Shown here one piece after another: positions 1 through 64,000 of a stretch of 64,000 nt of DNA. Made by a program: the position numbers and the translations under genes. Positions within the stretch are counted from its first letter, which is position 1; each line of letters begins with the position of its first letter. Under the pieces are notes generated by a model. It ran no database searches and was not told where the DNA came from. It was given only the letters and a program-made list of their open reading frames with translations. Source of the DNA: the human T2T-CHM13v2.0 reference genome, Homo sapiens; assembly GCF_009914755.1 (NCBI RefSeq), contig NC_060944.1. One strand, given 5' to 3'.

Positions 1-1325
1 AGGGACCCTCACACAAGCAGTTTTACACACTGGACTGTGAGAAGGTTCCGGAGTTGTGCTGTGTATATGTCCAGTCTGATAGTAGGCATGTCCACCACTG
101 GGTCTGTTGGAATTCTCAGCCAGCCCCCACCAGAGAGGGGCCCAGCCAACGCAATCAGTCACCCACAAAGGCGGGAAGGGACTTGTCTCCAAGGTGCCTT
201 GCACAGGAGAGCCAAGTGACGGAGGCTAGGACTCATTTCTCAGGCTGCAGCCAGGAATCCCCAGTGGGCAGAGGGAAAGGGAAGGGGACTAGTGCTTACA
301 CAGTGGCTACCATGGGAGGCAGCAGTGGTTGGTCCCAGTGTACAGCCAGGAAATTGATGGCTTGGCCGAGGCCTCCCAGCCAATCATTCTCTCTGTGTGC
401 AGCCCACACTCCTCTGAACACAAACTTGGTCATGAGGCAGAGCAACCACATGGCAGGCACAGCCTCCAGGTGCCCCTCACCCTGCTGGTCCCTTGCCTCC
501 AGCAAACACCCAGCATCTGTATGCCAGTTTGCTTTGGCAGATACTCTGAGCCCAGTGGTATGCAGGGTACGATTGTAACTGTAACCGTGTTCGTCATACC
601 AAAATCTGGACAAAGGTTTTGAGAGATTTTTTGCTCCTTTGGAACAGAGGTGGCCTGAGAAATGCTATTTGGACTTTGGAACAGTGGACTAGAGTGACCT
701 ATGCTGTCCCTTTCCATTGTAGTAATTCATTTGATGACCATCTGGAGCCAGTTGCTTTCTCGTAAATTTGCTCATTCTCCCGTATATTCATTCTTTTTGT
801 TTTGTTTCAGCACGTTGGTTCTGGATCTTTAATATTTGTTTAGTTTGTTTTGATTTGCAGAGCACTTTCATACACATTATCTCAGTAGATCTTTATCCAA
901 CTTTGGAAAGTATTACTATTCTTATCATCCTTGTTTTTCAGAAGAGGAAACTGAGGTTCACTGGTAGAAAGAGGCTTGACCAAGCTCACTGTGGCTGAGC
1001 TACTTATTCAATAAATATTTATTAAGTGCTGCTCTGTGCCTGGCAGTGAGCTGGCCCTGGGGAAACACTGACAGACAGAGCTGCCTTAAAGACTTAGTTT
1101 CTGACCTCCCAGAGTCTGCAGCAGCAGCACACCGAGATCTAGCCAGGATCCACCCCAGGCTCCTAACCTGCATCCTGGGCCCTCTCCACTTCAGGTCCCT
1201 GTAGTTTGGGCCTGTGGCTTAGGTCTAGACTGTTGCAGCCCGTGAGCCCTTATCCTGGAGCATCTTGGTATAAAGCAAGCCAAGGCATAAGTCTCTGCAA
1301 ACCGAACTTCAAAAGTAACAAAAGA

Positions 1326-1741
<416 letters not shown>

Positions 1742-3062
1742 CTAAGATCCTTGTGTGAATTTTCTGCAGCCTCCAAATATTTGATTACACTCTGCACAGG
1801 TGTGGAGCTCTATGGCCATGTGCTGAGCTGGGGACCCTCCCCACCTCCTTTAATATTAAATGAGATGAAATAAAGTAAGGTCCTAGGATAGCAGGTCTGA
1901 AAAGGACTCTGGCCCAGCCCCTTCCTTTCCCATGAGTAGGAACTAAATCTCGGAGGAAAGGGACTTGCCAGGATCCCATACTGAGAGACCTTCCTTCCCC
2001 TTCCCCTCCCTTATCAGTTTCACTTAATTTCCCGTCCTTCCTGTAGGAACCCTCTCATCCCAGCTGTACATGGTCAGCATTCAAAGCCTTCTTCAAATCC
2101 TTCCTATGCCTCAAAGTCAAGTTTTCCCACAGTCTTCCCTGGCACTCTCCTCCACACCCCAGAGCCCCACAGTGTCCAGGCTTCCTCAGTCTACTCTCAG
2201 AGGCTGACTGCCTGTTCTGCAAGGCTAGACCAGCAGCCCTTGAGGAGACATTTCAAAATCTGTGTGCCTGGGTCCTGCCTCCCCTCCCAACCCAGGGAGT
2301 CTGATACCTGAGATCTAGGAAGAGGCATCTCTGGATACGTTTTGCTGGAGGTTTTTTTTGTGTGTAAAAGTTATATTTTTACTGAAAAAGCAATACATGT
2401 ATGTTGGTTTAAAAAAATTCAAACTTGGTTAAAAAAAAAAAAAAAGCCCAATGAAAAATTAGTCCCTGTCCTACCCAGACACCTAATCACTGTGACGAGT
2501 CTTGAGGTTTCCTTATAGAAATACTCAGCATCACGTGCAGCTATTGTCAGTAACATCCCTTTTTATTACTTAGACAGTGGCATAGTCTCTCCCTACTTTT
2601 CTATACCTTGAATTTTTCATGTAAGTCTCTGTTGCAGGTTATTCTTGGTGGGCACATACAGGTTCATGGCCACCTTTGCTCCTGAGCATGTGGCTTTCCA
2701 TTGACGGATAGACCACCAGTTGTTTGTCCTCTACTCAAGGATGTTTAGCTTGTTCTCAATCTTGCTGCTGTAAACAGTGCTGCAGTGAACACCCTTTCCT
2801 GTGTGTCTCCATGCACGAGTGCATGTGTAGCTGTCGGAGCCATTTCTGCACACAGAATTACTCTTTCCAAGAGTCTGTGCGCTTAAAATTTTGTCATGTA
2901 TTTTTTAATTGCCTTCTTTTTCATTCTGAAAATGTATATATTTTAAAAGGCACCCCGCCTTCACCCCCAGATTCAAATTTGTTTCCTCCATGAGCTCCTC
3001 TCGTGCTGCACCTGCTTAGCAACGGTGAAGCCAGTGAGCTCATTCAAATATTTACTGACCTT

Positions 3063-3410
<348 letters not shown>

Positions 3411-3714
3411 CTATACTCTTGCCCTTCACTGAACCTCAGTTTTCCTCATCTGAATAGTTGGGAGACTCATTCCTGCCTTTCTCATGTCCCTGGCTATTTG
3501 GTAAACCAGCCAGTAGGAAGACATCGTGAAATGTATTAAAGTGGTCTTAGCTAGACAGAGTGGGCATGCCAGGGTCAGCAGAGATTCTGAAGTCTAGACC
3601 AGTTCCCTGGGTGGGCCGTTGTCAGTCCTAGCAGATGGCCAGGTCAGCCCTCAGGCTGGAAATTTTAGGGCAGCTATTGGTAGGTGTCTCCTCTTGCTGT
3701 GCTGAGATACGGTC

Positions 3715-3781
3715 AAGATCATACTTAGGCTTTTGTTGGAAGAACATACAAGACGAGAGAAAAAAAAAGATCATACTTAGG
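3715..3781 (+). mobile_element. Micro retro-insertion (30 nt + A7) with 15-bp target-site duplication
   Basis: AAGATCATACTTAGG at 3715-3729 and 3767-3781 flanks an A-tailed unique insert. Confidence 0.7.
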
Positions 3782-4073
3782 GGCTCCCGGAATTTGCTCT
3801 GCCCTAGGTTGCTGAGACCTCTAGAACCTGTGCAGGCTAAAGGAACTCAGTCGGTAGATCCGAGAGAGGTGGTCAGGGAGACCAGGAGCATGTCTACACT
3901 GCCAGCAGACTTTTGCCTCCTCCCCCAAGCCAGCAGGATGGCCCAAAAAGGCTCCCCCAGCAGATCATCTTTGCAGCTCCTTTTTTAGCTCCAGTGGCAG
4001 CAGGGATGAGGAAGGGAAAGTTCTATCATTTTTTTCTAATTTAAAATGACATTTAAAATCACTAGCCTAGTGG

Positions 4074-4376
4074 GGGCCAGGTGTGGTGGCTCATGCCTGT
4101 TATCCCAGCACTTTGGGAAGCCAAGACGAGTGGATCACTTGAGCTCAGGAGTTAAAGACCAGTCTGGGCAACATAGCGAAACGCCGTCTCTATAAAAAAA
4201 TACAAAAATTAGCTGGATGTGGTGGTGCACACCTGTATTCTTAGCTGCTTGTGGGGCTAAGGCGAAAGGATCACTTGAGCCCAGGAGGTCAAGGCTGTAG
4301 TGAGCTGTTTGTGCCACTGCACTCTAGCCTGGGTGACAAAGCAAAACCCTGTCTCAAAAAAAAAAAAAAAAAAAAA
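4074..4376 (+). mobile_element. AluJ
   Basis: Alu consensus; duplicated aaaatcactagc flanks. Confidence 0.92.
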
Positions 4377-5759
4377 TCACTAGCTTAGTTCCTCCCTCCT
4401 ATTTTATCAATAGGAAAACTGCAGCCTGGAGAAGTTGAAGATCTCCTCCCAAGTCTCCCAGTGAACTTGACAGGTCTCAGCTCACTTCTGCTTGGATTAG
4501 AAGCCAGGCATTTGACTCTCCTAGTCCTTAACTCTCAACATCTTTCCCAAATTGTTCTAGTCGTAAAGTTTCACTTTGGGGTTAAAAACCAAAGTGAAAG
4601 AAAAATGGCAAAGCAGGAAGCAGCCACTTCAGACCCAGCCCAGGCTGAGGGGACACTCTGAGGGACCCAGGCCCAGGTGGCCTCATGAGGAGGGGAGCAG
4701 GCCTTTTCCCTACCCACTCCCACCCTTGCTCTGGGAGCCTGGCTGGGGTAGGGACTGGGTGGGGCCCCGCAGGGAGAGGCGCCAGGCTACAGACAGGCAG
4801 TGGCGTCCTGGCCTGGCCCACTGCTGTCTGGGAGACAGCCAGTAGGATGGGTTCTCTGGTGAAGTCAGCCCCATGTGGGTGTGGTCCCAGCCGGGCTCCA
4901 GGTAGGCCTTTTAAACTCCCATCCTTCCGGGGCAGAGCTGAGCTGGAGCTGGGCTTCTGTCAGCTTGGGAAAGAAATCCTGGCTTCCCAAACCCAGCTTT
5001 CACAGAGCATTTCACTTTCCCTGAAGGTAAGAGCCAGTGCCCTGTCTTTACCATGAAAACTCTTAAACTTTTGGTCACTGTGGGCACTTACTTACCTCCT
5101 ATAGTTTCTTTTTGGGACCCAGATGTCCTGAAAGCCAAAGGATGGAGGAGCTGGAACTGCTGGCTTCTCACCATTTTATGTCGCTGAGTTGTTGGGTGGC
5201 CTCAGGCAAGACCCTTCCCTTCTCTGGCCTGCAGATTCCTCATTTGTTTGTCAGCAGGAGGGAGCTCCTTCTATCTCTGCTATTAAGTTGAATTTGGTTC
5301 CTGGAAGCTGGTGAGAGAGTATCGTAACACCCAGTTTGGTTGGCCTGTGTCTTTCAGATATTAACTGTTACCTGATTAGCTGGGGTCTCAAGTTCCTATT
5401 TCCTGTGCTTTTACTAAGGAAATTCTCAGACTTATCAATGCAAATATGGTATCAATTTTGTTGCTAGACCAAATATGATTTTTTAAAATAGAGATTTCCC
5501 ACTATGCTACCCACGTTGGTCTCAAACTCCTGGGCCCAAGCAGTCTGCCCGCCTTGGCCTCCCAAAGTGCTGGGATTACAGGTGTGAGCTACCATGCCTG
5601 GCCAGCAAATACGATTTTTATGTACCTCTCTTCTCCTTTGCACAGTCACAGGGTCCCTAAGTACAGAGCTGGAGTCCAGTCCCTAAGGGCACCTACTGAG
5701 CATACAGTAGGTGATCAGGAAGCCCACACCCCAGAGGTCATATGTACCTATAGTTAAGA

Positions 5760-5990
5760 GCATCTCTGTAGAGTTGGACTGCTGGGGTTCAGTTCCTGGG
5801 CTGCCAGCTAGAGCTGTGAGACCTTGGACAAGGTACTTAACCTCTCTGGGCTTGTTTCTTCACCTGCAAAATAGAGATGCTAATAATACCTGACTGTAGT
5901 CCAGCATGAGGACAACAGAAACTTGTGCAAAGCACTAAGCACAGTGCCTGGTACAGAGGAAGCATTTGAGAAGTATTAGCTGCTGCTGTT
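5760..5990 (+). mobile_element. MIR
   Basis: accttggacaaggtacttaacctctctg...aagcactaagcacagtgcctgg. Confidence 0.7.
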
Positions 5991-7074
5991 ACTGACATCC
6001 AGGGGGAAAGAGAAGACTTGAAATAGCCAAAAACTGTCCATGTCCCATGCCTGGAAAGATGTAGATGGATTGGGTGGGCTGTTTGGAGTGGAGTCAGTTA
6101 TTTGATGGCTGTTTGCCAAGTGCAGGGCTCTTATGGGGAAAGGTGGCCTGGGTTAGGGGAGAGGCGAATGCTCTGCGTGAGGGAAGGGGAAGAAGGGCAG
6201 ACTGTCCAGGGTTCAGGAAACCCAAGATCAGGCTGGAGAATCTATCCAGGGCTGTCAGAATCTGCCAGGTATGTGGAGCTAGAGTTCTCTCTGCAGGGTC
6301 ATCACTCCATCTGGGCAGTTTCCTACTGGGGGCTGTGACGAGGACCTATTATTGACTGCGGAGAATAGGTTGGATAGTTCTAGCCTCTCCTGGAACTTTC
6401 TTGCCTTCCCCCTGGCGTGGCTGTTGCCCTGCACAGGGATGCAGTAATAGGAGTTGTCTGCCTGCCTGTGGAGTGCAGACCAAGGTGGGGTGGGGAAGAG
6501 GGGCCTGTCTGACATCACCCAGTAAAGGTAGGGCTGCCACCGTTGCTGCTGTCCCAGCAGTTTCTTTAAAAGAGGCACATGCAGCAGTGTGTGGGAAGGG
6601 TGGGGGGTGGAGGGCAGGGATTGGGCTCCTCCCTCCTTCCTACCCCACCTCCACTTCTCTTTCCAAACAATCAGCCATTCATTTACTTGAGTGCCAAGTG
6701 CTGTGCCAGGAGCCAGGGAGAGACTAGGGAACAAGATTGACTTCCCTCCAGCTTGGAGTCCCCACCCAAGCAGGTAACAAATAAACAGGATACTGTCTAA
6801 TCTGTTAGTGATGAGAACCCTAAAGGAAACAAGTAGATGCTGAGAAATTGGGGAAGGCATCTCAGGGAAAGTGACTGCTGGATGGGAAGGAGGCAGTCAA
6901 GGGCCGACTGGGAGGTGTCACGACCCTGAGGTGGGGGTATCTTGAGGGAACAGGAGAGGTAGGGGTTACATCTGGAGTAGTCTCAAGGTCAGGCAGGACC
7001 CTGGGGGTCTCGGTGAACCTAAAGAGGTGTGATAATGAATGTACTGCAAGTGAATATGTTTATATGTTTCTTCC

Positions 7075-9323
<2,249 letters not shown>

Positions 9324-12285
9324 TGATCATCTGGGAGAGCCTCCTCTGCAGAGGTAGCCTTGGTTCCAAAGCCCCTGGTGGCTTTGAGGAGCCTGGCCAC
9401 TGCCCCCTATGGAGGCAGGATAATGGGATGAGGAAGGCTGTGGATCTGATCACAGGACCCAAGCATAATTCCTTCATTAGCTACTTGCTCTAGGATTTGG
9501 GCCAAGTCCCTCCACCTGCCTCAGCCTCAGCTTCCTCTTCTGGGAAATGGGACAATACTTTCCAACATATTTATGACTCAGAGTCAGTGAGACAGATGAT
9601 GGACTTCCTTTGCAGTTTTGAGAATCCTAGCACAGTGTTTGGATGCAGTTAAATGCAAGGAAAATAGGACGCCTGATCCCAATTTGTAGAAGTAGTGGAG
9701 ACCCAGAAATACAGGGACTTGCCCAAGGTCATACGGCACTTCACTGGTAAAATTGGGCTGAAACCCAGCTACCCTCCACAAGTTGCAGCTTTTTAAGGTT
9801 TCTTGTTGGTCAGTCTTTCGAAGGACAGTAGACTTGAAATAGATGTTTGCTTTTCCGTCTTACTGGATTTGAAACATTTCTCAAGAAGCTCCAGTGTTGA
9901 TGGGCCTGTGAGGGAGGATAGAGGGTAAAGATTTGGGTAGGGAATAAAGACAATAATTCTGTGTCATAGGACTAGAGTCCTAAATGACTTTCATGGTGAT
10001 CATCTTGTCCAGGGACAGCAAATATCTTGCACTGGGCAATTACCCCTCCTACTGGACCCATGGCAGACAGCATCAGCCACAGCACTCCCATTGACCCCTG
10101 GATACAGCGTGAGGAGTCTTCTCGACACAGGCAAAACCAATCAACCAGAAGTAGCATGCCCAGTGGAATCTGTGCCCTCCCTAATCTAGTGCAGTCCCCT
10201 GCTTTTACAGATGGGTGGCAGTCCTGGGAGGGGAAAGGACTATGAAGGGCAATTGATGTCACAGGTCTCTTTGTGAGAGCAGAAAAGAGTCTGGCAGGAC
10301 AGTTCGAAGCCTTCGGAAGTATGTTTGCAAAAACATCAGGGCAGAGCAGCTCCCAGGGGGTAGATGTTATCAAGGTAAAGTCTGTTTTCTCCAGATGTTT
10401 CTTGGGATGCTGCCTGGCCTCAGGATGTTTATGAGAGTGTACTGTAGTCAGATTCCACCAACCAGAGCAGGAGGACAAACTTGGCTATCTACAGCAGCTT
10501 CTAAGCTTTGTAGGAATGTATGTGTCAGTCTTGCCGAAGCAAGCTTGTATTTTTACTACTTGTGAGGCTGGATCCTGTGAAGGTTGCATTCTGGAAGTTG
10601 AAACCTGTAGGGTTTGTACTCACTTAGCAGATAGAACATGACTCACTGTGTGATCCCGAACAGAGCCTTCAACCTCTCTGAGCCTCCTTTTTCCTTAGTA
10701 GCACAGGGGTGATGATGAAAACATCTCCTTGAGGGGATCAAATGTAAGATGCAGAGGTTAGGACCTCAGATGGTGATTGGGCTACTGCAATAACCACCAA
10801 TTCCTGAGCAGGTGAAAAACATCTGGCAACTGTGATTATTAGCCACTAATGTTCAGCCACTCCTCAGTGTGGCTGACCCTGTGCCATTGTTGGGGCAGAG
10901 TTCTATGGACAGGATGGGGTGGTTGGTGACCTTCTGATTGGTAGATGTTCTTTCAAAGACATCTTCCCAGATGTTACCATGTTGTGCTTTCAGAGGTAGT
11001 TGAGAGGAACGTTGAGTGGGGCGGGCTCTGTGGGCATGAGGGGACATATAGTCAAGACTTGTTCCAGCATCACTGTCATCTGCTTGCCAAGTTGTCTCTT
11101 ACTCTTCTCTACTTAGAGTCTTCAAAGTCTTCTAGGATGAGGGCTCTGCCAGCCTGTGTCATTTTTAGGGTGAAATGAGAGGGTGGGGTTCTGCCTCCTA
11201 AGTGTCAACAGGCATTCACCTGGGTACCTCTTTTGAGCCAGGATTGGAGGTCACAGGGATGCCACCCTGCCTTCAGGAGGCTCAGGGTCTAAAGGAGGAA
11301 GCAGAAAAGTAAAGAGGTTTGTAAAAATAGTGTGGTGGGCAAGGGCCTGTGGTGTGCCTGAATGTGGGATGTTGTTCAGTGAGTGAGCCAGGGCAGGGGC
11401 CTGGGAAGACTGTTAGGGAAGGCTTTTTGGCAGGAGTGATGCTGGAACTGATACCTAAAGGAGGAGGCAGAATCAGTGAGGAAGAGGGTGTTCAGGCAGC
11501 ACAGAGGCCTGGAAGCTGAGCATGGTGTGTTGGCATGAAGGGGGTGATGGAGAGTTAGAGGGGTGATTGACAAGGCAGAGAGGCCAGTGGTCCCTACACT
11601 AAAATGTTAGAATGGTGCTGCTACAGTGCGGTGTCGAGGGGCTGGATGGTTGGGGGTGCTGGGCAGGGCAATGAATCTTCCCGAACTTAGTCCTTGGACA
11701 GGATGAGACCCCTCATTTCTGCCCCAGGCCAGAAATCCTCAGCTTCTGGCATGCAGAGTCCATGGAGGGCCTGGGATTGGGCAGCAGCTCCGTGGGCCCT
11801 TTGCTCAGGAGATGTTTAGGCTCCTCAGGCAATTGTAATGACAGTTCCTCACCTGCCAAGCCCTTTCCCACCTGTCTTGGGAAACTCACAGCAGTCCTAG
11901 GGCAATAGACAGGGCAAGCCGCATTATTCTCATTTTATAGATGGGAGAAATTCAGACCCAGGAGCTTAAGTCATACACTGAATGAAGGCTGATTCCAGGG
12001 ATTCCTAACCTACTGGCAGTTTCTGTCATAGCAGGTATTTTGAAGGGGGCAGGGTAGCAAGTATCAGCTGATCTCCTATTCTGAGGATGGATTTATCATC
12101 TCAGATGGGAGCTCTTATGCAGCTAGACTTCCCAGACGAAGGTGTTTTACTTCCAGACTTTGCTGTCTGAAGCCCTGGTGTTAGTCCTCACAAGATTTCC
12201 CGTGTGGCTAGGCTGTGTGAACATTCTCATTTTGTATTTCGCTGTTTGTTGATAACAATTCTCCGGAGGTAGGGGGGTAAAAAAG

Positions 12286-12953
<668 letters not shown>

Positions 12954-14517
12954 TCAGGCCCGGTAGGAATCTTAAAAGTCACACCCATGGGGACTTCAGT
13001 TTCCTCCCTGGCATCCATCCTGCCTGTGTCTAGCCTGGCTGGCCATTTTCTAGGTCCTTCTTCCATCTTTGGCCAGCTCTGCTTCTTAGAAAGCTCCTCT
13101 TTATAATTAGTCAAAATTTACTTCCATTAACAATCCCCACCTTCCTTTTCCCCTCTGATTGTAGTGTGACCCTCTGGGGCTACATGTGTATTTGACAGTC
13201 TTTTAGGTATTTGAGGACAGTAGCCATGCCCTTTTAAATTGTCTCTCTTCTCCAGGGTGACCATCCTAGCCTCTCCAAGCCATCCCTCACTTTACGCTAA
13301 GCACAACTTTTGGTGCATATGTGTCACACGCCCCGTTTGTGACAAGTCCGTCCCAGACACACTAATCACTTGTTGAATCAGTCCTGGGCTTTCTCATGCA
13401 ACTCCATATGGCTGCCACAGTGCCCAGTCAGTGGAGGAGGCTTTTCATTGTCATCTCCACATTTCTATGGGTTTCTTGAGGACAAGGACTACTCATTCTG
13501 GGTCCCTAGTGGCTGGCACTGTGCATGGCTTTCCCTCTGTAAATAAGCATTTGCTGGAATGGGGTGGAGTTGAGACTTCTCCCTGTGTGGATCACCTTCT
13601 GTCTTCAGGTTCCAGTTTGACGATATCCCTTGCCTGGAATTACCTATGATACCCTCAGTATTATCCAGAGTTCAGTGGGGACTGCGCCCTCTCTGGTCCT
13701 GTGACTTTCCTGTAACAGTGCATCCTCAGTGTCTGTGGTCAGCTGACGTCACTAAGCCATTTTTCCACATATGCCGCTTTTCTTGTGTAATTGTCTTACT
13801 TGGGTTCCCAAACTCAGGGTCTTAATATAAGCTCTGAGGGAAAAAAAATCCCTCTGTTTTTCTGTGTCTCTGTCCCCCGGGTGTGCCTGGCACAGAGACA
13901 GGCAGCATTACCTCTGCTGACCTGAAGTGAACTCACGGTTTTCCCCATTCAGTCCTGCACTATTCGTCTCATCCCAACTCTAGGCTGCCGAGGGATCTTG
14001 GCTCCTACTCCTGTCACCTGATATGCCACCTGCCACTCCAGGCCCAGTGAATGAGCTTGTTAACACTGCCTTTCTATTCTGGGATTCGCTTGGTCATTCA
14101 GAATGGTGAAAGAGGCCAGCAATCGAGGTGCACAGGGCCTGGCAGCGTCTGGCTTTGCACACTGGACACACAGCCTATGACAGTTGGTGAAAGCCGGGCT
14201 TTTGTGACCTATCGCCAGGGTTTGAAGTCAGCCCTCCATTGACATCAGCCCTCCAGAAGTGAGGGTAGTTTTTTTGAGGCTCTTTCCAAGTAATACTTCC
14301 CAGGCTGGGCTCTGGGATCTTAGGGCTTTGGAAAGGTAGCAGCAAAGCTCGTATGATACAGCCAGTATTTGAAAAGCCACATTTTGCATTCTCTACCCTC
14401 AGTCCTTCACCAGACCAAGCGGGCTGCACATGTCAAGTTTTTGCACTGGGCTGGAGCCGAGGCAGCTTTGTAACTGGGCGGTTTCTCCTGCTTACTAGCA
14501 CCTGCTTCTCGTGGGTT

Positions 14518-14827
14518 GTTTTTTTGTTTTTGTTTTTGTTTTTTTGAGACAGGGTCTAACTCTGTTGTCCAGGCTGGAGTGCAGTGGCATGATCTTGGTT
14601 CACTACAACCTCTGTCTCCCGGGTTCAAGTGATCCCCACACCTCAGCCTCCTGAGTAGCTGGGATTACTGGCATGAGATACCATGCCCGGCTAATTTTTG
14701 TATTTTTAGTAGAGACAGGGTTTCACCATGTTGGCCAGGCTGGTCTCAAACTCCTGACCTCAAGTGATCCCCCTGCCTCAGCCTCCCAAATCGCTGAGAT
14801 TACAGGCATGAGCCACCATGCCCGGCC
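14518..14827 (-). mobile_element. AluS
   Basis: Reverse-complement Alu. Confidence 0.92.
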
Positions 14828-16959
14828 AAATGGTTATAGCTTTGATAAACAACAAGATCGTGATTTAGTAACAGTAGCTTGGGCGCTACCATCTCTTTAA
14901 AGCTTGGATTCCTAGGGATGATGGTAATAAGGTGTCCAGGGTGGGCTGGGGCAGGGACCACTGAGCAGAGCTCTTGGCAGAGCAGACTCTGCAGGTGGGT
15001 CTCTGAGGATAAATAAAATGATGTTTGTGGCAGATTCCAATACATAATGGGTGAGGAGTGGATGGTTCCTGACAGGCTGCTTACTGGATATGGCTGCAGT
15101 GGTAGTAGAAATGGTTTTTCAGAAACTACATGCTATTTGGACATACTATTTGGAGGTCAGTGGTCAGGGGCTAGAGGAGGCAGAGCTCAGCTACGGGAGG
15201 ATGCCTCCCTGAATGCCCGGAACTGGTGTTCTCCAGGCTGGGGGGAAACCAGGAACATTCCCACACTCATAGCCCCAGGCAAGGGTCCCTGCTCTGCTGC
15301 CAGATCCTCAGCTCATGCATTTGCCTTCCTGGTCCTTTTTTATGTGTACTATGAGAGAGTGAATTAGTCTGGTAGGTCTCAGAATAACATGTGGGAATTC
15401 TGTACAGAGAAAAAAGGGGAAATGGGGCTGTTCTGAGGGACCTGGGGTGGGGTGAGAGTCCAAAGAGCCTTCCTCAGGCCCCCTTGGGAATCCCCAGAAC
15501 CAGACTCAGCCACGCTGGAGAAGTCCTAAGTGGCTGGGAACCCATGTGAGTGGTTCCGGTGTTCCTGGTGAGAGAGTCAGAGCATGTGGGGCCATGTGTC
15601 TGGAAGCAGGACCTGAAGGAGGACAGTGGACAGGCAGCATGGGCACCTTAGCCATGTGCTGGGGTTCTGCACCAGCGGTCACCAGGCCCCTGTCCTCATG
15701 GTCAGCAGAGCCAGAGCTGCCACCCTCTAACCCACTCAGGAAATAGTCAAACCCTGCCTGAAGACCCCAGGAATAAAGGGCCCATTTAGGCCCTTTTAGG
15801 CCCTGACTGGGGAACTGGCCTGGCCAGGATCTCAGCCAGGCTCTGGCAGGTGGCACCTAACTCCCAGCCCTGGAGGCCGTGGCTAAAGAGCAGCTAAATG
15901 CACTGGCTCTGGGAGGAAAGCCTGGGCTCAAATTCTGGCTTTTCCACTTCCTGTCTGTGTAATCCTGGGCTACTCACTTCTCTGAGCCTCAGGGGTTTTT
16001 TGTTTGTTTATTTTTTCTCCTTGAAATCAGAATGGTAGGCCTGGTGAAGAGTTGGTGAGCCGATATAGTTAAAGTGCTTCATGCTAGGCCAGTTCATGTC
16101 CAGCCCTCTGTCAGTGGGAGATGTCATGGACAGCCAGCAGACAGCTTCCCACCCACTGAGGACCTGCCGCCCTGGACTGTGGGTGTGCCTAGAAGCATCG
16201 CTTAACCTCTTCTCTGACTCCTGTGACCCCAACATGTCAGGAAAAAAGCCCCTCATACCCTTGACCCCAACTGGGGAGTGAGCAGCTCTCCTAAGGAGCA
16301 GCTGGGGTGGGGTGGAGGCATTGCTCTGGCAACTGAGCAGGTCCCTCTCAGGCCTCTGCTCCAGGCCCCTGAAGGAGGGTGGCTGTCTGCACTGTGGATA
16401 CAGCTCTCCTGCCACCTGTGTCCTGGTGCCAAGAGCCTGAAACCAGACCTGGCCTTCCGGCCAAAAGGGACTTTCTCTGCTTTCACCCAGCCGGAACTGA
16501 GACACCACTAGAAGTTCCTCCTGGCTGCCTCCACCTCAAGGTTCCCACCAGGCTCCTGCCTTTCCGAGAGGAGGCTCTGATGGACAGTCTTCCTGGGGAG
16601 CAAGGGAGGGGGCTGGAGCCCTAGAAGGAACAAGGAGGTCTGGGGCAGCTGCTGCGGCAGTGATAGACTCGTGTGCCATGGGCCACTGCCGCTGCACGTG
16701 CACCTGCATTGTATTTCTTAAAATTATAAATTAACACCATTTGAAAATTCAGAGGAGTTTTTTTGCCAATTGATTTTTTTTCCACTGACTGTTCCTCAAA
16801 TGATTCTTCTATTGATATATAATAGATATACATATTTTCAGGGTAGATGTGATATTTTAATATATCCATATAATATGTAATGATCAAATAAGAGTAATTA
16901 GGATATCCATCACCTTAAACATTTTTCTATGTGCTGGGAATATTCAAATTATTTTCTTT

Positions 16960-17225
16960 GGCCGGGCGAGGTGGCTCGCGCCAGTAATCCCAGCACTTTT
17001 GGAGGCCAAGTCCAGAGGGTTGCTTGAGCCCAGGAGTTTGAGACCAGCTTGGGCAACAAAGACCCCATCTCTACAAAAAATTAAAAATGAGCCAGGCATG
17101 ATGGAGCATGCCTGTGGCCCCAGCTACTTGGGAGACTGAGGTGGGAGGATCATTTGAGCCCAGAGGTCAAGGCTGCAGTGAGCCATGACAGAGTGAGACC
17201 CTGTCCCAAAAAAAAAAAAAAAAAA
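16960..17225 (+). mobile_element. AluJ inserted into an antisense L1MA 3' fragment (~16800-17250)
   Basis: Alu consensus; flanks resemble an L1MA 3' end. Confidence 0.85.
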
Positions 17226-17974
17226 CTGCTAGCTAATTTGAAATGTATATTTTAAAATCCAGATTTCTGGTACATTTGGCAGCTCTGACAACGCTGGGCC
17301 CAGGTTTCCAACATGGCAGCTGTGAGCCAGAAAGGGTTGATGCCCTGTGCACATTTGAACTGTGACCCCCGTTCAGGGACAACCCACTTAGTTTACAGCT
17401 GTGGAAACTAAGGCCCAGAAGGGACTCAGGCCCTGTGCAGAGTACACAGCCCACCATGGCCAGCATTGATTTTAGATCCTGGCAGCCTGGCCTTGCAGAG
17501 CAGAGCTTTCTGCGCTGCCACTCATAAGAGTAAAAAGCCTCTTCTCCCATCTGTAAAGTATCAGTGATAATTACCACTCCTCCCAGAGCTGTGTCAGGAT
17601 AAAGTAGCACCTGGCCCAGGCCTCCGTAATGATTCTTTTAAATCTGTACAAATGCTACACCTTGCCTGGAAAGTGTTGCTGGAAGCACCACATGCTTTCT
17701 CTGCCACTTTTCAGAAATGATTATTTTTCACACACTTTCCATTGCTCCGTGCCGAGGGTTTGTTGCACTCTCATTCCCACAGCTTCATTGCCCAGCTTCA
17801 AGCAGATTTGCTCAAGGCTCTACCTCCCACCAGACTGTGCTCCTGTGTGTGGTGGGGCGTGATCTGAAGGGAGTTCAAAGCCCTGGCCCTGGGGATTAGA
17901 TCCAAACTAAAAGACCAGGAATAAATCATTCTGCTTCCATGTGCCTCTGTTTACCCAGTTGTCAAATAGGGGTT

Positions 17975-18830
<856 letters not shown>

Positions 18831-19775
18831 AAACTGTCAGGGTTCCAAGAGTGATTGTGGGTAAGATGGGCCATAGAGAAAACAGGGACGCAAAAGACCA
18901 GGCCTGCTGGGGTGGAGAGACGCTGGTCTCTGTTAGCTGTGCTTTTGCGGTAGAGAGGTGAGGCTCTGCAGATGGAGGAGGGTGGAAGGAGGAGATGGGA
19001 ATTTCCATGCTTCTGGAGTGTATAACTGAGTGTTCAGGGCCCCCTCTCTGGGAGAGCAAGGCTGATGTGAAGGAGGAGAGGATTCAGATTCATTCTGGAC
19101 ACACTCAACTTGAATGGCCTTGGCACTCCCTGGCACAGCTGCCTAGTGCACTGGGACTCTTGAGATAGTAGGTGATACTCCCTCCTAACTGCTTTCAGTG
19201 CCTGTGCACTGTAAAATTATCTGCCCATGGGCCAGTCTGGAGGGACTTCATGAGAAATGGGATGCTATGGGCAGGAAGAAGGTGCCTCTGTTCCCATTGC
19301 TGCTTAGAGCAGCCCCAGGAAGCTGAGGATCCTGAGAGGAGGCAGCCTTCCTTGGATCTCCTTTCCTCAATCCCTATCCTCCCTCCACGAGCTAAGGTAC
19401 CTAAGTTACATTTTGCCAAACTGTGCCCCACTCAGCATCTGTCCTCCCATGCCTTGGACTGTCCCGCCCTGCTCCTTTGCTCACAGAGGGTCCCTTCACC
19501 AGAAAGCTCTGTATTTCCTTGCCACTAAGCGACTCTCACCACCCATCTAGACGCAGGCAACCTTAGTGTCTTCCAGAAAGGCCCCCAGATTGCCTCCCAG
19601 AAGGCAATCACTTTCTCCTTAATCCAGAAACCATGGTAACAAAATTGGCATGGGCCCACCCCAAGATCAAAAAATACCTCATGCCTGTCAGCTCCTTGGC
19701 TCCTACCCGGAGCACATTGAGTATCACATCCTATTTTTATGGGTAAAACAACTGCCATGTAAAAGGCAGTTAGTG

Positions 19776-20115
<340 letters not shown>

Positions 20116-20273
20116 TCAGGCACCCTGGTTTCAGGCCGCGGCCTCAGCACTGCCTAGCTGGGAGGTGAGTGCAGGCAAATCTCCACCTCTCTGTAACATG
20201 GGGCATTTACATTTGGGAAATAGGAACCTCCTTCATACTGGTTTTGAGGATTCAGTCAGCTAAAGGATAGCTA

Positions 20274-21148
<875 letters not shown>

Positions 21149-21705
21149 ATATGAAGTACCTGCTCAGGCCTGGCCATGGTTAGCACTCAGTAAGGTCAGC
21201 TGTTAGCATCAGAATCATTACCGAAGGGAGTGCATCATAGCTTCTGTACCAGGCTCCAAGGACAGAGCTAGCTCCCTGAGCTTTATGGCTTTGTCTTCAT
21301 CAGCCTGACACCTTTTTAACTTCTTGGCTTCTGTGGATGTTTGGGTCCGAGGTAGATGCAGATCCTTGAGGCCCTGAATGCCCCCACTGAAGGGTTTGTT
21401 TGTTCCAAGTCTACAAACCATTGAATGGTTTCAGGTTGTGGTGCCACTGAATGGTTTCAAACAGTGACATGATTGGATTCCTCAAATGGCTGGGGTGGAA
21501 GAGGGACAAGAGGTCGGAAGGCCAGGGGGCATCTGTGGTAGTCTCAGGGAGGCTGGCTCCAGATCACGGGGAGAAGGTAAGGATGGGAGGGGCCTGGCTG
21601 TGAAGGGCAGAGGAGGATCCCCAGAAGGACTTGGGAGGATGCTGCCGTGAGAGGGGCTGCCAGTCCCTCTTGCTGGAGTTTGAAAGTAAAGTTTGATGTT
21701 GCTAA

Positions 21706-22038
<333 letters not shown>

Positions 22039-22768
22039 TGAGGGAGGTGGCTCTCCGACTGAAACAGTGGGAAAGGAGAGGGTCACATGGACTGTCAACA
22101 GAGAAGTGGCTTTGAGAAGGCAATGTGTCCCTGATCCTGACCTAGCTGCTTGGAATTCTCTTCCCAGCTGCTTCTGCCTTGGGAGAAAGAAGCAGAGGAA
22201 AGGAGGGAAGGATTTGAGGCTGGGTGGGTGGGAGTCTTTGAGCTGTTTTTATCATAGCATACAGATGAGTTGCCCAATTTAGCTGTGTGGTTTGACAAGT
22301 TACTTGCTGGCTGGGAGAGGGAGTGGGATCTTAACCAGCCCTCAGCCCTTCCACTAATGAGCCTTTTCCCTAGCTTGGCAGTACCAGCAAAGGGAGTTAA
22401 GGGAGTCTGCCTTTCTCTGGGGTCAGCTTCATCCATTCATGGGGGCCTTGAGCCCGGCCCCACTGTCTTTGCTGTAAAGCCTGAGCCATGGCTTCCAGGT
22501 TGTCTGTGGCCCCAGGGCACCTGTTCCTCTTGAGGAGTGTAGACCGCCTCTCCTTTGCCCCCTCAGGCACCTGGGAGCCAGCAGGCATGAGGCCCGTGTT
22601 AGGCCTCAGGACCAAGTTCAGCCTGGCCTCCAAGACACATGCAGGGGGCTAGCTTCTTGAGGTTGCTGTGTCCTCCGCATCCCTCGGGAAATGGAGTCAC
22701 AGCCACTCCTGAGTATTTGAAGCTCTGTTTGGCCAGCTTATAACCTTTACAATAAAAAACAAAATGCA

Positions 22769-23061
22769 GGCCGGGCACGGTGGCTCACGCCTGTAATCCC
22801 AGCACTTTGGGAGGCCAAGGTGGGCGGATCACGAGGTCAAGAGTTCAAGACCAGCCTGACCAACATGGTGAAACCCCATCTCTACTAAAAAAAAAAAAAA
22901 AAAAAAATACAAAAATTAGCCAGGCATGGTGGTGCATGCCTGTAATCCCAGCTACTCAGGAGGCTGAGGCCTGGGAAGTGGAGGATGCAGTGAGCCAAGA
23001 TCGCACCACTGCACTCCAGCCTGGGCGACAGAACAAGACTCTGTCTCAAAAAAAAAAAAAA
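22769..23061 (+). mobile_element. AluS with an expanded middle A-linker and an internal deletion in the right arm
   Basis: About 20 A in the linker; duplicated aaaatgcag flanks. Confidence 0.9.
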
Positions 23062-26000
23062 TGCAGAAACAAATTCATTCTGACCTGATAAATACAGTTT
23101 GGAGGATAAAATCTTGGGGTAGAAGACAGAAATAATGAGATAAAGGAAGCTTCTCTAGAAGAAGCAAGGACTTAGGTGCTGCGAGGTAGGGAGGCTGGGC
23201 TAGATACCTGGGGCTGGGAGCAGGCTGCACGGAGGATGCATCGCACAACTGGCTTGTGTCTGGGCTGTGGCATGAGGGACCTGCATGGCTGAGAGGGGGT
23301 CAGGAGAAGCAAGCATGCAGCCCATGGGGATGGGTGGTTTCACGTGCTGTGGTTTAGGGGCTGGCAGGAAGCATGGAGAACAGGGGAAGGGGGCTCCAGC
23401 AGAAACCCATGCATGTGTAAAGGCTTGGATGCACGGAGGTGTGCCGTGTTTGGGAATGGTGCACTGTGCATTTGGTTCTCTGAAGCTGGAAGGGGTATGC
23501 TGAGGGGGTGGGAGGGGCATGAGATGAAGCTGCTGAGATGGATGGGCAGGGACCAAGCAAAAAGGGCTCAGGTTTGGGAGGAGCCCTAGAACCTTGGATA
23601 CTAAAGTGTTGGGAGCCTTTGCTATATGGCCAAATAATCTGGGTTTTTGGCAACTGAGGGTTTTTGTAGTGATAATGAGGTTTATTTTCTCTTTCAACAA
23701 ATTATTGAGAGCCTTTGTGCTTGAGGCATAACCCCAATCCTGGCATGTGGCATGATTTGTCAGGACAGAGTTCCCTCAATTGCCCCAGGCCTGTAGCTGT
23801 CAGTTGACTCCTCCAAGCCCGTGGACTGATGTGGTCAGTGCTCTGATGGAGATTCCCAGGTGGAAGAAGAGACGGCAGTCGGGAGGCTCTCAGAGGAAGA
23901 AATTCTGAAACTTGTGGGTAGCTGAGGGAAGCCTTCCAGGCAGAAGAACAGTATGTGTGAAGGCCCCAGCGGGGGAGGAAGTGGCCGGGGTGAGGTATTG
24001 GAAGAGGTGGGGGTGAGGTATTTCCTCACTATATTTCCTGCATTCACACATTTGAAATGAGAGCTCTCCTGTACAAGGTTAGGTCCCATCTCCCTGCTTC
24101 AGGGAGGCAATACTCAGAGCTGAGGGGTGCCTGTCCCCCAGGGAGCCCCTGAAGCCCCAAAATCTTGTATGCTAGACAACACCACTTATCTGGCTGTGGC
24201 CTGTGTGTGCCTCAGGAGACAGAGGATCCAAGATCAGCTCACTTTCCTCTTACCGAATCAGGCCTGGACTTGCTTTCTGGCTGGGTTACTTTCCCTCTGA
24301 TGACTGGCTGCCTAGGCCAGGGCTCAGGGCGTCTGAGGGTGCTTAGTAGAACTCTGGGCCCAGCAGCTCTGAGAGAGAGGCTGGAGGGTCAGTCCTTTGT
24401 CCAGACCCTGACTGTGGGCAGTCCTGTTGTCTTCCATTGGGAAGAAGGTGTGCCTCTTCCCACCAGAACCTCGTGAATGCTGCATGCACACTCTTCATGG
24501 ACAGTGTCATCCCTACCCCACAGATGGGAACAAGGACTCTGGTGTCACACAGCCTAAGCTAGGCTTAGTGCCCAGTTCTTGCTCCCCCATACTAACTGCT
24601 ACCCTCCTAAGGGAGATATACTCCCTTAAACATTTTGAGCAAATTGAGGTTGGCTTCCGTTTTCTGATCTAGGGCAAAAAACCCCATTTGTTTGGGACTT
24701 TAGGTCAAACAAATCCATTCCTTTCCTGAAATCCTCAGTGAGTTAGTCCTGTCTCTGCTGGTGGCCATAGATTTCAAGAGTTGCTCTAAACAAACGTCCA
24801 GGTCTTGGTGGAAACTGTCCCTGGGCCAGTCAGAGAACCAGCCCAGACTCCCTGCCAGTGGCTGGGGAGTGGTAGAAATTTGGCTCGCCCCCCCATCCCC
24901 ACCCTACCCACAGGCCCAGTTGTGTCTGTACCAGAAATGAGGAGTGATGCCAAGCCTAGGCCTGGCCCAGCCTTAGCTTCTGCAATGCAACCTATGTAAT
25001 CACACCCATTTTACAAGGAGGAAACTGGGGCCATACAACAGGTCAGTGACAAGAGCTGGGACCTGAACTCAGGCTAGTCTGGTTCCACACTGCCCCCTGG
25101 CTTCTGGACCCTTACCACCAAAATGACTCTGAAACTAGAGAATTTCAGGATTTCAGACATCAGTGGAGAGGGCATTCGCAGAGGGGATCTTCCCTGCAGT
25201 CACAGTGATGGGAGGCTCCACACCCATCCTTGAGGGAGAAGATGAATGGGGCAGTGCTTTGAGTTTGTCAGGGGCTGTGTGAATGCAGTATGCTGTGACC
25301 CAGTGAGAATCCCTCCCGCCCTTCCGGAACAGAGGAGAGTTCTGAGAAGCCCAGAGGGCAAGCAGGAGCCTGGAAGCCAGGCCTCTGCCTCCGTCGAGGC
25401 CCTTTCTACTCCCACAGTCAGATTTTGGTTTGTTGTGCCCCTGCAGACTGGTCCCAGGGCCCAGCAGGATGCTGTAGGGATGTGGTGATGAGTGAAGGCC
25501 CCAAACACCGGCAGCCCAGCCCAGCCCAGCCCAGCGAGGAGGGGCCCAAGGCCTGGAGAGCAGAGTGAGGTGGCTGTGCCGTGGAGCAGATGCGGCTGCT
25601 GCTTACTCCTGCAACTTTGAGCAAGTTGTATAACCTTCCTGAGCTTCACGTGCCCCACCTGCAAAGTGGGCATAGTCACGATCTCCACCTCACAGGCTCT
25701 GAGGCTTACGTTAGAAAGCCGCAAAGCTGCTGAGCACAGCTTAGTAAATGACCCAGCTTTTGGCCCGCAGCCTGTGCCTTGTGGCCAGCTGAACGCAGTT
25801 GCTCCTCTTCGCTGAGCAGGCGTGTCCCTCCTCTCTCAGGATGATGTGTTGGAGAGCCATTCTTCTTTTGACCTGAGCCCTGCCTCCTGCCTCCCTGCTG
25901 CCTTTCTTCTGGCCCAGAGAGGTAGCTGTCCTTCTGCCTGTACACTGCTCTTAGGTTGGTAACCAGAGATGCAGGTGTCTGTCTGGGGGATCTCTGAGTT

Positions 26001-26269
26001 TTCTCAAGGCCTGAGCAGGACTGGGACATTTCAAACAGACGAGTAGGAAGTGAGTGCTCCTGGCTTGGAACTCAGAGCACTTTGTGGCCTCTGGACTAGG
26101 CTGGGCACAAGGCACAGCATCCAGTTCCCTGGGCTTAACATCGTGGCATGTGTTACTTTCAAAGAACTCACTGCAGAGCTGTTTCTCTGCTGATGAGGGC
26201 TCCTGGCTTTTCTGGAATCCACTAGAAGGCCTTGGTTTCATAGATGTCTATTGGATGAACAGATGGATT

Positions 26270-27150
<881 letters not shown>

Positions 27151-27695
27151 CAGATGGATGGTTTCTACAGTCCTTTGTCCACAGCTCCTGTGATACTGGG
27201 CCTTGTTTTGTGAGTTGCCTCTGGGCTATCACCATCACCATGATTGTAGCCCCTTGAAGGCACAGTTTATCTGGCTCATGGGCCCAGACCAGGGTAGGGG
27301 CTTGTTTCAGTCCTCACAGGGCAACAGGCAGTTGGAGTTAAGGTGCTGAGAAAGGCACTAGATCCAACGTCACCCTCCCAGCAAACAGCTACTGTTGGAA
27401 AAGCACTTTCTATTGCCAACAGAGTTCTCATCGTCTGAGAAGCAAGCAGTGGGCCTTTGGTGTTCTGGGCTCCTGCTGTGGGTCAGCCCCTGGCTGGGGT
27501 CAGGGTGAGATTCAGAGATGGTTCAGGTTCCTACCCATGGCAGGTCCTGGCTCTGGGAATCTCAGTGGAGAAAGTGGAGAACAGGGAGTTGGACCAGTGG
27601 AGAACAGGGAGGCAGACCACTGTACGGGTTTCACATAACGAGAAAGTGTTGGGGTGGGAATGGCAAGATAGGGAAAGGGGTTAGCTGGACCCTGA

Positions 27696-28169
<474 letters not shown>

Positions 28170-28560
28170 TAGCTGTTTTGGCATCTGCTCTGTTGTCACC
28201 ACCTCCCCACGGCACGGGTCAGGGTCTGTCACAGCCTCGTGGCCCCACGCACTTCACCTAGTACATGCCCCTGCTGGATAATAAGGTTTGTGTGTGACTG
28301 ATGTGGGGGATATCTTTGGCCAGTGGTGGCATCCCCTCAAGACTTTGTCTCGAATGAGGGTGGGTAGGGCCTGTGTGTGTCTGTCTTGGTCATTGCAGTC
28401 TTGACCCTCGTTCTCCCTGCTCCAGAAATCCTTGCGGACGGAATGGCTAAGCCCAGAGCTAGGGCCAAGTCAGGCAGGGCTTCTGCATTGGAAGGGGCTT
28501 GAGAGGGTTGGGGGCTTCACCATCTCACCTCTCCCCTGCCCTTCTCTCATCCATCTGCAG

Positions 28561-28922
28561 GTTCATCATGCCTAGTGGCGTATAAGAAGACCCCGCCACC
28601 GGTCCCTCCACGCACCACTTCAAAGCCGTTCATCTCAGTCACAGTCCAGAGCAGTACTGAGTCTGCCCAGGACACCTACCTGGACAGCCAGGACCACAAG
28701 AGCGAGGTGACTAGCCAGTCGGGCCTGAGCAACTCGTCGGACAGCCTGGACAGCAGTACCCGACCGCCCAGCGTGACACGGGGTGGAGTCGCCCCAGCCC
28801 CTGAGGCCCCAGAGCCACCCCCAAAACATGCAGCTCTGAAAAGTGAACAAGGGACGCTGACCAGCTCTGAGTCCCACCCCGAGGCCGCCCCCAAAAGGAA
28901 ACTGTCATCGATAGGAATACAA
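28561..28922 (+). CDS. DLGAP4: DLGAP4 internal coding exon (362 nt, phase 1 to 0): (G)SSCLVAYKKTPPPVPPRTTSKPF...KRKLSSIGIQ
   Basis: Pyrimidine tract and ctgcag acceptor end at 28560; donor CAA|gtaggg at 28923. Translation matches SAPAP4 and includes the TPPPVPPR SH3-ligand motif. Confidence 0.97.
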
Positions 28923-31028
28923 GTAGGGGCTCCTTTTGCACTCTGTGTCCTCAGCCCACTCCGTGCACCTGCCTGTGTGTAATTACATCTGGTAGAGGCC
29001 CACTAGGTCTCCTGGGAAAAGGTGGTTTGTCTCTCTATTTTGGGGGATCAGCCCCAAGTGGCCAAACCGAATTCCACCCATAGCCACGCCTCGCTGGTAT
29101 CTGTCCACACGTGCTGCTGGTCAGCAGCTGTGGGCATGTGTTTCTGCTCCTCCAGTGGGTTGTCCCAGTGAATGTAGTTACACTCAGCCAGCCATCTCCT
29201 GTCCACTGTTTGCCTGTCCACTGTCTGTCTGTCCACTCCACCCTTTGCCCTGCCAGCTGACCCGTGGGAGGCGGGACTGGCCTAACAGTTCTCTAATCCA
29301 AGGTCAGCTCGGGTGCGGAGGCCATAGCCCCGCTTGGCGGCAGGAGCAGCATGGAGCATAGACGCTGTTGGGCCAGGGGCCCAGGACCCAGGGCCCTTGA
29401 GCCATGGGGGTTGCTCGAGGGGAACTTTGCCCAGAGCCCTCTCGGGCCTTGGGGACAGGTAGGTGGCTTGAGGTACCAGGCCCATGTCATTGAGAAGGGT
29501 GATGCCGGTCTCACTGCCTCCCTCCATGGGATAGGGTCCAGGCGATGGTTCCCCAGGGTTAGGTGGCCAAAGTCAGCAGGCCCTCCATAGTCATGGCACA
29601 CAGCAGGGCAGGTGTGCCAGCTTCCCCTCCACTGCTTCATTGCACTCCTGCATGCACCCGATGTCAATAATCTGTCTTGTTTGCTGAGCTGGGGAAACTT
29701 GGGCCCTGCCTTGTAGTTTTTAAGAGTTTCTCTAAATCCAGATTGAGTGGACTCTCCCTGCCCTGGCTGGACCTGCAGACCAAACTAGGGCACGTTCAGA
29801 GCCATGAGGGAGGGGCAGCTACAGTGGGTGAGGGCGAGAGGGGAGACAGGGCCCCCCCAAGCCCAGGGGTTGAGTCAGGGAGGACGAGGCATTGTGTGTT
29901 GTGGCACAGGCTGCAAGGGACTCCTCCAGCCACCCCTGAGCAATTGGATGTGGCCCAGCTGATAACAAAGCACTGGAATGCAGGAGCGTGGGACACAAAG
30001 TGGAGCTTGAATGGAACAGAGAAGGCTCACTGAGCAATTTCTTGCAGTTGCCTGTATTTGTTTCCTCCAAGAGGCAGCTCTAGGCTTCCACTTCCCCATG
30101 TATAAACAGAGAGAGAGTTGGCCAGGAGACTCTGCTGCTGTTTTCTGGGCTTCTTAAGTGTCCAGTCCCTGCGCTGCACAGGTGGGATTCTCAGAAACAC
30201 AGAGAGTAGCCTGATCTTCAACCCTTGGTCCTGACCACCCATATCTTTGGGCAGCCCCACCCTCTTGCTGGCCAAACCAGACGCTCTTATCTTCCCGGAA
30301 AGCCTAAGAGTTAGGACTACCCTTGATTCCTTTCACCCAGAAAATGACACCGGGATAAGGACTCTCTTAGGCCTGTCCTGGGCGTCCCATTCCCTGGATT
30401 CACCCCAGCCCCATTCTTGGTCTCATTGCAGCTCCTTGGAGATCCAGTGGTGCTGCATTCCTTGAGCCGGCTTTTGCCGAGGGGAAATGTGGCTGCATCC
30501 CTGTCCCAGAAAGCTTCCCTGGCCCCTACTTCTCTCCACAAGGCCAAGAGACTGAAGAGTCCCCAGTTTCTGAGGATGCCCTGAACCCTTGGTGCCTCAT
30601 GCCCTAGATTGAGTGTGGGTTTCTCCCTCATTCTTGAGTGATGATAGGAAAGCTGGCCTGGCTGCCCCATGGCCCGGGACCTTTGTCCCAGAGAAGAAAG
30701 GCAGGCGCAGGGCATCACTGTTGTCCTGTTCCACTTCACAGGAGTGGAGGGAGTGACAGCTTTCCACTTGGCCCTGACCCCAGTCCTTCCTACTGCTCCC
30801 CAGGGCCACCCAGTGCTAAAGGTAACCTCAGCCAAGTGTGAATAACGTCCAGGGACTTCGGTGGCTCCTGTGGGTGGCAGTTTCTGAATCTAGAACTGCC
30901 GTCCAGGGTTTGCCCTTAGTGCAGGCGCCTCTGGCCTGCCCTCCAGGTTTCTGCCACAGGGTTCAGGGAGTGATCTTTGCCTCAAGACAGCCGCCAGCTT
31001 CAACTACACCAGATAACGGCTGTGGCTT

Positions 31029-31044
31029 TGTGTGTGTGTGTGTG
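31029..31044 (+). repeat. (TG)8 microsatellite upstream of the exon A pyrimidine tract
   Basis: Direct reading. Confidence 0.9.
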
Positions 31045-31097
31045 TTTTCTTTCTCTTTCGTCGTCCTTTTTTTTTTTTCTCTCTGATGCGTGTGAAG

Positions 31098-31177
31098 GAG
31101 AGGACTAGAAGGAACGGTTCCCACCTCTCGGAGGACAACGGACCCAAAGCGATCGATGTGATGGCACCCTCCTCAGA
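31098..31177 (+). CDS. DLGAP4: DLGAP4 mutually exclusive exon A (80 nt, phase 0 to 2): ERTRRNGSHLSEDNGPKAIDVMAPSS(E)
   Basis: Long U/C tract at 31045-31084, gaag| acceptor and GA|gtaggg donor. Open in frame with both flanking exons. I recall this peptide from a SAPAP4 isoform. Not shown in the ORF track. Confidence 0.85.
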
Positions 31178-31443
31178 GTAGGGAAAGCCAGTCATCTCCA
31201 CCCCATCCCACCTCCCGCCCACCTGCCCGCCCGCCCGCCTGCCCGCCTCCACGCGAATGAGCAGTGCCCGGCTTAACCTGGTCCGGCCTCGGGCCCACGT
31301 GCAGTGTCCGCATGCCTCGTGTCTGTCTGTCCACACGTCCGTTTGCGTCGTCCCACTAATGTGAATTTCAGCAGCAAGTGTGGTGTTTGTTTTTTATTTT
31401 TGTCTTTGTCTCCGTGCCGTTGCTGTCGTTGTCCTTCAATAAG

Positions 31444-31532
31444 GTTGACTGCATTCAGCCAGTGCCAAAAGAGGAGCCCAGTCCCGCTACCAAATTCCAG
31501 TCCATCGGGGTTCAGGTAGAGGACGACTGGCG
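31444..31532 (+). CDS. DLGAP4: DLGAP4 mutually exclusive exon B (89 nt, phase 0 to 2): VDCIQPVPKEEPSPATKFQSIGVQVEDDW(R)
   Basis: Branch-like cactaat near 31354-31360, U-rich tract, aataag| acceptor and CG|gtaagt donor. Encodes the GVQVE motif shared with GKAP. Confidence 0.93.
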
Positions 31533-32054
31533 GTAAGTCGGACAGAGGTGGCGGCTGCTTCTCCCCTCTCCTCTCCCTCCCTCCGCTCTCACCTCTCCTG
31601 CTCTCCCTAACCCACTTCTCCTTGCTGGATTTCTAATAACCAAGCTGGGTTTGGGTTGCGGGTGGTGGCCCAGGCATGGGAGGCTGGGCAGGGGCGGGCG
31701 GGTGGACAGATGAGCATTTGCTCTGTGAGACCAGTCACCCACGGGGGCCATGGCTGGGCCAGGACATGGCGTCAGCTGCCCTGATGCTGGTGGTCTTCCT
31801 GGCCCCACTGCAGTAAACAGGCAACCTTATGACCTTGTCCTCGTGTGTGTGTGCGTGTGGGCTTGGGCGGGATGGGGCAAGGGCTGAGCCAAGAATGAGA
31901 TGGGGGCTGTGGGACCCGCTTCAGGCGCATGGTGAGCAGATGATGCATCCGTTTCTCTGTCTCCCGTGTGTCCGGGTCAAGGCGGCCTCTGGTCTCTGGC
32001 CCTCTTGGTGACTCACTCCTTCCTGTCCCCACCCCATCCACCCCCTACCCACAG

Positions 32055-32467
32055 AAGCAGCGTCCCCTCTCACAGTATGTCCTCCCGACGGGACACAGAC
32101 TCGGATACCCAGGATGCCAATGACTCAAGCTGTAAGTCATCTGAGAGGAGCCTCCCGGACTGTACCCCTCACCCCAACTCCATCAGCATCGATGCCGGTC
32201 CCCGGCAGGCCCCCAAGATTGCCCAGATCAAGCGCAACCTCTCCTATGGAGACAACAGCGACCCTGCCCTAGAGGCGTCCTCGCTGCCCCCACCCGACCC
32301 CTGGCTCGAGACCTCCTCCAGCTCCCCAGCAGAGCCGGCACAGCCAGGGGCCTGCCGCCGAGACGGCTACTGGTTCCTAAAGCTACTGCAGGCAGAAACA
32401 GAGCGGCTGGAAGGCTGGTGCTGCCAGATGGACAAGGAGACCAAAGAGAACAACCTCTCTGAAGAAG
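32055..32467 (+). CDS. DLGAP4: DLGAP4 coding exon (413 nt, phase 2 to 1): SSVPSHSMSSRRD...RRDGYWFLKLLQAETERLEGWCCQMDKETKENNLSEE; start of the GH1/GKAP domain
   Basis: acag| acceptor at 32054 and GAAG|gtgggt donor. Overlaps ORF 31966..32595. Contains the family motif RDGxWFLKLLQAE. Confidence 0.97.
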
Positions 32468-32919
32468 GTGGGTGCCACATGGATGGTCCTTGGGCAAGGG
32501 TAGAAGGTGTTGGCAGCTGGTTTCAGCTGGTGGCCAGCAGCTTCCGAACTTCTGAGTGGGGGTCTCTTAGGTTCTCTTCTTGGGCTAGTTTTTGAGCTCC
32601 CTTCTTACTTTCTTCGCATTCTTCCATCCATCCACCTATTTAACCAAACCTCTTTCCAGAAAGGGTTGCTGGTGATAGCTGTTTGTTGTGCAGGCTGTGA
32701 GGCCACCCACACCTGGGTTTGAATCCCAGCTCCTCCCTTACTAGTGAAGTAACCTTGGTCAGGTTACTCCGAGCCCCCATTTCCTCATCTGTAAAATGGA
32801 GCTAATCCTCTGCTCACTATATGAGCATGTTGTAAGGATTGAATGTGGTCGTGCATGTGAAGGGCCTGATGACCTGTCAGACACAGAGAAAAGTGGGAGC
32901 CTAATTATGCCTTCAACAA

Positions 32920-33234
<315 letters not shown>

Positions 33235-33719
33235 TGAGTGCTTCCTGTGTGCCAAGCACCAGGGATCCAACTGGGTCTCAATAGGGTGTGAAGAAGTTAT
33301 GCTTTTATTTTCTACTTAAGTTTCTACCTATATCATGCCAATTTCCAAAAATTCCCTTGAGAAATTAGTTCAAGAAAGTGCTAGACACGTGTAGGGAGCC
33401 TAGATTCACAGGTGGTTGGAGGGGGGTTGGGTGGTGGAAGGCAGGTCCTGGGAAGCTCCAGGCTGTTGACCTGCACCCACCTGGTTCACCTGTGGCTCTG
33501 GTTCCCATTGAGCTACTCCTCCACACTCAGGAAGGACAGGTCTTCAGAGTGTCCAAATGGTTTGACACACATCCCATACATGATGGAGGGGGCCCTGAGG
33601 ACAGCAGCCTTTGATGATGCAGAAGACTCATCAGAGTCATTGTTTTCACTGTCCTCTAGGCCAGTTCCCCGCTTTGATGTCACACCCACTAGTGCAGGGG
33701 AACTGTTGTGAGGAAAGTA

Positions 33720-37240
<3,521 letters not shown>

Positions 37241-37320
37241 ATTTAAGATAAACAGTTGAGGCACTGAGAAGCTGACTGGCAGTTTTGTGTGGGTAGGGCT
37301 TGTTTTAAGTAGGCTTTCTA

Positions 37321-37862
<542 letters not shown>

Positions 37863-38499
37863 TTTCACCATATATTCAATATAAAACTATTGCAATATCT
37901 TATATTCCTTTTCATAGTAAGTCTTTAAAACTTAGTGTATATTTTACTCTTACAGCACATCTTAATTCAGACAAGCAACATTTCAGGTGCTTACTAACGA
38001 CATGTGGCTAGTAGCTGCTGTATTGAGCACAGATTGAGACAGTAAGCCTGGGGCAGGGTGCACAGATTGCTTCATGCCAATAGGGTGATTCTGTGGATTT
38101 GATTCCCTTTAACTTTCCTTTACTATACTTAATTCTAGTTATTTCTAGAGCAAGAAGATGTTTACCTGCAAAGGAAATTATGTCATACCAAACGATATTG
38201 GTATTACCTTCCTGTCTACCTGGGAGGGAAGAGGTCTTTTATGATGTTTCTGGATAACCACACCAGAACTCCTGCAGTTGAACATGAACTCTAGAGGGGG
38301 CCCTTTTCATAGCCCTGTATCAGTTACTGTAACTTACAGACAGATGGAGTCACATAGCTCATGTCCCTTATCCAAAATACATAGGTCAGGGAACTCAGCA
38401 GTGCCCACCCACCCAGGTGGCTGCCTGTATTGACTGAATTTTGCATTGCCCTCTTGTCTAAACCTGAAGAACTTTAAACTTGACAATGTTCTTTTCAGA

Positions 38500-39383
38500 T
38501 AATTTATTTTTCTGAATTGTGGTTAAATATATATAACATGAAAATTACCATTTCAACCAAGTTTACAGTCTGTGGCATTAAATTCACACTGTTGTATAAC
38601 CATCACCACCGTCCATCTCTAGAACTTGTTTTGTCTTCCCCAGCTGAAATTCTGTACCCATTAAACACTAACTCCCCATTCCCTCCTACCCCCAGCCACT
38701 GGCAGCCACCACTCTACTTTGTCTCTATGAGTTTGACTATTCTAGCTACTTCATGTAAGTGGAACCATGCAGCATTTGTTCTTCTGTGACTGGCGTATTT
38801 CACTTTGCATAATGTCTTCAAGGTTCATCCATAGCATGTGTCACAATTCCCTCCCTTGTTAAGGCTGAGTAATATTCTATTGTATGTAGAGACTACATTT
38901 TATGTATCTATTCATTTGCCAATGGATAGGTGGATTGCATCTACCTTTTGGCCGTTGTGAATAATGTTTCCTGTCTCTTAAGAATGATACTCTTCATTGA
39001 AATTGCAAGGCTCTCTGATTAAATTCTGTACATCCACTCAAGGCCCTGACTTGTGGGCACAAAAGTTGTTTTTTTTTTGTTTTGTTTTGTTTTGTTTTTG
39101 TGAGACAGAGTCGCACTCTGTTGCCCAGGCTGGAGTGCAGTGGTACAATTTCGGCTCACCACAACCTCCGCCTCCTGGGTGCAAGTGATTCTCGTGCCTC
39201 AGCCTCCTGAGTAGCTGGGATTACAGGCACATGCCACCACGTCCAGCTAATTTTTGTATTTTTAGTAGAGACAGGGTTTCACCATGTTGGCCAGGCTGGT
39301 CTTGAACTCCTGACCTCAAGTGATCTGCCCACCTCGCCCTCCCAAAATGCTGGGATTACAGGTGTGAGCCACCACACCCAGCC
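38500..39383 (-). mobile_element. L1MB-like 3' end (38500-38970) and an antisense AluS (39067-39383)
   Basis: Consensus similarity by eye. Confidence 0.8.
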
Positions 39384-39534
39384 GTGGCCACAAGTTTTAA
39401 GGTCACCCCTCTTAAATCTGTGAGGAACTCCACCAAGGAGATACCATTCGTAGCTGGGCCTCAGAGAATATCTACAGGCTGGGGGAGAGGAAAGGCATTC
39501 CAGATGGAGGGAGCAAAGACACAGAAGCAGGAAG

Positions 39535-40101
39535 GGCATAACAAGTCACGCCAAACCTAATGGCACAAAACAACCATTTTATTATGGTCACAGATTCTGT
39601 ATGTCAGCAGTTCAGAAAGAGCGTGGCAGGAACATCTTGTTTCTTCTCCATACAGCCTGGGGCTTCAGATGGGAAGGCTCAAGGGCTTGGGGTGACATGA
39701 CACCTGAGGTATGGAATTACCTAAAGGTAGTTAACGTGTGTGCCTGGCACTTAAACAAGGATGACTCAAAGGCCAGGACTGCCAGCCACAGCCCCTGTGT
39801 ATGTCCCTCCACGTGCCTTTGCTCCCTCGCAGCATGGCAGCCTTCTTGCATGGTGGCTCCAGGCCCAAGTGTGTGTTGAACCCTGAGGCTGCATCCTTTT
39901 CTGACCTAGCCCTGGAAGTCACGTAGTAACTCTTCCACTGTATTTGACTGGTTACAAGCAAGTCACAAGCCCAAGGCGGGGCTTCAGGTTGAAGGAGGGA
40001 AGTATTAGACCCTACCTCTTCATAGGGAAGTATCAAGGTTTCAGAAGAGGAGGAGGGACAGGAGAGACTGTTGGGGCCTTCAGAAAATACAATCTGCCAC
40101 A
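39535..40101 (-). mobile_element. MLT1-family (ERVL-MaLR) solo LTR
   Basis: aaacaaccatttttattatggtcacagattctgt...aatacaatctgccaca. Confidence 0.7.
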
Positions 40102-40139
40102 GCAAAGAAGCAGTTACATCCACTGTTAAGCTGCAGTAA

Positions 40140-44290
<4,151 letters not shown>

Positions 44291-44307
44291 TACCTTGTCC
44301 TGACCGT

Positions 44308-46940
<2,633 letters not shown>

Positions 46941-47464
46941 AATGTGGGAGGGATGCGTCCATCCAAAAGATGAGCTTGAGTTTACTGTTTTCCATTCATT
47001 GCATGTCTGTATCACACCACTTTCTATAAAATGGTTTGTCCATTTCTCCTTAAAAAACTTTTGTTTTATATATTTTGAAGATATTGGATGGATCAAGTTT
47101 AGAATTGTAATATTCCTGGCAGATGTTCACTGATCCATTCTGTTTTTCAGAATCTCTGTTTGTGTTTGCCTAAGAGTTATATGTATTATGACTATTACAG
47201 TAGCAGACTTCCTTTGATTAGTGTTTGTCTGGTATATCTCTTTCCATCCATTTACTTTTTACCTTTCACTGTCCTTATTAATCATGTCTCTTGTAATCAG
47301 CATATACCTGGATTTTATGTTTTATCCAGTTTCCTGATTTTTATTTTAGAAATAGGTAGTGTAGTCCATTTTTACGAGGTGACTTCTATATATTTAGGTT
47401 CATTCTTACCATGTTATTTTGGGGGATTTGTGCTTTTTAAATGTATTTTAATTTATTTATTTAA

Positions 47465-47572
<108 letters not shown>

Positions 47573-47679
47573 TGAGCCCAGCCTCCTTTTCTGAGGTGCC
47601 TTTTTTCCTCTTTCTTCCCTTCTTTTGGATTAACTCCTCTCCTCACTCCTTTTACAAACCCTACTAGTTTTGAGGCTAT

Positions 47680-48060
47680 ATTAATTGGGATTACATTTGC
47701 CTACAAATAACACTAAAACATTTCTAAAAAGTGATTTAAACAAGACTGTTTATTTCATTCTCAAGAATGTCTCAGATAGTGATGGTGGAGCCACAGGCTT
47801 TTTTGTTTCCTTGCAGTTTGATGCCATTAATTGGCTTTCATTGATAAGATCTTCTCAACTGTCAGAGTGCTGCTGGATCCCAGCATCCTAAGTGCATTCC
47901 AGCCAGCAAAGGAACCAACAGCAAAGGAGAACAGCTGGCCCACGCACTGCTTCTGCTTCCACTGCTTTGGCCAGAATTTAGACATACAACTATGCATATC
48001 TTGCTGCAGGGGAGTCTAGGAAATGCTTGATTCCAGGCTATGTGCCCAGTTAAAAATAAA
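47680..48060. mobile_element. Old MLT1 (J/K-like) LTR fragment
   Basis: Resemblance to MaLR LTR ends, judged by eye. Confidence 0.45.
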
Positions 48061-48243
48061 AGGTCCACACAGATCACTTGTTTTCAGAAGCCTATGCTGT
48101 GCTTAGTAGACAGTGTGCACATTATAGAGAGTTGGCATAATGCTAACAACAGAATCCTTATTCTAATCCTGATCCTAGTATAACTTGTTGTAGGATTCTA
48201 GTACTTCGCATGCCATGCCTCAGAGTTTTAATGTGACAGTACT

Positions 48244-55820
<7,577 letters not shown>

Positions 55821-56109
55821 TCTCTTAAGACCATGATTTATGTTTTTCTGGAAAATGTTTTACATTTACACTCAGTTTTCATATTTGTTGCCATAACATA
55901 TCCTCAGGAAATGGGATGGGGTTGGCTTTATATTGTTTGTGTTTTTCTCAATGAGAATGGATTAATGTGTAGATAAAATGAAGACCACCGCCATCATGAA
56001 ATAATGAGTTCTACCCTAAGGGAGTGTGGGAGGAGATTAAAAGCATGATGCCATCCCACCAAACCCTGTGCTGTGCTAAATCAGTCTTTTTCCACCCTCT
56101 GTTTCTCAG

Positions 56110-56201
56110 TCTTAGGAAAAGTCCTCAGTGCTGTGGGCAGTGCCCAGCTACTGATGTCCCAGAAATTCCAGCAGTTCCGGGGCCTCTGTGAGCAAAACTT
56201 G
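56110..56201 (+). CDS. DLGAP4: DLGAP4 coding exon (92 nt, phase 1 to 0): VLGKVLSAVGSAQLLMSQKFQQFRGLCEQNL (GH1 domain)
   Basis: tttctcag| acceptor, TTG|gtgagt donor, conserved GH1 helix. Confidence 0.97.
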
Positions 56202-56481
56202 GTGAGTGTGATTCTCCTTCCTCCACAGCAGGGCTTCCAGCCTTTGGCTGCCCACTATACTCTGCCAGCCCCTCGAAGCCTCTGTGCCCTCCTCTGTAAC
56301 ACACACAGCGCGGCTTCCTCATGGTGCTGGAAGGACAGTGGCAATGTGTGTCAGTGTCTAGCACAAGAAAGGGGGCAAAAGTGGCCCTATCAGATCTCTA
56401 ATATCTTTCCATGTTGAAACAGCCACATGGATGGTAAAGTCAATTAGCACTGGTTTATTTATATAAAATATATTCTGTATC

Positions 56482-57322
<841 letters not shown>

Positions 57323-57726
57323 TCATGGAACAGAGTGACACGAGGGAAACAACACAGATTCTGTGACCTTTCCCACCTGGGAGTGAATCGGGCTTCTCTC
57401 GGTGTCACTGTCACACCATGGCCAAGAACTTCTGTTTCTTCCCTGCAAAACGAGAATACCTGTCTGCTAGCATACACATACATTAGGGACAGGAGTGCCT
57501 TCCTTGCCACAGCCCTTAGACTATCCCCCAAAGATCCCCACCACTAGGGCTGGTGCTGACCAGAACTGGCTTAGATTCATTCATACAGATACTTACCCAG
57601 ACACTAGGCCTCAAGAGCCCCCGCGGGTGCTGGCAGGGCCCAGAGGAACCCTGCTTGTTGGGGGGTTGGGGGGAGCAGGACAAGCCTCTGCTGAGCTGGC
57701 CCCACTGATCCCCATCTGGCCCACAG

Positions 57727-57882
57727 AACCCTGATGCCAACCCACGCCCCACAGCCCAGGACCTGGCAGGGTTCTGGGACCTGCTACAGCTGTCCATCGA
57801 GGATATCAGCATGAAGTTCGATGAACTCTACCACCTCAAGGCCAACAGCTGGCAGCTGGTGGAGACCCCCGAGAAGAGGAAG
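57727..57882 (+). CDS. DLGAP4: DLGAP4 coding exon (156 nt, phase 0 to 0): NPDANPRPTAQDLAGFWDLLQLSIEDISMKFDELYHLKANSWQLVETPEKRK
   Basis: ccacag| acceptor, AAG|gtgagc donor, DLAGFWDLLQLSIED family signature. Not shown in the ORF track. Confidence 0.97.
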
Positions 57883-58688
57883 GTGAGCATGGAGCAGTGC
57901 GGAGGGGAAGTCCAGGGACAAATTCCTGGTCGGCAATAACGCTGCCCACATCGGTCAGTGCTGCTTGGCTCCCTTCTCCGTGTGTCGTCTTTGAGCTGGG
58001 GTCTCACATCCATCACTGCGTGGGGTCCATGCTTGGCACTTGTCTGGCATGCCGCTTGCTCCGTGTAGTTGAGGCTGCCCCTGAAGCATGTGTCCTGCCC
58101 TGCATGTCCAGAAAAGGGGATCCTGGGAGAGGCACGCCCACAGCCTCAATCACGTTATAACAGAGGAGGCAGCAAAAATGGTCCCTTCTCCTGGGGCCCT
58201 GCTGCCAGGAGTCCTGGGGTCTGGAGCCAGCTCTGTGACCTTGTGGTAGCCAGCCTCTTCCCTGAGGCTTCCTTCTGCAAACCAGAACCAGTGACCCCTG
58301 TTGAACCGTGGCCCTGTCTAATCCCCTAGAATAGCCTGTAAAATGGGACCTGAAGCCCTAAATTTGTCTCTGACTGTGACTCGGGCTAGTTCCTGCCCGA
58401 GTCTCGGGCTCCCGGTGATTCAACATGAGGGTGGACAATGGGATCTGCCCGTCCCCGCTGCTCGAGCGCTCTCGGAGTCTAGGCTTGCTTTCTGCTCCAG
58501 TGCCTTGAGCTCTTCCCACTGTCAGTCATCGCTTCTCGTGGCTTCCTGATTCCAAGTGTGTGTTGCTTGTGCCCGATGCGGGGAGGCTGGGGTGGAGACT
58601 CCAGCTGCCGGCATATGGTGGGGGTAGTGCCACACAAAACGTGGCACCTTTATTTTATTTTTGTTCTCTCCTCACTGTCTCACTAAAG

Positions 58689-58907
58689 GAAGAGAAGAAA
58701 CCACCCCCTCCGGTCCCAAAGAAGCCAGCCAAATCCAAGCCGGCAGTGAGCCGCGACAAGGCCTCAGACGCCAGCGACAAGCAGCGCCAGGAGGCCCGCA
58801 AGAGACTCCTGGCGGCCAAGCGGGCAGCTTCTGTGCGGCAGAACTCAGCCACCGAGAGCGCAGACAGCATCGAGATTTATGTCCCGGAGGCCCAGACCAG
58901 GCTCTGA
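58689..58907 (+). CDS. DLGAP4: DLGAP4 last coding exon: EEKKPPPPVPKK...IEIYVPEAQTRL-stop (Shank PDZ ligand QTRL)
   Basis: Pyrimidine tract then ctaaag| acceptor at 58688; TGA at 58905-58907; canonical SAPAP C-terminus. Confidence 0.98.
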   Translation, partial: EEKKPPPPVPKKPAKSKPAVSRDKASDASDKQRQEARKRLLAAKRAASVRQNSATESADSIEIYVPEAQTRL

Positions 58908-59811
58908 GACCATGCAGGAGGAAAGAAACGATTTTAAATCATTAAAAACACAAAAACTAAGTGCGAACGGAACAGAGTTTTCTCAACCTTTGCTATGGTT
59001 ATTCTGTCTAGAGACCCTGAGCCAACTTTCAAATTGACGCATACAAGGGCTCACAATTTGGCTTTTTTGGGTCCCTCCCAGCTTTAGGTTATGAAGATTT
59101 TACTCACAAAAAAAATCAACAAAAATCACGAAACTAGAAAACTTTTTTTTTCCTCTTGCTGGCCGTGGTGGACTAGATAGATGGACGTCGGCAACTCCCG
59201 GCCCAGCCTCCATACTGCGGTCTTTTTACTCGTTCTATCTGATGAGAACTCACACTAGCTTGTTTACAAGATGACGACAGTCCAAGGGCAGCCTTGGGCA
59301 CCTGCCATGTCCCTCCTTTCCCCAGCTATCCCCGCTCTGACCTTGATTTTCATTCTTATGTTTTTCTCTTTTCCCTTCAGAGCTCACACAGTGGTCACCA
59401 TTGTGGCAAGCGGCTTTCTGGGTCTCAGCCCTCTCTGCGGTTGAGGGCCCAGAGGACAGAGAGATGGACATGCGTCCCCTCCCTCCCCCCGCCAAGTGCT
59501 CACACACAACCTCACGCGCACACACACACACGCAGATGGAGGCGCCTCACTGGGAGGTGCCCCGCCAGCCCTGGGCAGTGTCAGGCAGGACTCACTCACC
59601 GCTGAGCAGATGAGAGAAGTTTTAGTCTTGGCGGGTGGAAATGAGACGAAGCCACAGTTATCACACTCCAGACTCCTGCCCTTTTATTTTCTCCAGCCCC
59701 TTCTTCCTTCAGCAAAATCTAGGACTCCCGAGTGGCTTCCAGGGGGCCGTCAGTCCTCAGCCGCGCCTGTGTCCGGTGCCCGAGGGGCGGGCGGCGGTGT
59801 CTGTATGTATG

Positions 59812-59819
59812 TGTACATA
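59812..59819 (+). promoter_or_regulatory. Pumilio response element UGUACAUA
   Basis: Exact match to UGUAHAUA in the 3'UTR. Confidence 0.5.
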
Positions 59820-60192
59820 TGCACATAGACCTTAGAGTGTATAGTTAACAAACGCCCATCTGCTCACCCATGCCCACCCAGCGCCGCCGCCGCTGGCTCT
59901 CGGGGCACCTGGCAGGAGGCGGGTGTGTGAATAGCATATATTTTTACATGTACTATATCTAGGTGTGTGTACAAGTGTGTGTAAAAATATATACCTTGTG
60001 TGTAAGCAGCCCTTTTTTTTTTTGGTCTCCACCCCCCTCCCCCCGCCCCGCACTCCTAAGGGCCCATCTGCCCAGCCTCTGAGTTTTCTGTTCTATTTTT
60101 TTTTTAACCCCAATTATCCTTCTCTCTCTCCTGCCCCCGCATCCCACTCCCAGGGTGTCACGAGCCCTGAGCTGCAATGGCCCGGGCCTGCA

Positions 60193-60216
60193 GGGCGGGG
60201 TAGGGGAGGGCAGGGG
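60193..60216 (+). promoter_or_regulatory. Canonical RNA G-quadruplex motif in the 3'UTR
   Basis: GGG C GGGG TA GGGG A GGG CA GGGG: five G-runs with 1-2 nt loops. Confidence 0.65.
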
Positions 60217-60384
60217 CTCAGCCCCGAAGCCAGCTCAGTACCTGAGGGGCTGCTCTATGCTGTGTATGCGCCTCTCTGGCATCCGAGACATCCTCTTGGC
60301 TGGCGCTTGCTGCAGGGGGGACCCCCCCCCCGTCCCCAGGTGAACCAAGGGTCTGCTCCGGGGCCCATTTCCAGCTTGGCCGCC

Positions 60385-60530
60385 GTCTGTGACCTTGGGC
60401 AAGTCACTTGACCTCTGTGTGCCTCAACTTCCTCCTCTGTAAAACGGGGACAGTCCCTGCCCCTCCCTACCTCACAGGCATGTTGTGAGAATAAATGAGG
60501 TAACGTGTACCAAGGGCTTGTGGCATTATT
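60385..60530 (+). mobile_element. MIR SINE in the 3'UTR, containing AATAAA at 60490-60495
   Basis: MIR core: ctgtgaccttgggcaagtcactt...ctgtaaaacgggga...tgttgtgagaataaatgag. Confidence 0.8.
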
Positions 60531-60714
60531 GCAGGGGGATGAGCAGAGTGGGCCCAGGAAACTGAACCAGACCCCTCCCAAAAGGCAGCTCTGTGGAGAC
60601 AGCCTGATGGGAGTGCCAGCCGGGATGCCAGCTGTCACATGCCAGCTCTGTGATCTGGGGCGGGAAGATGGAGCTGACCGTCCCCTCTCCCGAAAATCAG
60701 TGTGCAGCACTTAC

Positions 60715-60956
60715 CAGCTTCCTGTTTGAAATAAACCCTTGAAAGATAGATGCTATCACAGGAGCCAGGATAGGCTGATAAAGACGACCCTAGAGGACAG
60801 TTTACACCCCCCACAGATCCACAGTCTGCACATTCTCCAGGGTGGGGTACTCGGTATCCCCCTGCCTGGCAGCTGCTTCCACTCTGTCAGGTGCGAGCCC
60901 TGAGTGCATCTCCAGAGCACCTCCTCTACAGGCCCAGTGCTGGGGCAGAGCTCGCT
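60715..60956 (-). ncRNA. Candidate exon of an antisense lncRNA (possibly DLGAP4-AS1)
   Basis: Minus-strand acceptor tctgtctccctcaccag| and perfect donor CTG|gtaagt. The lncRNA identity is from memory only. Confidence 0.35.
60730..60735 (+). terminator. Polyadenylation signal AATAAA (probable main site)
   Basis: ctgtttgaAATAAAcccttg at the end of the repeat-poor UTR block. Confidence 0.65.
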
Positions 60957-61202
60957 CTGGTGAGGGAGACAGATATTGAACGTGACAGATAAGGTCAAGT
61001 CAATGACAGGTGGTAAAAAACAAGACGCAGCAGAATGAGGCTGCAGGACCCCGCAGCGCGACCACCAAACCCAGCCTGGGCAGGAGTGTTCTGGTAGAGA
61101 CCAGAAGGATGAGTGGGTAGCCAGCTTTCAGGGAGGGAGCGGCACGCAGTCCTGGCAGAAGCAGGAGGTGCCAAGCCCCAGTGGTAGGAACATACCTTTT
61201 CC

Positions 61203-63308
<2,106 letters not shown>

Positions 63309-64000
63309 TCATGGCCGGATTCAGATTAAATGGTTTTCACAAAAATATGACTTAGATGATGTCCCATGTCCTTGTATCTTGTTCCATCAAGGATGCATTT
63401 GTCACTTCAGAGAAAGGCTGACAGCAGCTTCCCAGAGAAGCTGGGAATGAGTCCTCAGCTTCTGTGTTTCCAAAGCCTAGTCCTTGAGGGAACCAGGACA
63501 GGGACAGACAGGAAGTGCCCTCCTAAAGGCTGCAGGATATGACCACAGAGGCAGCAGAGGGGACAGGAGACTGTCAGCCACCTGTGGGTCCCTGAGAACC
63601 CTACATGGCCCAGGTTTCCCTTCTAGAACTCCAAGCTCCCTAGGTTTACATGTTTCCGGAGTCAGCAGAGAAGGCTCAGCTACCGCCAGGAACAGCACTG
63701 GGCCCCCAGACCTTATAGACAGGACAGCAGGACAAAGCCACTGCCACCAGGAGCCTGAGGGCCAAGTACCAAGCGGAGGCTGCGTGGGCAAATGCTGTGG
63801 AGGACAGACCCACTGAGATGAGGTTTCTAGCACCAGCAGTGGAATGGGCTTTACAACAGCAATTCTAAACAGTCTCCTGCCCATCTGAATCTGTGGCTGA
63901 TCTGAAAGCTGGTGTGGTTTCTGCTGCCGACCCTGGTCCTACCATATGGCGGCCAGGGGAATTTTCAAAATGCTAACTGGGCTGCATCACCCTCTGCTTA

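What the first reader, a model, noticed from the sequence alone, without database searches (positions are those of the whole stretch)
29226..31712. Competing long-range RNA duplexes (docking site/selector-like) around the DLGAP4 mutually exclusive exons
Seen: a G-rich segment D (31679-31712, GGAGGCUGGGCAGGGGCGGGCGGGUGGACAGAUG) downstream of exon B has at least three complementary partners. S2 (31226-31250, between exons A and B) forms 23 bp, 21 of them G-C, in helices of 11+6+6, looping out exon B with its branch point and both splice sites. S1 (29226-29258, upstream of both exons) forms roughly 28 bp with bulges and G-U pairs over the same bases. S3 (31324-31334) pairs with 31702-31712. The octamer CTGTCCAC occurs five times (29101, 29199, 29214, 29229, 31327), and its complement GTGGACAG is in D at 31702. 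D also contains a G-quadruplex motif (31686-31702). Known: competing pairings control mutually exclusive exons in Dscam, 14-3-3 and Ate1. Inference: D:S2 hides exon B so exon A is used, while D:S1 or G4 folding releases it. I know of no description of this for DLGAP4. Caveat: D:S1 encloses both exons, so its role is less clear, and GC-rich low-complexity sequence pairs easily by chance.
Basis: partly seen in the sequence, partly recalled or inferred. Interest (0 to 1): 0.85.

Follow-up and report, generated by a model that had tools for sequence, protein, structure and literature searches.

The report
GC-rich helix bracketing DLGAP4 exon B
A C-rich simple repeat just after one alternative DLGAP4 exon and a G-rich block just after the next can pair in the pre-mRNA and loop the second exon out, but such pairs are common around repeats of this kind, and no conservation or experimental evidence could be obtained here.

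Summary
The sequence is as described. D (31679-31712) and S2 (31223-31250) form a 23-26 bp, almost all G-C helix of -54.6 kcal/mol. Each is the other's best partner in the 64-kb window. It ranks first of 1223 pairs outside masked repeats. Only 1 of 100 random chr20 exons has a stronger cross-exon pairing, and that one looks Alu-derived. It appears in the lowest-energy fold, with probability 0.55-0.81, in 7 of 8 local contexts. With G-quadruplexes allowed, a G4 plus D:S3 state is equal in energy.

S2 is a (CCCG)n-type microsatellite. Of 20 other such tracts in the genome, 4 have an even stronger partner within 800 nt, so chance can explain the complementarity. S1 is barely above nine other partners. 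S3 is an 11-bp helix. Three of the five CTGTCCAC copies are one 15-nt tandem repeat. Exons A and B are not homologous. RefSeq also lists transcripts with both exons and with neither.

This is a plausible exon-B loop-out helix, not a shown docking/selector system. Conservation could not be tested with these tools.

The parts
31098..31177 (+). Alternative exon A (80 nt, phase-compatible with exon B). Its 5' splice site reads AGA|GTAGGG. No counterpart was found in DLGAP1, DLGAP2 or DLGAP3.
   Evidence: RefSeq transcripts; frames; tblastn of the paralogue introns found nothing better than E 0.8.
31195..31255 (+). C-rich block that begins 18 nt after exon A's 5' splice site. It contains S2 (31223-31250) and a (CCCG)n-type microsatellite (31207-31248). 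This is the upstream arm of the loop-out helix.
   Evidence: TRF period 4 x 8.5, also periods 12 and 16. Best partner of D among 12,769 windows, -60.0 kcal/mol. The 26-mer has 124 matches at 3 or fewer mismatches genome-wide, against 42 for the reversed control pattern.
31324..31334 (+). S3, an 11-nt partner of 31702-31712 (9 Watson-Crick and 2 G-U pairs). It pairs only when the core of D is folded as a G4 or when S2 is blocked.
   Evidence: -16.4 kcal/mol. Partner of D in the lowest-energy fold with G4 allowed and when S2 is forced unpaired.
31444..31532 (+). Alternative exon B (89 nt), used in the RefSeq 'select' transcript. Its 5' splice site is the strong GCG|GTAAGT. It has homologues in DLGAP1, DLGAP2 and DLGAP3. 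D:S2 encloses it in a loop of about 430 nt.
31561..31608 (+). CU-rich low-complexity tract between exon B and D. It is the local alternative partner of D (-38.9 kcal/mol).
   Evidence: TRF. Duplex energy and partner when S2 is blocked. Partner of D in the 3.1-kb lowest-energy fold.
31679..31712 (+). D, a G-run block 146 nt after exon B's 5' splice site and the downstream arm of the helix. It contains a short-loop G4 motif at 31686-31702 and abuts GCATG at 31674-31678.
31842..31886 (+). D2, a second G-run/G4 block in the same intron (G4 motif 31859-31883). It is complementary to 31199-31255 and takes over S2 when D is blocked or when the transcript ends at 31900. It would also loop out exon B.
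   Evidence: Inverted repeat I2. -54.1 kcal/mol, and partner of S2 in the lowest-energy fold when D is forced unpaired. P(D:S2) falls to 0.06 in the 31098-31900 context. G4 motif.
29226..29258 (+). S1, the claimed upstream partner of D. It overlaps a 15-nt tandem repeat (29198-29237). It is not clearly above background and is probably not part of any mechanism.
   Evidence: -47.2 and -50.3 kcal/mol, with nine other loci within 3.2 kcal/mol. TRF. Does not pair with D in the 3.1-kb lowest-energy fold.

Best explanation
A C-rich simple repeat (S2, inside the block 31195-31255) lies just downstream of exon A. A G-run block (D, 31679-31712) lies 146 nt downstream of exon B, with a back-up block D2 at 31842-31886. 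In the pre-mRNA, S2 and D can form a 23-26 bp, nearly all G-C helix.

The helix puts exon B, with its 3' and 5' splice sites, in a loop of about 430 nt. It also draws exon A's 5' splice site towards the next constitutive exon. This would lower exon B use and favour the exon-A isoform.

D is released when it folds as an RNA G-quadruplex, is bound by G-run proteins, or pairs with the local CU tract or S3.

Shown: the complementarity, its rank, and its dominance in thermodynamic models. Inferred: that the helix forms in cells and changes splicing.

This is an ordinary exon loop-out built from low-complexity sequence. It is not a Dscam-type docking/selector array. S1 and the repeated octamer are most likely irrelevant.
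For: - Helix energy is -54.6 kcal/mol for the core and -76.6 extended over 31191-31255 with 31660-31714.
- S2 and D are reciprocal best partners in 64 kb.
- 0 of 1000 dinucleotide shuffles of either arm reach the observed energy.
- The pair is first of 1223 pairs outside masked repeats.
- It is stronger than the best cross-exon duplex of 99 of 100 random chr20 exons, whose mean is -35.0 with sd 10.0.
- It is in the lowest-energy fold, with mean pair probability 0.55-0.81, in 7 of 8 contexts from 623 to 1955 nt. This includes the moment D has just been transcribed, P = 0.81.
- Blocking S2 costs 17.9 kcal/mol and blocking D costs 39.6.
- A G4 plus S3 state is equal in energy.
- In the passages I read of PMC8052449, exons looped out by conserved complementary regions have lower inclusion, more so for more stable helices. 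Its top energy class starts at -30 kcal/mol.
Against: - S2 is a microsatellite. Of 20 other genomic (CCYG)n tracts, 4 have a stronger partner within 800 nt and 8 reach -55 or lower; among the 11 with G+C of at least 0.58 it is 4 of 11. The complementarity therefore needs no selection.
- The 3.1-kb lowest-energy fold does not contain D:S2; there D pairs with the local CU tract.
- P(D:S2) drops to 0.06 when the transcript ends at 31900.
- Exon B is the exon of the RefSeq 'select' transcript, so any loop-out is not dominant.
- The D side shows background CpG depletion (observed/expected 0.26), unlike the S2 side (0.74-0.94). This gives no hint of joint constraint.
- The paralogues have exon B homologues, but I saw no comparable G-run block in the 700 nt printed downstream of each; this was by eye, not by a motif scan.
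- G-runs and C-tracts are expected to be protein-bound in cells.
- There are no conservation, probing or mutational data.
Confidence: 0.4

Rival explanations
1. The two tracts act as independent single-stranded elements, not as a helix. D and D2 would be intronic G-run or RNA G-quadruplex splicing enhancers for exon B, with G-run-binding proteins and the adjacent GCATG as an RBFOX-type site. The C-rich tract after exon A would be a poly-C-binding-protein site. Their complementarity is then a by-product of composition.
For: - D is a canonical short-loop G4 146 nt after a 5' splice site.
- 2 of the 10 sense-strand G4 motifs in 64 kb fall in this 522-nt intron.
- GCATG abuts D at 31674.
- A preprint passage lists Dlgap4 among the top-loading events of a developmental, RBFOX2-linked splicing axis.
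- Exon B is the 'select' exon, which fits a downstream enhancer.
- Partners for (CCYG)n tracts arise by chance in 4 of 20 loci.
- That intronic G-runs and G4s act as enhancers is from my own knowledge, not from a call.
Against: No protein-binding data could be consulted. A -55 kcal/mol duplex would compete strongly with single-strand binding, and it dominates the local ensembles. The two readings are not exclusive, because the helix would simply mask the enhancer.
Confidence: 0.3
2. Neutral low-complexity sequence. A (CCCG)n microsatellite and nearby G-rich tracts sit in a GC-rich, CpG-island-like stretch of the gene. They have no measurable effect on the A/B choice. That choice would be set by splice-site strength, protein regulators, and loss of the frame-shifted both-exon and neither-exon products by nonsense-mediated decay.
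For: - S2 is a microsatellite with 124 genome-wide near-matches.
- Equal or stronger partners occur at 4 of 20 control tracts.
- Both-exon and neither-exon transcripts exist. Each shifts the long reading frame into early stops, so frame plus decay already explains the apparent mutual exclusivity.
- D lies in CpG-depleted sequence.
Against: The pair is the strongest non-repeat pairing in 64 kb, and it brackets precisely a regulated exon. A helix this stable and this close to splice sites would be expected to have some effect if it forms at all.
Confidence: 0.3

Closest known systems
Exon loop-out by complementary intronic regions (PCCRs; Kalmykova et al. 2021, PMC8052449; passages read)
   Same: The two arms lie in the introns on either side of an alternative exon. 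The helix is far stronger than that catalogue's top class (below -30 kcal/mol). The predicted effect is lower inclusion of the enclosed exon.
   Different: PCCRs are defined on conserved intronic sequence, and conservation could not be tested here. DLGAP is not mentioned in that paper's main text (0 occurrences). Its supplementary tables were closed, so I could not check whether this pair is listed. One arm here is a microsatellite.
Competing RNA structures at ATE1 exons 7a/7b (Kalinina et al., PMC7797038; abstract in the search listing only)
   Same: It is a mammalian pair of alternative exons with one intronic element able to pair with more than one partner.
   Different: In ATE1 the elements are described as conserved and were tested. 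Here only one partner (S2) stands out, the exons are not homologous, and nothing has been tested.
Dscam1 and 14-3-3xi docking site/selector systems (recalled; Dscam papers seen only as listings)
   Same: A 'docking' element lies downstream of the cluster, and a complementary element lies just downstream of the upstream variable exon, so pairing loops out the later exon. That matches the geometry of D and S2.
   Different: - There is no comparable selector for exon B; the CU tract gives only -38.9 kcal/mol.
- S1 lies upstream of both exons.
- There are two unrelated exons rather than a duplicated array.
- Exclusivity is not strict in RefSeq.
Intronic G-run / RNA G-quadruplex splicing elements downstream of 5' splice sites (recalled)
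   Same: D and D2 are canonical G4 motifs 146 and about 330 nt after exon B's 5' splice site.
   Different: Here the G4 has a near-perfect C-rich complement 430 nt upstream, so duplex and quadruplex would compete.

Membership tests
Docking site/selector competing-structure control of mutually exclusive exons | A cluster of exons of which exactly one is included | tested here: inconclusive
   Coding RefSeq isoforms use A only or B only, and both exons are 2 mod 3 in length. Curated transcripts with both exons (for example NM_001388260) and with neither (NM_001388257) also exist, with the CDS then starting at 32077.
Docking site/selector competing-structure control of mutually exclusive exons | Variable exons are homologous tandem duplicates (typical of the known cases) | tested here: not met
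   BLASTP of the exon A peptide against the exon B peptide gave no alignment at E of 100 or less. Exon B has homologues in DLGAP1-3 and exon A has none.
Docking site/selector competing-structure control of mutually exclusive exons | One docking site with a distinct, comparably strong selector next to each variable exon | tested here: not met
   S2, downstream of exon A, is strong (-54.6 to -60 kcal/mol). The only candidate next to exon B is the CU tract at -38.9. S1 lies upstream of both exons and sits among nine equally good partners. S3 is 11 bp.
Docking site/selector competing-structure control of mutually exclusive exons | Conservation and compensatory substitutions of docking and selector sequences across species | not testable with these tools
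   No vertebrate genome other than this reference can be reached. The human paralogues show no equivalent by eye, but they also lack exon A.
Exon loop-out by intronic complementary regions (PCCR-type) | Complementary arms in the two flanking introns forming a stable helix (at least 10 nt, -15 kcal/mol or lower) | tested here: met
   23-26 bp, -54.6 kcal/mol, about 430 nt apart, enclosing exon B.
Exon loop-out by intronic complementary regions (PCCR-type) | Both arms lie in evolutionarily conserved intronic sequence | not testable with these tools
   The only proxy available is CpG observed/expected: 0.74-0.94 around S2 and 0.26 around D. This is ambiguous, because a CpG island and purifying selection give the same signal.
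Exon loop-out by intronic complementary regions (PCCR-type) | The complementarity exceeds what composition gives | tested here: inconclusive
   It exceeds the shuffles (0 of 1000 for each arm), the rest of the window and random exons (1 of 100 stronger). It does not exceed other (CCYG)n tracts (4 of 20 stronger).
Intronic RNA G-quadruplex / G-run element | Four or more runs of at least 3 G with loops of 7 nt or less on the sense strand near a 5' splice site | tested here: met
   31686-31702 (loops of 1-2 nt) and 31859-31883; there are 10 such motifs in 64 kb. A G4 is in the lowest-energy fold when the model allows it.
Intronic RNA G-quadruplex / G-run element | Folding or protein binding in cells | not testable with these tools
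   No probing or CLIP data were available.

The most novel reading that the evidence does not exclude
D is a three-state RNA switch: a long-range duplex with S2 (or S2 with D2), an RNA G-quadruplex with S3 pairing, or a local CU hairpin. On this reading it sets the exon A / exon B ratio of a postsynaptic scaffold gene during neuronal maturation. It would be a mammalian docking-site-like system assembled from a microsatellite and G-runs around two unrelated exons, rather than by exon duplication.
Probability: 0.1. Interest if true: 0.6.

Novelty: new member of a known kind. Interest (0 to 1): 0.3.

Why it matters
DLGAP4 (SAPAP4) is a postsynaptic scaffold protein. The A/B choice swaps a segment of 27-30 residues. 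Passages I read report that Dlgap4 exon use changes with neuronal maturation (PMC7815907) and after Fus silencing in cultured mouse neurons (PMC3737506).

If the D:S2 helix controls exon B, it would be a simple target for blocking oligonucleotides. It would also show that a microsatellite can create a splicing-regulatory helix.

As it stands this is a testable hypothesis of a known kind. It rests on thermodynamics alone, and a matched control shows that the complementarity could be accidental.

Tried and rejected
- Docking/selector with S1 is rejected as unsupported. S1 scores -50.3 kcal/mol, only 1.2 better than the next of nine other loci. It is absent from the 3.1-kb lowest-energy fold, and it overlaps a tandem repeat.
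- The octamer as a motif is rejected. Three of the five + strand copies are one 15-nt tandem array, and 1 of 100 shuffles reaches the raw count.
- Known RNA families: Rfam at E of 1 or less over 28400-32600 gave 0 matches.
- Paralogue test. Exon B homologues were located in DLGAP1, DLGAP2 and DLGAP3. By eye there is no D-like G-run block in their downstream flanks. This is weak evidence, because the paralogues lack exon A.
- RNAduplex on whole 266 x 300-nt flanks was discarded. The energies simply tracked G+C (r = -0.91) and spanned the whole flanks. It was replaced by 40 x 40-nt windows.
- circRNA link. circDLGAP4 is known from reviews, but its exon make-up was not found and the primary paper is not held. 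This was left open.
- Literature. Four searches gave nothing on RNA structure or G4 at this locus: DLGAP4 with 'mutually exclusive', 'G-quadruplex', 'RNA secondary structure' plus 'splicing' and 'exon inclusion'. A fifth, with 'ultraconserved', gave nothing relevant. Supplements were closed, including the PCCR tables of PMC8052449 and Fig. S10 of PMC7815907.
- Protein searches for exon A in other species were not run. The length filter would exclude full-length orthologues, and the answer does not bear on the RNA claim.
- Cross-species conservation and covariation could not be run, because no vertebrate DNA other than this reference is reachable.
Full report
**What is there.**
The window carries the 3' part of DLGAP4. 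RefSeq has two alternative exons between the constitutive exons 28561-28922 and 32055-32467. Exon A is 31098-31177 (80 nt) and exon B is 31444-31532 (89 nt).

Both exon lengths are 2 mod 3. A-only transcripts (NM_014902) and B-only transcripts (NM_001365621, the 'select' transcript) therefore keep the long reading frame. Including both exons, or neither, runs the frame into early stop codons. Both-exon and neither-exon transcripts are nevertheless curated, with the CDS then starting at 32077. 'Mutually exclusive' therefore describes the frame-preserving coding isoforms, not a strict rule.

The two exon peptides share no similarity. Exon B has recognisable homologues in DLGAP1, DLGAP2 and DLGAP3, and exon A has none. 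This is not a tandemly duplicated exon pair.

**Check of the observation.**
Every quoted segment reads as stated.
- RNAduplex gives D:S2 -54.6, D:S1 -47.2 and D:S3 -16.4 kcal/mol.
The 877-nt lowest-energy fold extends it to 14+6+6 = 26 bp, pairing 31223-31250 with 31679-31705.
- The G4 motif at 31686-31702 is canonical with loops of 1-2 nt.
- CTGTCCAC occurs at the five stated + strand positions, and its complement is in D.

**Is D:S2 more than chance? General nulls say yes.**
- Dinucleotide shuffles of D average -44.0 and of S2 -45.3 kcal/mol, against -60.0 observed for 40-nt arms. 0 of 1000 shuffles of either arm reach the observed value, z about -4.1.
- Across 12,769 windows of the 64-kb window, S2 is D's best partner by about 10 kcal/mol. 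Reciprocally, D is S2's best partner at -62.5.
- I scanned 2515 query positions for partners within 1 kb. S2:D ranked 34th. All 33 stronger pairs lie wholly inside masked repeats, and they look like inverted Alu pairs to me. Among the 1223 pairs with neither arm masked it is first, at -55.7 against -48.8 for the next.
- I sampled 100 random internal chr20 exons with the same flank geometry. Their best cross-exon 40 x 40-nt duplex averaged -35.0 with sd 10.0. Only one exceeded exon B's -60.6: DHX35 at -73.9, whose arms look Alu-derived to me. The next was -56.9.

**The matched null says no.**
TRF shows S2 is a microsatellite: CCCG x 8.5, also read with periods 12 and 16, at 31207-31248. Its 26-nt core has 124 genome matches at 3 or fewer mismatches, against 42 for the reversed control pattern.

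I took the first 20 of the 29 other distinct loci with 2 or fewer mismatches. For each I asked for the best partner of the tract within 800 nt on the same strand.
- 4 of 20 were stronger than DLGAP4's -63.7 kcal/mol (-64.8 to -69.3).
- 8 of 20 reached -55 or lower.
- Among the 11 loci with G+C of at least 0.58, 4 were stronger.

Shuffling overstates significance because it destroys the repeat periodicity. Given a (CCYG)n tract in GC-rich DNA, a partner this good turns up in roughly one locus in five. What is unusual is that such a tract sits 45 nt after an alternative exon's 5' splice site, not that it has a partner.

**The other claimed partners.**
- S1 (-50.3 kcal/mol) is D's second-best partner in the window. 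Nine other loci, several of which look Alu-derived to me, score -47.1 to -49.1.
- S1 overlaps a 15-nt x 2.7 tandem array at 29198-29237, which accounts for three of the five octamer copies.
- In the 3.1-kb lowest-energy fold S1 does not pair with D.
- The octamer count is 8 on both strands against 2.86 expected. One of 100 shuffles reaches it, even before the tandem copies are collapsed.
- S3 is an 11-bp helix.
One is the CU-rich tract 31561-31608 just upstream of D, at -38.9 kcal/mol. The other is a second G-run/G4 block, D2 (31842-31886, G4 motif 31859-31883). D2 is complementary to the same C-rich block, at -54.1 kcal/mol.

**Folding models.**

| Context | Mean P(D:S2) | D:S2 in lowest-energy fold |
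|---|---|---|
| 31098-31720 (D just transcribed) | 0.81 | yes |
| 31098-31800 | 0.73 | yes |
| 31098-31900 | 0.06 (D2 competes for S2) | yes |
| 31098-32054 | 0.61 | yes |
| 31098-32467 | 0.55 | no |
| 30900-32054 | 0.63 | yes |
| 30500-32054 | 0.73 | yes |
| 30100-32054 | 0.62 | yes |
| 31178-32054 (877 nt) | 0.64 | yes |

- In the 3132-nt fold of 28923-32054, D pairs with the CU tract instead.
- Forcing S2 unpaired costs 17.9 kcal/mol. D then pairs with the CU tract and S3.
- Forcing D unpaired costs 39.6 kcal/mol. S2 then pairs with D2, which again encloses exon B.
- With G-quadruplexes allowed, the lowest-energy fold has a G4 at 31686-31702 plus 31703-31712 paired with S3. Its energy is -363.7 against -363.1 kcal/mol, and P(D:S2) falls to 0.37.

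These are equilibrium models of naked RNA.

**Context.**
- The block 31000-31560 (exon A, the A-B intron and exon B) has CpG observed/expected of 0.74-0.94. The window median is 0.22 and the 99th percentile is 0.75.
- The D side is at background, 0.26-0.28. The S2 side therefore lies in a CpG-island-like or constrained block and the D side does not. This gives no sign of joint constraint.
- Two of the ten sense-strand G4 motifs in 64 kb lie in the 522-nt intron after exon B.
- GCATG abuts D at 31674.
- No Rfam family matches the region.
- In DLGAP1, DLGAP2 and DLGAP3 I saw no comparable G-run block in the 700 nt after the exon B homologue. This was by eye.

**Literature.**
- Searches pairing DLGAP4 with 'mutually exclusive', 'G-quadruplex', 'RNA secondary structure' plus 'splicing', and 'exon inclusion' found no description of an RNA structure at these exons.
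- PMC7815907: mouse non-neurons and immature neurons mainly use one Dlgap4 exon, and mature neurons use both. The figure was not seen, so the identity of the exons is unverified.
- A preprint lists Dlgap4 among the top-loading events on an RBFOX2-related developmental axis.
- PMC3737506 lists Dlgap4 among 18 alternative splicing events specific to motor and cortical neurons, found in Fus-silenced primary mouse neurons.
- PMC8052449: looped-out exons have lower inclusion, more so with stronger helices. Its false-discovery rates run from 10% to over 50%.
- The ATE1 and Dscam papers were seen only as search listings.

**Mechanism and likelihoods.**
The most likely single reading (0.4) is an ordinary exon loop-out. 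The S2:D helix, with D2 as back-up, encloses exon B and brings exon A's 5' splice site towards the next exon. That lowers exon B use. G4 folding, G-run-binding proteins or the local CU hairpin would free exon B.

The helix cannot by itself explain why exon A is skipped when exon B is used. Frame-shift plus nonsense-mediated decay already explains the apparent exclusivity.

There are two rivals, each at 0.3. In the first, the tracts act as separate single-stranded protein or G4 elements. In the second, they are neutral low-complexity sequence.

The docking/selector framing fails three of its tested features: homologous exons, a selector for each exon, and a distinguished S1.

**Verdict.**
If real, this is a new member of a known kind. 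Interest is modest, because the only evidence is thermodynamic, a matched control shows the complementarity can arise by chance, and the decisive comparative and experimental tests could not be run here.

Noticed in passing
window 31000-31560: CpG-island-like block covering exon A, the A-B intron and exon B. CpG observed/expected is 0.74-0.94, against a window median of 0.22 and a 99th percentile of 0.75. This means either an intragenic unmethylated island or strong constraint on this intron. The flanking introns are at 0.23 and 0.34.
   Followed up: partly
window 31842-31886: A second sense-strand G4 block (motif 31859-31883) in the intron after exon B. It is complementary to 31199-31255 at -54.1 kcal/mol and takes over S2 when D is blocked.
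   Followed up: partly
window 31029-31097: (TG)8.5 at 31029-31045, followed by long T-rich tracts upstream of exon A's 3' splice site. From recall, UG repeats near a 3' splice site are typical TDP-43 binding sites. A preprint passage names DLGAP4 as a TDP-43 cryptic-exon target but does not say where (PMC12157639).
   Followed up: no
window 31174-31183: Exon A's 5' splice site reads AGA|GTAGGG. This is close to the AGAGTAAG motif reported as enriched at branaplam-induced exons. The same paper names DLGAP4 among transcripts with such an exon, with the place not given (PMC9649613, passage).
   Followed up: no
window 29085-29112, 29201-29248 and 31299-31346: The S3 region is a diverged direct repeat of sequence near S1. 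One 28-nt stretch is 79% identical and one 48-nt stretch is 73% identical, including a shared 13-nt run. The origin is unknown.
   Followed up: no
window 31310 and 31674: GCATG (RBFOX-type core) occurs 134 nt upstream of exon B, and again directly abutting D 142 nt downstream of exon B. A preprint lists Dlgap4 among top events on an RBFOX2-linked axis.
   Followed up: no
window about 19800-20700 and 37100-51800: Many very strong inverted pairs (-54 to -68 kcal/mol), all inside masked repeats and Alu-like by eye, in the long introns. This is potential double-stranded RNA or a back-splicing context. circDLGAP4 is known from reviews, but its exon make-up was not found.
   Followed up: no
window 28561-32467 (transcript models): RefSeq curates all four combinations of exons A and B. 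In the both-exon and neither-exon models the CDS starts at a downstream ATG at 32077, so these exons then serve as 5' UTR of a short C-terminal isoform.
   Followed up: partly
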